Shown here: one piece after another, positions 1 through 64,000 of the stretch
Layout of the letters: each line of letters begins with the position of its first letter
Numbering within the stretch: position 1 is the stretch's first letter
Virus record (IMG/VR): IMGVR_UViG_3300022848_000006
DNA from: a virus
Strand: one strand, 5' to 3'
Length of the DNA: 64,000 bases
The notes under the pieces: generated by a model
What the model saw: only the letters and a program-made list of their open reading frames with translations
Told to the model about the DNA's origin: nothing
The model's database searches: none
Translations under genes and position numbers: made by a program

Positions 1-272
1 GCACAGGCCACTACATCTAATCCATAGTGATCTGCTAAGATCAAGGTAGAAACAATTACGTCTCCAATTTCATCTGCTAAATCAGAGAGTCCTTCTTTTC
101 CACCTTTCATTCCAATTCTCGCCCTTTCGAGCTTCTTCACTTCGTTTAAGACTTCTCCAGCCTCACCTCCCATCTCACAAGCTTTGAATAAGGCACTTTT
201 CTCTTCGCCTCCCCATTCATTTGTTCTTGTTTCAATAGCTTCTATCAGTAATTGTAATCTGTCTGAAATCAT
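1..272 (-). CDS. MazG-like nucleotide pyrophosphohydrolase (partial, runs off window start)
   Basis: Manual translation, not in ORF track: MISDRLQ...CEMGGEAGEVLNEVKKLER...LADEIGDVIVSTLILADHYGLD; ExxE..E..D all-alpha NTP-PPase motif. Confidence 0.8.
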   Translation of the reverse strand, partial: MISDRLQLLIEAIETRTNEWGGEEKSALFKACEMGGEAGEVLNEVKKLERARIGMKGGKEGLSDLADEIGDVIVSTLILADHYGLDVVAC

Positions 273-442
273 ATTGCGAAAACTCCTACTATCACGCCAA
301 CGAAAAAACCTAAGGCTAGCACCATTAGGCTGTATAAAAGAAAATTGTGTGTGCTCATGTCCCTACAGTTGAGAGGACATTTATAATCCTTGGTTGAGGA
401 TTGATATGGATTTATAGGTTCGTTTTCATATCCGTGAGGCAT
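269..442 (-). CDS. Small membrane protein with NPYQS motif (57 aa)
   Basis: Manual translation MPHGYENEPINPYQSS...LLYSLMVLALGFFVGVIVGVFAI; start overlaps primase stop, stop overlaps MazG start. Confidence 0.7.
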   Translation of the reverse strand: MPHGYENEPINPYQSSTKDYKCPLNCRDMSTHNFLLYSLMVLALGFFVGVIVGVFAI

Positions 443-1473
443 TAGTATAGCCCTCTTAGGTCTTTAAGGATTGTGCTTTTGATTTTATCTGGAGCCATTT
501 GGGCTACGTCTCTTCTTGTGGGCACCTTAGGAAAGATAAGCCTAAACATTCTGTCGTACTTACGCTGAATCTTGATCTTGGCTTCTCTTCCAGGTTGGTC
601 GTGGTCTGTCAACACCACTAGCGTGGTGATACCCATTTCGTCTAGTAGGGTTTCATGCCTAGGTGATAGCTCTTTGCCTAGCATACTGATAGCATTGAAC
701 ACACCACACTCGTGCAACCTCCAAACGTTGCCCTGGCCCTCACTAAGAAAGGCACAGTTAGTCTCTCTTATCTTCTCAATGGCTCTGTGGTGATTGTAGA
801 AGTAGTTTCTCTTGTTGAACCCAGGCTCAATTACAAACTTAGGATCAATATAGTCAAGGGTAGACCTACCAATAGCCCCAACTTGGACAGTACCATCTTT
901 GTTATGGATAGGAATGACGGCCCTATACTTCATAAGGCCGTTGACTTTGCAGTCTCCTACGCCAAAATGATCGATGGTGGCGGGCTCAAATCCACGATAA
1001 ACGAAGTACTCCGAAGGAACCTGCGTTTCCCACTCCCTGCCGGGCTCGTCTGCGACTTCGTCGGTTGGTTTGTAGAACTTGTCGACCAAGCCAAAAAAGC
1101 TGTCAGGGGCCTCCTTGTGGATCTCTACGGTGTCGATGTCTCTGGTGTCTAAATTCAAGACTCTGAAACACCAACCTAGGGTCTCTCCAAAGCTAACCTC
1201 TTTTCCTTGCTTTTTAGAGAGCACTCCGCGAATAAGGCCAAAGATATCACAACTGTAGTCAGAGTGACATTCGTGAGTCCAGCACTTCCACATGTTCTTT
1301 TCAACACTATAAGTGAAAGCACTAGGATTATCACTATCATCATGGATAGGACAACAACCAATATAGCTACCGCCGTCCTGTTCAACTTCAAGCTCTAAGT
1401 TAGCAAAAACCATCTCTAGGTTTTTGTACATAACTGATTTAAGCTGATTCAGATCCGTTTGCTTCGATTTCAT
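442..1473 (-). CDS. dnaG: DNA primase (CHC2 Zn finger + TOPRIM)
   Basis: CPIHDD...WKCWTHEC zinc-binding motif; FLSEGQGNV and LTDHDQPG TOPRIM motifs; adjacent to helicase. Confidence 0.9.
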   Translation of the reverse strand: MKSKQTDLNQLKSVMYKNLEMVFANLELEVEQDGGSYIGCCPIHDDSDNPSAFTYSVEKNMWKCWTHECHSDYSCDIFGLIRGVLSKKQGKEVSFGETLGWCFRVLNLDTRDIDTVEIHKEAPDSFFGLVDKFYKPTDEVADEPGREWETQVPSEYFVYRGFEPATIDHFGVGDCKVNGLMKYRAVIPIHNKDGTVQVGAIGRSTLDYIDPKFVIEPGFNKRNYFYNHHRAIEKIRETNCAFLSEGQGNVWRLHECGVFNAISMLGKELSPRHETLLDEMGITTLVVLTDHDQPGREAKIKIQRKYDRMFRLIFPKVPTRRDVAQMAPDKIKSTILKDLRGLY

Positions 1474-2896
1474 CTAGGTCGTCCTCATTTACAAGTCCTG
1501 TGTCGTTTTTGATTTCTATGTGTGCGTCGTTCCTGGTTCCTATTTCCAAAAGCTTCGCTTGGTCACCAATCATGTTCATATTGATATAGTTACCATCGAC
1601 TAGTCCTGGCCCATGCCTAGCGGCGAGAACGACAGCTTTACGGTTGCCATTCTTTGTCCCGTCTTGGGCTATCTCTTCCTCAGACTTGTTCTTGAAGATC
1701 GTACACGAAGTACAAAGCCAAACCAATCTGTCAGATCCACTAACCGCGTCGGTGCTTTCCTTACTGATACCATCCCTATTCAATTGAACGAAGGCTAGGC
1801 AGGGAATGTCAAGCTTGACACATAGATCGTGTAGGGCCGTAATCTGGAAACCAAGCACTTGATACTCTTGAATGTTACCGCTGATACCCTCAGCCGACAT
1901 CATCTTCAAGTAATCAAACACCAATAGACAGTCATTTGTATTGCCCTCTTCATCTTGTCCAACTTCGTGCATCACCCATCGCTTAACGATGTTCAGGATA
2001 CTACTAAAGGATTTACCAGCAACACTAACGTAGTGGTAGGGCAAAGCTTCTAGCTGTCGACCTGCGGCAATGACCTTTGACTTCATGTTTTGGTCTTCTG
2101 AGAACTTGCCCGTCTCAATCATCTTAATAGGCACACCACTAAGGCTAGCCAAAATACGATTGATGTGATCCTCTTTGCTCATTTCCGTGTCGAGCATCAA
2201 GGTGGGTGTTCCATCTAGTGCTGCATTAACGGCGACGGCGTCACCAAACACAGACTTACCAGTCTTTGGTCTAGCGGCAATTAGGTTAACAGTCTTTCTT
2301 CTTAACCCGCCCCCGATTGCTTCATCGTAGTGCTTGAAGTGTGTTGGGATACCAACTAGGTCGCAAGGGTTTTCTTCTAGGTAGGTTAGATGGTCCATGA
2401 CCCCACTACCAAGTACGATAGTCTTGTCAGTAGATTCACCTTGCCTCACAAACTCTTCAACGGGCCTCTCAAGGATATTGATAATCTCATCAATAGTCTC
2501 GCTACCGTTGATATTTGAGACTGTAGCCTTAATACTATCTGCCGTAACACAGATAGACCTCGCATACTCAAACTTCTTAACCTGAACGGCAAAGCTAAAA
2601 ACATTGGCCTTGTTTACGAAAAAGTTAGATAGCGACTTGATGTAGCTTAGTTCTTGTTCTGTCTGAATAACGTCAAGTAAGTTTAGACCTTCTGCGGCAG
2701 ACAAGATTGCGGGCAAGTCTACTTGTTGTTCTGCTTCGATTACTCTCTTCAAACACTTATAGATCACTTGATTGCTAGTAGAAGCAAAGGAGTTTTCTGA
2801 CAGAACGTCGTGTACCTCTACATAAGCCTCTGATCCGTACTGTAGAAGTCCAGCCAGTACGGCCCTCTCTGCACCATTGTCACATAAATTTTCCAT
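1439..2896 (-). CDS. dnaB: Replicative DnaB-like helicase
   Basis: AARPKTGKS Walker A, DTEM, VFDYLK, QLNR motifs; N-terminal AERAVLAGLL; likely start MENL at 2896 (track 2926). Confidence 0.93.
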   Translation of the reverse strand: MENLCDNGAERAVLAGLLQYGSEAYVEVHDVLSENSFASTSNQVIYKCLKRVIEAEQQVDLPAILSAAEGLNLLDVIQTEQELSYIKSLSNFFVNKANVFSFAVQVKKFEYARSICVTADSIKATVSNINGSETIDEIINILERPVEEFVRQGESTDKTIVLGSGVMDHLTYLEENPCDLVGIPTHFKHYDEAIGGGLRRKTVNLIAARPKTGKSVFGDAVAVNAALDGTPTLMLDTEMSKEDHINRILASLSGVPIKMIETGKFSEDQNMKSKVIAAGRQLEALPYHYVSVAGKSFSSILNIVKRWVMHEVGQDEEGNTNDCLLVFDYLKMMSAEGISGNIQEYQVLGFQITALHDLCVKLDIPCLAFVQLNRDGISKESTDAVSGSDRLVWLCTSCTIFKNKSEEEIAQDGTKNGNRKAVVLAARHGPGLVDGNYINMNMIGDQAKLLEIGTRNDAHIEIKNDTGLVNEDDLDEIEANGSESA

Positions 2897-2904
2897 ATTC
2901 TCTC

Positions 2905-3339
2905 CTATCTTCCACCGCCAACACAATTTTCACAACGGTAATAAGCCCTACTACTGGTCATCAAACCAGGAGAAATCTCTTTGGGCTGGTGACACACAGA
3001 GCAGTTTACCTTAATCATCTCTACTTTCTTGCGAACACGAGGCATTGGGTCTTTCTTGATCTGTGTCTCTTCTTTTCTTTCTTCTCCAGCATCCACCCAA
3101 GTATTGCTACTGGCCTGGACTGGAACAGATTTTCTATCTTCCTTATCGTCTCTGTTGACGGTGAAGTCATCATTCACGATTCTTTTGGTCATCGCTGGCG
3201 GCTCTTCATACACTGGGCCAGTGTCTTCTGTTTTGTTAGACTTGGCGTCGACGGCTTGAAGTCTGGCAATCAGTTCCTTCATTTGGTCTTGCGTAAGAAT
3301 ATCAAGGACCACGTTTATTAGTTCTTGTTTCGTTATCAT
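2905..3339 (-). CDS. Hypothetical protein with C-terminal Zn ribbon
   Basis: CSVC...CENC; tightly packed in operon. Confidence 0.65.
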   Translation of the reverse strand: MITKQELINVVLDILTQDQMKELIARLQAVDAKSNKTEDTGPVYEEPPAMTKRIVNDDFTVNRDDKEDRKSVPVQASSNTWVDAGEERKEETQIKKDPMPRVRKKVEMIKVNCSVCHQPKEISPGLMTSSRAYYRCENCVGGGR

Positions 3340-3812
3340 TTTCTTGACTTCTCCATTAGTACCTCTCCACGTTTCTTGATGTTGAGAGATTTAAGTTCTA
3401 AGATCTGATACTTAGACTCAGCTATGAGTCGTAGCTCTTCGACCTTTTCGGCGTATATGTTTTCGCGAATCACAATTGGTTTCTTTGACTCGTGCTTAGT
3501 GTACTTGTCAAAGCCAGACTCTTTCTCGTATTTGCTTACGATCTTTTCTAGCTGACTGTTGCACCAGTTGAGTATAACCCTTTGCTTGTTCGCACAATCC
3601 TGAATGTAAGAACAGTATCCAAACAAAAAGTAGGCCCCATCGAGTAATTCTTTGGAGCCCATCCGTCTTAGGTCTTCTGCGGTTAGGTCCGCGTATGATT
3701 TATACTGTTCTTTGTATGTCGAGTCTGTAAAGTGATTGCACTCAATAAACTCGTCAATTTGAACTAGATACTTGTCAAGTTCATCCTGGGCGTAATTGCT
3801 CTCTCCACTCAT
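3336..3812 (-). CDS. Hypothetical helical protein (possible UvsY-like recombination mediator)
   Basis: 158 aa, helical, two genes from RecA/UvsX; function inferred from position only. Confidence 0.5.
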   Translation of the reverse strand: MSGESNYAQDELDKYLVQIDEFIECNHFTDSTYKEQYKSYADLTAEDLRRMGSKELLDGAYFLFGYCSYIQDCANKQRVILNWCNSQLEKIVSKYEKESGFDKYTKHESKKPIVIRENIYAEKVEELRLIAESKYQILELKSLNIKKRGEVLMEKSRK

Positions 3813-4203
3813 CTTCTGCTCCTGAATACTTGAGTACGATTAGTTCGATGTCATTAAGTTCACACCAACGTGCCTTGTCTTCGTCTCTGTTTAAGCCTTG
3901 AAGAAAAGCAGCCTTGTTCTTATGAAAGAAGGGCGTGTACTCATAATGCTGCTGACCGTGAACCTCTATGGCTAGCCTTAAATTTGGTAGGAAGAAATCG
4001 AAGTACAACACTGATTTCTTTTCAGCTATGACGCTGCCTGGAAGCTTTACTTCTTCCAGAACAACGTAGCTGTGATAGATACTAGATATGATTTCTCTAG
4101 CTTTTAGATGGTACTTAGACCTGTTCTTAGTAACCGTGTTTGAAGTATTGTACTTAGCGAGGTTCCAACTGTATTCTCTACCGTTAAAACCTAGTACTCT
4201 CAT
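3781..4203 (-). CDS. DUF559/Vsr-like PD-(D/E)xK endonuclease
   Basis: YFDFFLP...AIEVHGQQHY...DEDKARWCELNDIELIVL. Confidence 0.8.
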   Translation of the reverse strand: MRVLGFNGREYSWNLAKYNTSNTVTKNRSKYHLKAREIISSIYHSYVVLEEVKLPGSVIAEKKSVLYFDFFLPNLRLAIEVHGQQHYEYTPFFHKNKAAFLQGLNRDEDKARWCELNDIELIVLKYSGAEDEWREQLRPG

Positions 4204-5303
4204 GCAAACAACTCATTCATTTTCTCGTTCATAACAGGAATGAACTCAGGATGATCTTGGAAGAATCCTTGCAGCTTAGCCATACCCTGGAATTTGAAGG
4301 CCTTGTCGATATTCTCTTGCTTAGAGGTATCAGTGCCCTTCTCTTCTAGGTACTTGGCAACCAACGGATGCTCTGGATCTTCTGATAGGGCACAAACTGT
4401 ATACCAACCAGAGCCAGAGATTAACCTGTATTCACAAGCAGCTTCTAGCATTTCCTTTACATCGTCAATTCCAATGCCATATCTAAGCCATCCAACAACT
4501 TTAGTACCAGGGATAGCCCCAGTATTAGACGTTAGGACTTCCCAGTTTAGACACTGACCAATGTCAGACTCACCCTCTTTGCCCTTCCAAGGTGTCTTGA
4601 AATTGATAACAAGGTTTGTACCCACTTGGTATTGGAACATGTTGCCGCAGTCCGTCATCTTAGTCTTACGAGAAGGTCCGGTGTCTGCAATTTGGTGAGC
4701 AATACAAATCAGGATAATTCCGTTCTTTGTAATGTAGTGACTAGAACGCTTAAAGAATTGAGCAAGCAGTCTTGGCAGGCTATTTCTAGTCTGTGCATTA
4801 AGCTTGTCTTCCATTTCGTTCTTTGGGACCAAACTAGATAGCGAGTCAATCAAGATTACGCAACCCGGCACAGTCTTACCATAACGCTCAGCAATGTCCA
4901 AGAACATTTCGCCAGTAACGGCAACCTTGTCTGTAGATTCTACAATCTTCAAAGCTGCAACATCAAGACCCTTGACGCCATCGAAGTTCTGGCTGTTAAG
5001 TCTACCTTCACTGTTGAGGTAAACCACTAGCTTGCCCTTCGCTTGACACTTGGCCGCGAAGTTAAGGGCCGCTGTTGTCTTTCCAGTCTTAGGTGCCCCT
5101 GCGATACCTACTACTGTTCCTTCTCTGATGCCCCCGTTAAGTGCAGAGTCAAGGGCTGGAGAAACGCTAATGGTTTTTAGCTCTTGGATTTCTCCCAAGA
5201 CTTCTGAACCACTCTTGATAATGTCGCCGTACTCTTTCAATAGGGCGTTAGAAGTATCATCGTCAAACTTCTTCTTCTTTTCTACTGATGATTTTTTCGC
5301 CAT
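4200..5303 (-). CDS. recA: RecA/UvsX-like recombinase
   Basis: SPALDSALNGGI, GAPKTGKTT Walker A, YLNSEGRL, LIDSLSSLVP. Confidence 0.9.
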   Translation of the reverse strand: MAKKSSVEKKKKFDDDTSNALLKEYGDIIKSGSEVLGEIQELKTISVSPALDSALNGGIREGTVVGIAGAPKTGKTTAALNFAAKCQAKGKLVVYLNSEGRLNSQNFDGVKGLDVAALKIVESTDKVAVTGEMFLDIAERYGKTVPGCVILIDSLSSLVPKNEMEDKLNAQTRNSLPRLLAQFFKRSSHYITKNGIILICIAHQIADTGPSRKTKMTDCGNMFQYQVGTNLVINFKTPWKGKEGESDIGQCLNWEVLTSNTGAIPGTKVVGWLRYGIGIDDVKEMLEAACEYRLISGSGWYTVCALSEDPEHPLVAKYLEEKGTDTSKQENIDKAFKFQGMAKLQGFFQDHPEFIPVMNEKMNELFA

Positions 5304-5805
5304 CTTTACCTCTTAGCTTGTTAAGTATAGAGCCCTTACCCGCAGGTCTAGCTTTTCTACGAACAGGATTGTCTTTTACTTCCAGTGTTTCTTCTTTTCT
5401 ATTCTTCTCTTCTCTAAGAAGCCTTTCGTGATGCTTCTTAATGATGGGCTCAATAGGAGGGTTGATCTTCCAACCTCTGCCGTTTTGAAGACCAATGACT
5501 AAGTATCTATTGAAGTCGGGTGACTTGATGGCAGCTAGTACAGCTTCTTCGCTGTATCTTTTAGCAAGGGCTCTCGCCGCATTCATCTGCTTCATCCAAA
5601 TCCAGTGATTAGGGTCGCCCTTGGTCCAGAATTTGTATCCTGGTTTCTCAAGGTTCATCCTCTCTGCCCTTCTAAGAACTAGATACTCTGCTACATAAGC
5701 CTCAAAAGTACAATGCTCACCCGTATGAATGTGCTTGTACTTGTACTTATCAGACTGCTCTTTCTGATACTCTTGATTGAACAGCTTCGGCTTTTCTTTA
5801 GCCAT
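5263..5805 (-). CDS. Hypothetical protein
   Basis: 180 aa ORF in operon. Confidence 0.65.
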   Translation of the reverse strand: MAKEKPKLFNQEYQKEQSDKYKYKHIHTGEHCTFEAYVAEYLVLRRAERMNLEKPGYKFWTKGDPNHWIWMKQMNAARALAKRYSEEAVLAAIKSPDFNRYLVIGLQNGRGWKINPPIEPIIKKHHERLLREEKNRKEETLEVKDNPVRRKARPAGKGSILNKLRGKDGEKIISRKEEEV

Positions 5806-5807
5806 TG

Positions 5808-6050
5808 TTAGTCCTTGTTTTTAGGTTCCCATTCCCATCCGTAAATCCAGTACATCTTCTTCTTACTCCACCACGAGGGCTCATAATAAAAAGCAACACG
5901 TAGGTTTTTTCTGTTGTACCATCCGACCAGTTCTCTGTCTGCGTTGTTTGAACAAGCAAACCCCTTGTCGAAAAGGTGTACATCTTCAAAGGTCTTTTGA
6001 TCTTCTACTGATAGGTATTCTACCAAAATTTCTTCTACTTCCATATCCAC
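5808..6050 (-). CDS. Hypothetical protein
   Basis: 80 aa ORF in operon. Confidence 0.55.
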   Translation of the reverse strand: MDMEVEEILVEYLSVEDQKTFEDVHLFDKGFACSNNADRELVGWYNRKNLRVAFYYEPSWWSKKKMYWIYGWEWEPKNKD

Positions 6051-6460
6051 ATAACCTCTCTAAAGCAGTTTTCAATACCGTCTTCAAATGAATCCATGAC
6101 CTGAAAGGCGGGCAGTTGAATTGTTGTTTTTAATACCGAGTTGTTTAACACGGTTCCAATGGTCATCGTTTGTGTCGTTGCGACCCCAGGCGAACCCAGG
6201 GCTGACTTACTCAAATACAAACCATCGCCCTCTACGGGCTGTCTGTATACACTAGACCTATACCTAAGGCCCACTTCTTTTACTTTCAATTGCCTTTCTT
6301 TGCCCCGCTCAATGATCTTGTACCAATCATCGAATTCGTTAAAGAAATAAAGAGAGTCATCAGACAGAGTAACGACGATCCAGACCTTAGTCTTATCTTT
6401 TCGATACTCTGCCTTCCACTCTTCAAGGCTGCTTACAAGTCTGTGATCTTGACTGTGCAT
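6035..6460 (-). CDS. Hypothetical protein
   Basis: 141 aa ORF in operon. Confidence 0.6.
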   Translation of the reverse strand: MHSQDHRLVSSLEEWKAEYRKDKTKVWIVVTLSDDSLYFFNEFDDWYKIIERGKERQLKVKEVGLRYRSSVYRQPVEGDGLYLSKSALGSPGVATTQTMTIGTVLNNSVLKTTIQLPAFQVMDSFEDGIENCFREVMWIWK

Positions 6461-6738
6461 CTTTTTTGCCTTCTTGTTGATCCAGAGCTTCTCTTAAAGT
6501 CGTCACCACGCATGGTAGCGGCCTCTGTTGCTACTACGGCTCCACCCTTCTCAGGGTCTCCGTACCTAGCGAACTGTCCACCAGCCTTTGTCTTCATGAT
6601 CTTAACATGTTCCACGTAGGTGTTGACGGTTTCTTCTGATCTCTCCAAGAACGCAGAAATAGCTTTTACGCTCTTGTGCATCCAGTTCTCATCGATATAG
6701 AACTTGTCTGCCTTACTCAGTGGTCCTGGTTTAGCCAT
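6433..6738 (-). CDS. Hypothetical protein, possible HTH DNA-binding
   Basis: SVKAISAFLERSEETVNTYV resembles an HTH. Confidence 0.55.
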   Translation of the reverse strand: MAKPGPLSKADKFYIDENWMHKSVKAISAFLERSEETVNTYVEHVKIMKTKAGGQFARYGDPEKGGAVVATEAATMRGDDFKRSSGSTRRQKRCTVKITDL

Positions 6739-7231
6739 TTAGGATACTCCTGTTTGCTCGCCAGTAGATAGGCTCTCTCTTGCTCTTTAGGAACTCAACA
6801 TAGTCATTGAAGCAAGCTTCTGTGCATGTTTTGTAACTAAAGAAGTCCTTGAGGTTCTTATTTCTACGAGAAAAAGGACCAGCAGGGTTGTATAGGGAGC
6901 CATTATACAGGGCTAACGAATACTTGATAGACTCTGACCCATCACTGTTAGTGGTTACGGTCTTCTTTGCGAAGTAGGGCTCGCTCTCTAGTACTTCTTT
7001 GGCATCAATTCCAAAGTAAAGAGTCCCCTGCTTTCTTTGCTCGCCCACTACAAAGTTCTTCTCTTCTTGTCGTAGGGTCACTTCGGCAGTTGAAGGTTGT
7101 TGTGGTGCTGGAGTCAATTCTGGCTCCACAGTCTCCTTTGAATCTACAACAGGGCTTGGCCTTACAGGCTGTGCTGGTGTTGTAATTGCGTCAATAGAAG
7201 CTTCAACTGTCTTTTCTGTACTTTCTTGCAT
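6731..7231 (-). CDS. Hypothetical protein
   Basis: 166 aa ORF coupled to phoH stop. Confidence 0.6.
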   Translation of the reverse strand: MQESTEKTVEASIDAITTPAQPVRPSPVVDSKETVEPELTPAPQQPSTAEVTLRQEEKNFVVGEQRKQGTLYFGIDAKEVLESEPYFAKKTVTTNSDGSESIKYSLALYNGSLYNPAGPFSRRNKNLKDFFSYKTCTEACFNDYVEFLKSKREPIYWRANRSILNG

Positions 7232-7956
7232 TAGTATTCTCCGTCGTCGTCGTAAAGGAAGGCGTCATCGTTATTATAGCCGGAATCGCCTTCGAGAGCC
7301 GATAAAACTCTGCCCAAAATGCCATTTCGTTGAATATCGCCGTAATTTAACTTGGACACGCCCACGCCCTTCACGCCCTCAAGACGCCCCATGCAAAAGG
7401 CTAGTCCACTCTGACCATGTAAATCGGTCTGGTTCGTATCTCCATTGATAAGAACCTTTGTGTTTTCGCCCATACGGGTGATGAACATCTTGATCTGATC
7501 GGAAGTACAGTTCTGTGCTTCGTCAAGGATCATGTAGGCGTTGTTAAAGGTCGCCCCTCTCATCAATTCCAAAGGCTCATATCTAATAGAGCCCTCGTTC
7601 ATGAATTTGCCGTAGTTAACTTTCTGTAGGAACCACTTTAGGTTCTCTTCCATGGGAGCAAGGTGAGGCATTACCTTTTCACTGACATTGCCAGGGAGGG
7701 CACCAAGTTCTCGACCAGTACAGACTAGGGGTCTGGTAACAATGATCTGATCTACCTCTCCAGTGTACAGCTTGTTAGCTGCCATACCAGAGGCGATATA
7801 GGATTTACCACTACCTGCGGGACCAGAACAAAAGATGATATCATTCTCGACAATTGTGCGAATGTAATCCTTTTGATTCTTAGACTTGGCAGATAAGCCA
7901 CGAGGCTTTTGTGAAACTTCCTTTTCTTGGTTTCTAGCTTTACGTCTTGTTGTCAT
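7231..7956 (-). CDS. phoH: PhoH-family ATPase
   Basis: GPAGSGKS, ITRP-like VTRP, LGALPG, RGATF, ILDEAQN, TRMG, NGDTNQTD, DIQR. Confidence 0.95.
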   Translation of the reverse strand: MTTRRKARNQEKEVSQKPRGLSAKSKNQKDYIRTIVENDIIFCSGPAGSGKSYIASGMAANKLYTGEVDQIIVTRPLVCTGRELGALPGNVSEKVMPHLAPMEENLKWFLQKVNYGKFMNEGSIRYEPLELMRGATFNNAYMILDEAQNCTSDQIKMFITRMGENTKVLINGDTNQTDLHGQSGLAFCMGRLEGVKGVGVSKLNYGDIQRNGILGRVLSALEGDSGYNNDDAFLYDDDGEY

Positions 7957-7968
7957 GTTTACTCTCTG

Positions 7969-8538
7969 TTAGTGTCCACTTGAGCCGAACCCTTTTGCTC
8001 CACGATTGGAGTCAGATAGGGCTTCCGCCTCGATCAATTTGAATCTTGGCACTCCCTGAATCAAGATCTGTGCGATCCTGTCTCCTTTCTCAACCTTGTA
8101 TAGTGGCGTCCCTTCCTCTCTGTGTGCCATTTGAAGACACACTTTGATTTCTCCACGATAGCCGCTGTCAATGACGCCAGCAAGCACATCAATGCCGTGC
8201 TTAGCAGATAGGCCAGAACGCGGCCAGATGAGCCCCACATAGCCCTCTGGGATCTCCATAGAGATATCGGTGCAAACTAGATTGGGGCCATCATACAGCA
8301 CCACCTCTTTGCTTGCATAGAGGTCAAAGCCTGCATCTGATTCATTTGCCTTAGTGGGCAAAGTTGCCGTATCTGACAGTTTAATGACTGCCAGTGGTGC
8401 GGGTTCAAACACTTTGTCTACAAACCCATCTATTTTCTTATTTGCCCCTTCAAGAAAGCTATCGATCATCCCGTTGGAGTCGATCTTTCCATTTTTAATG
8501 AATCCGTCAAACATTCCTGTGTGCATATTTCCTGACAT
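7969..8538 (-). CDS. dut: Trimeric dUTPase
   Basis: AGFDL, PRSGLS, GVIDSGYRGEI, RIAQ, RGAKGFGSSG motifs. Confidence 0.95.
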   Translation of the reverse strand: MSGNMHTGMFDGFIKNGKIDSNGMIDSFLEGANKKIDGFVDKVFEPAPLAVIKLSDTATLPTKANESDAGFDLYASKEVVLYDGPNLVCTDISMEIPEGYVGLIWPRSGLSAKHGIDVLAGVIDSGYRGEIKVCLQMAHREEGTPLYKVEKGDRIAQILIQGVPRFKLIEAEALSDSNRGAKGFGSSGH

Positions 8539-8546
8539 ATTCTCTC

Positions 8547-9137
8547 CTACTTGTCGTCGTCTGTAAAGACTTCCAATGTGGCTTCGTAAATGTTAATAAG
8601 TTGTGGGCTCATGCCAAAACGTTTGGCGTTGTGTTTGATAGACTTTCTGATGTTACCATCGTTATGTCTTTCACTAGATGCCTTCCAGTCGCATAGCATT
8701 TCACTGTGGTCTAGCAAGCTCATGTTGTTGATGGAGCTTCTAAGGGAAGCAGCATAGTCTTTGAGTGTTGCTACCAACTCTGGCTGTGCTTCTTCATTTA
8801 ATGTTTTAACATGCTCATCCACTAGGTCTGCTTCTTTGCTGTCTACCGAGGGCCAGTGTTCTGGGTGGTGTCGGTTCTTAGCATAGTGGTGATCCAGTGC
8901 AGGACCAAGCTTAGCTTTGCTCTCGTCATATTCTGGACTCCCGAATGTAAGTTGACTAAGAAGGGGAGTCATTTCTGTGAACAACTCAACCTCTGGACTC
9001 TCTAGTTTACTCTGATCGTGCTTCTCACCTCTTCTTATTAAAGAGCACACGAACCTATTAAGGTAATTCCTTACAGTTTCGATGTGTCTAAAGGTATGAA
9101 AGCTTGCTGCTTCTTCCTCTTGTGTTAAATTAGACAT
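8547..9137 (-). CDS. DUF5662-like HD-type protein
   Basis: HIETV...HDQSKL...ALDHHYAKNRHHPEH...EMLCDWKA; likely start MSNL 9137 (track 9191). Confidence 0.7.
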   Translation of the reverse strand: MSNLTQEEEAASFHTFRHIETVRNYLNRFVCSLIRRGEKHDQSKLESPEVELFTEMTPLLSQLTFGSPEYDESKAKLGPALDHHYAKNRHHPEHWPSVDSKEADLVDEHVKTLNEEAQPELVATLKDYAASLRSSINNMSLLDHSEMLCDWKASSERHNDGNIRKSIKHNAKRFGMSPQLINIYEATLEVFTDDDK

Positions 9138-9293
9138 AACTTCTCCTAAGATAGTCTTCCGTCTTGACAGAACCCGGCTAGAGTCTCGCAAGTCAAACTC
9201 GACATTTGTTATATTGTAGCTAGTTGAGCGACTTTTGAACCGATAATTCTCGGTTTTTTTTCAAAATAATTTTATGGAAGCTTGTTAGTGGAC

Positions 9294-9342
9294 AAAAAAA
9301 GGGGCTCGGTGTCGCTTTAGACACCAAGACCCCTTTCTCAAT
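9294..9342 (-). terminator. Rho-independent terminator
   Basis: GGGGTCTTGGTGTC-TAAAGC-GACACCGAGCCCC followed by T7 on minus strand, after 9352-9876. Confidence 0.8.
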
Positions 9343-9351
9343 TCAAATAGA

Positions 9352-9876
9352 TTAAACAGTGGTTTCTTCGTCGCCTTCTGGGGCTGTCACGTCTTCAACT
9401 ACTGGTACAACATCGGTCTCTTCACCTAAGTTGTCAAGTTCACCTCCTTCGACAACCTCAACAGGCTCTTCATCTTTAACAGTTACAATCTCAAGAACTT
9501 CAATCCCAACAAACGACGCAGGGGCCGGTGCTGTTAGATCTCCAACTTGATAAGAAGCAGATACAGGATCGCTATCGAACACACCATCATTAGCAATCAC
9601 TGTTTCCGTAATGCTTGTATTCTCAGGAACCTCAACTACAACTTCTGTCTCAGCAAAAGAAACTGTCTGCTCTAAGACCGTCTCTTGAGTACTCTCGTTA
9701 ATCACAATGACGCTGTACTCAACAACATCGCTAGATGGGGACTTACCCCAATAAACTCTCAACTTTGCTTTCTTCATAGAACAACTCCATAAGTAAATGC
9801 CCACAACATGAGGGGGCTTGGGAGGGAACAACCCCTCGACTAAGTGCCGAGCTAGGTATCTTATTCGTCTAAACAT
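9352..9876 (-). CDS. Hypothetical protein with Ig/Fn3-like beta domain and acidic tail
   Basis: LRVYWGKSPSSDVVEYSV...ANDGVFDSDPVS; start may be MKKAK at 9777. Confidence 0.6.
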   Translation of the reverse strand: MFRRIRYLARHLVEGLFPPKPPHVVGIYLWSCSMKKAKLRVYWGKSPSSDVVEYSVIVINESTQETVLEQTVSFAETEVVVEVPENTSITETVIANDGVFDSDPVSASYQVGDLTAPAPASFVGIEVLEIVTVKDEEPVEVVEGGELDNLGEETDVVPVVEDVTAPEGDEETTV

Positions 9877-9878
9877 GC

Positions 9879-10313
9879 TTACCTCTTAAAGAGAGACAAT
9901 AACATAACGTATACAACGCCAACAATAGAACCAGAAATCCACAAGTTGGCATTTAGGTTTGAATCTTTTTTAAGTTCAGTGTAGGACTTTAAGTGACAAT
10001 ATGCGGCAAGAATACCACAAACTTGTCTAAAGAATATGTTAAACACAACGCCCATGTGGGCGATAGTTGGGTCTAGTTCTTGTCCTGATAGATAGGTGTG
10101 AGACCACGCAAATCCCCAGTACAGGTTGTTTACAACGCTTCCTAGGAAGGCGATAACAACGCCGATAATCAACCACTCCATAGGGTTACTTGGGCCTGCC
10201 TTAAATACTCTTAGTGCCTCTTTGCCCCAAATACACAACACCGCAACGGCAAACACCACAGTTGGAACGGTTAGGGCAAGAGAGATTAGTGCTGATATGT
10301 CATTAAACATCAA
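9879..10313 (-). CDS. Multi-pass membrane protein
   Basis: About 4 hydrophobic segments in 144 aa. Confidence 0.7.
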   Translation of the reverse strand: MMFNDISALISLALTVPTVVFAVAVLCIWGKEALRVFKAGPSNPMEWLIIGVVIAFLGSVVNNLYWGFAWSHTYLSGQELDPTIAHMGVVFNIFFRQVCGILAAYCHLKSYTELKKDSNLNANLWISGSIVGVVYVMLLSLFKR

Positions 10314-10563
10314 GTTTTTCTCCAGATAGTATCTCTAGTGTTCGTTTGTGTAGGTCTCGAATGCTACCTAAATTTTCCGCAGAGACTTCCATAAATCTAT
10401 CTGTCACCTCCCTAGTCGTTTGACACTGCTCTTTGCAACTTTCTTCGTATGAAGACATTAAGGTTTGTACCGCCTTGGTCTTTTTTTGCTCGCCTTTATG
10501 AAGGACGTATACGGAAAAGAGCACTATTCCAACCATAATCACCACAGAAATCAATAATTCCAT
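10303..10563 (-). CDS. Single-pass membrane protein
   Basis: N-terminal TM plus coiled coil. Confidence 0.65.
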   Translation of the reverse strand: MELLISVVIMVGIVLFSVYVLHKGEQKKTKAVQTLMSSYEESCKEQCQTTREVTDRFMEVSAENLGSIRDLHKRTLEILSGEKLDV

Positions 10564-10883
10564 TAGTTCTCTCCCTTATCCAATTCAAGCCTATTACAAA
10601 TCCTATTCATGAGACTCTTCAAGTCCTCTTTCCAAGACGCGTCGGCTATCATTTGTGTGGTCTTTGTCGTCTTTTCTTGGTCTTGTCTCTCTAGAATCTT
10701 TGTAATACACTCAATAGATTGTCTGGAAATGTCCCTGTTTTCTTCTTCTAGTCTTTTATTAGAAGCGGAAAGAGATTTCACCCATAGCATCAACACAATC
10801 AGAGCACCACCGGAGCCAGTAATTAAACTGACCCAGTAAGGATCTGCCGATGATGTTTCGGCTTCTGCGATTATGTAAAACAT
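10563..10883 (-). CDS. Membrane protein (holin-like architecture)
   Basis: One TM plus coiled coil; GAGG RBS and GTGTATAAT motif upstream. Confidence 0.6.
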   Translation of the reverse strand: MFYIIAEAETSSADPYWVSLITGSGGALIVLMLWVKSLSASNKRLEEENRDISRQSIECITKILERQDQEKTTKTTQMIADASWKEDLKSLMNRICNRLELDKGEN

Positions 10884-10911
10884 GATTGTACCTCATCTTA
10901 TTATACACCAA

Positions 10912-13900
10912 CTATGCGTACTGAGTTTGGCAAGCTCCCCCTGAACATGCCGTTGTTTCCTCTATTTTGGTATTATCCTCTTCTTCTACCATTCCTGAAT
11001 AATCGATGTCCTTGTACTCTCTTTGAAGGTCACACCAGTATTTCCAATTATTTACGTCCTTTAGACAGTATGTCATCTTTTTGACATCACCATCGAAGTA
11101 TCTTTCCGCAAACTGTTTAGACCTTCTAACCCAATCATGTTGACTCCAAAGCTTTTTATAGCCTTCTTCTGCTGCAAAAACAATGAATGGGGGCACATCT
11201 GCACCTTCTTCGATGCCATTTCTTAGCTCTTTAAGCTCTTTTTCTGCCTCTTCTAACTTACCATAGTCGACCTTCCTTACACCAAGGGCCGCTTCACAAG
11301 CACTCCAAAGGTTGCCCTCAAAGGCATGTAATCCATCGGTAATCATACCAGAAGCCATTACAGAAGCATCTCCGTACATAGTAACTAGCTCTCTGGGGGT
11401 ATAGATCGCCGTAAAGGGGGCCTGTTGGTAGTCCTTGTCGCCACTAATGGACAACAGGCTGATACCAGCAAAGTACTCTCTATTGGCGTAAATATACTCA
11501 GTTACGTCTTCCCACTCATCGTCTTTAACAGTAATGGTGTTAGAAACATTGTGGGATAACCAAGGCCTAGTACATCTTTCTTCTACTTTACCTGCCTCTA
11601 CCCAGTGCTGTTGTGTCGATTTGACATAATCTAGCAACTGAATAGCACCAATGTCATTCTTTGTCTTTGCTCCCTTAGGAACTTCTACACAAAATGCGAT
11701 CACATTGTCTGTTCCGTTGGCTGACCAAACGGACTTTTCCACGGCCAAGGGGTTCGTTTTGGTAAAGAAGGCCAGTGGAGCCTCCAGGTAGTTGCTCTGA
11801 GTGCGTCGGATGTATCTTTTGGCATGGTGGGGGTGAATGCCGCTAGAAGTCCCTAGGACGCAACTGGTGGTCCCTGCGGGCTTCACGCAAGTTGCCCTTG
11901 CGGTTGGGTTAATCCCAATAGCTTTGGCAATACGCTTGTTTTCTTCTAGGATTACTCTTGCCCCTTCCTTTTGTACCTCTGGATCAAACAATACGTCTGG
12001 ATTATCCATCATGCCAGTAACAGAAATACCAAGTAGGGCTTCTTTTTCTAGGATTCGCTTACTAACGTCTCCAAGGTAGCCCATGTCAGTATAGCCAGCC
12101 TGGGCAGTCCCAATGATGGCCCCAGCTTTGCAAGCACTATAGAACCTTTCTGGGGTGTTGCAATGCTTGCCGTTAATCTCACAAAGGTTACACTGCTTAG
12201 TTAATACGTTGTTGAATGTGCATTGGTTCTTTTCTTCTTCGTATACGCAATAGGTGGTGTGCAAGCCTTGTAGCTTTGTCACAGATTGAATAATTTGCCT
12301 TCTACCTTTACTTTTCGACCTAAGTTTGACTGCATTTGGTATTTGAAGATACCAAACTGAACGTCTCCTTTCTCCAATATTTGTAATTGAACCAGCTTCG
12401 GACATTAGGTTTACACTAGAATTAACCCCAACCTTGGTCAAAAGAAGTTGACAATCTCTAATTTTACTCTCTTCGCCGTATAGTCTACATCCATCATTGG
12501 CTTTTGATCCATCTGCGTCAATCCACCCACTAACAAACTCCAATATGCAATGTTCATCCCAGGTAAATACATCTCTAGGTAGCCCTTGAGAGTATTTGAG
12601 GTCACAACTAAATTTGTTATCTAGATCTGTAAAGGTTATATGAGCGTGTTCTAAAGCGTATTTTTCATTCGGGGGCTTAGTTTCACTCTGTTTTCCTCGT
12701 AGGTTTAGCTTAAAGTCGTCTCCAAATAGGGTTGCAAAAGGAGAATGATTAGGTCTAGCCGTCCCATCTCCTAAGACAAAACCATACTCATAGGCATACT
12801 CTTCCCACCTACCTCCAGGGTTTACACAATTAACCCTGGGCGTCGATATTTTATACTTTTCACCCGTCAGCAGGTCTTTAGTCTTAACAACCCTATATTC
12901 TTGTTCAAACCTGTTTTTAACTAGCCATTCGTGATTATCGGTACAGTCTAGATAAGACCCATCAGAAAGTTCTACTCTGTATAGTTCTCTATTTTCACCT
13001 GTCACAAATGGGTTTACGGTTTTCCAGGAGTCACCATTCCAAATTTTACAATCTTTACCTACGAGATTTTTGATGTTATCAATGCCGTCCTTGGTAATTA
13101 GTTTTGTATCTCCAGAAACACAAGCCTGCCATCCGCTTTCTCCGGTCTCTACGCATACTGGGTAGAAGCCAATCTCTACACAGGGATTTACCATTAAGTC
13201 TCTATGGTCTACCCAAACAAACCCAGGCTCTCCATACTGTTTAACGAATCCCATTAGAGTCTGGAATTCTTCAAATGTCGTTTCGCCTCTAACTAGCACA
13301 GCCGAATTGTTTGAACGTCCACGCTGTGGGTTGTCAATGAACCAGTTCCCAGTCTTGGCTTTCGCCATTTCTTCGTCATCTGGGCTGAATAAACAAATAG
13401 TAGCACTACGTCTGATACCACCAGAGATAACAGCATCGCTAGCGTGCATGATGATATCATAACAGTTGATTGACTTAAATCGAGTCTGTCCTGCGGCAAG
13501 GGCATCGGCAAAAATTAGTTTGATCTTATTGAGGGCTTTTTGTAAAGGTTCGGGGCCTGGAGCCTTCCCCCTGCCGCTACCAACCTTAGCACCTTCTGGT
13601 CTAATTTCTGAGAGATCAAATTCAACATTGTATCCCTCATACTCTGGGAAGTCTCCTCCCCCATAGACACTACTAATGAAAACCCCTAGTGTATCTGCCC
13701 AGCCCTCTATGGAGTCTTCTGCCGTAAAGACTTTAGTGTGTCGACCATCGTTGTCGTTCCATTTCTTTGAGAAGCTAGGTAGTCTATCAATATGATGGTC
13801 TTGTACTGAGAACCCAGTGCCACAGCCACACAAAAGAAGCCATAGGCACTCTTGAAAGAACCGTGACCTATCACAAAAACTGGCGATACAATTACCTGTT

Positions 13901-15081
13901 GGAGTTCCATTTGGTAATACGAAAGATTTTGTATTTTCTACTTCTAGACACCACGTCTCTTCTACTTTCCCGTTTTCAACCCCTATAAGCTTTGTATAGG
14001 CAGAAGTCTTGGTATTTGTTTGATCTTGGATTCTAAACCTAATAGTGAAAGGTCTAGTACCGAAGTTTGTTTCTTGTCCTGTTAAGTCGGTTTCTGATAC
14101 GATAAAGACTCCAGCAACAGGGAAACACTTTCTAATAAACGCTATATGGTCCGCCTCTGACGACTGAATATAGTCACAAAAGCTACCGTTTTTATTGGTG
14201 TTCTTCGTACCGTCTGCCTGTAGATAGCCAGACACAAACGCCCTAATTAGCTCTGGAGAGTCTTTCTTTGGATCTGGGCTGGTCTTTTGGTATCTTCCAG
14301 TATAGCAAATAACATCCCCTCCTAAGGAATCAGAAGAAGATGACTTAAAACCACATCTAGTGAACCTGTCTTCAAAGTCAGAGTCTTTTCCGCCAAGCCT
14401 AACCATTGAGTAGTCTCCATTTATGATTCCGTCTCCATAGGTAAAACCATAACACCAATAGAGCCTTTCCTCTGGAGTAGCCTTCTCGTAATCAAACTCT
14501 TGAAAAGTGGGAACCTGTTTTAACAACTGGTCTCCCACCTTTAATCCATCTGTTATGGAGCCGTCTTTAAGTAACCACCTATGGTTTTCGGTAGCTTTTA
14601 CCGAGAAGTAATTTGAAGACTTTTTGAAGTGTAGGGTATCAACCTTTGCTTTACCGTAGTTTTTAACGGTAGCGTTCTGCCAACTACCATCGTGAGACAG
14701 AACCTTTAGAATTTGACCATCAAAACATTCGCTAAAAGCTTTTACCCCTTCCGAGGTTACAAATTGTTGGGTCTTATCAAAACAATTATACATCTTAGCG
14801 TTATTCTTCTCGATGTCGATACCACCGAACTGTAGGGCACGCTGCGACCCTAATACAACCTTTTTCTTGGACTGCTCATAAGCCCACTTCAAGTCTTCTG
14901 AAATCTCTGGATACTTTCTTAGCTGCATATCCAGCACTCTATCTTGGGATTCTACCCAGGTCTCTCTTCTTTTTAGGTCCGGTCTGTAGTTAGCATACTT
15001 GGACGTAAATGTGTAATCTTGTAGAGCCTTAATTGACATATTTTCCTCATTGAATTTTACTTTGTTTCGGTGTGTAGACAA
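10912..15081 (-). CDS. nrdJ: Class II (adenosylcobalamin, RTPR-type) ribonucleotide reductase with two inteins
   Basis: After intein removal: KMYN/CIAS, LLLCGCGTGFSV, NPCVEI, CNLCEIN, KPAGTTS, SGIHP, C-terminal CSGGAC; no small subunit nearby; start may be MSIK at 15039. Confidence 0.88.
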   Translation of the reverse strand: MSTHRNKVKFNEENMSIKALQDYTFTSKYANYRPDLKRRETWVESQDRVLDMQLRKYPEISEDLKWAYEQSKKKVVLGSQRALQFGGIDIEKNNAKMYNCFDKTQQFVTSEGVKAFSECFDGQILKVLSHDGSWQNATVKNYGKAKVDTLHFKKSSNYFSVKATENHRWLLKDGSITDGLKVGDQLLKQVPTFQEFDYEKATPEERLYWCYGFTYGDGIINGDYSMVRLGGKDSDFEDRFTRCGFKSSSSDSLGGDVICYTGRYQKTSPDPKKDSPELIRAFVSGYLQADGTKNTNKNGSFCDYIQSSEADHIAFIRKCFPVAGVFIVSETDLTGQETNFGTRPFTIRFRIQDQTNTKTSAYTKLIGVENGKVEETWCLEVENTKSFVLPNGTPTGNCIASFCDRSRFFQECLWLLLCGCGTGFSVQDHHIDRLPSFSKKWNDNDGRHTKVFTAEDSIEGWADTLGVFISSVYGGGDFPEYEGYNVEFDLSEIRPEGAKVGSGRGKAPGPEPLQKALNKIKLIFADALAAGQTRFKSINCYDIIMHASDAVISGGIRRSATICLFSPDDEEMAKAKTGNWFIDNPQRGRSNNSAVLVRGETTFEEFQTLMGFVKQYGEPGFVWVDHRDLMVNPCVEIGFYPVCVETGESGWQACVSGDTKLITKDGIDNIKNLVGKDCKIWNGDSWKTVNPFVTGENRELYRVELSDGSYLDCTDNHEWLVKNRFEQEYRVVKTKDLLTGEKYKISTPRVNCVNPGGRWEEYAYEYGFVLGDGTARPNHSPFATLFGDDFKLNLRGKQSETKPPNEKYALEHAHITFTDLDNKFSCDLKYSQGLPRDVFTWDEHCILEFVSGWIDADGSKANDGCRLYGEESKIRDCQLLLTKVGVNSSVNLMSEAGSITNIGERRRSVWYLQIPNAVKLRSKSKGRRQIIQSVTKLQGLHTTYCVYEEEKNQCTFNNVLTKQCNLCEINGKHCNTPERFYSACKAGAIIGTAQAGYTDMGYLGDVSKRILEKEALLGISVTGMMDNPDVLFDPEVQKEGARVILEENKRIAKAIGINPTARATCVKPAGTTSCVLGTSSGIHPHHAKRYIRRTQSNYLEAPLAFFTKTNPLAVEKSVWSANGTDNVIAFCVEVPKGAKTKNDIGAIQLLDYVKSTQQHWVEAGKVEERCTRPWLSHNVSNTITVKDDEWEDVTEYIYANREYFAGISLLSISGDKDYQQAPFTAIYTPRELVTMYGDASVMASGMITDGLHAFEGNLWSACEAALGVRKVDYGKLEEAEKELKELRNGIEEGADVPPFIVFAAEEGYKKLWSQHDWVRRSKQFAERYFDGDVKKMTYCLKDVNNWKYWCDLQREYKDIDYSGMVEEEDNTKIEETTACSGGACQTQYA
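12193..13122 (-). mobile_element. Intein 2 in NrdJ (310 aa, LAGLIDADG, C-terminal Gln)
   Basis: Starts CVSGDTKLIT, ends CTFNNVLTKQ then +1 Cys of CNL; YGFVLGDG and SGWIDADG. Confidence 0.9.
13891..14784 (-). mobile_element. Intein 1 in NrdJ (298 aa, LAGLIDADG homing endonuclease)
   Basis: Starts CFDKTQ, ends FVLPNGTPTGN then +1 Cys; YGFTYGDG and SGYLQADG motifs. Confidence 0.9.
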
Positions 15082-15084
15082 AAT

Positions 15085-15117
15085 AAGGCACCGCTCCGTT
15101 CAAGGCGGCACCTTTTC
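15085..15117 (-). terminator. Terminator-like hairpin just upstream of nrdJ
   Basis: AAGGTGCCGC-loop-GCGGTGCCTT then ATTTT on minus strand. Confidence 0.55.
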
Positions 15118-15138
15118 TGTTATTTGAATTTAGGGGTT

Positions 15139-15465
15139 TTACTCATCAAAGAACTTGCTCATGACCCACTTCACGATCACTTGAACAAGAATTTGAAACG
15201 CCACTGCTGCAAGTAAGGCACCCAGGAAGCCATGTTCTTCTTCTCTAGCCTTGTATAAACCTGCCTCAATAAAGGCAGAACACTCTCTTCTTCTCTTCCA
15301 CTTGCTAAAAATGTTAAGACCGCAGCCATCACAGCTTGCCATCTTACTCCAATCTTCTAGGAAGTCTACTGCTCTTCCCGCTACCGCACTTTCGTTTGGA
15401 TCACTTCCGAACTCTTTTTCAGCCTTTGACCTAATGCCTTCAAACTTACTCATCACTCTCTCCAC
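15139..15465 (-). CDS. Hypothetical protein with C-terminal TM
   Basis: FLGALLAAVAFQILVQVIVKWV hydrophobic tail. Confidence 0.6.
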   Translation of the reverse strand: MERVMSKFEGIRSKAEKEFGSDPNESAVAGRAVDFLEDWSKMASCDGCGLNIFSKWKRRRECSAFIEAGLYKAREEEHGFLGALLAAVAFQILVQVIVKWVMSKFFDE

Positions 15466-15928
15466 CTAAGGACCACGCGATAGCACTAAACCTTTCTGTC
15501 AGTGCCAATTTCTTCTCGTCTGTCAAAGGTGTATCAAACTCGCCCAGCACAGACTCCATAGCTTCCACTACAAGGGAACCAACTTCGCCCCCATAGTTGT
15601 CTTTCAGTTTCTTTCCGAATACCTCTTTGCTAACAGATGAATAAATCTGTAGGACAGATTGTCCCTTAGCTTCGTACTGGGAAATCCTATCTGAAAACTC
15701 TTCGTTGAAAATGGCGAAAGACTCTTGGTCTTGCTTCTCTGTAATAGTTTCACGCCATGGTGTAACCAAGGTAATCATTTCGTCACTAGGTCTTTCAATC
15801 TCCATCACTTGTCTAATAGACGGTTCTGGAGTAACGATGACCGAGACAAGGCCCTTTTCAATCAAAGGGATAGAGCAACCTAGGATTATTATAGCTGTTC
15901 CGAGGATAATTCTCAATCGCTTTTTCAT
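15446..15928 (-). CDS. Putative exported/lipoprotein
   Basis: MKKRLRIILGTAIIILGC signal with lipobox-like Cys. Confidence 0.65.
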   Translation of the reverse strand: MKKRLRIILGTAIIILGCSIPLIEKGLVSVIVTPEPSIRQVMEIERPSDEMITLVTPWRETITEKQDQESFAIFNEEFSDRISQYEAKGQSVLQIYSSVSKEVFGKKLKDNYGGEVGSLVVEAMESVLGEFDTPLTDEKKLALTERFSAIAWSLGGESDE

Positions 15929-15930
15929 AA

Positions 15931-16341
15931 TTACTCTCCTTTTTCTGCGGGAGCAATAATGCCGTCAATAGAGGCAACACTCTCATCTTTGTCGTCTTCA
16001 TTTAGATCGTTGCAATACTCATCAACCATCTTGTTAAGCAAAGACTTCATGTCCTCTGCGGACTCTTGCATTCCATTGTCAACAAGAACATTTACAAAGT
16101 CTTCCCATTCTGAAACGATATGGGCAAGCTTAGATCTTGCTGGCTTAACTGGTGCAACAGGAACCACTTCTACTTCAACCTCAGGCGTTGGACCCGATGG
16201 CATAGGCATTACTGGTGGTAATTTGTCAACTGCTTCCTTGCCCTTAAACATCTCCGTAATAGAATCGTATCCGAAGATCACTGGAACAAGTAAAACTAGT
16301 CCAATAACAACGCACACTCCTACTAAAATTGGTGTAATCAT
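15931..16341 (-). CDS. Membrane-anchored protein
   Basis: N-terminal TM, Pro-rich linker. Confidence 0.65.
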   Translation of the reverse strand: MITPILVGVCVVIGLVLLVPVIFGYDSITEMFKGKEAVDKLPPVMPMPSGPTPEVEVEVVPVAPVKPARSKLAHIVSEWEDFVNVLVDNGMQESAEDMKSLLNKMVDEYCNDLNEDDKDESVASIDGIIAPAEKGE

Positions 16342-17282
16342 TATCTCTTTTCCTCAAAGTCGTATGTGTCGATTAAAAACTGTACGTCCATGTCTTTGAT
16401 TCCAAATCTTCGACTAACGACAACATTGTCTTTAATCTCAACGAAGACAGGGATACTTTTGTTGCCCTCTCTAAGTCCTACATAGAAATCAGTAACGAGT
16501 GGATCGTCAATGTCAAGCACTCTAAAATCAGCACTTGCGATTTTCGAGAACTCTAAGCCCTCTACTTTCTTTTCGTATTCTTTAAGAGTCGTAGATTTGA
16601 ACCGCTTACAAGGTCCGCACCATTCAGCAGAGAACATAATAACTTGATAAACAGTGTTGTCTACAGTATTTTTCTCTCTTTCTTTTCTAACAAACTCTTT
16701 CAATGGCTCTGCATCGCTAATAGCCTCAGCTACCACTGGCTCTTTTGTGAGTGTCTTCTCGTGACACTTACAGTTTTCACCACATGGGCAAGTTCCAGCC
16801 GCAGCTTGTTCTGGAGTACAGGTACAACCAACGGCCTTTTCTCTTTCTTTCATTAGCTCTTCCAAACCCTCTCTAAGAATAGGTGCGTCAATGACGACCT
16901 CCTTATCAAGTTCTAGTTGCATTTGAGCCATTCTTTCTTCAATTGCGGCAATTCTGTCATCAGAAGATCTATTGCCGTGATACTTACAGTAAAGCTTTAC
17001 CGCTCCACCGTCAGTAGGCATTAACCCAGTTCCCTTGCAAGCACAAATCTTTGGATCTGGGTCCATTCTTTGAACTTCGTCGATCACTACCTTTTTAATG
17101 AACTCTTTTTCAGCCCTATTAAAAGCAGTTACGACAAGAGGATAGTATTCAGTGTAAGTACTATTCACAAGTCCAGTATCTACCTCAACAACTGCCGCTG
17201 GAGTTTGATCCCCAGGAACAAATGCTGTGTAGGAAGTCGCCCCTAGCATTACCACTAGGGCAAAAATCAATACATTCTTCAT
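16341..17282 (-). CDS. Exported protein with Cys-rich segments and C-terminal thioredoxin-like domain
   Basis: Signal peptide; CACKG..YCKYH; CTC..CPCGENCKC; FSAEWCGPCK thioredoxin motif. Confidence 0.8.
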   Translation of the reverse strand: MKNVLIFALVVMLGATSYTAFVPGDQTPAAVVEVDTGLVNSTYTEYYPLVVTAFNRAEKEFIKKVVIDEVQRMDPDPKICACKGTGLMPTDGGAVKLYCKYHGNRSSDDRIAAIEERMAQMQLELDKEVVIDAPILREGLEELMKEREKAVGCTCTPEQAAAGTCPCGENCKCHEKTLTKEPVVAEAISDAEPLKEFVRKEREKNTVDNTVYQVIMFSAEWCGPCKRFKSTTLKEYEKKVEGLEFSKIASADFRVLDIDDPLVTDFYVGLREGNKSIPVFVEIKDNVVVSRRFGIKDMDVQFLIDTYDFEEKR

Positions 17283-19177
17283 TATAGTACCTCTGTGATA
17301 ATCGAGTAGTCAAGCTTTCTAGGCTTAAATCCGTCGATATTGCTGAATACAAACGAGCCATCTGCCCCAAGCATTCTCTTGGCAACGCTTTCGCGAATCC
17401 AGAAACTACCTTCGGGTTGCCCCAATCTCAAAGGACCGCTATTCCAAATGCCCCAAGAGTTTTGAACCAAGAAGAGGGTCTCGTTAAAAATCTCTCTACT
17501 GTCGTCACAACCAATCCAGGCCATAGCGTGTGCCCACGAACCCTTAGGGCTCGCGATGCCGCTCTTGTCTCGGCTACTACCGAAACCCTGACTCGAACAA
17601 ACTGAGATAGCATAGCCATTAGCTAGTGCGTCTCTAGCGGCCTCTACGGTGTGAACCATACTGACCGTCTTAACTTGATGCTTAGAAGCCTCAGTAAGAA
17701 CATCTCTAGGTACGCCTCTACCACCCCATCCCATGCCAACATTTACGTTGTACTTAGATAGGTCAGCAAAGCTGTACTTCTTTCTTACTAGAATGCCTCC
17801 GCTTGTAGATACAAATCTAGCAGCAGCACTACAGGACATACCTTGTCCTCTGTGGCCCCTAGCTCCATAAATACCCTCTGTGGCACTTCGGCCCACAAAG
17901 TCTTCTGCTTCTCCGTTATCAATCTCTACTGCTCGACTAATGTCTACAGCATTTCTTGTAGCGTGAGATACGCAATTGTGAGAAATAACACCATTAGCTA
18001 AAAAACAATGGTCTTCGTGTTCAACGCCTATATCATAAACTTCGTGTGATCCTGCTTCAAGCTCTGTAGAACTAACTAAAATATGCAGTAAACCATCTTC
18101 TACATAAGAATAATTTTTCTTCTTCTCAAAAATACAAGAAACTCTATAACTAACACTAGAAGTTTCATAAGACCCATTTTTAGACCTATGAAAAATATTG
18201 ATAGTTGGTCTATATCCAAGCTTTAGGTAAGAATAATAAACTCCATAAGCTAAAGATACAGATTTAGAATCAAACGTTTCTTTTCCAGGTTTTCTGAAAC
18301 CGTCAGAGTCTATCAATCCGCATAAAATCTCAGTGTTGCCAATTGCTCCAAGGGGAAAAACCTTGTCTTTATCTTGATTATAAGCAATCGCTCTAAGAGG
18401 TTCAGCTAAACCTGGGCACCAACACCTAAACCTAAACGCTGTGGTGTCTTTGCCTTTGTAGTTGCACCTTCTGACTCTAAAACCAAAATCTTCTAGCAAA
18501 TCTTTACAGGTTCTATAATAATCTTCCTGGTGCTCTGCGAAGGTTATTTCTATTTGTTTTGTATCGCACCACCCGTCACCCAAAAAATAACCCAAAAACC
18601 AATCAAAATCTTTATGACTTGAAAAGGGAGAGAGGTTAAACTTTTCACCATCTAGCAAACTAGCTGGGGTAACTAAATAGTCTCCCTTTTCAATGTGTTT
18701 GGCCTCTATAAGAGATCTGTTTCCATCTCTTGAAACCATAACTTCATGGTCTTCTGTTACAATTAGCGGTACAGACTCCTTCGTCTTTATTTTTACAAGG
18801 CTTTTTTGGGAAATTTGCTTTTTTGTGCTAATTACCCTGGTTAAATCGCCATCTGGACCAAATATCATATCTCCTATCTTGACCTTTTCTATAGTCTTGG
18901 TCTCTTCTCCAATAACTATTGTGCCCTTTGCGTAACAGTCACCTGTCTTTTGTGCTTCTGCTGGCCCAAATCCTGGGTCATACTTCAACAGGGACTTGAA
19001 AGGAAGACTAATCTTCCCTTCACCAGTCCCGTACAAGTTATGAGCAGCAACACTGAATAATGGGTGCTTTAGTTCACCCAACAGTGCGTCCAATTCTTCT
19101 TTGTCACAATACGAACCGACTAAACCTTGTTCGTATGCTTTCTCAATAGTCTGAGGACTTTCAAAATGATTACTCAT
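17282..19177 (-). CDS. Papain-family (C1A) cysteine protease interrupted by an intein
   Basis: Spliced product reads QKTGD-CVSHA (Gln, catalytic Cys), WAHAMAWIG (His), LVQNSWG (Asn). Confidence 0.88.
   Translation of the reverse strand: MSNHFESPQTIEKAYEQGLVGSYCDKEELDALLGELKHPLFSVAAHNLYGTGEGKISLPFKSLLKYDPGFGPAEAQKTGDCYAKGTIVIGEETKTIEKVKIGDMIFGPDGDLTRVISTKKQISQKSLVKIKTKESVPLIVTEDHEVMVSRDGNRSLIEAKHIEKGDYLVTPASLLDGEKFNLSPFSSHKDFDWFLGYFLGDGWCDTKQIEITFAEHQEDYYRTCKDLLEDFGFRVRRCNYKGKDTTAFRFRCWCPGLAEPLRAIAYNQDKDKVFPLGAIGNTEILCGLIDSDGFRKPGKETFDSKSVSLAYGVYYSYLKLGYRPTINIFHRSKNGSYETSSVSYRVSCIFEKKKNYSYVEDGLLHILVSSTELEAGSHEVYDIGVEHEDHCFLANGVISHNCVSHATRNAVDISRAVEIDNGEAEDFVGRSATEGIYGARGHRGQGMSCSAAARFVSTSGGILVRKKYSFADLSKYNVNVGMGWGGRGVPRDVLTEASKHQVKTVSMVHTVEAARDALANGYAISVCSSQGFGSSRDKSGIASPKGSWAHAMAWIGCDDSREIFNETLFLVQNSWGIWNSGPLRLGQPEGSFWIRESVAKRMLGADGSFVFSNIDGFKPRKLDYSIITEVL
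17975..18937 (-). mobile_element. Intein 3 (321 aa, LAGLIDADG) in C1 protease
   Basis: Starts CYAKGTIV, ends FLANGVISHN then +1 Cys; LGYFLGDG and CGLIDSDG. Confidence 0.92.
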
Positions 19178-19194
19178 GTGTTGCTCTCCGTTGT

Positions 19195-19449
19195 TTACTC
19201 GTTATCTTCTGTTTGATCTTCGTTCCCGAATGTTGTGTCCTTGATCCAACGGATCGCAGTATTCAGGGCCATTGTCACCATTGGGATAACAATTAACAGG
19301 TTCTCACCCATCTCAATGTTACCAATGTTGTCAACGACGAAGGTCAAAACAGCAGCCAAACCAACCATGATTGCATTCTTGAGTACGTCCATTAGGTCCG
19401 TATTGTTGAACTTGAATCTTGGAGATCCCTTTTTCTTTTCATCTGCCAT
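19195..19449 (-). CDS. Small two-TM membrane protein (holin-like)
   Basis: Two hydrophobic helices in 84 aa, directly upstream of protease. Confidence 0.6.
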   Translation of the reverse strand: MADEKKKGSPRFKFNNTDLMDVLKNAIMVGLAAVLTFVVDNIGNIEMGENLLIVIPMVTMALNTAIRWIKDTTFGNEDQTEDNE

Positions 19450-19489
19450 CTTATCACCTTTATTGTGTGAGGTTAACTAAAAACGAAGC

Positions 19490-20149
19490 TTACAGAGTGC
19501 CTGATCCGTCGTTGTAGCTTCTTGTGTCTACTCCTTCCATGTCTCTAAATCGAGCATTAACAGGTTGTGGGGCACCAGTTCTGTAGGTTAATTCACCTGG
19601 GAACTGTCTGTTGTACTCAACCGCTTGGTCGAAGCCTTCTTCGCCAGCTTCCGTAGTAGCAGCGAACTTGTACTCTTTGCCTTCGTTAGCATCTGCGACT
19701 TTACCTGGAACTCTTTCGACACCAGGAAGAATTGGGTAAACCCATTGTTGCTTCCCTTGCATCGTTGTTCCAACGTGAGTGTTACGCTTGTAACGAGAAA
19801 CCCCTGCTACGTCTGAGGCTGGGGTTTGTAGGTTCGACGGCTCACCATTGATGGTGGCATCCAGACCGATAGCGATAACGTTTTGATCGCTGTAAGCGTA
19901 CTGTTGGGCGAACCCACCAGCACTATCTGGATTAGCCTCAATCAGACCATTAGGATCTGTGAGGTCGTCGCTAGTAGCCTCAGCCTTAACTAGCTGGGAA
20001 CCATATTTGCCCTGAAAGCCGAGATCCTTGATCTCTAGGCTGTTGGTGATTTTAGAGTCTTCGTGGATGTTACCACCTTGGATAACTGTACCACCATCGT
20101 TGTTAGCTACTTGTGAGCCACTAGAACCTTTTGCACCTTGTACGGCCAT
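19490..20149 (-). CDS. Hypothetical protein, possibly virion structural
   Basis: Gly/Ala/Asn/Asp-rich 219 aa behind a GTGTATAAT motif. Confidence 0.55.
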   Translation of the reverse strand: MAVQGAKGSSGSQVANNDGGTVIQGGNIHEDSKITNSLEIKDLGFQGKYGSQLVKAEATSDDLTDPNGLIEANPDSAGGFAQQYAYSDQNVIAIGLDATINGEPSNLQTPASDVAGVSRYKRNTHVGTTMQGKQQWVYPILPGVERVPGKVADANEGKEYKFAATTEAGEEGFDQAVEYNRQFPGELTYRTGAPQPVNARFRDMEGVDTRSYNDGSGTL

Positions 20150-20231
20150 GTTTTTTCTCCGAAAATGTAGAATTTGTGTTTATCATAATTCCAATTCCGC
20201 AAAAGATCCTAGTTTCCTATCTAATTATACA

Positions 20232-20732
20232 CTATTCCAATCGTGCTTTCAAAGATTTTAGTGCCCTTTTCTTTCGGATAGCAATGATCTGCTTACTAAC
20301 TCCGACCTTCTCAGCTAGTTCTTTGATCGTTAGACCATTGAAGTATAGCTCTTCGATAACGTCACCATGTTTGATGCGTGAAATCTCATCTCTCATCTCG
20401 AAACTATCGATAGCGGCAGAATCAACACCAATGTTGTCGTGTATTGGCTCTTCTTGTTTCTTTCCTACCATCACAAACTTCACAGCCGTCTTGCACTCAA
20501 GCTGTACCCCTCGATAGAGAAAGCTTGTAAACTTGGGAGCCTCTTTCTTGTTGCGTCTGGGGGCCTCCACGTCGTATCTGCTGAGTGCTTTCCACAACGC
20601 GGTAAGTTTGCACGATTCGATTTCGTCGTAGCTCAGTAGCCCAAAGAAACGCCTGGAGGCCTTGGCCATGATCTTTTGATAGTCTTGATTTTCAATCGCC
20701 ACAAGCATGTCGTCATTGCTAATATCATTCAT
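20232..20732 (-). CDS. Phage sigma-70-like factor
   Basis: Region 2-like ALWKALSRYD...FTSFLYRGV; region 4 HTH GLTIKELAEKVGVSKQII..RKKRALKSLK. Confidence 0.8.
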   Translation of the reverse strand: MNDISNDDMLVAIENQDYQKIMAKASRRFFGLLSYDEIESCKLTALWKALSRYDVEAPRRNKKEAPKFTSFLYRGVQLECKTAVKFVMVGKKQEEPIHDNIGVDSAAIDSFEMRDEISRIKHGDVIEELYFNGLTIKELAEKVGVSKQIIAIRKKRALKSLKARLE

Positions 20733-21210
20733 TGTTGGTAACTCCTAGATCCTGTTGTAGATTTGCTCTAACGTCCTTTAGTGTGAATGCCTTGCCCAAC
20801 CCGATGAGGAATCTATACTTGCTCAAAATTTCCAAGTACTCAATCCCTTCTGTCTTATTCAGCTTCATAACCAATTCATTAGTGATTGGAAAATTACAGT
20901 GTGCCAACCAGCACTCAAAGTTGGTTGTGAGTTTAATTCCCTCAAGTAAGTCCTCAGTAACTGGGAATTGCATTACTGCGTACTGCTCGTCGTTCTCTTG
21001 TTCTTCCTCGAACTCTTCTACAAAATCGTCCTTCTCTACCGCTTCTTTTGGTTTAATGAAGCTGCCAGTCATCAATAACTTGGAGATACTAATATGCTTA
21101 TTGACATAATGCTCAAACTTCTCCCACATGATAAACTTATCTTTACTCATTTCTGTCCCTCTTAGATAATTCCAATGGCGTGATGTAAGGATCGCCCATG
21201 TTAGATTCAA
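20725..21210 (-). CDS. Hypothetical protein
   Basis: 161 aa; likely start MSKD about 21150. Confidence 0.6.
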   Translation of the reverse strand: MNLTWAILTSRHWNYLRGTEMSKDKFIMWEKFEHYVNKHISISKLLMTGSFIKPKEAVEKDDFVEEFEEEQENDEQYAVMQFPVTEDLLEGIKLTTNFECWLAHCNFPITNELVMKLNKTEGIEYLEILSKYRFLIGLGKAFTLKDVRANLQQDLGVTNNE

Positions 21211-21604
21211 ATTCTGCCTTCTGCTCTTCTATCTTCTGCATAAAGTATGCGAAATCCATTTCTCTGTCTGCTATCGCAAAGTCCTGTTGTACCTTGTTTA
21301 GCACTAGGTAAAAGAACTGTGGGTGAGACATTGGGGCGATTAGCTTAGCTAGAGACTCTAAGTTGTCTGTAGAAAAGTCGTCCACCTCTGTTGTCAGGTG
21401 CGGAGAGTCATTGTCTCCATTAAGAATTGAGTAGACAAAGGAAGCGTTAACAACCGGCTCATCTGCTGGTTCTTGCTCTTCTGAACAAATAGCTTCTACT
21501 CCCGGCTCTGTCTCTTCATCCGCAGCCTTTGCTGCCACAAGTTGTGCCTCTAGTTGTGCCTGTTCTACTGCTGTCCTAAAAATCTCTAAAGCTGTCGATT
21601 GCAT
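21143..21604 (-). CDS. Hypothetical acidic protein
   Basis: 153 aa ORF in operon. Confidence 0.55.
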   Translation of the reverse strand: MQSTALEIFRTAVEQAQLEAQLVAAKAADEETEPGVEAICSEEQEPADEPVVNASFVYSILNGDNDSPHLTTEVDDFSTDNLESLAKLIAPMSHPQFFYLVLNKVQQDFAIADREMDFAYFMQKIEEQKAEFESNMGDPYITPLELSKRDRNE

Positions 21605-22664
21605 CGATTATCTCCGTTGTTGTGTTTTTCCAAGTAAATTTCTTACCAGTGTTAATTCCTTCTATATTTGTAGGCTTCTTTACGTGTACGTCTCGCATGT
21701 GTCTAGCAGTTTGCGTCACTTGCTCTGCTCCTAGCTTAGCCCATCGTCCCTGTCCGTGAAACCAAATGTTGTCTACTGCTGTTTCAAGTTCATCAATCTC
21801 TACCAACAGGCTGTTGTCACTATTACAAAACTCTGTATGTCCTGAATAGTTAGTTGCTATCACGGGTTTTCCAAGTGACATCATTTCCAGAAGCTCAAGA
21901 TTCCAACCTTCCGCCCTTGAAATAAATACACCACAATCCATCGAATTCATGGTTTTTAAAACTTCTTGATGCGAATCTACCCTAGGTAAGAATCGAACTT
22001 TGTGCCCCAGTTCTGACCCTAAGTACTTATTCTCCCAGGCTTTGTGTTGTTTGGCATTTAAGAAAGGATTAGTACACATCATGTGTAACTCTACGTCATC
22101 GTGATCCTTAAAAGCTAAGTTGAACGCTTCGATGACGGCGTCATGTCCCTTCCGAATCTCCCACTTGCCACAAGTAAAGAACTTAGTGGGGCCGCTGGTT
22201 GGTTTGCTCTCTATGTCGTAAGTTTGAACACCCAGGGGTATGACGCTAACTTTGTTGTCGCCGACCATGTAAGAAGAGTTGTCAAGCTCTTTTAATATGA
22301 TACTCTTGGCCCATCCTGAGCACACAAAGATGTGATCTAAATTACAAAGGTGATGCTTCTCTTGTTTCGTAAAAGTATCAAGTTCAAAGATAGGAAACCC
22401 AATCTTCTTGCCATTGCCAACAAACTGAGACATATCATGTTGATGCCAGAGTCTAATACAGGGGGCATTGAAGTTGGGGGTTTTGGCTAGGTTGATTGAG
22501 TTTTGAATTGTCTCAAACCTACTCTTCACATCTTCCATCCTAATCTGACCAACAGGAAAGAGGGCGACATCGTACTGCGTGAACCTGGACAACGCATGTA
22601 GAATGTTTTGCCCTACTTGCCCATACCCAAGCTGATTCATTGGGGCGATTAGATTAAGATCCAT
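21576..22664 (-). CDS. Glycosyltransferase, GT4/GT-B family
   Basis: GKWEIRKGHD, SRAEGWNLELLEMMSLGKPVIATNYSGHTEF. Confidence 0.9.
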   Translation of the reverse strand: MDLNLIAPMNQLGYGQVGQNILHALSRFTQYDVALFPVGQIRMEDVKSRFETIQNSINLAKTPNFNAPCIRLWHQHDMSQFVGNGKKIGFPIFELDTFTKQEKHHLCNLDHIFVCSGWAKSIILKELDNSSYMVGDNKVSVIPLGVQTYDIESKPTSGPTKFFTCGKWEIRKGHDAVIEAFNLAFKDHDDVELHMMCTNPFLNAKQHKAWENKYLGSELGHKVRFLPRVDSHQEVLKTMNSMDCGVFISRAEGWNLELLEMMSLGKPVIATNYSGHTEFCNSDNSLLVEIDELETAVDNIWFHGQGRWAKLGAEQVTQTARHMRDVHVKKPTNIEGINTGKKFTWKNTTTEIIDAIDSFRDF

Positions 22665-22887
22665 TGATTTCCTCGATTGTTAAGATGATGCCACCTCTCG
22701 TATCTGATAGAGACTCTTTTTGTATTTGAAGTTCCTCTATGCTTTCTTTTAGTAGCGAGATTTGTTCTTCTATGACCTGCTCAGCAAGACTGATGTCTTT
22801 CTTTGCATTTTCTAGGAACATTAGAGCCCTTTTCTTATTCATTGTTCGTCTTCTCCAAAGGGATTTGTGAATACTGGTGATCCGCAT
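22654..22887 (-). CDS. Coiled-coil hypothetical protein
   Basis: Heptad-rich; likely start MNKK about 22842. Confidence 0.55.
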   Translation of the reverse strand: MRITSIHKSLWRRRTMNKKRALMFLENAKKDISLAEQVIEEQISLLKESIEELQIQKESLSDTRGGIILTIEEINGS

Positions 22888-23809
22888 AGGAGACCACCAT
22901 ACTTGGATTGAAGAGAATGTCCCATCCTTTTTCTTTCATTTGCCTATGCAAAACTACGTGGTCTGCGTCTACTGATCTTGCGTCCCAGAGTTTAACGCCA
23001 TAGTTAACATCTTTGAACGCTTCTTTCTTATAGAGCCCAAGGCCATTAAAGTTAGAATTCACAAAGGCAACATTGTCCCCAGGCTTCTGGTTGATAAAGT
23101 TGTATCTTCCAGTCTCATGCTTTGGCTGAGCCTTGTCCTCTCCGTGTGGTCTGAACACAAAGCAGTCATACATCAAGTACTTAGAAGGGTGAACCGCTTC
23201 TAATGGGTTTTTATTGATACAGTCGGCCAAAACTCCGTATGCCGTGACGGCACCGTTGGTCGGCCTATTCTCAAGGACCGCCAGGGCGTGCAGGAAGCCA
23301 TTGTAAGACCATCCGCCCCATAGGTCGAGATCTAACACACACACGAAGTCAGCGTCGTGATACTCGATCTCAGATAGGTACATGTTGCGACAGTCTGCTA
23401 GGACTTTACACCTGTTGTAATGTACAGGGTCTTCGCCAGCTTGCAACATTGTGTCGTAGTTTTTGTCACTACGTGTGTCGGAAATATAGTCTAGTTTTTC
23501 CGACCTGTACCTTTTGAGAATATCCACGGTATCGTCGGTGGAATCGTTCTCATAGATAAAGATATGGTGATCTTTGAAGTATTGGGCTGTGTACTGCATC
23601 CTTAGGATGTTACGTTCTAGCCTATCGCCAACGTTGCGACAGATGCCGCAGAAAAGAATCTTCTTACCTTTTGCTATTTGGTATCCAGCACTAACGGTCT
23701 TCTTGTAAAGTTCCTCGTCGTTGATTTCAAATAGCTGATCTGGAAACATTAGTCCTTTGTTCATACTCACTCCAGTCGTCAAACGACAGAAGGCTACGGT
23801 GTTACCCAT
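22835..23809 (-). CDS. Glycosyltransferase, GT-A fold
   Basis: CGICRN, IYENDSTDDT, LADCRNMYL, VLDLD, SNFNGLGLY, DHVVLH. Confidence 0.8.
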   Translation of the reverse strand: MGNTVAFCRLTTGVSMNKGLMFPDQLFEINDEELYKKTVSAGYQIAKGKKILFCGICRNVGDRLERNILRMQYTAQYFKDHHIFIYENDSTDDTVDILKRYRSEKLDYISDTRSDKNYDTMLQAGEDPVHYNRCKVLADCRNMYLSEIEYHDADFVCVLDLDLWGGWSYNGFLHALAVLENRPTNGAVTAYGVLADCINKNPLEAVHPSKYLMYDCFVFRPHGEDKAQPKHETGRYNFINQKPGDNVAFVNSNFNGLGLYKKEAFKDVNYGVKLWDARSVDADHVVLHRQMKEKGWDILFNPSMVVSYADHQYSQIPLEKTNNE

Positions 23810-23840
23810 AACCTATCGACGTTTAGTTTGTTTTTTAAGT

Positions 23841-24224
23841 CTAGCTCTTTGAGTACACCACGGTGATGAACTGCTCAACGCTGTCTATCTTTTGAGATCC
23901 TAAGATTGAAGCGGCTGTTTTCTTAGAAGAGGCTGACTTCTCGCCAAGAACAACAAGGGCTTGGACACAGTCCTCATAAAGAGGGTGGTCTTTGCCACTA
24001 GGTGCTGGCTTAGCTTTGACTTTTAGCCTTGGCTTTTCTGTCTTAACCTGTAGGGCTAATCGAGGATTAGCCTTTGGCCTGACTACACGCCGAGGGGTTG
24101 GACTTATTGTCGCAATCTCGATCATGTAGTCTTTACTTGGTCGCTGTACCTCCTGATCCCCAAAAATCCACTTGGAGACCAAGAGAATAACGAAAAGGCA
24201 AGAAAATAGGAAAATACCAATCAT
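23841..24224 (-). CDS. Membrane-anchored protein with RuvA domain III-like C-terminus
   Basis: N-terminal TM; EDCVQALVVLGEKSASSKKTAASIL resembles RuvA C-terminal helix bundle. Confidence 0.5.
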   Translation of the reverse strand: MIGIFLFSCLFVILLVSKWIFGDQEVQRPSKDYMIEIATISPTPRRVVRPKANPRLALQVKTEKPRLKVKAKPAPSGKDHPLYEDCVQALVVLGEKSASSKKTAASILGSQKIDSVEQFITVVYSKS

Positions 24225-24253
24225 GGTCTGTCTTTCGGGTTTGAGTTGCCCCC

Positions 24254-24281
24254 ATTATACAGCACGATCCATTCTTGTCAA
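24254..24281 (-). promoter_or_regulatory. sigma70-type promoter TTGACA-N16-TATAAT
   Basis: Perfect hexamers upstream of 24224. Confidence 0.8.
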
Positions 24282-24487
24282 CCCCTAAAATTACCCTCTT
24301 ACCGTTTTTATTGCACAACGGATCGAGCAGAAGAGCATTCTTCCGTTCTTGCTCTCGTGACACTCGAAGCACTTATCAAAGATAAGACTGTAGTTCAGGT
24401 TGGCTAAGGCCTTTAACTGGCCCCAGACTTCTTTCATCTTTTCCATAGGATATCTCCATGTTAGAGTAGTTACTACTCTATTATACC

Positions 24488-24868
24488 CTATTTCTCGCTC
24501 TGCTTCTTAGCCTCTAGCCACCCAGCCTTCCACTCTCTCGCCCTAAAGCGAAGTAGTGGAGACTTTTTAATCGAATCTCCAGCTTCAAAAGCTTTGTATC
24601 CCTTCGCGAAGTCACTAGAGTAATTCTTTAGAATACCCATCTCAACTTCGTGAAGCTTACCAAAGCCGTCACAGCGAGGGCAGTGGACTGATTCCTTCTC
24701 TATGTCTATCAGACCATCGCCGCAGCACTCTGGACACTCTACCATCCCTAATTGAATAGGAACTGGAACTGGGACCACCTCTGTATCCGACTGGTTCGCA
24801 GGGTTGCAACCAGTCAACATAAGAGCCATGAGTAACATCAATAGGATTTTCTTCATTGTCTTCTCCAT
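24488..24868 (-). CDS. Lipoprotein with DnaJ-like Cys-rich finger and Rmf-like C-terminus
   Basis: LMLTGC lipobox; CPECCGDG..CPRCDGFG; KGYKAFEAG...REWKAGWLEA. Confidence 0.65.
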   Translation of the reverse strand: MEKTMKKILLMLLMALMLTGCNPANQSDTEVVPVPVPIQLGMVECPECCGDGLIDIEKESVHCPRCDGFGKLHEVEMGILKNYSSDFAKGYKAFEAGDSIKKSPLLRFRAREWKAGWLEAKKQSEK

Positions 24869-24961
24869 ATATGGAAGTTATTGCTAAATCAACACATCTT
24901 TCCTTATAGTAGCGAGAAGACTCTAAAGCGGTCCACTTGCCATCCTCATAAACCTGGACCA

Positions 24962-25285
24962 TTACTCTGCCGGGGCTGCGTTCTTAGGTCCAAGCTGGAT
25001 ATCATTGGCGATGACAGAAACAGAGTCACGCTTGACTCCATCCTTCTCATAAGTGTCAATGTCCAACCGTCCAGTGACGCCGATCAACTTACCCTTCGTA
25101 AGATGCTCAGCCAGGACTTCCGCCTGTCTACCGAAAACCACGACGTTCAAGAACATAGTCTTATCCTCTTTTCGTCTGTCATTGACGGCCAATCTAAAGT
25201 TACAAATTTGAGTCCCCGTTTGGGTCTCCTTTAGCTCTGAGTCAGCGGTCAATCTTCCGGTCAGTGTTACAACATTCAAATTCAT
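24962..25285 (-). CDS. ssb: Single-stranded DNA-binding protein
   Basis: LNVVTLTGRLTADSEL, FRLAVN, HLTKGKLIGVTGRL. Confidence 0.95.
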   Translation of the reverse strand: MNLNVVTLTGRLTADSELKETQTGTQICNFRLAVNDRRKEDKTMFLNVVVFGRQAEVLAEHLTKGKLIGVTGRLDIDTYEKDGVKRDSVSVIANDIQLGPKNAAPAE

Positions 25286-25803
25286 TTCAATTTCCTCATT
25301 TCGGATACTGGTACTACAAAGTTGTTAGGCAGACGTTGCCCATACTTTTTCTCTTTCTTCTTCTTGTCAAACATATAACGTGTTATAGTTCCAAGAATTT
25401 CTACTTCCTTATTCTTCATGTCGAACCTAGCAAGAACGTACTTGTTAGGAACTTTCCTTTCCTCGTACTCTTTTTGGGTGATTTTTAATTCAGGTTCACC
25501 ATAACCCATATAGGTGATTGTTTTGACCTCAATGCCTTTGAAGTCTTCACCACCGTCTCTCACATCGTAGATTTCTTCATCTGCTGACTCACCACTATAC
25601 TGAGACCAAGCGTATTCGCCTACTAGTCCAAGGAAGTGAGGCATGTATTGTTTGTCGATCTTGAACAAATCCTCGAAAGACTCGTCCTTGTCTTTTGGCA
25701 TGATACGACCCTTGTTTCTAAACGAAGAGTGCTTAGCGTCATGACGCTTCTTAGCTAGATCAAAAAGATACTTCAATTCAGCTTTCTTTAGTTTGATCTT
25801 CAT
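25282..25803 (-). CDS. Hypothetical protein, PD-(D/E)xK-like
   Basis: LGLVGEYA...DGGEDF.GIEVKT. Confidence 0.6.
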   Translation of the reverse strand: MKIKLKKAELKYLFDLAKKRHDAKHSSFRNKGRIMPKDKDESFEDLFKIDKQYMPHFLGLVGEYAWSQYSGESADEEIYDVRDGGEDFKGIEVKTITYMGYGEPELKITQKEYEERKVPNKYVLARFDMKNKEVEILGTITRYMFDKKKKEKKYGQRLPNNFVVPVSEMRKLK

Positions 25804-26134
25804 TAGCTATCACTACCTCCCTACAAATGTTGATAAATTCTTCGTCAGTCTTATTATTTTTCATCTTGTTAATATCCTTATCTACCCATTGAACATTATC
25901 CTTAGTATACCCTTTATTAGAGTCTATTCTATCTAAGGAAGCATTTCCTCTTTTAGTTCTATCTTTCTGATACCCCTTTGAGTGAAATCTTAGTGCTTTC
26001 TTGCTTAATTTGCAAAATCCGTCAAAAATAGACTCTAAATAGTCTATTGATACATCAAACAGAATGTTTCTTTTGATGGCGTTTTGCTTTATACTGTTTA
26101 TGAATGACTGGGGTATTAAGTTTCCTTTGACTAT
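25778..26134 (-). CDS. HNH-type homing endonuclease-like ORF lacking a canonical start codon
   Basis: Manual translation: ...QNAIKRNILFDVSIDYLESIF...ASLDRIDSNKGYTKDNVQWVDKDINKMK...; no ATG/GTG/TTG upstream of the domain. Confidence 0.75.
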   Translation of the reverse strand: MVKGNLIPQSFINSIKQNAIKRNILFDVSIDYLESIFDGFCKLSKKALRFHSKGYQKDRTKRGNASLDRIDSNKGYTKDNVQWVDKDINKMKNNKTDEEFINICREVVIANEDQTKES

Positions 26135-26664
26135 GTACTTGGAAATAAATCCATTTTTATGTTTGCCTGCTCGAAAATCTCTGATGCCTGCTTAAAAGAA
26201 TCTTGCCATCTTTCAACATCACTTTCATAGGAAACCACGCGAACAACAGAAAATCCCCTGATAACCTTAGCACAAGCCCCGCAGGGCTGGAACGGCCAAG
26301 TGTAAATGGTTAGGTCGGACAAGTTGGCGTTACCAAGATGATAGAGGGCATTTTCTTCTGCGTGTGTGATGTGTTGTATTTTGAAATCTCTGTTTTCTAT
26401 CTTTGAATCGTCAAAACCCCTAGGAAAACCATTATATCCAGTGGATAAAACCCTGTTCTCAGAAGTAACCACTGCCCCAACTTTTGTGCTGGGGTCTTTT
26501 GACCAAGTACTAACCTCTTTAGCAAGCTTTAAAAATCTAAGATCCCACTTCTTTTGTCTTGTGGCTACTTCTTTTTTCATTGCCAAGACCTTATCAGCTA
26601 ACGCCCCCTTCATGCTTCTCCTCCACAGTCTTCTCGTTGGATGTCGTCTGACAATTCTGTCCAA
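26131..26664 (-). CDS. dCMP deaminase
   Basis: SKDPSTKVGAV, GYNGFPRG, HAEENA, PCGACAK; start probably MKG about 26613 or MKK about 26580. Confidence 0.92.
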   Translation of the reverse strand: MDRIVRRHPTRRLWRRSMKGALADKVLAMKKEVATRQKKWDLRFLKLAKEVSTWSKDPSTKVGAVVTSENRVLSTGYNGFPRGFDDSKIENRDFKIQHITHAEENALYHLGNANLSDLTIYTWPFQPCGACAKVIRGFSVVRVVSYESDVERWQDSFKQASEIFEQANIKMDLFPST

Positions 26665-26957
26665 TATATTTCATAAACAACAGACTTGTCATCACACCCT
26701 ATAAATCTGTGATACTCACCAGGAGGAACAGAACAAGAGTCTCCAGCAATCATCGACGTGTCATCTACCAAGTCGTATTCATTCTTCCACCTTCTAAGCA
26801 AAATTTGTCCAGACTCAACAAAAAACATATTGTGCGTATGTAGGTGACTATGCTTAGAACACTGATAGCCTCCATCTATAACGACTCTGCTGATCTTTAC
26901 GTTGTTCTTGTTGAACAGGTCACAGGTTTTACCCCAGATCTTTCCTTCTATTAGCAT
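26610..26957 (-). CDS. Cupin-fold protein (sugar isomerase-like)
   Basis: CSKHSHLHTHNMFFVESG, PPGEYHRF. Confidence 0.8.
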   Translation of the reverse strand: MLIEGKIWGKTCDLFNKNNVKISRVVIDGGYQCSKHSHLHTHNMFFVESGQILLRRWKNEYDLVDDTSMIAGDSCSVPPGEYHRFIGCDDKSVVYEIYWTELSDDIQREDCGGEA

Positions 26958-27472
26958 TTTGTCTCCGTCAGGTATAGCACTTGATTTTCGTGAATAGGAA
27001 TAGACCTAGCGACAACCAGACCTCTTTTTTCTATAAAGCTAAACCAGTCTTCAAAGTTTTTTTTGTTTATGTGTAGATCAACCCCTTCGTACTCACTTAC
27101 GCTGTTGTTAATAGAAATTGCTTGTCTACCTACTCTGCGAAAATTTTCAAAGAGACCCTCTAAATCTTCGTCTAAGAGGTGCTCTATGACATCAATACAA
27201 ACAACAGACCGAAAATCCGTCAACTCTATTGGTTTTGTAATATCAGCAATCACCATTTTACTACCAAGGTCTATCTGGTCATACCCTTTACAGTCTAGTT
27301 CTTTTTCTCTAAGAGCTAGGACTGTATGCCCTCTACCGCAACCAAGGTCTGCCACTGGAGCAATTAGGTAATCAATATAGTAGGGGATGAGCCTTACGCC
27401 TGGACAGCGGCCAACATTCGCATTGCCGTACCAAGAGGACTCTTCATAGATCTTTTGATAGTCATAAATCAT
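26951..27472 (-). CDS. Class I SAM-dependent methyltransferase
   Basis: VADLGCGRG, VCIDVIEHL. Confidence 0.85.
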   Translation of the reverse strand: MIYDYQKIYEESSWYGNANVGRCPGVRLIPYYIDYLIAPVADLGCGRGHTVLALREKELDCKGYDQIDLGSKMVIADITKPIELTDFRSVVCIDVIEHLLDEDLEGLFENFRRVGRQAISINNSVSEYEGVDLHINKKNFEDWFSFIEKRGLVVARSIPIHENQVLYLTETKC

Positions 27473-28131
27473 AAGGCAAATAGCTCGAAGCGTCTCATTT
27501 TAACTGGGTTAACATTGATAACTTGGATGTGTGGATAGTGTTGTGTCAGCCACTTCTCCATCAAGGTCCAAGACTCTAAAATTTTGTTTGAATGATTTAT
27601 AACCCAAGGGGGCACAGTCTCAGTATGGAAGCTACCACGAGTATAATCACAGTCTTGACCGACTAGGTAGATTCTTTGAACCCCAGAGTATGCAGCAAAC
27701 TGTATCATTTCAAAGGTAATGCTGTAACAATCATACAGAGGGGGTATCTCTTCAACAGCGAGGGGCAACAAGCAAGAAGGATTAAAAAGACAAGGATAAT
27801 AGACGCCGTCTAGTCCCTTGGGTATCTTACGAAACGTAGCCTTATAAAGAGGGTCTCTGTAGAAGTTCTGTCTCGTGGCTTTGTATGCTTTGTACTTATT
27901 AGGATCAGAATTGTAACCTCTTCTCTTGTTTCCGGCATCTCCGATGAAATAATAATCCATTCTCCTAGGGAAGTGGATAATCTCATTACATCCGATAGTA
28001 ATTTTGTCGTGAAGTAATAAGCCAAGAACCTTCTCAGACAATCCATTTATTGAAGGGCCGGAGCCCATAACTACAGCCTCCTGCCCGTAGTGTTCATATT
28101 TGTAGTCTTCAAGCTTCATAGTTGTGAGCAA
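27469..28131 (-). CDS. DUF115/MAF-like (nonulosonic-acid transferase-like) protein
   Basis: VMGSGPS, IGCN, SITFEMIQFAAYSGVQRIYLVGQDC. Confidence 0.65.
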   Translation of the reverse strand: MLTTMKLEDYKYEHYGQEAVVMGSGPSINGLSEKVLGLLLHDKITIGCNEIIHFPRRMDYYFIGDAGNKRRGYNSDPNKYKAYKATRQNFYRDPLYKATFRKIPKGLDGVYYPCLFNPSCLLPLAVEEIPPLYDCYSITFEMIQFAAYSGVQRIYLVGQDCDYTRGSFHTETVPPWVINHSNKILESWTLMEKWLTQHYPHIQVINVNPVKMRRFELFAL

Positions 28132-28828
28132 CCTTATTGTAAGCTTCCCGCATTAGTCTTTGTCTTTTTGGCTTATCTAGTTGGTAGTTATTGCCAGTAA
28201 AGTGCCAAACAAAAGAGCTATTAAGATAAGAAGTATCTCCTTCTTCATAGTTGAACCCCAGCATGTCGTTCCAGATTTTTGGCAAGTAGTTGATACCTGT
28301 TCCAATTTCTTTCCAAGCGAGAATGTTGAGAGGCGTCTGCTCCCAAGAGCTAGTATTATGCTTCTGCGAATACTCGAAGAAGCTTCTTAACTGAGATCTT
28401 AGTCTCCAATATTGGTGATTATCTATCACCATGACGCCAGCGTTGAAATAGTTCTCTGGAGGCATATCTACATGGAAGTGCTTCCTCCACTGATTGAGAT
28501 GCGGGATAGCACCGTAGTTCAAGGGAGAAGAGTCTTTGACAACATTGATGCTTGAAGTAGCGACCTCGAAAATGTTAGGGGCGTTCCACCTAACCATCGT
28601 ATCTGCATCTACGATCAAAAGCTTGCTGTCTCGATCCATAGCTCCTAACCATTGGCAGTGCCAGGGATACCAAGAGCCATTCACATCTTTGCCAACTCTT
28701 TCGTCTCTTTCTGTTTGGACCTGTAGATGAACACCGATCCTATCAGCATATCTCTTCCACGTTTCGATCCCTAGAGGAAAATCTTCTGCAAACCCGTCTA
28801 GGGCCGAAATGTAGATAATGTTAGCCAT
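28109..28828 (-). CDS. Glycosyltransferase, GT8-like
   Basis: IVDADT DxD, YFNAGVMV, EQTPLN, WHFTG. Confidence 0.82.
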   Translation of the reverse strand: MANIIYISALDGFAEDFPLGIETWKRYADRIGVHLQVQTERDERVGKDVNGSWYPWHCQWLGAMDRDSKLLIVDADTMVRWNAPNIFEVATSSINVVKDSSPLNYGAIPHLNQWRKHFHVDMPPENYFNAGVMVIDNHQYWRLRSQLRSFFEYSQKHNTSSWEQTPLNILAWKEIGTGINYLPKIWNDMLGFNYEEGDTSYLNSSFVWHFTGNNYQLDKPKRQRLMREAYNKVAHNYEA

Positions 28829-29045
28829 TGATTCCTAAGTCCTTGTAAGCTTCTTCTTTATTAGCGTATTTCTTAATCGTCTTCCAGTAACTAGAGTCAG
28901 ACTTAAACCATCCGCTCTTTTGGTACTCAAAGACCCAAAGTGTGGCACCACTTCTCGAAGCCGTGATGAGGGCAGCTTTGCCATCCGCATCCCCAGACCA
29001 AGTAATAGTGCCCCACATGCCATTGTCGTGTTCGGTAATTCTCAT
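28821..29045 (-). CDS. Hypothetical protein
   Basis: GGAG RBS and GTGTATAAT motif upstream. Confidence 0.6.
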   Translation of the reverse strand: MRITEHDNGMWGTITWSGDADGKAALITASRSGATLWVFEYQKSGWFKSDSSYWKTIKKYANKEEAYKDLGING

Positions 29046-29105
29046 GATAAATCTCCATTAGTGTAGTAAGTTACCTAAGTAATTATACACTTTTATCGAA
29101 GACAA

Positions 29106-29399
29106 TTAACAACTTGATGGCCACGCATACCCATCGCTGCCATTGTCGAGTGCAGCCTCTAATGCGGCATCCAAAATCAAATGAATAGGAGTGGTCCCAT
29201 CCTCTTGCTCTTCCGTTAATTCCTTAACAACGTCTTTTGCCAACGACACCTCATCTGCAACTCGTACATAAGGCAGATCTCTGTCATCCTTCATACTTGG
29301 AATGTGTTGCACCATCCATGCAAGATGTGTCTTGCCAACCCTTATAACTATTTCACCACTGTCTTCTTCATAGAAGCATTCAACCATTTTACTTGACAT
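29106..29399 (-). CDS. Hypothetical protein
   Basis: 97 aa ORF. Confidence 0.6.
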   Translation of the reverse strand: MSSKMVECFYEEDSGEIVIRVGKTHLAWMVQHIPSMKDDRDLPYVRVADEVSLAKDVVKELTEEQEDGTTPIHLILDAALEAALDNGSDGYAWPSSC

Positions 29400-29455
29400 A
29401 AGAATATTTTTTACCCCTTACTTTCCATTATCTGATGACTATCACTAGATTATTC

Positions 29456-30391
29456 TTAGAAAAATCCATTATCCACTTGCCACACCTCTAAACCCAATGC
29501 TCGGTAATGCCAGCAGATCTGTGCCCTATCGTCAATCGCGTACTTTACATTGAACCTTGGGAGAATCTCATTTCTGAGCAATTCTTCCTTGATATCGCAG
29601 TCAGGACGCGTATCGTCTGGAGTGCGGATGAAGATTTCACACAGACCTTCTCTAAAAACTTCACAACTAGGAAAGACTTCTTTAACGATCCAGCTTTTGG
29701 TTTCTTTAAGGGCTATTCCATCTCTACCTGTTAAGAAGATAACTTTGGGGCAACCTCTTTTCCCAGTAAGCTTATCGTGAACCAGAGATTGCACAAAAGA
29801 CACGACATTAGGCTTTGGTCTATCATTCCCAACTTTGTCCCAGTCATAAGGCATACGGCCCCACTTCTCACCCTTCCCCATATCGGCGATGGTTCCATCA
29901 ACGTCTACAATCACACACTCAGGCAGGCCCTCAGTAGGAGTTATGACGCGACCCTGGATCTCAAGCTGCTTGCGAAACATATCGTGAATAACGACCTCTG
30001 GAACAGAGTATGCCCTATTCAGGTTACGCTCAATCAACCTGTGAAGAGGAACGCCGAAGAATTGCTTGAAGACAACTCTAAAGCCCAGTTTCTCAGCCTT
30101 GGCCTTGGTTTGAGCTAGGTACTTACTATTGAGGTTTGTGTTATCGTCAACAACCGAAACTCCATTGAAGGCCGCGTCTCGAAGGTCTTCATCCAGTGCT
30201 AGAGTAACCCTAGTTTCCTTTGCCTTTGTGAACTTGTACTCTGACCATTGGCCAAAGTCAAACAATGTACGACGCATATCGTCCCTGTTGAGACGAACCC
30301 CCTTTTGCTTACTTGCCCAGGTGGACTTTCCGCTGGCTGGACACCCCATTAGTATTGTGTAAGTTGGTCGTGAGTCTTCTTTAAGTGCCAT
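29456..30391 (-). CDS. pseT: Polynucleotide 5'-kinase/3'-phosphatase (T4 PseT-like)
   Basis: GCPASGKST, NRDDMR, DNTN; HAD domain DVDGT, TGR, DDR..I. Confidence 0.92.
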   Translation of the reverse strand: MALKEDSRPTYTILMGCPASGKSTWASKQKGVRLNRDDMRRTLFDFGQWSEYKFTKAKETRVTLALDEDLRDAAFNGVSVVDDNTNLNSKYLAQTKAKAEKLGFRVVFKQFFGVPLHRLIERNLNRAYSVPEVVIHDMFRKQLEIQGRVITPTEGLPECVIVDVDGTIADMGKGEKWGRMPYDWDKVGNDRPKPNVVSFVQSLVHDKLTGKRGCPKVIFLTGRDGIALKETKSWIVKEVFPSCEVFREGLCEIFIRTPDDTRPDCDIKEELLRNEILPRFNVKYAIDDRAQICWHYRALGLEVWQVDNGFF

Positions 30392-30392
30392 G

Positions 30393-30662
30393 TTAGATCC
30401 TGTAAACTAAGCCTTCTTGTGAGTGAACTATGTCGTTGGGTAGTCTGTCCCTTACCATCGAAATGGCTTGGTAGTCGCCAAGTTCCTTGTTTCTTAGAAA
30501 GTACAATAATATAGCACTATACCTACCATCAGAAGTAGGGCGATTGAAATTGTTTACTATCTCCATACGATCTTTCTGATGTGAAGATCCCGATTGTAGC
30601 CACATCATAGATCCATAAAGAATTTGACCAATAACAACACAACCCCAACGACCCCAGAGCAA
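30393..30662 (-). CDS. Hypothetical protein
   Basis: ORF; true start uncertain. Confidence 0.4.
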   Translation of the reverse strand: MLWGRWGCVVIGQILYGSMMWLQSGSSHQKDRMEIVNNFNRPTSDGRYSAILLYFLRNKELGDYQAISMVRDRLPNDIVHSQEGLVYRI

Positions 30663-30805
30663 ACGCCTATAAAATACAAATATCTAATAGGTAAAAGATA
30701 CTGAAGTCCTCCTTGCCTACTAGTGGCCCAGAGTCTAATGAGACAAAACAAAGAAAGAATACATAAGACAGAAGCTCCTAAACAGATAAGTATAGCTGTG
30801 TTCAT
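30605..30805 (-). CDS. Small two-TM membrane protein
   Basis: Hydrophobic 66 aa. Confidence 0.55.
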   Translation of the reverse strand: MNTAILICLGASVLCILSLFCLIRLWATSRQGGLQYLLPIRYLYFIGVCSGVVGVVLLLVKFFMDL

Positions 30806-31335
30806 AATTGGTTCTCTGTGACAATCTTGCAGAATTGAATTAGTTCTTCGTCTGTAAATGTGTTCCTGGCATAGTTAGCCATCACAGATATAAATCTAAT
30901 GTTTCCAATTTCGTACCCTTTGGAATTGTCTATCCTGTCTAGGGAAGCGTCGTATGGAGTAGCCCCTAGGCCGCTAGTAGAATTGGTTTTTAGTACCATC
31001 CTATAGCCAGTAAAAGGACAAATACCCAACTGCTTTTCCCACTGTTCTTTAAGATTTTGAAGCGTGACTTCGCAACGCTTTCTACCCTTGTTATTGATTT
31101 TCTTAAAGGTGTGTCTGAATGGAGTGTATTCGTCAATCCTGTTCTTAGGGTCTAAATGATTCCACTTATGATTTTCCAAGCACTTTGGCGACTGTAGATT
31201 TTTCTTTGTTATTTTGGCAGCACACTTGCTGTCGCAGTAATTGTTTCTTCCCACTCGTTTATTTCTGTTTATTTCCCTATTGTCTTTGAGAAACTCTTTC
31301 TCACAAGCGTTGCATTTAATCTTTGATTTTGCCAC
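30802..31335 (-). CDS. HNH homing endonuclease
   Basis: CNAC..YCDSKC; QLGICPFTG; ASLDRIDNSKGYEIGNIRFISVMAN; GTG start at 31335 with AAGGAG RBS and GTGTATAAT motif. Confidence 0.85.
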   Translation of the reverse strand: MAKSKIKCNACEKEFLKDNREINRNKRVGRNNYCDSKCAAKITKKNLQSPKCLENHKWNHLDPKNRIDEYTPFRHTFKKINNKGRKRCEVTLQNLKEQWEKQLGICPFTGYRMVLKTNSTSGLGATPYDASLDRIDNSKGYEIGNIRFISVMANYARNTFTDEELIQFCKIVTENQL

Positions 31336-31400
31336 CTGGGTCTCCTTAGTTGAGGTACAATGTATTATACACCAAAAAAGTGGACCCAGTGACAAAAAAG

Positions 31401-31738
31401 TGGAGGTGTTGGGAATTGCACCCAAGTATCCTGCGCAATCCAATTAACCGTCTACACCGATAGCTCATTGTATTCGCACAATAAGCAAAGCTAACAACCT
31501 TTGGTCGCCGTCAAGCAAGTATGTATGCCATAACTCTAGTTTTAGCATGAGTATGCGATCCCCTATTCTGGGGGAGCTAGGCACTTTTGGGCAACAGGGA
31601 AAGGCCATCCCCGGCAGCTACGCTGCTAGTGCGAAATTTTCGACAACTAAAAACTTTGGATCGCTTTTATACTGGCCTCAATCCAACCAGTCGGTGCAAG
31701 CTAATCTTCAAAACGCGGAGCGATTCTAATTCACCCCC
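31401..31738 (-). ncRNA. ssrA: tmRNA
   Basis: 5' GGGGGTG pairs with 3' CACCTCC-A (G3-U70); T arm TTGGG-TGCAATT-CCCAA; internal tag ORF GTT GTC GAA AAT TTC GCA CTA GCA GCG TAG (VVENFALAA) at 31618-31647. Confidence 0.92.
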
Positions 31739-31759
31739 GAATCATGTCTCTGTAAGAGA

Positions 31760-31963
31760 CTATACACTAGAAACTTCCTTCCACTTGTACTTCTTGTAAT
31801 TGACTGGAGTGCTGGGCTCTTTCTCGTCGTCTTCATAGTCCCAGAACATCTTCAAACAATCAGCACACACAACTCGTGCATCACCGTCCTCTTCGACCCT
31901 CTCAATCGTAACGCGTTGAAAGGTGCCGCAAAATTCGCAATCGTCGATCATGTGATTCATCAA
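31760..31963 (-). CDS. Small Zn-finger protein
   Basis: CEFC...CADC; downstream of promoter 31993-32020. Confidence 0.6.
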   Translation of the reverse strand: MMNHMIDDCEFCGTFQRVTIERVEEDGDARVVCADCLKMFWDYEDDEKEPSTPVNYKKYKWKEVSSV

Positions 31964-31992
31964 AAAACCTAAGTGAAAGTATCGTTACTAGT

Positions 31993-32020
31993 ATTATAGT
32001 CAAAAGTCAGGTTTTGTCAA
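31993..32020 (-). promoter_or_regulatory. sigma70-type promoter TTGACA-N16-TATAAT
   Basis: Perfect hexamers. Confidence 0.8.
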
Positions 32021-32361
32021 GCAGTATTTGCTCGTTTTCTCGATCTTTTTTTGGATCGAATGTCTGAAAGCTTGAAGGGCGACTTCGTCTCGACCTTGGG
32101 CTTCTTACGCTTGAATGAATAGGTCGGAATGACGCACTCACGGGGTGTAGGCTTGATCTTGTAATCCTCTCCCCTTTTCGACGCTTCGTCCTTGAGGGCC
32201 AACTGAGCTAGGTAGAATTGCCCACCCACTTCTGTGACCGCTGGCCAATACTCCACTTGGTCATTTCGTCTCTTATGCGGCCCAAGGTACTTATTTGCCT
32301 CTTCTACTCCCAAAGGGTCTATACGTTCTTGGTTGCTCATTTTTGATACGTCTTCACTCAT
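32017..32361 (-). CDS. Hypothetical protein
   Basis: GAGG RBS, basic C-terminus. Confidence 0.55.
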   Translation of the reverse strand: MSEDVSKMSNQERIDPLGVEEANKYLGPHKRRNDQVEYWPAVTEVGGQFYLAQLALKDEASKRGEDYKIKPTPRECVIPTYSFKRKKPKVETKSPFKLSDIRSKKRSRKRANTA

Positions 32362-32409
32362 TTTATTTCCTCATTATGAAATTTTAGTTGATCACCAATC
32401 CTGTAAAAC

Positions 32410-33174
32410 CTAGCCACCTTTAGCTTGACTTTCTTTCCCATGTGTTCTATCTCTACGAACTTGTAGCCATAACGACGAGGCAAAATTAATAATACTTGGA
32501 TTCTTATTTACTACTTGCCCATCGGGATTTTCCACCATTGCTTCTCGACTCTCATCAGAATAGCTACACTGAGACACAGCCTCAGGTTCAGCACCGCAAC
32601 TGCTCGCTAAACGCATGTTCTTGATAACCTCTGAGCTACCCTGAAAAGCCATCAAAGACTTACTTGTGGAGTAGTTTGAGATATGACCAGCGTCAATGTT
32701 CAGGTTTCGACCAACCGCAAACGAGTCTTGATTAGCACCAAGGAACATAAACTGCCAACCGTACTTGTCTTTTTGATGCTTAATCATTTCAGCGATACGC
32801 ATCTGAGAATACTCACGACTTGCGTTTTCCCCTCCGTCTGTCATGATCGCAACAATAACGAGGCCTGGGCGATCTTCCTCTTTCATATTTGCCAAGCGAA
32901 TACCGGTGGCATCAATGGCGGTTCCAATTCCGTCGCGAAGAGCCGTTCCCCCTTGTGGTTCTAGTTTTATAGCACCGATTTCCCGAATGTCAACCCCTTC
33001 GTAGACTTTTTCTACAGAATTGTTGAAGCGAAAATAGCTAACGGCGACTTCGCCGGGTTCCTCGGTTTGGTCCTTGATTAGACTTCTGGCACCACCCTCT
33101 GTGTCTTCGACACAGCTAAACATCGAGCCGCTTCTATCCAATACCAATACCAACTCTGTTTTGTCTTTATTCAT
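32410..33174 (-). CDS. vWA domain protein
   Basis: LVLDRSGSM MIDAS, GGTALRDGIG, IMTDGGENAS, FLGANQD. Confidence 0.9.
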   Translation of the reverse strand: MNKDKTELVLVLDRSGSMFSCVEDTEGGARSLIKDQTEEPGEVAVSYFRFNNSVEKVYEGVDIREIGAIKLEPQGGTALRDGIGTAIDATGIRLANMKEEDRPGLVIVAIMTDGGENASREYSQMRIAEMIKHQKDKYGWQFMFLGANQDSFAVGRNLNIDAGHISNYSTSKSLMAFQGSSEVIKNMRLASSCGAEPEAVSQCSYSDESREAMVENPDGQVVNKNPSIINFASSLWLQVRRDRTHGKESQAKGG

Positions 33175-33262
33175 CTCTGTTCAACCTCTCTAAAAGTTTC
33201 CTTGTTAAAATCCTATAGAGTCTCTACGACTATGCGAAACTCAGCTATTTTTTCTTCTGGGC

Positions 33263-34069
33263 TCATAGGTGCTTCTCCACATGCTGAATGATCTTTTTGT
33301 AGTCTGCGTCGTACCATCCGGCAGCAAACAGACTGTTTAGCTCTAGCACTTTGATGGTTCCGTCTTGAAGAAGTGCTAGGTCAATTGTATAGTAATCATC
33401 TGGAAAATACTCAGCACCCCAAGCTGCAGGTTCGCAGTATGAGGTAATCTTTTCTTCTGACAGTTGATTCATTTCGTTACCGCTATAAAAACTATAGCTG
33501 ATAACTTTATCTAGGTGCATCATCACCCGATACTCAGATACGATACCCTTGTGACACGACACTAAAACTAGGTCGTCGCCAGTAGGATTGTTCCCAGGTA
33601 GACTCTCGATAGAAGCGAGGTCTCTCTCCCACCACTTTTTAGTTATGTAGTTGCCCGTAAAGATCTTTTTACCAGAGTTTGGCCTGATGAAAAGCTTGTC
33701 ACAATCTAACCACGCAAAGTATTGATCTGCATACATACTTAAAACAGACCAAGGCACAAAGAAGTGGTCTTGGTTAAGCATCGAATCTAGCCAATGCGAA
33801 TAGTACCTAGTACAATCATATCTTTCCTCAGTTACGCCAATGGGGGCGATCTTCTTAAAAACATTGATATACTTGTGACGCATAAGTTGCACAAATTCAA
33901 CAGATCCCCTAAATACAGCAGGCCCCTCGTCATTTGACCAAGCACCTGTTGGGGGATTTACCACCTGTTCTCCAACGCAGTCACAACGAAAGACACCTAG
34001 CTCGTCTAGGGCGTCCTTCATTTTTTGCTCTTCATAAGCTCCAAAGATGTCTTTCTGAATGTGCCACAT
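33263..34069 (-). CDS. ATP-grasp (DUF4343/R2K-like) protein
   Basis: LFIRPNSGKKIFTG, SEYR, YTIDLA, VLELNS. Confidence 0.8.
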   Translation of the reverse strand: MWHIQKDIFGAYEEQKMKDALDELGVFRCDCVGEQVVNPPTGAWSNDEGPAVFRGSVEFVQLMRHKYINVFKKIAPIGVTEERYDCTRYYSHWLDSMLNQDHFFVPWSVLSMYADQYFAWLDCDKLFIRPNSGKKIFTGNYITKKWWERDLASIESLPGNNPTGDDLVLVSCHKGIVSEYRVMMHLDKVISYSFYSGNEMNQLSEEKITSYCEPAAWGAEYFPDDYYTIDLALLQDGTIKVLELNSLFAAGWYDADYKKIIQHVEKHL

Positions 34070-34073
34070 TGTC

Positions 34074-34466
34074 TTAGCCTAGGTTTCCGAGGTTGTCGTC
34101 TTCGTCGTGAACGCAATCTTCTTTGCCACAACAGTCTGGCTCTGTGTAGGCTTCGTCTTGAAACTTAAACATGTTCGTCAGAATCTCAAGGCCCTCTCTG
34201 CACTCAGCGTCGGCCTTCTTCTCTTCTTCTGTCATGCTCCTGATCTCCATACTGGCAGACACCAACTCGTAGATCACAAGGCCTCTATAAAGGTCTTCCT
34301 TGAAAGCATTGATTTCCAATACTGGCTCACAAGTAAAGTCTTCTGCACTCTTACCCTGACTTTCCAAGTGCTTAATAGCCAATCGCTTGTAAGACAATTC
34401 TCTTTCTAGCTCAAGTTGGTCAAGTTCGTCTTGCGTGAATACGATTGTGGTAATTTCTACGCTCAT
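34074..34466 (-). CDS. Hypothetical protein
   Basis: 130 aa ORF. Confidence 0.55.
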   Translation of the reverse strand: MSVEITTIVFTQDELDQLELERELSYKRLAIKHLESQGKSAEDFTCEPVLEINAFKEDLYRGLVIYELVSASMEIRSMTEEEKKADAECREGLEILTNMFKFQDEAYTEPDCCGKEDCVHDEDDNLGNLG

Positions 34467-34890
34467 AAAAAACTCCTAAAGGTCAAACTAATTCGAGTAC
34501 CGCAAGGTCTGTCCCACTTGGGAATCTTGTGTAGATACTCATCCTGAAATCCTGGCGGCATGGTAAACACACTACCATGCTCTAATAGCCGTCTTTGATC
34601 TGCGGGCACTTCGCCCTTCTCTCCTTTTGGCTTCCACCAAATCTCTCTTTCGGCACCTAAAGAAACAACAACAATAGGCTTTGTCTCATCCATGCCTGGG
34701 AAGTTGTCTGCGTGCCAACCAAGGTGTTGCTTCTCGTCTTGTTGCCGTATGAGTATGTTCTAGGAATAAAAGACATGAAGTACTCACGCCTAGCTGAGCG
34801 TTGTTCTACCCACCTTAGTCTCAATACTTCTTTTTGAAGTTCTGAATCAAAGTCTTCCCCCATGTCTAGTTTGTAATAACTTGGTTTCAT
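34463..34890 (-). pseudogene. AlkB-like 2OG-Fe(II) oxygenase, internally deleted and frameshifted
   Basis: Frame A ends ...TYSYG; frame B gives QDEKQHLGWHAD...VVVSLGAER...HKIPK...RISLTFR; segment normally between them is missing. Confidence 0.8.
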
Positions 34891-35573
34891 GATTGTGTGA
34901 CCCTATCTAGTTTGTTTTCGTTGTGGAACTTGCCGTCGTACTCAATCGCCCTCAACTCTCCTAGGCACATAAACCTAGTGCCATTGTGCTGAAAGTCAAT
35001 CGTTCTGTGGAAGTGTCCAAAGATCCAAACATCAGGTCTATGGGCTTCGTGACAATCTTGAAGAAGTTGTTGAGTGTCTGTATTGAAGCTGTCGGCATCA
35101 TAGCCCCAAGAGGTTAAAATCCCTGGACTGCCGATGATCTTAGCAATACTAGTTGGGCAAGTGTGCGTAATCATTACGCTTGGTCTTTGCTTCTTGTAGT
35201 CAGACAGAGCGGCCTCTTGCTGTTCTTTGTTTAATTGCTCTTCATTCCACCAGGACTTCTTACCAGTATCCCTCTCTCTAATAAATCGATCTTTCCAATC
35301 AATAGAGAAGGCACCTCTAATAAAGTAGAAATCTAGTTCTCCAACAGAACGGCTACCAAAGTCACCGAGGCCATGAGGGCAAACATGATATACGTCGTAA
35401 TTGTCGTGGTTCCCTCCAAGGAATTTGTGCTTGTCTGAGTCCAATTCCTCAAGGTCTTCATAATGAAAGCCCATATCCCCAATTTGAATGCTGTGTTCGC
35501 AGCCAGAATCCTGTACGTCTTCAACGTAGTGTTCTGTTAGACCGTGGCAATCTCCTGTAATTCTTACTGTCAT
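34887..35573 (-). CDS. Calcineurin-like metallophosphoesterase
   Basis: GDCHG, IGDMG, GGNHD, ITHTCP, FGHFH; start MTVR at 35573. Confidence 0.9.
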   Translation of the reverse strand: MTVRITGDCHGLTEHYVEDVQDSGCEHSIQIGDMGFHYEDLEELDSDKHKFLGGNHDNYDVYHVCPHGLGDFGSRSVGELDFYFIRGAFSIDWKDRFIRERDTGKKSWWNEEQLNKEQQEAALSDYKKQRPSVMITHTCPTSIAKIIGSPGILTSWGYDADSFNTDTQQLLQDCHEAHRPDVWIFGHFHRTIDFQHNGTRFMCLGELRAIEYDGKFHNENKLDRVTQS

Positions 35574-35683
35574 TTTACTTGTCCGCAGTGTGGGCATCTA
35601 TAGGTCTTAAAGACCTTATGTGGAATAAGCTTGTAGTCGTGTAGTCCTACAAAACAAAGAAACTCTCTTACTATGTCTGGCAT
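35570..35683 (-). CDS. Small protein (37 aa) with CPHC
   Basis: Manual translation; stop overlaps start of phosphoesterase (ATGA). Confidence 0.5.
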   Translation of the reverse strand: MPDIVREFLCFVGLHDYKLIPHKVFKTYRCPHCGQVK

Positions 35684-35996
35684 CACTTGTCTCCATACTT
35701 AGATTTTAACTCATACATGAACAATATAAGGTAGGCCAGTAAACTTCCTGACAGAGCCTTTGTGTTTCTCTCGTGCAAATTCTAGTGGTGTCATTGTTGA
35801 CTCGTTAGGAAGTAATAATAGGCCCCGGCAATTGCTAGAGCAATAACAAAGAAATAACTAAAGAAAGCCTTCACTCTGCTTTTGAATATTTTTGTCATGT
35901 TATTTTCTATGTAAGAGTATTGAGAATCCAACAGCGGCAGCAAACACCAATATGTCTACTGCCACTATGAGCAATGTAACCAAAAAGCTAAACATT

Positions 35997-37628
35997 TTAC
36001 ACCGGGTAGTCTACGCCGCAGGCGAGTCTTTCCCGAATGCCTTCAAGGGTTTCGTCTACAAGTAGCTTACCATCCTCGAACACTGGAATTAATTCGCCGC
36101 CAGCTTCCTCTTCTTTAGTACATTGATCCTTCAAGACGAGTGTCGATCCATGACTTCCTTCAACCCGATCAACTCGCAATAGTCCACAAGCAGACTTCTT
36201 CTTGCCGTCGTCGGTAACTGGGTCTTTGAAAATATTGTGCCCAACGCCGTCAATTTGAGCCCAAGTAGCCTTACAAGCAATGTAGAACGTGTCACGAGTG
36301 TTGTACTGGTAGGTGAAACTACCGACACCAAAGACAACGTTATTGGAAGCATAACCCTTAGCTTCTAGCTGACTACAAATCGCTTCACAACGCTCAAGTG
36401 TGATGCTGTCACCATAAATCAACCCAACCTTGGGGTTCAGTTCTTGGTATTCAGCTTCATTCGTCGTGGTTCCAAACTTGTCAGCAAGAATCTCGATGGC
36501 ACCCTTCACTTCGTGAATACTCAACTCGTTGAAGCTAAGGTCAAAGCACTTCCCATCGGTTGTACGCAAAGCGTCGGTCTCATCATCCAAGCAGGGCAAG
36601 AAAGACTGCAACCAGGGCGACGACTTGGACTTGGCCAATAGCTCTTCACTATGGCCATGGAAGTCCTCTACAAAGTAGCCGCAGATAATCTTGATGGGAT
36701 TACCAGTGTCGGGTCGGAATACAACCTTGCCGTCTCGTGCTTCAATCTCTTCCTCTAGCGACGGTGCGATTTCGGTCAACACCTTCCACAAGTCCCACGT
36801 ATCACTGACGATGGACACAATACCATTGGGATAGGTTTCAGTAATGAGACGCTTAAAGGTTTCTCTTTCATTAGCCTTTCCTCCTGCACATTGGACTGAG
36901 TGTTCCGTCGCCGGAACGCTACAGCTAACAAGTTCATTTTGAAGATCAGCGTTATAGTATTCCTCTAAAAAGAATTGCCCAGGAACAGTATCACTACCAA
37001 CAAAAGACAACAAGTGAGCAGCATCGGTGGTTAACGAACTTTCAAAGCTACTCATTCCACGCATTGAGAAATTATGAGCCTGGAATGCGACATGGTCACG
37101 ATTGTCACAGGTTGTATCGGCATAACTATTCAATAGCTTGCGATATTGATCCGCAATTGTTGCACAGGTTAGTGGGTTCCACATAACATTCTGCATGATT
37201 GTTTCAATAAAGTTAGTCAGCCAGTAAAAATCTGAGTGAGTATTGATAATTGTACAGTAGGGCACTCCAATTGGGCATCGAGTCCCCTCAGGTAGGGACT
37301 TAATACTCAAAGGCAGATAACCTAGATCATGCAAGTCTTCATATTTTGCCATATCTAGCTTTACATCTGGCATATAACGAGCAAAGAAGTTTTCAAGCTC
37401 TTGAATAACTTCTCCTTTAGGTCTGTCAAAGAAGTCTTCGTTAAACCTGCGAATCAAATATTCTTTAATGAAGTACTGTAGGCCAAAAGTTATTACTTTG
37501 TCTATATCCTTCATTCTGGATGCTCTAGCAGTGATGTTGGAGTAGACATACTCTGTATTTTTAGGGTATTGCTCCTTATGAGTGAGCTTATAGCTGTCAC
37601 TTAGCAAAAGTGGGTTAATTTTCAACAT
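35997..37628 (-). CDS. nadV: Nicotinamide phosphoribosyltransferase-like (NAMPT / possible Namat)
   Basis: LSDSYK, FGLQYF, HNFSMRG, SVPATEHSV, SIVSDTWD, FRPDTG, IYGDSIT, FGVGS, KDPVTDDGKKKS. Confidence 0.92.
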   Translation of the reverse strand: MLKINPLLLSDSYKLTHKEQYPKNTEYVYSNITARASRMKDIDKVITFGLQYFIKEYLIRRFNEDFFDRPKGEVIQELENFFARYMPDVKLDMAKYEDLHDLGYLPLSIKSLPEGTRCPIGVPYCTIINTHSDFYWLTNFIETIMQNVMWNPLTCATIADQYRKLLNSYADTTCDNRDHVAFQAHNFSMRGMSSFESSLTTDAAHLLSFVGSDTVPGQFFLEEYYNADLQNELVSCSVPATEHSVQCAGGKANERETFKRLITETYPNGIVSIVSDTWDLWKVLTEIAPSLEEEIEARDGKVVFRPDTGNPIKIICGYFVEDFHGHSEELLAKSKSSPWLQSFLPCLDDETDALRTTDGKCFDLSFNELSIHEVKGAIEILADKFGTTTNEAEYQELNPKVGLIYGDSITLERCEAICSQLEAKGYASNNVVFGVGSFTYQYNTRDTFYIACKATWAQIDGVGHNIFKDPVTDDGKKKSACGLLRVDRVEGSHGSTLVLKDQCTKEEEAGGELIPVFEDGKLLVDETLEGIRERLACGVDYPV

Positions 37629-37653
37629 TTTACGGCCTTAAACGAGTTTTTTG

Positions 37654-37689
37654 GTGTATAATACTTAGAAGGTCACTAACATTATACAC
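37654..37689. promoter_or_regulatory. Pair of oppositely oriented GTGTATAAT promoter motifs
   Basis: GTGTATAAT on + at 37654-37662 and on - at 37681-37689, between NAMPT and LAGLIDADG genes. Confidence 0.7.
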
Positions 37690-37701
37690 GACGGAGAGTA
37701 T

Positions 37702-38622
37702 TTGTCAATGGGAAAAGTTACAGAATCAGTAAAAAAAGAGATTCAGGCCCGCTATCCAAGCGAAGATTCGCACAAATTAGCGGAGGATCTGGGTTTTAGC
37801 TATCACACGATCATGAAATGGGCACAAAAGCTAGGTTTGAAAAAATCGTCAGACTATAGAACTCACAACTCTTTAAGTAAAGAAGAAGAAGAAATTCTCA
37901 AATCATACTACTCAAACGAACCTATGAAGTCACTATGTAAAATGTTAAACAAGAAACCAGGGGCAATACATGAGCTTGCTAGAAGGAGGGGAATCAAAAG
38001 GGTCATCAACGAAACTAGAAAGGGCACACTGGAGCCTTTATTTAACAAATCTATTGAGTCATACTATTGGCTAGGCTTCATTGCGGCAGACGGCTACGTA
38101 GCTAAAAATGGTCACTTCATGATATCACAATCTGAAAAGGACAAGGAAACCATTGAGAAAATGGCAGAATACTTACGATCAAACATTTACATCAGAACGG
38201 GAAAAAGCGGATTTAACGACAATTACACTTCTTACAGGATTAATATCTGCGACAAAGTTCTCGGAGTCGCCCTCAATCAACTCTTTGGATTAAAACCTGG
38301 AGAGAAAAAGACCTACACGCCACTCTCCTTAGATTTCATCAAAACTCAAGATCAAGCTGTTGCCTTCCTCTGTGGAGTAATAGACGGAGACGGATCTAAA
38401 CAAGGCAAAAGCTACCGAATTCAATGTCACAAATCTCAACTCCAAACATTTACAAATCTATCTAAGTTGTTACCAAAGGAAATAAGCCTTCAAGTCTCTT
38501 TGAGATACAGAAGGGATAAAGACGACTCTTTTTGTCACGCGGACACCCTTAAAGAATCCTCAAAATACCTAAGAGAATTTTGTCAAAAACACTCAATAGG
38601 CTCGACCAGAAAATTTAGCTAA
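37702..38622 (+). CDS. Free-standing LAGLIDADG homing endonuclease (opposite strand)
   Basis: N-terminal HTH repeats; WLGFIAADG and FLCGVIDGDG. Confidence 0.9.
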   Translation: MSMGKVTESVKKEIQARYPSEDSHKLAEDLGFSYHTIMKWAQKLGLKKSSDYRTHNSLSKEEEEILKSYYSNEPMKSLCKMLNKKPGAIHELARRRGIKRVINETRKGTLEPLFNKSIESYYWLGFIAADGYVAKNGHFMISQSEKDKETIEKMAEYLRSNIYIRTGKSGFNDNYTSYRINICDKVLGVALNQLFGLKPGEKKTYTPLSLDFIKTQDQAVAFLCGVIDGDGSKQGKSYRIQCHKSQLQTFTNLSKLLPKEISLQVSLRYRRDKDDSFCHADTLKESSKYLREFCQKHSIGSTRKFS

Positions 38623-38846
38623 TCCCTTGACTTTGTCCAGTCCTTCCTGTAGAGGGGATCGTTTTGCCAGTGGTCCCGATAGGGGTCTTTTGGTCTTACT
38701 TCATCATTATAGTCCCTTGGGGCCGATTCGTCAACCCCAAAATACCACAAAGGATCAGAATACTTGAAAATACTTTTCAGCTTTTCGTCTTCCATTGCAC
38801 CGGGGATTTTATCGATGCAATTCCACATCAACCCGCCATCCTTCAA
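38619..38846 (-). CDS. Hypothetical protein
   Basis: 75 aa; start uncertain. Confidence 0.45.
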   Translation of the reverse strand: MKDGGLMWNCIDKIPGAMEDEKLKSIFKYSDPLWYFGVDESAPRDYNDEVRPKDPYRDHWQNDPLYRKDWTKSRD

Positions 38847-39762
38847 ATTGAAAGCTAGTAGTAAGGAACATACTTGGGTGGACTCCGTTTATACCCACCG
38901 AATGGCAATCGGTGATAACCTTGTGGTCATCGTCTACAAAGGTAACGTCCTTGTAGTTTAACTTTAAGTTCGCACAGACGTTTCTTAGCATAATAAACTT
39001 GTAACGCTTATTGCCGATAAAGTGTCTGTCTTCTGCCTCCACGAATGGGGCGTTCTTGTTCAACCAAGACTCTTTGTCTTTCGTACACAGGCTGTCTGGA
39101 GACGCCGATAGAACATAAACCCTTGCCCCTTGACTTTCAAGAGATTGAATCTTCTCTAGCACAGGGACTACAGGTTTTGCATTTCGGAAGTAACGACCTT
39201 CAATGAAGTTGATACATCCGTATTCATCAAATGGAATGTGCTGATAAGCAGCCATCGTTCCATCCATGTCCATGAAAATGTGCTTATTCGTATAGTGGGG
39301 CACACGAATCATTTCGTCAACCAAGTCTTCGTATCTAATCAGACACTCATTGATCTTGACCGACTTTCTAATGATCTCAATTTCTGGAACAGGAATGTAG
39401 CGGTTACGCTCAGCATTTCTCTCTAAGCAAACGCTAACAGGAGTGTCAATAAAGACAATCTTGACGTAGTAGCCTAAAGCCTTTAGTTGGCGGATAATAC
39501 TTTCAGTGTAAGAGCTATTAACTCCACCACCATCCACACAAATCTTTGGAGTATTATTCCTAGCTAGATCGAGAACATAACGCTCTGCTTCTCTAACACT
39601 GTACTCATGGGCTTCGTCCATAGGCACAGTTCCGCAGGGCATCTTGTCCTTGGTTACGTCAGCACTAACAACAACACAGTTTTGCAAACTGTTTTTGATA
39701 AAGTGAGACTTCCCACAACCAGGGATGCCAACCATGATATAGGCTTCTTTAGGCTGATTCAT
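38809..39762 (-). CDS. AAA_33 kinase fused to HAD nucleotidase (second PseT-like protein)
   Basis: GIPGCGKS, VDGGG, CLERNAER; DMDGT, LSA, VDDD. Confidence 0.85.
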   Translation of the reverse strand: MNQPKEAYIMVGIPGCGKSHFIKNSLQNCVVVSADVTKDKMPCGTVPMDEAHEYSVREAERYVLDLARNNTPKICVDGGGVNSSYTESIIRQLKALGYYVKIVFIDTPVSVCLERNAERNRYIPVPEIEIIRKSVKINECLIRYEDLVDEMIRVPHYTNKHIFMDMDGTMAAYQHIPFDEYGCINFIEGRYFRNAKPVVPVLEKIQSLESQGARVYVLSASPDSLCTKDKESWLNKNAPFVEAEDRHFIGNKRYKFIMLRNVCANLKLNYKDVTFVDDDHKVITDCHSVGINGVHPSMFLTTSFQFEGWRVDVELHR

Positions 39763-39920
39763 TTACAATCTTTGCACTTGAAGGGTTTTTAATCAACAAA
39801 AGACCGTTGTGGTCTTCAACGATACAGCGAACAGATGTGCCGTTCAACTTCGTAAAGAGACAGACAACAACTCCTTTATAGTAGGAGTCTTTACCCTTAA
39901 ACTCTACGGTGTCTCCGACA

Positions 39921-40250
39921 CTACACATTGGCAGGGTCTCGATCCAACCAAGCCTTAGCTTCGTCGATAGCGTTTTGTACTGTGTCGTTAGGAACCTTGG
40001 CAGTTGTGCCGTAGTTCATTCGACCAATCGCGATAGAACGTCCAATGGTTCGATCAAATCGGTCTGCACGTCGGACTTGCTCGCCCTTCGAGTTAGTACC
40101 ACGAGAGGCGAAAGACCAACCAAGACCCTTAGTTTCGGTGTTGACGCACACGACGCCAATTGGGTGACCGCCATCATCGCGGATATAACGGAACTTCACG
40201 TTTTTGTCGTTCATCTGTTTTCTCCAATAGAATGGGATTGTTTCCCCCAT
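39921..40250 (-). CDS. Hypothetical early protein
   Basis: DRFDRTIGRSIAIGR; behind promoter 40249-40276; likely start MNDK about 40214. Confidence 0.65.
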   Translation of the reverse strand: MGETIPFYWRKQMNDKNVKFRYIRDDGGHPIGVVCVNTETKGLGWSFASRGTNSKGEQVRRADRFDRTIGRSIAIGRMNYGTTAKVPNDTVQNAIDEAKAWLDRDPANV

Positions 40251-40276
40251 TATACTGAGGGATTGGGATTTGTCAA
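40249..40276 (-). promoter_or_regulatory. sigma70-type promoter TTGACA-N16-TATAAT
   Basis: Perfect hexamers. Confidence 0.8.
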
Positions 40277-40395
40277 GAGGTAATCTAGGAAATTACCAAA
40301 ACTCTTTGCTTCGGAATAACATTTCGGTTCACAGAAAGGCTTTGGACATAGATGTTCCAAGTCTTGCTATAAACTGGCGTAACCTTCACTTCACG

Positions 40396-40707
40396 TTACA
40401 CCTTTTTCTCGACTGTTATGACAACTTTTGTTACCTTATAGGAACTGTAACCACCATAGTCACCAGTGCTCCCACTAACTTTGTACTCAATCTTTGGGTT
40501 TTCGCCCTCAAGATATCTATTGATCCGAGACGCATCAGTAAGAATGATCTTATTGAAGTCATCTATGGACATTTCGGTTCTTTTGGTTACGGTGGTTTTC
40601 ACTTTATTTTCCTGGTATGGGCAGTTTTGACAACCATAATTACAACACCAACCTCGTTTTAATAGAAATTCTCTACTTAGCGGCCTTGGTGTGTTCTCTA
40701 ACGTCAC
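40396..40707 (-). CDS. Hypothetical protein with DUF5522-like N-terminus
   Basis: REFLLKRGWCCNYGCQNCPY followed by unrelated-looking C-terminus (possible fusion). Confidence 0.55.
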   Translation of the reverse strand: MTLENTPRPLSREFLLKRGWCCNYGCQNCPYQENKVKTTVTKRTEMSIDDFNKIILTDASRINRYLEGENPKIEYKVSGSTGDYGGYSSYKVTKVVITVEKKV

Positions 40708-41482
40708 TGACTAAGCCCTCTTCGGTGTAAACTTGGTTGATTCCGTCTTCGTGTAAGATCATAACACCAAGGTAATGAGAGAAGATCCCGTGAGAGACAT
40801 AGAGGTTAACCTCTTCTGCGTCTTGGTAATAGAGAATCTTAGAAGCTTCTCTGAAAGTACGACCACCGTCGCACAAATCGTCAACGATCAAGACACACTT
40901 GTCTGTAACGTCAGCCTCTCCGTGCATTTTCATGCCGGTAATCTCACCAGTAGACTGATTTCGCACCTTCTCCATGTAGACAAAGGGCTTGCCAGCAAGT
41001 GAAGGGTATCGAGTAGACGCACTAACGTCTGGGAAGCAAATGACTTCTGCATTGCAACCATCGATAGCCACTTGAATCTCAGCACAAGGCTCGACACAGG
41101 TCAGACCATCGCCGAAGTATTGCTCCAACAACTCTTCGCTGTGAGGGTCGAAAACGACTAGCGAATCGAATACTGGGGCAATTAAGCCTAAGAAAGTATG
41201 TAGGGCGAATGTGGCGTCATTGCTGACTTCTTTGTCCTGGCGAGCATAGGGCAAGTAGGGCAGAGTCAAGCATACGTCGACTTCAACGTTCAGGCTGCGA
41301 ATGAGAGTCATCAGTTGCAGCAAGTGAATCAATTCACCTTCATGGTCAAAGTGCCATACAATGTCCAACCCACTAGTGGAGCTTTCGATCTGCTTGATGA
41401 GCGTTAGGGGCAGCTTCCACACTTGACTGGTGTCGTCAGGGAAGATCGTAGGTGTAATTTCTTGGTCGTTCAGTTTAATCAT
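40673..41482 (-). CDS. prs: Ribose-phosphate pyrophosphokinase-like (possible ADPR-PP synthase)
   Basis: FPDDTSQV, LPYLPYARQDK, FDPHS, FPDVSA..RY, KVR, LIVDDLCDGGRTF, VSHGIFS. Confidence 0.9.
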   Translation of the reverse strand: MIKLNDQEITPTIFPDDTSQVWKLPLTLIKQIESSTSGLDIVWHFDHEGELIHLLQLMTLIRSLNVEVDVCLTLPYLPYARQDKEVSNDATFALHTFLGLIAPVFDSLVVFDPHSEELLEQYFGDGLTCVEPCAEIQVAIDGCNAEVICFPDVSASTRYPSLAGKPFVYMEKVRNQSTGEITGMKMHGEADVTDKCVLIVDDLCDGGRTFREASKILYYQDAEEVNLYVSHGIFSHYLGVMILHEDGINQVYTEEGLVSDVREHTKAAK

Positions 41483-41604
41483 TGCATTTTCCAGTACAGC
41501 AGGGGCATTTACGTGTTGGTAGTGTGAAAAAACTAGAAATCCTAGTCCAAATCCGCGACAAGACTTCTTCTAGCAAATCCTACGGGTCGGCTTTGTCTAC
41601 TGGC

Positions 41605-41632
41605 ATTATACTCTTTTCTTCTGACTTGTCAA
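41605..41632 (-). promoter_or_regulatory. sigma70-type promoter TTGACA-N16-TATAAT
   Basis: Perfect hexamers upstream of prs-like gene region. Confidence 0.8.
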
Positions 41633-41649
41633 CCCATATTTTGCAAACA

Positions 41650-42225
41650 CTAACCAACTCCAATACAGTCTGGGTTATACCAACTAACAAATTCGTCATC
41701 AGGAAAGCCTTGGCATTGTAAAAGAAAAGGAAGGGGGTCAAGCAGATTGGGGTCACGAGGGATAGCTTCGCCTTCGTGGTGCCAGTGACTCCAGTTTAAG
41801 GTTTCTTGGGCACCTTTTTTATACCTCTCAAAGTGAAGCATGAAGATAGAGTGACCAGGAATGTCTGGGCGAGCCCTCTCTGGAAAGATCACATTAGTAA
41901 TTAGACCTATGTGGTCACGCTCATTTACGTGCTGTCCAACTTTTAAGTGTAAGGGCTCTTCAATCCCTCCATAGTTGCAGATAGCACGCTCACCCTTAAC
42001 GCTTACCGCCCAAGTGTCTTTCCACCAGGGCGACTCTTTACCTCCAGTAAACTGGCCAATCTTGATAACCTCACCAGACTCACAAGCTGTCACAGAGCAG
42101 GGACCATCAACATAGATATCAATTCCAACGTGAAAGTTCTTTCTACGCTTGAAACCAAAGGCTCCAGGGTGGTGGTTAATAGGAATACCAGTCACCATTC
42201 TGGGACTTACTGGAAAATATTGCAT
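41650..42225 (-). CDS. M23-like peptidase domain protein
   Basis: FHVGIDI, V.ACESGEV, YGG, VGQ.V, MLHFE, DPLPFL. Confidence 0.75.
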   Translation of the reverse strand: MQYFPVSPRMVTGIPINHHPGAFGFKRRKNFHVGIDIYVDGPCSVTACESGEVIKIGQFTGGKESPWWKDTWAVSVKGERAICNYGGIEEPLHLKVGQHVNERDHIGLITNVIFPERARPDIPGHSIFMLHFERYKKGAQETLNWSHWHHEGEAIPRDPNLLDPLPFLLQCQGFPDDEFVSWYNPDCIGVG

Positions 42226-42609
42226 CTTTCTACCTCTCTTATGATTTCTGAAATTGGGGCAAGGGCACCTACCCCAGTATCTCCGCAGGCTAGGGTTTTG
42301 TGTGCTGGGTTAACTATCATGGCTCCCATTTCGTATTTCATAATGGGCAGTAATGGGATTCTCCCACATGAGCGTGTTCACAGCTGGGGCCAGGATCATT
42401 GGCTTCCTGTAGTCCCAGCATCTTGCTACATTGGTTAAGACATTGTCGCACAGCCCGTTACTGATTTTTCCAAGAGTATTAGCAGACAGTGGGGCGATGA
42501 CAAACACATCAAACTCTTTTCGTAGCTCAATGTGTAATACTTTGCCTTCTTCTTTGTAGTACTGAAACTCATCTAAATCTTTTCCTACTAAGCCGTCAGC
42601 ATACAACAT
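42207..42609 (-). pseudogene. HFCD flavoprotein (CoaC/PPC decarboxylase-like), 5'-truncated and frameshifted
   Basis: LHIELR..DVFVIAPLSANTLGKISNGLCDN..PAVNTLMWENP in one frame; KTLACGDTGVGALA in another frame ending TAA at 42207; N-terminal GxTGS strand absent. Confidence 0.8.
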
Positions 42610-42681
42610 CGAAGCGTGGGAGTTGCACCCACATTTCTCCCCCCAATGGAGAGCGTTCTATCTATTAAAACTACCAAGCCG
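42609..42681 (-). pseudogene. tRNA-Pro(TGG)-like remnant lacking a matching 3' acceptor strand
   Basis: CGGCTTGG, D arm GTTT/GAAC, TCTCC-ATTGGGG-GGAGA, T arm GTGGG-TGCAACT-CCCAC, then runs into the flavoprotein frame. Confidence 0.6.
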
Positions 42682-42693
42682 AAACGAGTGGAA

Positions 42694-42817
42694 GCTGGTC
42701 TGAGAAACCTCGGCTTAGAGTGTACTCACGCACAGTTCTAGCAAAAGTCATTGACAGAATGAAGATCTAATGCTAACTTAGATTGGTCATAGACCCTAAG
42801 CAGATTACTCAGACCAG
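42694..42817 (-). ncRNA. Candidate structured ncRNA of unknown class
   Basis: 11-bp closing stem GCTGGTCTGAG/CTCAGACCAGC, inner GCTTAGGGT/ACTCTAAGC, two further hairpins; TATAAT at 42876-42881 upstream. Confidence 0.5.
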
Positions 42818-42901
42818 CCTCTTATGCTCTATTCAAAGCATTTTAAGGTTGGGTTTGCAGATTTCATTCTCGTGTATTATAGGCTACGCACCTACAACAA
42901 T

Positions 42902-42990
42902 TAGTGAGGTAGAGATTTGCACTCTACAATACGTGATAGTTTAACGACTTCGCAAGCGGTCACATCCGTCTACCTATTCCGGCACTCACC
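42902..42990 (-). ncRNA. tRNA-like RNA with enlarged, branched anticodon arm
   Basis: GGTGAG/CTCACT acceptor, D arm CCG-GAATAGGTAGA-CGG, T arm GTAGAG-TGCAAAT-CTCTAC, 23-nt structured loop in place of anticodon loop. Confidence 0.55.
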
Positions 42991-43047
42991 AACGCTACCA
43001 ATCACAGGCTGGTAGCCCACCCGCCCCTTAGAGGGCGATCCGATTAT

Positions 43048-44736
43048 CTAAACCGACACTAGGTTTAGTAGCTCTTGGTCCATCGTTTCGTTGAACAGGT
43101 CCATCGCGGTCTCAATCTTGTTGTTCAGAATGAACTGAACGTTGGAAGCTGAGTAACCAGACAAGTAGAACACGTTCTTCACGTCTCCAAAGGTCTCAAA
43201 CTTTTGCTTGCTACCAGAACCATAGTATCTGTTGTACAGGTTCCACAAACAAATCTTGAAGTTGTCACAGTACTCTGGTGAGAATCCTGCTTGACGCAAC
43301 TTGTTACGAGCCATTTCAACGTTGGTCTTACCCAGTTGAGCAGGATCAAACTCGCCGTCACTGATACAAACAATTCCACCAGGGAAGTCTGACTCAGGAA
43401 CACCTTGCCCCTTTAGGTTAACGAACAGGTCGATAACCGATTGGAAGTTGGTATTCCCAACACAACCAGAGCGATCATTATGCCACTTCTCGGAAGCGGT
43501 TTGCCCTTTCCATTCGTGCATCTGTGCTGAGCGGTTAAACTCAATCCAGTTGTCTGCGAATTGTCCAGACAAAAACTCTGAGAAATACAATGCCATTGCC
43601 TTCGCAACGTTAAAGCATGTGAACTTAGATCCGTCAGCCGTATCTCCCATAGATCCCGAAGTATCACGAACAACAATCATTCCAGTGGAATTCTCATTCT
43701 CGCCCTTCGCCTTGTTAACAGCCTCAACGAACTGCTTGTCAACGGTACTAACGAAGTTAGCATCCCTGTTGGTGTCTAGCTCACAGAGCAGTTCGTAAAT
43801 GAACCCTGTGTACTTGACCGAAACAGTTTCCTTGTCATTGATCCACTCGTAGTAAGCGTCAGACAGGTTTTGGTTCTTCAAGAACTTACTACGAACCAGT
43901 AGGTTCAGGGCACGTCCATGAATTGTCTTGAAGTCCAACTCTGCAAACTTTTGTTGAGAGATCAGCTTTTGCCACTCGTGAGAGGTTCCGCTGTTCTTCA
44001 ACTTGCGATACTCTCTGTAGGTCTTAGAGCCGCTCTTTGATCCGAAGACCAAGTTACAGATCCACTTAGCGATGATGTTGCCAGCTTGCTTCTCGACAGT
44101 CGTACAAGACGAGTTAGACCTGATTTGGGGCAGGTACTTCTTCATCAAGTTGACAGTGGTCTCATTCCCTAGCAACTCCACGATCAGAGCACCGAACTTA
44201 TCCCAGTCCAGCTTACGTCCCTCCCAACCGTGGTACACAAGGTCTTGACGGAGCATCGTGATGATGTCCTTACAAGAACCAGCAGAAATGAATAGGCCAA
44301 TGTTTGACCAAAATGCCTCTGGGTCTTTTTGAGACAGCCAGACCATACGCATGATTCCTTCATGACGTAGCTCTGCTCCAGATTGTGCCTCTTGAGTTTT
44401 GATACCCAAGCCGAACAAATCAGTCTTACGACTAATCATTCTCATGTAGATAGTGAACTTAACGAACAGTTCTTTGTCCTTCGCATACAGCTTAGAGCAG
44501 TCGCTAGAGATATCATCGAATGAACGTGGAGCCTTATAGGTTCCGAGGTTGCCGAATTGGTCTACGAAATCAGATCCAGTCGTTTGGAACTTCAAAGCTG
44601 CGTTGCCACTGAGAGTCTTTGCAGACTCTTTTTCCAGGCCAAACAAGAACTGATTTTTCTTATTAGAGCCTTTTTTGACCTTTTTAACACGAACTTCAAT
44701 TAGTTGGTTTTTCTTTTCCTTAAACATTTCAGTCAT
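43048..44736 (-). CDS. DUF2828-type, Ro60/TROVE-like protein (helical N-domain + vWA)
   Basis: Long helical N-terminus (RMISRK, GSCKD, KYLPQIR, EWQKLISQQKFAELDFKTIHGRAL); vWA with VRDTSGSM MIDAS, NTNFQSVIDL, ISDGEFD, LWNL. Confidence 0.78.
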   Translation of the reverse strand: MTEMFKEKKNQLIEVRVKKVKKGSNKKNQFLFGLEKESAKTLSGNAALKFQTTGSDFVDQFGNLGTYKAPRSFDDISSDCSKLYAKDKELFVKFTIYMRMISRKTDLFGLGIKTQEAQSGAELRHEGIMRMVWLSQKDPEAFWSNIGLFISAGSCKDIITMLRQDLVYHGWEGRKLDWDKFGALIVELLGNETTVNLMKKYLPQIRSNSSCTTVEKQAGNIIAKWICNLVFGSKSGSKTYREYRKLKNSGTSHEWQKLISQQKFAELDFKTIHGRALNLLVRSKFLKNQNLSDAYYEWINDKETVSVKYTGFIYELLCELDTNRDANFVSTVDKQFVEAVNKAKGENENSTGMIVVRDTSGSMGDTADGSKFTCFNVAKAMALYFSEFLSGQFADNWIEFNRSAQMHEWKGQTASEKWHNDRSGCVGNTNFQSVIDLFVNLKGQGVPESDFPGGIVCISDGEFDPAQLGKTNVEMARNKLRQAGFSPEYCDNFKICLWNLYNRYYGSGSKQKFETFGDVKNVFYLSGYSASNVQFILNNKIETAMDLFNETMDQELLNLVSV

Positions 44737-44866
44737 TATGAATTTCCCTGTGACAATTTGAACAAAGTGGAACGCACTTTTTTAATTCTTCTTTAAGCTT
44801 ATTAGTACAACTAACTAGCCTAGACGTTAATTTATACTTATTGTCGTGATCCAGACTACATTTCAA
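44729..44866 (-). pseudogene. HNH endonuclease C-terminal remnant
   Basis: ...SRLVSCTNKLKEELKKCVPLCSNCHREIHND*, stop overlaps start of DUF2828 gene. Confidence 0.65.
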
Positions 44867-44916
44867 CGTTTCAAATTATTAGTTTGATGTTTGAAGTGAT
44901 TTGCGGTTTATAGTCT
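44853..44916 (-). ncRNA. Y RNA-like unit 3
   Basis: Stem AGACTAT/GTAGTCT enclosing AAACCGCAAAT...TGAAAT. Confidence 0.6.
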
Positions 44917-44921
44917 TGTTC

Positions 44922-45029
44922 GAGTTTCGTTTTCGTGCTCTACCATTAAGCTACAAGTGCAAGCACTTGATCAGATTCGAACTGATACCACGTCATTAAC
45001 AATTGAAAATAGATTGCTGAATGAAACTC
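44922..45029 (-). ncRNA. Y RNA-like unit 2 containing a circularly permuted tRNA module (YrlA-like)
   Basis: Stem GAGTTTC/GAAACTC; ATTCAGCAAT motif; T arm ATCAG-TTCGAAT-CTGAT, acceptor hairpin CAAGTGC-TT-GCACTTG, TA, D arm GCTT-AATGGTA-GAGC. Confidence 0.78.
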
Positions 45030-45034
45030 TATAC

Positions 45035-45088
45035 AGGCCACGTTTAATTCAACCAAAATGAAATTGTTTGATTTGCAGTATGCGGCCT
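45035..45088 (-). ncRNA. Y RNA-like unit 1
   Basis: Stem AGGCCGC/GTGGCCT enclosing ATACTGCAAAT...TTAAAC. Confidence 0.6.
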
Positions 45089-45108
45089 TGTCTCGTTCTC
45101 ATACTAGT

Positions 45109-45136
45109 ATTATAGCAGAGAACGAGTTTTTGTCAA
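45109..45136 (-). promoter_or_regulatory. sigma70-type promoter TTGACA-N16-TATAAT with TGn extension
   Basis: Directly upstream of the RNA array and DUF2828 gene. Confidence 0.85.
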
Positions 45137-45152
45137 CCCGTTTCTTGGAATT

Positions 45153-45554
45153 TTATTTGATTTTTTCCCACTCGTAGAAACCGACGCTGATTAAAACTAT
45201 TTCTAGCATAACCAACCAAATCTCTGCTTGTCGAATAGTCAACTCAATCCCAGCATTTGCCATAACAAGTCTAAATCGTTTGATTTTTATCTCGTCATAG
45301 TGAACCATTTCTTCTAACCCCCAAGCCGCAGCAAGGTCAAGCTTGAGAGTCTTTGACACCGTTTTGAAATGCTTCCAGAAGTATCGCCTTTCATAGTTTG
45401 AAAGTTCATACCCTAGAATTTCAGTTACAAAGTCTTCCAAAAGGTGTGTAAATTCTTTCTTTTTCATGTTATCTACCGAAGTGTGCAGCCTCATCAAAAG
45501 CTTCGTTGATAGCGTCCTCTTCATCTTGCTGTTCAAGCAAAGACAATTCGACAT
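45153..45554 (-). CDS. Hypothetical protein
   Basis: Likely start MKKK about 45467. Confidence 0.5.
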   Translation of the reverse strand: MSNCLCLNSKMKRTLSTKLLMRLHTSVDNMKKKEFTHLLEDFVTEILGYELSNYERRYFWKHFKTVSKTLKLDLAAAWGLEEMVHYDEIKIKRFRLVMANAGIELTIRQAEIWLVMLEIVLISVGFYEWEKIK

Positions 45555-45672
45555 TCAAACGCTTGACATACTTAGCGGCGTCAATCACAACGACTCCACC
45601 AATTGTTGTCTGGCTTTTTTTAGCAGTTTTAATCATCAAACGAACTACGTCAATTGTATCAGAAACTCTCAT
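45469..45672 (-). CDS. Hypothetical protein
   Basis: GGAG RBS, 67 aa. Confidence 0.55.
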   Translation of the reverse strand: MRVSDTIDVVRLMIKTAKKSQTTIGGVVVIDAAKYVKRLNVELSLLEQQDEEDAINEAFDEAAHFGR

Positions 45673-45675
45673 GTC

Positions 45676-46062
45676 TCACTCCGAAGGTACTTGTTGAGGC
45701 TTAAAGGGCACATTTGCATCAGACAAAGAAGCAGGTTCTTCTTCAAGAATTTCTGTACGCTGTGGATGGAAAGGGCAATCAATGGTGACGTTACCGACAA
45801 TCACTTTACCAATTCCTTCACAACTACAGTCCTGTACGTTTCTATCTAGGTCGACAATGACCATAGCAGGATAGTGCAAGTGGTCTCTGCCTTCTAGGCT
45901 AAAAGGCTTTGCTGTACTTGGTTCGGATGAAGAGCACCCAAGAGCCAAGGATAATACCAGCAGCAAAGCAGCAGGTCGCCGAAGAATCGAACTCCGATTT
46001 TCGGTTTTGGAAACCGACGTAATGCCATTATACCAGCGACCTGTATTCATTCCTTTTCCCAT
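45676..46062 (-). CDS. Putative lipoprotein / hypothetical
   Basis: LLLVLSLALGC lipobox-like segment. Confidence 0.45.
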   Translation of the reverse strand: MGKGMNTGRWYNGITSVSKTENRSSILRRPAALLLVLSLALGCSSSEPSTAKPFSLEGRDHLHYPAMVIVDLDRNVQDCSCEGIGKVIVGNVTIDCPFHPQRTEILEEEPASLSDANVPFKPQQVPSE

Positions 46063-46107
46063 TTTATATTCCTTTGCTATTACTTTTAAAAACCAGACAA
46101 CAAAAAG

Positions 46108-46193
46108 TGGACAGAGAGGGAATCGAACCCCCAGGGACCGTTAGGCCGACAGATTTACAGTCTGCAACGCTACCAATTACGTGCTACCTATCC
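46108..46193 (-). tRNA. tRNA-Tyr(GTA)
   Basis: GGATAGG/TCTGTCC, GCAGA-CTGTAAA-TCTGT, long variable arm, GGTTCGATTCC. Confidence 0.9.
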
Positions 46194-46204
46194 TTTGTTC
46201 CCCC

Positions 46205-46232
46205 ATTATACCACGGGGCGTGGTTTTGTCAA
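46205..46232 (-). promoter_or_regulatory. sigma70-type promoter TTGACA-N16-TATAAT
   Basis: Immediately upstream of tRNA-Tyr. Confidence 0.85.
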
Positions 46233-46456
46233 GACTTTTCGGGCAAATTTTCTTAGATTTTCTCAGAAGCGGAAGGATTCTTATTAGAAGGTGCGGTGCA
46301 GATTCTAACATCGAAACAAATAGACAACAACTTCATAGAACTAATAGCTCTGTGCATTGGCTTGAGGTCTCTGTTTACGACCCCCGTAGAACGCACCTTC
46401 CCAGTCACACAGAACCCCGTCCATGTCCACTTGTACTACTTTCTTTTTGAATTGCG

Positions 46457-46978
46457 TCATCGCTGCCTCACTATTCGAGAACGGAATGTATATCCTGATC
46501 TTACTGCTCTCAGTAAATTCTGAGGCTCATAGCCATCATGTTGGCTAAGTTGATACCGACCAGAAGCACTAATAACACTGGCAGAGTATGGACTACACCA
46601 AGTGCCGTCTGTCTTTTTTGATCTTGGTCTTAGGTAGTTCCTTAACTTATAAGGCTTACCTAGGTTGATTTGTGCGTTTGCTCGCATTGCTGCGACTTCA
46701 ACAACGGAGAAAGGTACTTTTGGTATGTAATAGTCATTTGTAGTACGAGGTTTACCATAATTAGCAACAGGAACAGCGTGTGCTCTAGGCCAGTCTGATT
46801 CATAAACGTAACCATCAATAACCACCCCTACATGCGTGTACTGATCTCCACCTGTCATATTTTTCGCTACTCTTCCTATCAATCCCTTCTTAGACGAGAA
46901 GATAAGTGTACCATCTGGGTACTGTGCGTAAGATGTGTTAGTTAAGCAGAATAAGATTAAAAATAATATAGTTTTCAT
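46457..46978 (-). CDS. Exported permuted papain-like NlpC/P60 (YiiX/YebB-like) protein
   Basis: Signal peptide; YTHVGVVIDG.VYES; GKPY; TWCSPY. Confidence 0.8.
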   Translation of the reverse strand: MKTILFLILFCLTNTSYAQYPDGTLIFSSKKGLIGRVAKNMTGGDQYTHVGVVIDGYVYESDWPRAHAVPVANYGKPRTTNDYYIPKVPFSVVEVAAMRANAQINLGKPYKLRNYLRPRSKKTDGTWCSPYSASVISASGRYQLSQHDGYEPQNLLRAVRSGYTFRSRIVRQR

Positions 46979-47025
46979 AAAGTCTCCCTTGTATATTCAA
47001 TTATACACAAAAGAAACCTGCCCAT

Positions 47026-47592
47026 TCACCTTCTCAAAAACGCCCTGATTCTCCTTAGGGGCACATTAAAAGACTTGTAGCCATGTAGTTTAGGATAAGC
47101 CGACTTGGCACTTACTATTCCCACTAGCTTATTATCTTTAATGACTGGTCCACCAGACATACCCTCTAAAACATTTGCCTCCATGCAGTCATAATAATCT
47201 TCCGACACAAGTATCGAGGGGCAGCTATGTACAGTCCATGAACCGTGTGGGTGACCATACGTCTTAGTCAAATCTCCTATTTCTAGGTTTTCCCCTATCC
47301 CAATATACTCTACATTTTTCACTTCTTCAACTTTTAATAGGGCGAGATCATCTTCCTTACTAAAGCTCAGTATCTCTACTGGATATATATTATTTCTATA
47401 CTCTATCCTTAAGTTTACTCCATTAGTAACAGATTCGCTTAAAACGTGATAACAGGTTAAAACCCTATTCTCAGAAATAAACACCCCGCTACCTATTGAC
47501 CCTCCCTCCTGCCTTACTAAAACAACTGAATTGCTTTGGGCAAACAGGGCAGTTGGAAAGAAACATAAAATCAAGAATATAAATCTTTTCAT
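47026..47592 (-). CDS. Exported trypsin-like serine protease
   Basis: GSGVFI, VLTCYHV, DDLALL, GMSGGPV; start MKRF at 47592 with signal peptide. Confidence 0.88.
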   Translation of the reverse strand: MKRFIFLILCFFPTALFAQSNSVVLVRQEGGSIGSGVFISENRVLTCYHVLSESVTNGVNLRIEYRNNIYPVEILSFSKEDDLALLKVEEVKNVEYIGIGENLEIGDLTKTYGHPHGSWTVHSCPSILVSEDYYDCMEANVLEGMSGGPVIKDNKLVGIVSAKSAYPKLHGYKSFNVPLRRIRAFLRR

Positions 47593-47918
47593 AGTTCGCA
47601 CTCTTCCCACGTTTCGCACTTTTCTCCCACATCTAGATGAGTTATTTCTACATAACTGATCCAAACGGAATAAATTGTGCCACCTCTTGTGACTTGTTTG
47701 GAGCATTTGCCCCCACACCCTTTAGTTACAAAGTCTTTAAAAGCCACACGCTGCATAGTAATTACACTAATACTGCAATCGTATGGTTTATAACCATTTT
47801 CCCTTAACCAATCGTGAACTTTAATAGTGCGTACCATACGCTTATACGCAGTAGACCGTCTCTTTTCTTCATTGCTTCTAAAAGAAGGGGAAGTACTTAT
47901 GTCCAAATCAATCTCCAA
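47589..47918 (-). CDS. Hypothetical protein
   Basis: Stop overlaps start of protease (ATGA). Confidence 0.45.
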   Translation of the reverse strand: MEIDLDISTSPSFRSNEEKRRSTAYKRMVRTIKVHDWLRENGYKPYDCSISVITMQRVAFKDFVTKGCGGKCSKQVTRGGTIYSVWISYVEITHLDVGEKCETWEECEL

Positions 47919-48201
47919 CGTAAGTTCTAGTAGTTACTGTCTTAGGAACACCAAATGCGTTTTTGGCGGTATACGTCATTTCAACGTAATTGCCCTCAAC
48001 CCTCGTACTCATGTTATCAAAAGAGACGGTATCTGGGTAATTTGCACTACCCCTCGCCCTCTGTTTCGCACTTAATATTTTATCTACATCGCTATAAGTT
48101 TGCTGTGTAGGTCTGTTTGGTTCTGGTGGATTAGTTGTTCAATACTAAACTAACCAACAACCCCACATTAAAGCTATAACAGTATATAGTATGCTTCTCA
48201 T
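47908..48201 (-). pseudogene. Frameshifted membrane/exported protein remnant
   Basis: MRSILYTVIALMWG.. then frame breaks, ending ...YPDTVSF...MTYTAKNAFGVP... Confidence 0.4.
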
Positions 48202-48207
48202 CTTAAA

Positions 48208-48278
48208 TAGCCCTGGCTAGAATTAAACTAACGCCTAAATATTCAAAGTATCTTGTGCTATCACTACACCACAGGACT
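48208..48278 (-). tRNA. tRNA-Gln(TTG), slightly degenerate T loop
   Basis: AGTCCTG/CAGGGCT, AGATA-CTTTGAA-TATTT, T loop TTTAATT. Confidence 0.75.
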
Positions 48279-48394
48279 GAATTTGCCCTGGTTGCTGATC
48301 GTTGTTATTCATATTCCTTATTCCTCAAAACTTTAATGGTTACTTTTTTCTACTATCTCGTATCTAATTTTTAGTCTTTCTATTGTTTCTTTAG

Positions 48395-48467
48395 AGCCGC
48401 GAGTCGGCAATGATCCGACAACCTATACTTTACAAGAGTATTGCTCTGCCAATTGAGCTATCGCGGC
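48395..48467 (-). tRNA. tRNA-Thr(TGT)
   Basis: GCCGCGA/TCGCGGC, GCTC/GAGC D arm, ATACT-CTTGTAA-AGTAT. Confidence 0.9.
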
Positions 48468-48510
48468 ATAATTTCACTGGTGAGCAGTGAGTCTCACTTG
48501 TACTAATAAG

Positions 48511-48604
48511 CTATACAGGCTGGAATCGAACCAGCTAAGGGAGGAATGTAACCTCCATATCGTTTCCAATGAGAGTCCGCATTGGATACGGTTAACTATG
48601 TATC
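48511..48604 (-). ncRNA. Atypical tRNA-like RNA with two internal hairpins
   Basis: T arm GCTGG-TTCGATT-CCAGC; partial acceptor ATACA/TGTAT; hairpins CCAATG/CATTGG and GGAGG/CCTCC. Confidence 0.5.
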
Positions 48605-48686
48605 TTAGTTTATTGTCCGGTCAGTTTCACCCAGCTTCTTCCAACGATCAAACAGACTATCCTGTTCCCACCCAGGCATTCACGGG

Positions 48687-48716
48687 AAGTCCAACCGCCG
48701 GAATCGAACCAGCCCC
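48687..48716 (-). pseudogene. tRNA 3'-half remnant
   Basis: GCTGG-TTCGATT-CCGGC-GGTTGGA-CTT with no recognisable 5' half. Confidence 0.45.
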
Positions 48717-48737
48717 TACTATATCATATCTTCCGCT

Positions 48738-48902
48738 TCATTGCAACACCAAGTGAAAAACTTCTCTGCCCTTGTGAACATAACAAGAGGTCATGTTTTC
48801 ACTACTAACATCATCCACGGTGTAAATCTCATTGAGATAGATAGCATAGCCTCTCATCTCTTTGACGCAAATTAGTTTGTCGTTAGCTTTGAAGTCTTTC
48901 AT
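48738..48902 (-). CDS. Small early protein (54 aa)
   Basis: Manual translation MKDFKANDKLICVK...; directly behind promoter 48909-48936. Confidence 0.5.
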   Translation of the reverse strand: MKDFKANDKLICVKEMRGYAIYLNEIYTVDDVSSENMTSCYVHKGREVFHLVLQ

Positions 48903-48908
48903 GCCTTT

Positions 48909-48936
48909 ATTATAGCACGCCGCGTGCTTTTGTCAA
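48909..48936 (-). promoter_or_regulatory. sigma70-type promoter TTGACA-N16-TATAAT
   Basis: Perfect hexamers. Confidence 0.8.
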
Positions 48937-48957
48937 GGATCAATTTCAAAATTCCAC

Positions 48958-48988
48958 AAAAAAAACCCACTTCGTCTCGGAAGCGGGC
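48958..48988 (-). terminator. Rho-independent terminator
   Basis: GCCCGCTTC-CGAGAC-GAAGTGGGT followed by T-run. Confidence 0.8.
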
Positions 48989-49085
48989 TAAAATATCATT
49001 CGACAATGCAAACAGAACCCTAACCCATACCTGTATCCCAGGTTTGATTACTATACGTTTGGCTTGTTTGATTGTTCATATCTTA

Positions 49086-49301
49086 TTATACACCATCTAT
49101 CGATGGATAGAGACTGTTTTCTAAAATTTTCTTAATTTCTTGAAGCTGCCCTATCATTTTTCTTGTTTCCTTAATAGCCTCTACTCTCGCCTCTTCAAAA
49201 TTAGAAGACTTGCTTTTCCACACTGTCTTATTCACATCCTCGTTAGAAGTAATAGAGAGTCCAGTAAAGCCAGTGTCATCAACGTCTTTAAGTAATAGCA
49301 T
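49086..49301 (-). CDS. Hypothetical protein
   Basis: 71 aa ORF. Confidence 0.55.
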   Translation of the reverse strand: MLLLKDVDDTGFTGLSITSNEDVNKTVWKSKSSNFEEARVEAIKETRKMIGQLQEIKKILENSLYPSIDGV

Positions 49302-49304
49302 AGC

Positions 49305-49658
49305 TTATTTCCACGTAAAGGTCCACAAAAAAGTACACAAAAAGAGTGCCCATGCCCTAAAGCAATCTACGCCTCTCGCGATACAAGCCCTTCTAAACTC
49401 TGACGAAGCAAAAGCTGCATCATGACCGTCTGTTAGCAATTTATCATGAACAGCAGCGGCTAAGAGGATATCTCTGTTGTGAGGATCAATAATCCACTCA
49501 CACCCCCTGGGTACTGATATATCAAATTTAAAAGATCTAGGAAGAATTAACTGCCAACCAGATTTATAAACACCAATATCCCATACGACTTCGCTCATTA
49601 ATACATACTTAGTACCTTCTAGTAGTTCAAAATCTTCAAATTTAGTAAAATTAGACAT
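49305..49658 (-). CDS. DUF1353-like protein
   Basis: PRSFKFDISVPR, AAAVHDKL, FRRA. Confidence 0.75.
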   Translation of the reverse strand: MSNFTKFEDFELLEGTKYVLMSEVVWDIGVYKSGWQLILPRSFKFDISVPRGCEWIIDPHNRDILLAAAVHDKLLTDGHDAAFASSEFRRACIARGVDCFRAWALFLCTFLWTFTWK

Positions 49659-49659
49659 A

Positions 49660-50150
49660 TTAGTTTACCGCAAGAGGGGGAGGCATGGGTTCAATCTCCT
49701 GACGAGAGGCCAAGACCGCGACAACTTCCCAGTCTGCATCCGTAGGCGCTTTTCCACCGTTCTCTAGCAACGCTTCGTGACTGTAAAGGACGATGTTGAC
49801 ATACTCAGCAGGATATGCCTCTATACCGAGCCTGTCGGCGTCCTCTGTCGCGATATAGGTCTCGACGTATGGATCTTCACCTTCCTGTCTAGTCGTCACA
49901 GCAGCCCTCAGAGGCATTCCTGCTTGAAGTGGGGCTAGAGAAGTGAAAAGAAGGAAGAATCAATGGGCACGACCACTTTTCTACTTAGGTCGCTCTCCCC
50001 TTGTCCTGGGTATCTCTTGTCCCAATTATCAAAGACTCTTTCTAGGACGACCCTGTGACTACACTGGAAATAGGAGTTGCCTGTTCCCTTTAAGTGTCTC
50101 TCTAGGGCAAAGTCAGACCACCCTGCTGATAGACCCTTGTACCTGCCCAT
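49660..50150 (-). pseudogene. DUF3228-like gene, frameshifted near 49945 and C-terminally truncated
   Basis: ...VVVPIDSSF then another frame TSLAPLQAGMPLRA..RQEGEDP..NIVLYSHEAL..DWEVVAVLA..EPMPP then premature stop. Confidence 0.65.
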
Positions 50151-50184
50151 CGGATGACTATGAATTGAAAGTTGTGACAACATG

Positions 50185-50393
50185 TTATTCCTTGTACTCT
50201 TTCATCGCAGCAAGGGCCATTCGGCGACCCCTGTCGTGGTACAGCCATGATACTCAACCTCTACCAAATAGAGACCACAAGACTCTAAGCTATCTATAAC
50301 CTTAAAGTGGTATGGGTTTGGATTTGGGGCGACATCATTAGAGGGGACAGTTACTCTTTCACACTGGCTATTACTAAAAAGTTTTATTCCCAT
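50185..50393 (-). pseudogene. Phage protein with PNPNP motif, internally deleted and frameshifted
   Basis: PNPNPYHFKV..YLVEVEYHGCTT then frame switch to DRGRRMALAAMKEYKE*. Confidence 0.5.
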
Positions 50394-50412
50394 TTTCTTA
50401 TCCTTTGTTTCG

Positions 50413-50523
50413 ACTAGTACCTTACGCTATGCCCACATAGATATGATCCGGCTTCTCGGCTGGCCTAACACGTCTGTTGACGCTGGGCGATCAGATGCGG
50501 CCTCACGGTCCCGCATTACTAGT
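50413..50523 (-). ncRNA. Candidate structured RNA with pseudoknot potential
   Basis: ACTAGTA/TACTAGT closing stem, ATGCGG/CCGCAT hairpin, TGATC/GATCA stem crossed by GCCCA/TGGGC. Confidence 0.4.
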
Positions 50524-50526
50524 AAG

Positions 50527-50600
50527 TACTCAGTGAAAGAATCGAACTTATGATCTTTCCGGTGTAAACGGAATGTTTTAGCCAACTAAACTAATCGGGC
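50527..50600 (-). tRNA. tRNA-Val(TAC), degenerate acceptor and T stems
   Basis: GTTT/AAAC D arm, TTCCG-TTTACAC-CGGAA, GTTCGATTC; mismatches in stems. Confidence 0.65.
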
Positions 50601-51256
50601 TTGTATGATTTAATCCACTTCCTAATAGCGTTATCGCTAACACCGTATTTTCTTCCAGTCCCACAATAGCCTAAGTCCTTTATCTCTTTCTCTAAAACTT
50701 CAATAGTAGGTCTTTCTACTTTTCTCTTATGTGGTCTCGGGCTGTTCAAATTACAAGTAGAACAAACATTTGCAGACTTGGACCTTAGACTGCCACACTT
50801 ACAGTAATGTTTTTGCCTTTTTCTTTTAGAGGTTGTTTGTTGGCTATGACAATTGGGACATAGAAATCTAAGATTTTCTTTTCTGTCATCTTTCCAGTTA
50901 CCATCAATATGATCTACTTGTAGCGTTATAGGCTTGTTGTTCCAACTTTTAGAGACTCCACATTCTTCACAACTATGTTCTACGCCAGCCTCTATTAAAG
51001 CCCTTACTATTAGATTAGTTTTTCTTCTGATCGTTCTGTTTCCATCAAAAGTCAAAATATCAGAATAATGAAGCTTTCCTGTAATTCTTGACTTGAGACG
51101 ACGCTTGAAGTGAGAAGTGTCTATTTCGTATTTTTCTACATTGTTTTTTAGACAAGTATAAGATGTCCCCGTCCTCTGTCTACCTAGTTTTGTCAACGTC
51201 TCGCCACAGCTTAAACTGTCTTTCACCGCTGCTCTAAGTTCTTTTTCTGTGTACAT
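50591..51256 (-). CDS. HNH homing endonuclease
   Basis: CEECG..WNNKPITLQVDHIDGNWKDDRKENLRFLCPNCHSQ; C-terminal GRKYGVSDNAIRKW HTH. Confidence 0.92.
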   Translation of the reverse strand: MYTEKELRAAVKDSLSCGETLTKLGRQRTGTSYTCLKNNVEKYEIDTSHFKRRLKSRITGKLHYSDILTFDGNRTIRRKTNLIVRALIEAGVEHSCEECGVSKSWNNKPITLQVDHIDGNWKDDRKENLRFLCPNCHSQQTTSKRKRQKHYCKCGSLRSKSANVCSTCNLNSPRPHKRKVERPTIEVLEKEIKDLGYCGTGRKYGVSDNAIRKWIKSYKPD

Positions 51257-51319
51257 AAGATTCCTCCACCTTATTATACACTAAACCCGAACCTAGAGCG
51301 TCAATAAAATTTCAATTTT

Positions 51320-51778
51320 CTAGGTTAGAACTTCATAGCCTTCAAAGTTTGCACTCTGAGTAGACCGTAGAATGTAATCAATACCAATGTCTTTGTCAGA
51401 CCACCAAATAAGATGATATCCAACAACTCTATAAGATTTTACCCAACACTCTCTCCATGAAGAGTAGTAAGCATGAGGCTCTGTCAAGCACTCAATACGG
51501 TAAGGGATGTCATGAAGCTTAAAGTATTGCTCTATATCCCACTGAAAAAACAGTGATGGCAATTTGATACAATGCTTCTGCCCACGATTTTCGCGGTACT
51601 GAGTCTTTCTTCTGTCTTTCCAAGTTTTACGACCACGAACCCAATAATCATCCCAAGGATCTGGGAGATTTGCTGGACTACGTTTAGCCCTTGCGTATTC
51701 ACAATCTTGGTTCGCCTTCTTTTCTTGAAAAACCTTGAAATGACGCATACAAGCGTAGTCAATCTTAGAGTGTCTCAT
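51320..51778 (-). CDS. Hypothetical protein
   Basis: RAKRSPANLPDPWDD...WKDRRKTQY. Confidence 0.6.
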   Translation of the reverse strand: MRHSKIDYACMRHFKVFQEKKANQDCEYARAKRSPANLPDPWDDYWVRGRKTWKDRRKTQYRENRGQKHCIKLPSLFFQWDIEQYFKLHDIPYRIECLTEPHAYYSSWRECWVKSYRVVGYHLIWWSDKDIGIDYILRSTQSANFEGYEVLT

Positions 51779-51838
51779 TCTGTTCTCCTAAAGTGTTATT
51801 AAATACCTTAAAAGACAGTACCTCTTGTAATTCTCATG

Positions 51839-52576
51839 TTATTCCTTAATCCAAATGTAAAAGTCACCAACCTTCTCTACTCCAGGTAGAGGGATTGTAT
51901 GTTGGTATGAAATCACCTTCGCCCCACTCTTTAGTTGTAGAAACTTAGGTGCAAGCTTCTCAATAAGAGAGGGGAAGAGGAATAGGGCCACATTGTCCGC
52001 ATTAACAAAGCTTTGTGTTGTTGAGTCTACGTTAAAAAGATTTATTCTTTTAGACATGCCCTCTTCTTCTACTTCTTTAATAGCCTTCTCATAGGTGGAT
52101 TTGTTGATCTCTAGTCCAATTCCACGAGTGTTAAAGTGATTAGCACCATAAATTAAAATTCTAGCATCACCACATCCTGGATCTAAAAGAACGCTGTTGT
52201 GTTCTGGGTTAAGGATCGCTAACATTTTTTCAATAGCTTCTTGTGGGGTTGCTATATCTTCTGTGTATACATCCTTTGTGACATATTCAATTCTTGTATC
52301 TTGAGGCTGATAGGTACTGTGCTGAATCTGCTGTGTGACCTGTGCCATAGGCTGTGCTGCAAGGGCGGCTCTAAGCTTTTGACACATAGGGCAAGGGCAG
52401 GTAGCACTTACTGGTCCATCCACCCCAAGGACATAATTCTTCCCTCTATAATTGTATCCATAGTCAGTCTCTCCATAAGAAGAACCTCCACTACTACGTC
52501 TGAATAATTGAGCCTCAGATATGGAGGCTGGTAAAATAAAAAGTAGGAGTAGAAGCGAGAGCGTTTTATTAATCAT
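51839..52576 (-). CDS. Class I SAM methyltransferase with N-terminal signal peptide
   Basis: MINKTLSLLLLLFILPASISEA/QLFRR; LLDPGCGDARI, GLEIN, ADNVALFLFP, VISYQH. Confidence 0.8.
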   Translation of the reverse strand: MINKTLSLLLLLFILPASISEAQLFRRSSGGSSYGETDYGYNYRGKNYVLGVDGPVSATCPCPMCQKLRAALAAQPMAQVTQQIQHSTYQPQDTRIEYVTKDVYTEDIATPQEAIEKMLAILNPEHNSVLLDPGCGDARILIYGANHFNTRGIGLEINKSTYEKAIKEVEEEGMSKRINLFNVDSTTQSFVNADNVALFLFPSLIEKLAPKFLQLKSGAKVISYQHTIPLPGVEKVGDFYIWIKE

Positions 52577-52610
52577 GATGTTTTTCCTGTTTTTAGTTTT
52601 ATACTTTCAA

Positions 52611-52678
52611 TGGAGCCATAGGGAGTCGAGCCCTATAATCTTCCGTGCAAGGGAAAATGCCTACCCCTAGGTGGCCCC
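52611..52678 (-). tRNA. tRNA-Ala(TGC) with reduced D arm
   Basis: GGGGCCA/TGGCTCC (G3-U70), TTTCC-CTTGCAC-GGAAG, TAGGG-CTCGACT-CCCTA. Confidence 0.75.
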
Positions 52679-52834
52679 GTTAACAAACCGGCTTATCCAT
52701 TATGTGAACATAATTAACCAAACAGCCCAAGTATGCACACAACAACTAAAAAGAATAGGATCAGCAAAACGCCGAGTCCACCAGTTCCACTATCCATAAG
52801 AACTCCTTAAGTGAACATATCTTTTCTTCGTAAG

Positions 52835-52920
52835 CGATAGGACAGGGAATCGAACCCTGGAACCGTTTTACGGGTCAGCCGCTTTCAAGGCGGTGTCCTC
52901 GTCCATGCCGGACTCCTACC
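52835..52920 (-). tRNA. tRNA-Ser(TGA)
   Basis: GGTAGGA/TCCTATC-G, ACCGC-CTTGAAA-GCGGC, long variable arm. Confidence 0.9.
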
Positions 52921-53139
52921 GTATTGTCAAATCTTCAAAGTCTCTCGTGTTCTTGTACCTACCGGCTATCTTGTCGCACTTACACATACTACTTGCCTTT
53001 CCTGTGAGATCTAAGAGTTTTACCTTTGCCATGATGTTCGTTCTTTGGAGCCATACTAGAATTTCCTTCATGTTTTAGCTGGCCCCGATACAGTCGTCCT
53101 GGTCTTCCAACCGTATCTGGCTTATAATACTTAGAGAAG

Positions 53140-53727
53140 TTAGCCAACGGTTGATTCTCGAAGTTCTCTATATCGGTTGATAGCCTCAAGTTCTTTCTCC
53201 ATATCAAAAAGAATCCACCTATCGGTATCATCTGACCCCTTTTCATTCACCCAGTCTAAGTGACTAAGTAAACCATTCCAGCTACTAAAGATATGACGGT
53301 GAGGTAATGTCCAAAATAACCAATCGGGGCACTTCTCTTTACCCTGTTTGCAATACACCAACACTGGCTTCTTGCATCGATTAGCCCAAAACAACTCTTC
53401 ATAAGTACCACAAGCATGAACATCTGTATCGATGTATACGATAATGAAGTCTGCCTTGTCTACCATGGAAAGATCAGTACTTCTTATTTGACGGACAGTA
53501 TCCATCTTATCATAGTCTCTAGCTTCTTTCCATTCTGTTCTGATCTGTCTGTTATTGTCGTTCTCAATCGCTGCAATCTCTGGTAAGGGTTTTTTAAGAG
53601 GATTAAATACCATTACTCCAAGCTTGTGGAGTTCTGGGGTCATCATATCTCTCCAGCCAGCCCCATGATCCTCTACTCTGTCCATCGCACCGATTAGGTA
53701 CGTCTTAGATCCAAATAGTTTACCCAT
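53140..53727 (-). CDS. Nucleoside 2-deoxyribosyltransferase-like protein
   Basis: TYLIGAMD, VFNPLKK, DLSMVDKADFII, GTYEEL, KPV. Confidence 0.8.
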   Translation of the reverse strand: MGKLFGSKTYLIGAMDRVEDHGAGWRDMMTPELHKLGVMVFNPLKKPLPEIAAIENDNNRQIRTEWKEARDYDKMDTVRQIRSTDLSMVDKADFIIVYIDTDVHACGTYEELFWANRCKKPVLVYCKQGKEKCPDWLFWTLPHRHIFSSWNGLLSHLDWVNEKGSDDTDRWILFDMEKELEAINRYRELRESTVG

Positions 53728-53743
53728 TCTTTATCCTTTACAA

Positions 53744-53944
53744 TTATTCTATTTTTATGTCACTAATACGAAACTTCCAGTAGTCCTCATCCTTAGACAT
53801 TATCTCCCGAAGACCCTTCAACCTATCAACCAACTTATTTTTTAGTATGAAGTTTATTTCTCTTCGCCCCTTGTCCTTTTTACTGGGGTTGTAGAAAGCG
53901 TAGTCATCTAGAAAAGTGAATATAAAAGGTATTAGTGCTACCAT
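53744..53944 (-). CDS. Hypothetical protein
   Basis: 66 aa ORF. Confidence 0.45.
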   Translation of the reverse strand: MVALIPFIFTFLDDYAFYNPSKKDKGRREINFILKNKLVDRLKGLREIMSKDEDYWKFRISDIKIE

Positions 53945-54108
53945 ATAGGTAGTGCAATTTTCCCAAGTGCCAACTTAGCCTATTATCAACTTCAATATGA
54001 TTATCAGGATAATGAACACGCCCAGGTCCAACGACTTTTCTTCTAGTCTCGTGTCCAGAAGTGTAGTTACTGATATGTTCACAAGCCTTAGAGAAGGTTT
54101 TTGGCAAT

Positions 54109-54549
54109 TTACTGAATCCTCTTCATGTACGTGTATTGGTAAGGCTCATAAGAGCAACCAGCACGTCCTTTGCAAACCTTCTTGTATCGAGTTTCTGTCA
54201 CTTGTTGATACTTAGGCTGTGCAACTGGGGCCGCATAGACATTACCATACGTAGTCGTACTGGGCGAATAACGCGGTGTCGATACATTTGATCTGACTCT
54301 GCCAAAAAAGTTTCGTACTGGAGTATTTGCTCTAGACGAATATCTATAAGTTGGCGTACTGTAGACCGTTGGGGCACTATACGTGGTACCATAGGTTTGT
54401 GTTGAATACCCGTAACTAGGCACGGTGCTGTAATACTGTTGTCCAAAGGACGATCCGGCAAACATAAGTGAGCAGGTAAGGGCGATAGCGATTGCAAAAT
54501 TCTTCATACTGTCTTCTCCGTGGGGTGAATTTATGGCTAAAATAACCAT
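54109..54549 (-). CDS. Exported Tyr/Thr/Ser-rich low-complexity protein
   Basis: Signal MKNFAIAIALTCSLMFAGSSFG (start about 54507); TPVRNFFGR. Confidence 0.65.
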   Translation of the reverse strand: MVILAINSPHGEDSMKNFAIAIALTCSLMFAGSSFGQQYYSTVPSYGYSTQTYGTTYSAPTVYSTPTYRYSSRANTPVRNFFGRVRSNVSTPRYSPSTTTYGNVYAAPVAQPKYQQVTETRYKKVCKGRAGCSYEPYQYTYMKRIQ

Positions 54550-54581
54550 TTTTTTTGTTTTGTCTGATTCTTAGTGTGTAA

Positions 54582-54770
54582 TATAAAATTAAACTAGAAC
54601 TTGATAAGTGTCAAATACTTTGTTCAAACTGTCACAGAGAGCTACACGCTATAAAAGAATGGTCATTTTCTGCAAATATATTGAACCCAAAAGAAATACG
54701 TTGTTGCATAGAATGTCAGGAACAATGTAGTCACAACTCCCATAAATGGAAGCAGTCTTATCAACTGTGA
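54582..54770 (+). pseudogene. HNH endonuclease C-terminal remnant (plus strand, no start codon)
   Basis: KIKLELDKCQILCSNCHRELH...CCIECQEQC. Confidence 0.65.
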
Positions 54771-54860
54771 ACTACCCCGACCCTAAAGAGGTTTGGTCAC
54801 AGTCTCGTTCACTTCGCTCACTCGCTTTGCGACCAAACTTTCTACGAAAGTAGGGGCTTT
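54767..54860 (+). mobile_element. IS200/IS605-end-like hairpin element
   Basis: GTGAACTACCCC..CTAAAG...GGGGCTTT with nested GTTTGGTC/GACCAAAC inverted repeat. Confidence 0.4.
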
Positions 54861-54880
54861 CTCTCCGTGAAGCGGTAAAG

Positions 54881-54952
54881 AGCAAAATCGTGGACTCGCA
54901 CCCCGCTAAACGGATTGGAAATCCGTCACATCGCTATCTATGTTTATAATGC
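54881..54952 (-). tRNA. tRNA-Gly(TCC), degenerate
   Basis: GCATTAT/ATTTTGC (2 mismatches), ACAT/ATGT, ACGGA-TTTCCAA-TCCGT, U73. Confidence 0.6.
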
Positions 54953-54959
54953 TTATTCC

Positions 54960-55436
54960 TTAGAAAAAGTCCAATAGTTGAAGTTTGCCGTCGTTCCATC
55001 CCCAGTTATATCCGTGGATATCAGTAGGGTGCCATCCTGTCTTTTCTTTTATTTGCTCTTGAATTTCCCACAACTCTTTTTCATGCTCTTGCTGAAAAGT
55101 GTCGCACTCGCATTCAAGTACAAAGCCGTCTTTCTTGTAATTCAAGGGAACACAAGGCTTGATAAGCTCTGTAATATAGCAATACAGCCTGTCAATCTGT
55201 AGGTCTTCTTCGTCGTCGTAATAGTCTACTTCAACCTCGAATCTCTCTCCGACATCAGGGCCCAAGCCCTCTTCGTAGCATAGGCTCTGTCTATCGTGTG
55301 CTATGTCGCAGGATTCGCCCTCATAGTAGCACTTAGCACCCCAGGAACTATTTAGCTTAATAAAGTAACAATGTACTCCAACAGGGCAGTCTTCAAGACC
55401 TTTTCGGATCTTATCATCTCGTTGCTCGTTGTTCAT
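54960..55436 (-). CDS. Hypothetical early protein
   Basis: 158 aa behind TTGACA-N16-TAAAAT (55443-55470). Confidence 0.65.
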   Translation of the reverse strand: MNNEQRDDKIRKGLEDCPVGVHCYFIKLNSSWGAKCYYEGESCDIAHDRQSLCYEEGLGPDVGERFEVEVDYYDDEEDLQIDRLYCYITELIKPCVPLNYKKDGFVLECECDTFQQEHEKELWEIQEQIKEKTGWHPTDIHGYNWGWNDGKLQLLDFF

Positions 55437-55685
55437 GTCTGTATTTTACAGTGTAAATGAGACTTGTCAAGAGGTAAAATTATATAATCCTAACATTTTT
55501 CTCCTATGTTTTGTATCAAAGTTTTTTCTAACAGTGGAATCTTTACTCCAGGAGGACCATAAGGATGAGAGAAGAAGAAGTCTTCCCCCTCAACAGCATT
55601 TTTCATACTTGACAGCCAGTTCTCTGGAATACGATAAAAGTCAGGATACAAATCTCCCAAAACCTTACAGATATAGATTTGATCA

Positions 55686-55723
55686 TTGAGAAGCAGCTAT
55701 CCTGGCCGTTAGACGAAGGAAAC
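55686..55723 (-). pseudogene. tRNA-Glu(CTC) 5' half only
   Basis: GTTTCCT-TC-GTCTAACGGCCAGGA-TA-GCTGC-TTCTCAA, then unrelated coding-like sequence. Confidence 0.6.
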
Positions 55724-55772
55724 GTGTTGCTTTCTTACTCTATGTCCTAACTGTCATACCTTAAGTCATAAG

Positions 55773-55847
55773 TAGCGAGAGAGGGGGTCGAACCCACACT
55801 GTCTGGTGCCTAAAACCAGTGCCTCTATCCATTTGGGCTACCTCGCC
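55773..55847 (-). tRNA. tRNA-Leu(TAG), short variable region
   Basis: GGCGAGG/TCTCGCT-A, CTGGT-TTTAGGC-ACCAG. Confidence 0.85.
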
Positions 55848-55907
55848 ATGTTTGCCCATTTTACTCATAAGGTAGGCTACCTAGACTACAGCATACGCTG
55901 CATATAG

Positions 55908-56006
55908 TGGAAGGAGTAGGAGTTACACCTACACAGTCTTAGGGATAAATCTTTATTGACTAGGTGTGTACAGCACCGTTGCTCATTATAAGATCTTCGC
56001 CATTCC
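55908..56006 (-). ncRNA. tRNA-like RNA (acceptor stem and T arm, non-canonical interior)
   Basis: GGAATGG/TCCTTCC-A, GTAGG-TGTAACT-CCTAC, interior AGTC/GACT stem. Confidence 0.45.
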
Positions 56007-56231
56007 AGGTAGAATCTTGACCACACATCTTACAAGTATAACAGACGCCAGACTCTAACAACGCTCTTTATAATAGGCCTTGACTTTCCCTATGATCGAT
56101 ACTATCGAACTTATCCCGAAAGAGCAGACGGTAGGCTGGTTAAGCCAACTTCTTACAGATAACACAGTGATCGAATCTGCCACGACATATAGGCCGCTGT
56201 TCCATGTTGCAACGTACAGATATCTGTAAAG

Positions 56232-56296
56232 TTGTGAGTGCAGGAGTCGAACCTACAAGGGGTATCGCGATGTTACGTCCCTTGCCAACCCTCACG
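56232..56296 (-). ncRNA. Short tRNA-like RNA without D arm
   Basis: GTGAG/CTCAC, AAGGG/CCCTT-type stem, GTAGG-TTCGACT-CCTGC. Confidence 0.4.
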
Positions 56297-56318
56297 AGAG
56301 GTTCGCGAAAATCTACAG

Positions 56319-56391
56319 TCTCCTAGGCAGGACTTGAACCTGCGGCCTTCTGGTCCCAAACCAGACGGATTACCAACTTTCCCACTAGAAG
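56319..56391 (-). tRNA. tRNA-Pro(TGG)
   Basis: CTTCTAG/CTAGGAG-A, TCTGG-TTTGGGA-CCAGA, GCAGG-TTCAAGT-CCTGC. Confidence 0.9.
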
Positions 56392-56397
56392 ATTACT

Positions 56398-56595
56398 TTA
56401 TCGTGACAATCTTAGGTCACGATCCTTCTCTACTGTCAAGATTTGTTTGTAAGCACTCAAGTGAGTGTAACGCGACTTGCGGGCAATATTTATTAACTGC
56501 TTTTCAGTCAGTTCTTTGCCCATCATGACGAAAGACTTAGACTGGGTGCTTTCGTTAATCTTTTGTACAATCTGCTCATCAGTCAAAACTTGCAT
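56398..56595 (-). CDS. Hypothetical protein
   Basis: 65 aa ORF between RNA genes. Confidence 0.5.
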   Translation of the reverse strand: MQVLTDEQIVQKINESTQSKSFVMMGKELTEKQLINIARKSRYTHLSAYKQILTVEKDRDLRLSR

Positions 56596-56625
56596 CGTTT
56601 TTTCCTTACTAGTACTAAATGTGAG

Positions 56626-56695
56626 TTGAGGAGGTGGGAATTGAACCCACGTACTCGAAAGTTACCGGCTGTCAACACCAACGTGACTCTCCGCA
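56626..56695 (-). ncRNA. tRNA-like RNA lacking an anticodon arm
   Basis: TGCGGAG/CTCCTCA-A, GTCA/TGAC D-like arm, ACT-TTCG-AGT hairpin, GTGGG-TTCAATT-CCCAC; directly behind promoter 56710-56737. Confidence 0.5.
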
Positions 56696-56709
56696 ATGTT
56701 GTGTCTTCT

Positions 56710-56737
56710 ATTATACACCGTTTTGGTTCGATGTCAA
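56710..56737 (-). promoter_or_regulatory. Promoter TTGACA-N16-TATAAT (also matches GTGTATAAT)
   Basis: Perfect hexamers. Confidence 0.8.
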
Positions 56738-56824
56738 CCCTCATGTTTGGTTTTTTTTGGATTTGTTAAAATCCCTTCTTTGTATTGTTTGACTCTGTGA
56801 GGGGTGACTCGTGTGTATGGCTGT

Positions 56825-56852
56825 ATTATAGCACGGCCTGCGACTTTGTCAA
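56825..56852 (-). promoter_or_regulatory. sigma70-type promoter TTGACA-N16-TATAAT
   Basis: Perfect hexamers. Confidence 0.8.
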
Positions 56853-56871
56853 CCCCTCGGTTTGGTTTTTC

Positions 56872-57291
56872 TTAGATTTCAATTCCAAGAGTATGTTTCA
56901 CGTATTTCAAACCGTCTTCAGTGACGCCGTCTTCTGACCAAAATTCGTCTTCGTCGTGCATCTTTTGAAGCTTAGACCAGAAGGACACAGGATATCCCTG
57001 ATACTCTTCTTTTAATAGCTCATTGAGACCATATCTAAGCGAAAGGGTTTCAATATTCTTAGAAGACTTCCCATGAAGTTCTAACGCTTCGTCTGTCATG
57101 AACCTACCAACGGCACACCTCTTTTCCGTATCAGACTGATACTGACATGTTCCGTTAGCTTGACCTTTATACAATGATCGTGCTGCGGGGTCTGAGTACG
57201 TCTCCAGAACCTCAAGCACAATTTCTCTTTGTGATACTTGTGTTTCCACCATAATTTCCTCCAGTAAGGGGTTACACACTATAATAGCCAA
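56872..57291 (-). CDS. Hypothetical protein
   Basis: CQYQSDTEKRCAVGRFM...KLQKMHD; likely start MVET about 57252. Confidence 0.65.
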   Translation of the reverse strand: MAIIVCNPLLEEIMVETQVSQREIVLEVLETYSDPAARSLYKGQANGTCQYQSDTEKRCAVGRFMTDEALELHGKSSKNIETLSLRYGLNELLKEEYQGYPVSFWSKLQKMHDEDEFWSEDGVTEDGLKYVKHTLGIEI

Positions 57292-57371
57292 GAACGGCTA
57301 AAAGGGCAACCTAAAAAGGAAATAAAGGGCAAAATAGTCAACGATCTTGATACATAAGGTGAAACACCTCG

Positions 57372-57752
57372 TCAATAGTAGTCTGTTTGACACCAAGTTC
57401 CAACGCTCTCTATGATTTTACAATCTTGCAAAATCTTGTTAAGAGAAACTTTGGCTACCTCTATCGCTTCACGAATTTTCATTGGGTCAAACTCTACGGT
57501 GTCATCCCAGTCGTTTCTAAACACCTCTACACCGAGACCAACGGTTTCTTCGCAGCAGCTAAACTCTTGAATTAAAACGCCATACTTCTCTACTACTCCT
57601 CTGGCCCGATTTCCATAAGGAGTATATCCGTCTTCGTCAAACATATCTTTTGGCAGAAGGTCTTTCAAAAGTTCGAGGTCACAATCTTCTGATCTAAAAC
57701 CAACCCAGATGTGTACTTCTGCGTCCATACCCATATTATCCACCATTTCCAA
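57372..57752 (-). CDS. Hypothetical protein
   Basis: 126 aa ORF. Confidence 0.6.
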   Translation of the reverse strand: MEMVDNMGMDAEVHIWVGFRSEDCDLELLKDLLPKDMFDEDGYTPYGNRARGVVEKYGVLIQEFSCCEETVGLGVEVFRNDWDDTVEFDPMKIREAIEVAKVSLNKILQDCKIIESVGTWCQTDYY

Positions 57753-58089
57753 TTAAATCGTCGTCTTGAAACATTCCCCATTCTTCCATCTCTTCCACTG
57801 TTGGGTTGTAAGTTGGGCCGTACCTAGAGCTAGACTTTGTTTTTTCTACTTTGTGAGGTTCGATTGCTTTTACAAGGTCTTTTCTAAGCAATATTACTTC
57901 TTTTCTCAGGGCGTCTATCTCATAAGCTACACACTTAATAGCTTCAATTTGTTGACGAGCCTCTGAATACTTATGTGCGTAAGGCAGTGCCCTATTGGGG
58001 CTTTGGCCTAAACCTCGTTGTGGCTCGGTATTAAAAACAAGAACAACAAGAATAATTACAGCAGCGACCCAAAGTATTACTTTTTTCAT
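57736..58089 (-). CDS. Membrane-anchored coiled-coil protein
   Basis: N-terminal TM; AAGGAG RBS. Confidence 0.6.
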   Translation of the reverse strand: MKKVILWVAAVIILVVLVFNTEPQRGLGQSPNRALPYAHKYSEARQQIEAIKCVAYEIDALRKEVILLRKDLVKAIEPHKVEKTKSSSRYGPTYNPTVEEMEEWGMFQDDDLIGNGG

Positions 58090-58240
58090 ATTAACTCCTT
58101 ACCAGTACAAGCGATTCTCTAAAATTAGCTTTTCTTTCAATAAGCCCGACCCCTAGGTATTGATGCTTGATTTCTACTCTATACATATTTAATTATTGGC
58201 CTAGCACTCCATAGGCAATACCTCCATAAAAGTTAAGAAA

Positions 58241-58687
58241 CTAACCTCTTAGGCGATCAACGACAGCCTTTACATCTGTTCCCAAAACATTTTCTCCTGC
58301 AACTTTAAAGATCTTCATAGCCATCCCCATGGCCTGTCCATCGGACTTGGCCTTGAGTATTGGCTGAATTTCTTCGGCGTCACATCTAAGCAAAAATGAT
58401 TCAATGTGTTCTTGGGTCATCGTCTCGGGCAGTAGACTTTGAAGCATACCAGACTGTCTTTTAAGCCTAGTGTGCCCCTCGTCGCCCTCTTCATAGAAAG
58501 CAAGAGCCTCTTCATTCTGCTTTAGATGCTTCCGAATGACCGTCTCTGCCCACTTGTCGTCGTCTTGACGTTTGTGGTCGGCCTCAACGTCGGCGATCAC
58601 TAGACGAAGTATGTCCCTGCGAACAACGTCCTTCTCTTTAATTGCCGATATCAACAGTCGCTTCATTACTTCTCTTAAAATGTCCAT
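58241..58687 (-). CDS. GatB/YqeY-like protein
   Basis: AIKEKDVVRRDILRL...IRKHLKQNEEAL...LLPETMT...GQAMGMAMK. Confidence 0.82.
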   Translation of the reverse strand: MDILREVMKRLLISAIKEKDVVRRDILRLVIADVEADHKRQDDDKWAETVIRKHLKQNEEALAFYEEGDEGHTRLKRQSGMLQSLLPETMTQEHIESFLLRCDAEEIQPILKAKSDGQAMGMAMKIFKVAGENVLGTDVKAVVDRLRG

Positions 58688-58704
58688 CGTTTTTCCTTGG
58701 TAAG

Positions 58705-58778
58705 TAGGAGCAGCAGGACTCGAACCTGCGACCCTCTGGGTAAGAACCAGAAACTCTAGCCAACTGAGTTATGCTCCC
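58705..58778 (-). tRNA. tRNA-Lys(CTT)
   Basis: GGGAGCA/TGCTCCT-A, TCTGG-TTCTTAC-CCAGA, GCAGG-TTCGAGT-CCTGC. Confidence 0.9.
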
Positions 58779-58840
58779 ATGTGGTCTTATTAGTTATTTA
58801 GAGACGCATGGTACAACCGACCAAGTCTTGCATACGTCTA

Positions 58841-58991
58841 TGGGACAATTGGGATTTGAACCCAACTCGGGAGCTTATGGCTCCCTAGTCTACTATATTT
58901 CCCGCGTTTCAGTCTATAGCCATCTACGCTTGTTTTGATAGACCCCTGTACAATTAAGTACTCAGAGCATTATCCTCTATGCTATTGTCCC
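58841..58991 (-). ncRNA. tRNA scaffold with an approx. 80-nt internal insertion (Met-like CATAA loop)
   Basis: Perfect GGGACAA/TTGTCCC-A, D arm GCAT/ATGC, T arm TTGGG-TTCAAAT-CCCAA, GGGAGC-CATAA-GCTCCC; structured insert between D and anticodon arms. Confidence 0.6.
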
Positions 58992-59317
58992 TAAGTCTTG
59001 TAAATTTGACCAGTTTTAGTGTGCATTAGTTTCTGCTTTGTTCCCTTGCGTTGTTGCAAGAACACAAACTCTGGACATTCTTTGATTGTCTTACTGCTAG
59101 TAGTGTGAAAACCAAGTCGTCGCCCAAGTAGTGCAAAGTCGTCTTTGCCGATCTCACCAGAAGCCTCAATACCCACAGAACTGTGGACAAAGAAGTAATC
59201 GTCTGTATATCGTCGGTTCTCTTCGTTTAGCATTACCTGTTCTCTGCATTTGAAAACCAACTCGTTGACTTCTTCTAGGTCACCTTCGGTAGTCTTACAA
59301 AACATTGCAATACTCAT
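58991..59317 (-). CDS. Hypothetical protein
   Basis: AAGGA RBS, 108 aa. Confidence 0.6.
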   Translation of the reverse strand: MSIAMFCKTTEGDLEEVNELVFKCREQVMLNEENRRYTDDYFFVHSSVGIEASGEIGKDDFALLGRRLGFHTTSSKTIKECPEFVFLQQRKGTKQKLMHTKTGQIYKT

Positions 59318-59453
59318 CTTAATTCCTTTTGCTAGTGATTAAAAAGTGATTTACGACAGGCTGGTTGATCTTGATAATTTTTTGAGCAACCAATTTAACT
59401 AAAGCATAACACTCAGCCCAGCAATCGCCAAGGCTACTTTTGCACCCGTCAAG

Positions 59454-59528
59454 TACCCCTGGCAGAACTCGAATCTGCAACCTGAAAATTAGAAGTTTTC
59501 TGCTCTAATCCAATTGAGCTACAAGGGC
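59454..59528 (-). tRNA. tRNA-Arg(TCT)
   Basis: GCCCTTG/CAGGGGT-A, GCTC/GAGC, GAAAA-CTTCTAA-TTTTC. Confidence 0.92.
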
Positions 59529-59591
59529 GAAGTTTTAGTGTATAATAAGTATGACTCTTTTAAAAAACTGAAACTATTCTATTCTTCTTAG

Positions 59592-59676
59592 TACTCCACG
59601 GGGGAATCGAACCCTAACCTCCATCTTGCTCAGTTGTGGTATGACCTTAGAAGGATCATGCAAGCTGCCGGAGAGC
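59592..59676 (-). ncRNA. tRNA-Arg(TCT)-like RNA with no D arm and extended anticodon helix
   Basis: GCTCTCC/GTGGAGT-A, ATGATC-CTTCTAA-GGTCAT stacked on CTTGC/GCAAG, AGGG-TTCGATT-CCCC; behind promoter 59691-59718. Confidence 0.55.
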
Positions 59677-59690
59677 GTGTTGGTGAGGTT

Positions 59691-59718
59691 ATTATACACC
59701 AACTTTATTCTTTGTCAA
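59691..59718 (-). promoter_or_regulatory. Promoter TTGACA-N16-TATAAT (also matches GTGTATAAT)
   Basis: Perfect hexamers. Confidence 0.8.
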
Positions 59719-59721
59719 GGG

Positions 59722-59916
59722 CTATTTCAAGAAATAAAGTAAAAATAATCCCCAAAGGGCGATTGCCGAACTTACGACAAACTTAATAGCACAGAAAGCC
59801 CTACCCTCGTCTGTAAACTCTCCACCAATCGGATGCTCGTCATTAGCAAGGGCGACGAATCGAAAGATAGACTTAATTAAACACATCGCTACCACCAGGA
59901 TAATGAATGAGTTCAC
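59722..59916 (-). CDS. Small two-TM membrane protein
   Basis: Hydrophobic 64 aa. Confidence 0.6.
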   Translation of the reverse strand: MNSFIILVVAMCLIKSIFRFVALANDEHPIGGEFTDEGRAFCAIKFVVSSAIALWGLFLLYFLK

Positions 59917-60107
59917 GTTGTCACCTCTACCTGAACTTGCTTGAGTGCCGTGTTAAACAGGCTCTCGTGCGTCTTGTACTTATGACACCAAGCTTCATAG
60001 GCCAGGAACATGGCACGACTGACAACAGCAAGGGTCTCTACGTTTTCTGGAATCTTCATCGTGTTTCTCTGTGGGTGTTAGTGGGTGGGTCATTGTCTTA
60101 CTCCCAT

Positions 60108-60135
60108 ATTATAGCACGCTTCGGCCTTCTGTCAA
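60108..60135 (-). promoter_or_regulatory. sigma70-type promoter TTGACA-N16-TATAAT
   Basis: Perfect hexamers. Confidence 0.8.
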
Positions 60136-60509
60136 CCACTATTCCTGAATTTTTCTTTTTAATTGCCCCGAGTCCTGATTTCCAACTATTTTCACTTTTT
60201 TGACGGATTTTGGTTGTCTACCCCTGTTTCAAACGCTATTATACTATGTAGTTTTTAAGTTCTATCCTTACTTACTAAGAATCAAAAGATTCAACTCAGG
60301 GTCGACGGCGATACTAACTGACGTAGTATCGTTAGACCCAATAAGAATCAAATAGATTCTAGGGAGGATGGAGCTATCTTTTGGCTTTCGTCCAGCCATC
60401 TTCTGTCTCTGCTGAGACGCCCCAGGTCGCTCTCTGTGGCCCCTCGCTGAATATCGTGACTCAGAGCAGGCGAATCTCTCTGAGGCCCTTAGGAGCCGAA
60501 CAGGCACGA

Positions 60510-60541
60510 AAAAAGGCGAGACCATTACTGATCCCGCCTTA
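60510..60541 (-). terminator. Rho-independent terminator after phosphoesterase operon
   Basis: AAGGCGGGATC-AGTAAT-GGTCTCGCCTT followed by T-run. Confidence 0.75.
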
Positions 60542-60584
60542 GCGTTAATTGAAGACCATTTGGTCGATGTAGTCGCACTGTTCA

Positions 60585-61157
60585 TCAATTATCCCCATGA
60601 TGATCCTCGGTAAAAATAGGTCGTTTGTCCATGATATTCTTAATGTCGTGAACCTCTAGTGGTGCAAATCTATTGGAGTCTACTCCAATGTCCATGCTCT
60701 TTCCTGGGTGCCAAGGTAGATTCCCATGACAATGCCCATACAGCATCCAAGCTCCACGTCCCATTTGATTCCAACTACGCATAGGATAGTGACACATAAC
60801 GATTCTCTGCTTATGCACGTCGCCGAAGTCTACTTTAATCTCGTGGTAGTGCCGAGCCCAGACAAAGCGTTTGCTCGTGATCACTTCATCCCTGTCGTGG
60901 TTCCCAATAATAAGGAACTTTTGACCATTGAGGGCCGCTAGTATAGAGTTTGCTTTGTCTTGGTCTCTCTTGCCCCAGGTTAGAAATACGTCTCCCAAGT
61001 GATAGACAATGTCGCCCTTACCCACTGCCGCATTCCAGTTCTCCACAATCGTAGATATCATAGCATCCATATTTACAAAAGGACGCTTAGAAAGCCTAAT
61101 GATATTGTCGTGAAAGAAATGGGTGTCGCTGGTAAAGAAAGTTTTTTGCGTGCTCAT
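60585..61157 (-). CDS. Calcineurin-like metallophosphoesterase
   Basis: TSDTHFFH, YHLGDV, IIGNHD, MCHYP, YGHCH, DIGVD. Confidence 0.92.
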   Translation of the reverse strand: MSTQKTFFTSDTHFFHDNIIRLSKRPFVNMDAMISTIVENWNAAVGKGDIVYHLGDVFLTWGKRDQDKANSILAALNGQKFLIIGNHDRDEVITSKRFVWARHYHEIKVDFGDVHKQRIVMCHYPMRSWNQMGRGAWMLYGHCHGNLPWHPGKSMDIGVDSNRFAPLEVHDIKNIMDKRPIFTEDHHGDN

Positions 61158-61888
61158 ATCTTAGTCGCTTCTTTGATTAGTTTGTAGTCATCTTCGTAAA
61201 CAACTTTGATCATTTCGACCATGTGCTCATCTACCCAATTGAACCAGTTCTTGCCTAAGTCTTTTAGTTCAATGTGAGCAAACGCCGTGTCTCCATAGAA
61301 CTCTTCATTTCTTTCTTCTAGAGCTTCCGTTACATTCAATTTACCAAAAGAAGCCCTAGGTAGACCATGTCTGTTTGATAGGAAACCAAAAATCCTATTA
61401 AGGTCTTGATCAATATCAAAAACGTGGTCCCAAGCCCACTCTACTGGTTTGTATTGCTTTTTAAAGTGATGCTTGATATTAGGAGAGAAGAAACATCTGT
61501 CAAAGAAGTCTGTGTTCTCTGCGAGCTTACAGTCATGAATCATCGAGAGCATATTTCTCGTCGTCATGTACGGGTAGGGCAAATGCTGAATGGCGAGACA
61601 ACGATTAGTAATCGTAGAAACAAACCTCTTGACAGGATCTCTAACTAATTGGACTCTAAGGTAGTTAGTTGGATCTATTTCCACGTCTGTGATGTCTGGA
61701 AAAGCCGACTTGAAGTCTTTGTGAATATTTTCGCAGTCTATACCTACGGACTCCATGATGCCAGTCTTGATAGACGTACAGGCAGACTTGGGCGACCATC
61801 CTAAGATCATTTTTAATGGCTCGATAACTGATAAAATCATTTTCTTAGTACCTTTAGTTGTTGTATTTTTGTGTTTATGTCTTTGCAC
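61154..61888 (-). CDS. Sulfotransferase (family 2-like)
   Basis: PKSACTSIK (5'-PSB), VRDPVKRFVS (3'-PB), HHFKKQ, YEDDYKL; start may be MILS about 61840. Confidence 0.78.
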   Translation of the reverse strand: MQRHKHKNTTTKGTKKMILSVIEPLKMILGWSPKSACTSIKTGIMESVGIDCENIHKDFKSAFPDITDVEIDPTNYLRVQLVRDPVKRFVSTITNRCLAIQHLPYPYMTTRNMLSMIHDCKLAENTDFFDRCFFSPNIKHHFKKQYKPVEWAWDHVFDIDQDLNRIFGFLSNRHGLPRASFGKLNVTEALEERNEEFYGDTAFAHIELKDLGKNWFNWVDEHMVEMIKVVYEDDYKLIKEATKI

Positions 61889-62490
61889 ATAAAATGTACA
61901 AAGTTAGGAACAACTCTCTTTTGTTTAGATGAGCTGTTCCATCTGCCTTCTAGTCTAGTAAAGTCTTGAAAGTGCTTCCTTAGGACTTCCGCTATGTAGA
62001 CTTCATCAGATATTTTTGAGTCATCTGAGTTTAACTCTGGATTTTCCCACATCTTACAAACTTCTCTGCCCAAGAACTTTAAAGCTTCGGGTTCTCCAAT
62101 TATTAGTCCGCCATTGACGAAGTAGTCAGGGTCGAACATTGGGAATTTATCCCTACACAAAGTGTTCTGCCTTATTCCCCAGTGGGTATATCCAGCGGGC
62201 CTTCCTGCGATATTGTTGATTGGCAAATCAAATATATTTTCACTCTTCACTATCAAAATGTCACAATCAAGATACATGATCTTTTCATAGTTGTCTGATA
62301 TTCTTCCCATTGTCTCAAATTTTCTAACCCAATGAGACCTTCTGTTGTTTTTGCTATTATTGTAGTCGTCGGCGTTGTAAACTCTAAAGTCAGCACCCAC
62401 AGACAAAGCGTAACTCGATATGTTTTCAATAGTCTCAGCCAGAACCAAAGAGTAACTTGGAGAACATATTGTGTATATGAGATTCTTCAC
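61837..62490 (-). CDS. Glycosyltransferase, GT8-like
   Basis: WVRKF, MYLDCDILI, VNGGLI, DEVYI, FVHF. Confidence 0.8.
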   Translation of the reverse strand: MKNLIYTICSPSYSLVLAETIENISSYALSVGADFRVYNADDYNNSKNNRRSHWVRKFETMGRISDNYEKIMYLDCDILIVKSENIFDLPINNIAGRPAGYTHWGIRQNTLCRDKFPMFDPDYFVNGGLIIGEPEALKFLGREVCKMWENPELNSDDSKISDEVYIAEVLRKHFQDFTRLEGRWNSSSKQKRVVPNFVHFMCKDINTKIQQLKVLRK

Positions 62491-62708
62491 TTCTTGTACC
62501 TCTTGATGAACTTATCTAGGTCTTCTTCAACGTAGAGCCCATTGAGGATCTTCTCGTTAATGTCGTCATACTTCCTGTTTCTGGCTGTCTTTGTATCTAC
62601 GAGAGACCCCTCTTCTACCCATATGTCAACAACCTTGTCTATCTTTTGTTGAATATTTATTACAACACCTCGATTGTGTAAAGCGGAACGGGTGGGAATC
62701 GAACCCAC
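62487..62708 (-). CDS. Hypothetical protein (start overlaps tRNA-Ser; real start probably downstream)
   Basis: ORF coupled to the GT start. Confidence 0.4.
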   Translation of the reverse strand: MGSIPTRSALHNRGVVINIQQKIDKVVDIWVEEGSLVDTKTARNRKYDDINEKILNGLYVEEDLDKFIKRYKK

Positions 62709-62771
62709 AGACCTAATTAAAGGCCCTAGTTTTCCAGACTAGTGTGACCAACCAGTATTCACCTCCATTCC
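62684..62771 (-). tRNA. tRNA-Ser(GGA)
   Basis: GGAATGG/CCGTTCC-G, CTAGT-CTGGAAA-ACTAG, long variable arm. Confidence 0.9.
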
Positions 62772-62775
62772 GAGG

Positions 62776-63156
62776 TTAACCGGATGGTGGGACTAGGTCT
62801 TCGCCAAGCTCTAAGATACCAGACTCTTCCACAAGTGGAGAGTTTGACCCCTTGGCGGTTTTCAAGATCTTGTCCACTCCAAGAGCAATGGCTTCCTTGG
62901 TGCTAAGCGTTCTTAGCTTAGCTAGTCCTGACTCACGAAGTCTTTGTAGAGAGTCTGCTTCCGCCTCTGCTGCGGTCTCATAGATATCAAACGACACAAC
63001 CTCAACAGATCCTTCTCCATGAGTCTTCTTAAAGAACTCAGAGTTAAGGAAGTTGTTTGCTTCAACGTTTGACTTGAAATGTGACACCGGCTTCATAGTG
63101 CCGGGCTGTCTGTTTGAGGGTCTTTGTACAACCCAGTATCTTACTAAACTACTCAT
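62776..63156 (-). CDS. Hypothetical protein
   Basis: 126 aa ORF. Confidence 0.6.
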   Translation of the reverse strand: MSSLVRYWVVQRPSNRQPGTMKPVSHFKSNVEANNFLNSEFFKKTHGEGSVEVVSFDIYETAAEAEADSLQRLRESGLAKLRTLSTKEAIALGVDKILKTAKGSNSPLVEESGILELGEDLVPPSG

Positions 63157-63344
63157 TTTCTATTCTCCAATTGTCTTTCTGTTTTGACCCATTCTAAAAA
63201 TTGCTTTTGACCAAGCAAATCCCACCAATCGTGAAAAGCATAAGAATGCTCGTCATCGGTAAAAGTTAGCAAGGCTTGATGATCTGGTAGTTCAAAACGT
63301 ACCTCGCGATCAATATCAGGACTGTATTTTTTATGATTTTTCAT
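63153..63344 (-). CDS. Hypothetical protein
   Basis: GGAG RBS, 63 aa. Confidence 0.55.
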   Translation of the reverse strand: MKNHKKYSPDIDREVRFELPDHQALLTFTDDEHSYAFHDWWDLLGQKQFLEWVKTERQLENRK

Positions 63345-63358
63345 TTACTTCTCCAAAT

Positions 63359-63430
63359 TGTGAGTACCGGAATCGAACCGGTCCTGACCCTCAGGATGGG
63401 CCATTATATTATCCTCTAAACCCTACTCGC
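63359..63430 (-). tRNA. tRNA-Arg(CCT)-like, degenerate
   Basis: GCGAGTA/TACTCAC, GGCCC-ATCCTGA-GGGTC, CCGG-TTCGATT-CCGG; weak D stem. Confidence 0.55.
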
Positions 63431-63711
63431 TGTCCATATCATCTGGCTCTTGTTGAGCCTCAAGATTATTATAGCCAATAATCATAAAAAGATCAACTTA
63501 AATTTTCCACTTTGGCTTCCAATTCTCACAATAATTGTTTATGCAGGATTGCCATTTTCTATCAAATCCGCAATCTAGTTTGTAATAATACAAGAACAGC
63601 AAACGAAAAGACTTGTCTTCATATCTAGACTGATACACTAAACTTTCTTTTGCCAGACATATGTGTAGCTCCTGTGATACGGATAACTACATATATTACA
63701 CACCAAAAGTT

Positions 63712-64000
63712 TTAAGATTCTTGAGATTCCATATCTATTTCTCCAGAATCTAATTGCTTAGTTTCGTGAAGATAGAAATTGGGGGACTTTGCTTTTGCGA
63801 AATACTCGTTAACTCCATATTTCATCAAAACAACACCCTCATCACAAGGAGCCCCTTCGTCGAGAGGTAAGCAGTCTTTGAACCCACTCTTAAAGAAGCT
63901 TTTGTCCATATAATAATCGACATCTATATCTTCAAACAAACCTCGTTCCATTTCTGGGACATGATTAATACCGTTCTGTAGACAAAACTCTTTAACCTGA
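63712..64000 (-). CDS. Probable RNA ligase C-terminus (partial, 5' end outside window)
   Basis: QVKEFCLQNGINHVPEM...CDEGVVL...FAKAKSPNFYLHE resembles nucleotidyltransferase motifs IV-V of Rnl2-like ligases. Confidence 0.55.
   Translation of the reverse strand, partial: QVKEFCLQNGINHVPEMERGLFEDIDVDYYMDKSFFKSGFKDCLPLDEGAPCDEGVVLMKYGVNEYFAKAKSPNFYLHETKQLDSGEIDMESQES

What the first reader, a model, noticed from the sequence alone, without database searches (positions are those of the whole stretch)
44922..45029. Circularly permuted tRNA module with a closed acceptor stem
On the minus strand the tRNA 3' half comes first (TGGT, ATCAG-TTCGAAT-CTGAT, CAAGTGC) and is joined by only TT to the 5' half (GCACTTG, TA, GCTT-AATGGTA-GAGC, A). 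The acceptor stem is therefore a perfect 7-bp hairpin that cannot be aminoacylated, and the anticodon arm is replaced by the long carrier stem. T-loop and D-loop consensus bases are intact, so the tRNA elbow is probably retained. This topology matches YrlA-type tRNA mimics (established). A decoy role against host tRNA-targeting nucleases or tRNA sensors is inference.
Basis: partly seen in the sequence, partly recalled or inferred. Interest (0 to 1): 0.8.

Follow-up and report, generated by a model that had tools for sequence, protein, structure and literature searches.

The report
tRNA-mimic partner RNA of phage Ro60-like protein
The rearranged, sealed-end tRNA look-alike is real: it is one of three small RNAs encoded just upstream of a phage gene whose protein is predicted to fold like the RNA-quality-control ring Ro60, and this RNA-protein pairing recurs in many phages but does not seem to be described in the literature.

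Summary
Observation confirmed. On the minus strand, 45029..44922 holds a T arm, a hairpin-closed 7-bp acceptor stem (C-UU-G cap) and a D arm, in that order, clamped by a 7-bp helix (GAGUUUC/GAAACUC).

A covariance model built without this sequence scores it 73.9 bits, E 1.8e-13. Rfam YrlA scores it 34.6 bits, below the 69-bit cut-off.

It is the middle unit of a three-unit array. A consensus sigma-70 promoter precedes the array, and a 562-aa ORF follows it (DUF7788; relatives also carry DUF2828). The ORF's AlphaFold model matches only Ro60 structures over its full length (Z 14-16). No sequence profile detects TROVE.

Each unit has the same "handle": a clamp helix, then CNGCAA (consensus ACAGCAAAU), an A-rich 3' side and a GAUAAG-like trailer.

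Units lie on the gene's strand in 55 of 79 related phage loci. In six whole phage genomes (1.39 Mb) every match below E 1e-3 lies within about 2.5 kb of the gene. Units also flank the gene in Listeria phage A511, Citrobacter phage Ci1 and Leptolyngbya phage Lbo-JY46. 29 of 30 base pairs covary.

Best reading: a Y-RNA-like partner of a divergent Ro60-like protein, working like YrlA but failing two defining YrlA tests. Handle-only units resemble Dictyostelium Class I RNAs. Earlier notes from this scan report the same system on other DNA.

The parts
45109..45136 (-). Consensus sigma-70 promoter: TTGACA, 16-nt spacer, TG-extended TATAAT. The expected transcription start is near 45102.
   Evidence: 12 of 12 hexamer matches with TG before the -10. 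The sequence is shown.
45027..45088 (-). Unit 1, handle only. Clamp AGGCCGC/GUGGCCU, then AUACUGCAAAU, an A/U-rich loop and the trailer GUAUAGA.
   Evidence: Model R2 gives 32.9 bits, E 8.5e-5 over the whole 64-kb window. Rfam Dicty_Class_I gives 20.9 bits, below threshold.
44914..45029 (-). Unit 2, the finding itself: a handle carrying a permuted tRNA body. Clamp 45029..45023 pairs with 44928..44922. CAGCAA lies at 45019..45014. The T arm is 44986..44970, the sealed acceptor hairpin 44969..44954, and the D arm 44951..44937. A 2-bp remnant of the anticodon stem joins 44992..44991 with 44935..44934. The trailer GAACAAGA is 44921..44914.
   Evidence: R1 gives 73.2 bits. The leave-one-out model R3 gives 73.9 bits, E 1.8e-13. 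Rfam YrlA gives 34.6 bits.
44845..44916 (-). Unit 3, a degenerate handle-only unit. The 8-bp clamp AGACUAUA/UGUAGUCU is followed by AACCGCAAAU. Its 5' strand overlaps the trailer of unit 2.
   Evidence: R2 gives 14.2 bits, E 1.4. This is weak on its own; it is supported by its position and by a clamp in which all 8 positions can pair (sequence).
43048..44736 (-). Gene for a 562-aa Ro60-fold protein: a helical-repeat ring plus a C-terminal vWA domain with an intact MIDAS motif (D358, S360, S362). Pfam DUF7788; relatives also carry DUF2828; PHROG 850 'RNA-binding protein'.
42748..42870 (-). Possible fourth unit downstream of the gene. Clamp AGAAUGAA/UUCAUUCU, then UCUGCAAAC, an inner helix AUGCU/AGCAU and a 59-nt insert that is not tRNA-like.
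   Evidence: R1 with filters off gives 11 bits, E 0.66. This is weak; only the architecture is visible.

Best explanation
The 116-nt stretch encodes a small non-coding RNA that is the cognate partner of the Ro60-like protein encoded 180 nt downstream. It is a phage Y-RNA analogue.

The RNA has two modules. The first is a 'handle'. A 7-bp clamp joins the RNA's 5' and 3' ends. An unpaired CNGCAA motif follows directly after the 5' strand, an A-rich stretch precedes the 3' strand, and a GAUAAG-like trailer follows. All units in the array share this handle, so I take it to be the protein-binding site.

The second module is a displayed tRNA body: T arm, D arm, variable loop and an acceptor stem sealed by C-UU-G, with no anticodon loop. 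It should fold into the tRNA L-shape and present a tRNA elbow.

By analogy with Ro60 and YrlA, the RNA would tether a tRNA-recognising enzyme or factor to the protein ring, or gate access to the ring, for surveillance, repair or turnover of tRNAs during infection.

The three units and the gene are probably one transcript from the consensus promoter, which nucleases then cut into separate units.

Shown here: the sequence anatomy, conservation with covariation, strict genomic linkage, and the protein's predicted fold. Inferred: binding of the handle by the protein, the L-shaped fold, the effector, and the biological role.
For: Protein. The AlphaFold2 model has mean pLDDT 79.6 and pTM 0.79. The top 12 Foldseek PDB matches are all Ro60/TROVE structures, E 1e-6 to 4e-4, each aligned over about 490-600 columns. 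VIA-align gives Z 14.3-16.4 over 379-424 residues spanning model residues 42-560, well above the next matches, which cover only the vWA domain (Z about 10). The MIDAS motif DxSxS is invariant in the family.

RNA. Model R1 finds 63 units at E < 1e-6 in 46 related loci plus the window. All 180 matches at E <= 1 lie on the gene's strand. 29 of 30 base pairs show compensatory changes, and 90.2% of cells are paired against about 41% when partners are slid. The inner 'anticodon' helix was not used to pick candidates, yet all 5 of its pairs covary. The clamp of handle-only units covaries at 8 of 8 pairs on an alignment not fitted to structure.

Linkage. In six phage genomes totalling 1.39 Mb, every match below E 1e-3 lies within about 2.5 kb of the DUF2828-type gene on its strand. 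Units also flank the gene in Listeria phage A511, Citrobacter phage Ci1 and Leptolyngbya phage Lbo-JY46, where the protein is only 25-43% identical. In at least five distinct loci a unit overlaps the gene's own start codon (AG-AUG-UUU-AAC-AGC-AAA). That is what one expects if the protein binds the handle.

Context. The gene lies beside the phage tRNA cluster, and an Rnl2-type RNA ligase is encoded in the genome. In A511 the homologue lies near genes annotated as a tRNA splicing ligase and an RNA ligase.

Independent family signal. Rfam YrlA hits this unit and relatives at 28-46 bits.
Against: No experiment shows the RNA is made, processed or bound. The protein is linked to Ro60 only by a predicted fold. 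Sequence profiles against the PDB and the TROVE model find nothing.

The canonical Ro60-binding motif is absent, so the binding mode cannot be carried over from the known Ro60-Y RNA structures.

About 15-20 of the 79 loci show no unit within 4 kb using my models.

My first candidate scan required the T, acceptor, D and clamp helices to pair, and the covariation counts come from a model-fitted alignment. Both inflate the covariation figures somewhat.

The gene always lies within tRNA-rich regions, so some tRNA-likeness nearby is expected. However, canonical tRNAs give only partial model matches.
Confidence: 0.75

Rival explanations
1. A two-piece tRNA-like RNA. RNase P cuts 5' of G1 in the acceptor loop, the new 3' end is trimmed and given CCA, and the resulting split molecule can be charged or can engage translation factors. 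The sealed form would be only a precursor.
For: The acceptor stem is 7 bp, the feature that made M. smegmatis YrlA an RNase P and CCA-adding substrate (PMC4201824; bioRxiv 10.1101/312249). In relatives the acceptor loops are bimodal in length. The 12-22-nt loops usually begin with a purine then C, and several encode ACCA (L021, L084, L060, L029) followed by an A/U-rich stretch resembling a tRNA 5' leader.
Against: This unit has only UU in the loop, with no discriminator base and no CCA. About half the family has loops of 0-8 nt. There is no anticodon loop and no G3-U70 pair (position 3 is A-U). This reading would modify the Ro-partner reading rather than replace it.
Confidence: 0.08
2. A cis-acting leader. 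The array lies in the 5' UTR and mainly controls translation or stability of the Ro60-like mRNA, for example through autoregulatory binding. It would not act as free small RNAs.
For: The scan found no terminator-like site between the array and the ORF. In other phages a handle overlaps the start codon of the gene.
Against: In most loci the units lie downstream of the gene, or directly abut tRNA genes, where RNase P would release them. A tRNA body with intact tertiary-contact bases is unnecessary for a simple operator.
Confidence: 0.07
3. A protein-independent decoy or sponge. The tRNA elbow mimic soaks up a host tRNA-binding defence factor or sensor by itself.
For: The tRNA tertiary-contact bases are conserved. 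Related units mimic D arms that resemble, from my memory of E. coli tRNAs, those of tRNA-Glu, tRNA-Leu and tRNA-Lys, as if several tRNA species were being imitated.
Against: With no anticodon loop and no free CCA end, it cannot imitate the substrate of anticodon nucleases or of toxins that modify the CCA end. The strict linkage to the Ro60-like gene and the shared handle are unexplained if the protein is irrelevant.
Confidence: 0.07
4. A decayed or rearranged tRNA pseudogene in a tRNA-rich region, with no function.
For: The 5' half resembles the phage's own tRNA-Arg 5' half (local alignment score 16 over its 25 nt).
Against: The same permuted topology recurs in dozens of distantly related phages, with compensatory changes in every helix.
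Confidence: 0.01

Closest known systems
YrlA-type bacterial and phage Y RNAs with Ro60/Rsr (Rfam RF02553; Chen et al. 2014, PMC4201824; Wang et al. 2018, bioRxiv 10.1101/312249)
   Same: Both have a two-module design: a protein-binding stem formed by the RNA's ends, plus a tRNA-like module in the order T arm, closed acceptor stem-loop, D arm. Both keep the tRNA tertiary-contact bases. Both are encoded within a few kb of a Ro60-fold protein gene on the same strand. Both often lie next to tRNA genes and near RNA-repair genes.
   Different: This RNA scores far below the Rfam cut-off (34.6 against 69 bits). The GNCGAAN0-1G Ro60-binding motif is replaced by a clamp plus ACAGCAA(AU) and a GAUAAG trailer. 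The T and D stems covary freely and appear to imitate different tRNA species, whereas YrlA T and D stems are reported as strongly conserved in sequence. The partner protein belongs to DUF2828/DUF7788, not to the TROVE sequence family. Units occur as tandem arrays of up to five or more.
Thermus phage phiLo Ro60 with Yrl1 and Yrl2 (PMC12135203; PDB 9KOP, 9L5Y)
   Same: A phage-encoded Ro60-fold protein with Y-like RNAs encoded just upstream. 9KOP is the best structural match of the window's protein (Z 16.4).
   Different: The phiLo protein was found as a Ro60 homologue by a UniProt search, and its RNAs were picked by a CGAA motif. No tRNA-like module is mentioned in that paper (the term 'tRNA-like' occurs 0 times).
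Dictyostelium Class I RNAs (Rfam RF01414; Kjellin et al. 2021, PMC7919456)
   Same: Handle-only units share the architecture: about 60 nt, a short stem joining the 5' and 3' ends, an unpaired UUACAGCAA-type motif right after the 5' strand, a variable A/U-rich loop, and CUG after the 3' strand. RF01414 hits unit 1 at 20.9 bits, and 11 units in 60 kb of related loci at 24-34 bits, all on the gene's strand.
   Different: Every score is below the 41.5-bit cut-off. Class I RNAs are reported as unique to dictyostelids, and their known direct binder is an RRM protein (Rnp1A/CIBP). No link to a DUF2828 protein is documented. I could not check whether dictyostelids encode one.
Permuted tRNA genes (Cyanidioschyzon type) and two-piece tmRNA
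   Same: The 3' half of the tRNA is encoded upstream of the 5' half.
   Different: Those genes yield a complete tRNA with an anticodon loop, or a tag-encoding tmRNA with a CCA end. Here there is no anticodon loop, no tag frame, no G3-U70 pair and, in this unit, no CCA.

Membership tests
YrlA (Rfam RF02553) | Score at or above Rfam's gathering threshold of 69 bits | tested here: not met
   34.6 bits, E 1.4e-5, model positions 1-114 with the middle helices deleted. Relatives score 28-46 bits.
YrlA (Rfam RF02553) | tRNA-like module in the order T arm, closed acceptor stem-loop, D arm, with the tRNA tertiary-contact bases | tested here: met
   G53, U54, U55, C56, A58, C61, U8, A14 and a D-loop G are invariant in 41 aligned units.
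YrlA (Rfam RF02553) | Ro60-binding module with the GNCGAAN0-1G motif on the 5' strand (PMC4201824) | tested here: not met
   Absent from the window's unit. Present in the first 35 nt of only 1 of 62 related units, whereas CNGCA is in the first 20 nt of 56 of 62.
YrlA (Rfam RF02553) | Encoded within about 4 kb of a TROVE-domain Ro60 gene and on the same strand | tested here: inconclusive
   Position and strand are met: the gene starts 178 nt downstream of the unit. The protein has the Ro60 fold, but the Pfam TROVE profile finds nothing in the protein or in the whole genome.
YrlA (Rfam RF02553) | tRNA-type modifications (pseudouridine 55, dihydrouridine) and binding by Ro60 in vivo | not testable with these tools
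   Requires experiments.
Ro60 / TROVE proteins (for the adjacent ORF) | Helical-repeat ring followed by a vWA domain with a MIDAS site | tested here: met
   In a predicted model only: Foldseek and VIA-align give Ro60 entries as the only full-length matches. DxSxS is invariant.
Ro60 / TROVE proteins (for the adjacent ORF) | Recognisable by the TROVE sequence profile (PF05731) | tested here: not met
   phmmer and a family profile against PDB sequences also miss Ro60.
Clamp-plus-ACAGCAA 'handle' RNAs next to DUF2828/DUF7788 genes (no published name found) | A 7-8-bp covarying clamp, CNGCAA within a few nt of the 5' strand, an A-rich 3' side, a GAUAAG-type trailer, and the same strand as the gene | tested here: met
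   The leave-one-out model R3 gives 73.9 bits, E 1.8e-13. The clamp and CAGCAA are present. The trailer is a variant, GAACAAGA.
Dictyostelium Class I RNA (RF01414) | Score at or above 41.5 bits; occurrence in Dictyostelia | tested here: not met
   Unit 1 scores 20.9 bits and relatives reach at most 33.9 bits. This is a phage.
Functional permuted tRNA gene or two-piece tmRNA | An anticodon loop or a tag reading frame, and a CCA or processable 3' end | tested here: not met
   No anticodon loop, a UU acceptor loop and an A3-U70 pair. ARAGORN calls neither a tRNA nor a tmRNA here.

The most novel reading that the evidence does not exclude
The clamp-plus-ACAGCAA handle may be the recognition tag of an ancient second Ro-like RNP lineage, built on DUF2828/DUF7788 proteins and shared by phages and eukaryotes. 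On this reading the Dictyostelium Class I RNAs, reported as unique to social amoebae and of unknown mechanism, are eukaryotic members of the same RNA family. Their missing partner would be a DUF2828-type protein, possibly the uncharacterised DDB_G0281243 recovered in the Class I pull-down. Phages would use the handle as a display platform for tRNA bodies that imitate different tRNA species.
Probability: 0.2. Interest if true: 0.9.

Novelty: new variant of a known kind. Interest (0 to 1): 0.75.

Why it matters
Ro60 with its Y RNAs is a classic RNP that is still poorly understood. It acts in RNA quality control, is an autoantigen, and in bacteria is linked to RNA repair.

This finding gives a large 'domain of unknown function' family a fold, a probable RNA ligand and a testable mechanism. 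The first search found at least 1,678 protein clusters. Cultivable phages such as Listeria A511/P100, Citrobacter Ci1 and Leptolyngbya Lbo-JY46 carry the gene with adjacent units, and homologues also occur in Campylobacter and Enterococcus phages. Plants also encode DUF2828 proteins (PMC12344491).

It also shows that the tRNA-mimic Y RNA design is older or more widespread than the YrlA family. The tRNA body varies between units as if different tRNA species were imitated, which points to tRNA-specific partners.

It offers a concrete lead on the unexplained Class I RNAs of Dictyostelium.

Because cultivable phages carry the system, the key experiments are straightforward.

Tried and rejected
- blastn of the region against 50,697 phage records found no match.
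- phmmer of the protein, and an HMM of its family, against PDB sequences found no Ro60; only chance hits to LIMP-2 appeared, at E about 0.1.
- NCBIfam returned nothing.
- TROVE, RtcB and T4 Rnl1 profiles found nothing in the phage genome. The Rnl1 control matched nothing anywhere, so that result is uninformative.
- The genome search with RF02553 on the phage's own genome listed only tRNA cross-hits and missed this site. That is a filter effect, because cmscan on the 1-kb region finds it.
- Thermodynamic z-scores were not significant: -0.01 for 271 nt and -0.21 for 108 nt. I therefore relied on covariation.
- I considered that tandem units might be split tRNA genes, with the 5' half of one unit pairing with the 3' half of the next. 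I rejected this because each acceptor 3' strand pairs with the 5' strand that immediately follows it, not with that of a neighbouring unit.
- I considered a hammerhead or other ribozyme core in CUGAUAAG. It does not match the CUGANGA...GAAA consensus (from memory), and Rfam gives no ribozyme hit here.
- The ESM Atlas returned only the protein's own viral family.
- The literature search found nothing on DUF2828 function or on DDB_G0281243's domains. Avesson et al. 2011 is not in the library.

Full report
**What is there.**

Read on the minus strand, the window holds a perfect extended sigma-70 promoter at 45136..45109. It is followed by three abutting small-RNA units and then, from 44736, a 562-codon ORF.

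The finding is unit 2 (45029..44914). Its parts, in order, are:
- a 7-bp clamp, GAGUUUC with GAAACUC;
- an unpaired AUUCAGCAAUC directly after the 5' strand;
- about 20 more unpaired bases;
- a 2-bp remnant of the anticodon stem;
- a 4-nt variable loop;
- a T arm with the loop UUCGAAU;
- a 7-bp acceptor stem capped by UU;
- U8 and A9;
- a D arm with the loop AAUGGUA;
- A26, then a short A-rich strand back to the clamp.

Every base that builds the tRNA elbow is present. ARAGORN and Rfam's tRNA model ordinary tRNAs and a tmRNA in the window, but not this element. The 'long carrier stem' is really a short clamp plus a large asymmetric loop.

**Is it more than chance?**

Rfam's YrlA model matches 45003..44912 at 34.6 bits, E 1.4e-5. 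That is well below the 69-bit gathering score, but no other family comes close.

I searched 79 viral contigs that encode a homologue of the neighbouring protein. A simple script looked for T arm, closed hairpin and D arm in that order. It found dozens of hits on the gene's strand and almost none on the other strand. None overlapped an ARAGORN tRNA except in one tandem tRNA pair.

Every hit sits in the same larger unit. A covariance model of the unit (R1) found 63 matches at E < 1e-6 in 46 loci plus the window. All 180 matches at E <= 1 lie on the gene's strand.

On the aligned matches, 29 of 30 pairs show compensatory changes, and 90% of cells pair against about 41% in slid controls. All five pairs of the inner anticodon-type helix covary, although my script never required that helix.

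A model rebuilt without the window's sequence (R3) scores the window unit 73.9 bits, E 1.8e-13.

Two caveats apply. The alignment used is fitted to the model, and my seed selection demanded pairing in four of the five helices.

**The neighbours.**

A second model for units without a tRNA body (R2) gave exactly two matches in the 64-kb window, and both flank unit 2. Unit 1 (45088..45027) scores 32.9 bits, E 8.5e-5. Unit 3 (44916..44845) scores 14.2 bits, E 1.4, and is a degenerate copy. The clamp of such handle-only units covaries at 8 of 8 pairs on a plain MAFFT alignment.

The shared handle is: AG-clamp, (U/A)ACAGCAAAU, a variable part, an A-rich run, clamp-CU, then GAUAAGA.

**The protein.**

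- Pfam sees only DUF7788.
- PHROGs calls it an 'RNA-binding protein'.
- Relatives also carry DUF2828.
- The TROVE profile, NCBIfam and sequence searches of the PDB see nothing.
- An AlphaFold2 model from 23 homologues (pLDDT 79.6) has Ro60 structures as its only full-length matches. These include Xenopus, human and Deinococcus Ro60 and the Thermus phage phiLo Ro60. Foldseek gives E 1e-6 to 4e-4. VIA-align gives Z 14.3-16.4 over about 400-420 residues covering both the ring and the vWA domain.
- The MIDAS motif is invariant in the family.

So this is a remote Ro60-like protein, by predicted fold only.

**Linkage.**

R1 scans of six phage genomes (1.39 Mb) put every match below E 1e-3 within about 2.5 kb of this gene on its strand. 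Elsewhere there are only partial cross-hits to tRNAs, plus two weak full-length matches at E 0.004 and 0.009.

Of the 79 loci, 55 have a unit at E <= 1e-3 with R1, and one more with R2. A block of about 15-20 loci shows none within 4 kb.

Cultivated phages carry the system too:
- Leptolyngbya phage Lbo-JY46 has units directly downstream of the gene.
- Listeria phage A511 has three units directly upstream. A gene annotated as a tRNA splicing ligase and an RNA ligase lie nearby.
- Citrobacter phage Ci1 has two tRNA-like units downstream, one of which overlaps a feature annotated as a tRNA pseudogene.

In at least five distinct loci a handle overlaps the gene's own start codon. This suggests the protein binds the handle and may regulate its own synthesis.

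**How it most likely works.**

The architecture is that of a Y RNA: a stem made of the two ends that carries the protein's recognition element, plus a variable effector module. In YrlA that module is a tRNA mimic with a sealed acceptor stem, and it is modified by TruB and DusA (PMC4201824; bioRxiv 10.1101/312249).

I therefore read unit 2 as the tRNA-mimic partner RNA of the Ro60-like protein. It would bring a tRNA-elbow-binding factor to the ring, or control what enters it. The likely purpose is tRNA surveillance or repair, given the setting inside the tRNA cluster and the RNA ligases nearby. Binding, effector and purpose are all inferences.

**How it differs from YrlA.**

- It falls below the Rfam cut-off.
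- The GNCGAAN0-1G motif is missing, present in 1 of 62 units.
- The partner is not a TROVE-profile protein.
- Units form arrays.
- T and D stems vary freely and resemble the arms of different tRNA species, whereas YrlA's are reported as conserved.

Acceptor loops in the family are bimodal in length. About half are 0-8 nt, like this UU. Most of the rest are 12-22 nt, and three are 68-87 nt. The long loops often start with a purine then C, or with ACCA. That hints that some members are opened by RNase P, as M. smegmatis YrlA is. Several units abut the 5' end of a true tRNA, so RNase P would form their 3' ends.

**Class I resemblance.**

Of 4,227 Rfam families, the only one besides YrlA that repeatedly touches the units is Dictyostelium Class I RNA. 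It hits unit 1 at 20.9 bits, and 11 units in 60 kb of related loci at 24-34 bits, all on the gene's strand and all below the 41.5-bit cut-off.

The published description matches the handle-only units closely: about 60 nt, a short terminal stem, an unpaired 11-nt motif next to the 5' strand, a variable remainder, and CUGU after the 3' stem (PMC7919456). One of four proteins pulled down with a Class I RNA, DDB_G0281243, has unknown function (bioRxiv 10.1101/2020.04.05.026054). I could not check its domains. I treat this as a lead, not a result.

**Novelty.**

Phage Ro60 proteins with Y-like RNAs are known: mycobacteriophages, CcrColossus, Bacillus phage G and phiLo (PMC4201824, PMC12135203, PMC7824862). 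I found no paper on DUF2828 as a Ro60-like protein, or on these RNAs, and Rfam 15 has no model for them. The library is limited, so this is absence of evidence only.

Earlier notes from this scan describe the same protein-RNA pairing on other DNA and give the same reading. They are unchecked AI notes, and I reached my reading before seeing most of them.

Verdict: a real, well-supported RNA. It works like YrlA but is not a member of that family. It is a new variant of a known kind.

Noticed in passing
L055, L018, L040, L024, L056, L068 at about 4002-4068 (L005 at 3003-3061): In several related phages a handle unit overlaps the start of the Ro60-like ORF: AG-AUG-UUU-AAC-AGC-AAA, with the clamp's 3' strand about 55 nt into the coding region. 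This looks like an autoregulatory operator that imitates the protein's RNA ligand. The window's own gene start lacks it.
   Followed up: partly
L021:6032-6180, L084:1021-1168 and 1387-1537, L060:2186-2329, L029:7110-7306: Some tRNA-like units have long acceptor loops that begin with ACCA and end in an A/U-rich stretch, as if a tRNA 3' end and a 5' leader were encoded inside the loop. They may be opened by RNase P into two-piece molecules with a CCA end.
   Followed up: partly
L010:5923-6060, L039:106-251, L041:1383-1528, L078:479-607, L075:9080-9229, L074:7360-7426: Units frequently end exactly where a canonical tRNA begins, so RNase P processing of that tRNA would create the unit's 3' end. 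Units and tRNAs look like parts of one polycistronic precursor.
   Followed up: no
L040:3871-3958 (same contig as L002:2871-2958): A RAGATH-1 hammerhead-like match (49 bits, cut-off 56.3) lies immediately upstream of the Ro60-like gene in one related phage.
   Followed up: no
window 42902-42990 (-): Just downstream of the Ro60-like gene lies a tRNA-like sequence with an oversized anticodon loop of about 23 nt and a T loop reading UGCAAAU. Neither ARAGORN nor Rfam calls it a tRNA. An earlier first-reader note pointed me to it.
   Followed up: partly
window 42748-42870 (-): A possible fourth handle unit carries a 59-nt branched insert that is not tRNA-like. R1 scores it only 11 bits, E 0.66.
   Followed up: partly
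window 31398-31738 (-): A phage-encoded tmRNA (Rfam 48.2 bits, cut-off 47). tmRNA genes also lie near the Ro60-like gene in related loci L005/L056 and L053, and ARAGORN calls a permuted tmRNA in L011.
   Followed up: no
L090 (Listeria phage A511, NC_009811.2 18748-30247): The A511 homologue is annotated 'RNA-binding protein'. It lies between an 11-tRNA cluster and genes annotated as metal-dependent phosphohydrolase, tRNA splicing ligase, tRNA amidotransferase and RNA ligase. Three unannotated handle units lie at locus positions 4696-4967.
   Followed up: partly
window about 63826-64000 (G000:C1:61176-61745): An Rnl2-type RNA ligase domain (PF09414, 46.9 bits) lies at the edge of the window, at the far end of the tRNA cluster.
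   Followed up: no
window 40673-41482 (-): A ribose-phosphate pyrophosphokinase-like gene (phrog_619, E 6e-53).
   Followed up: no
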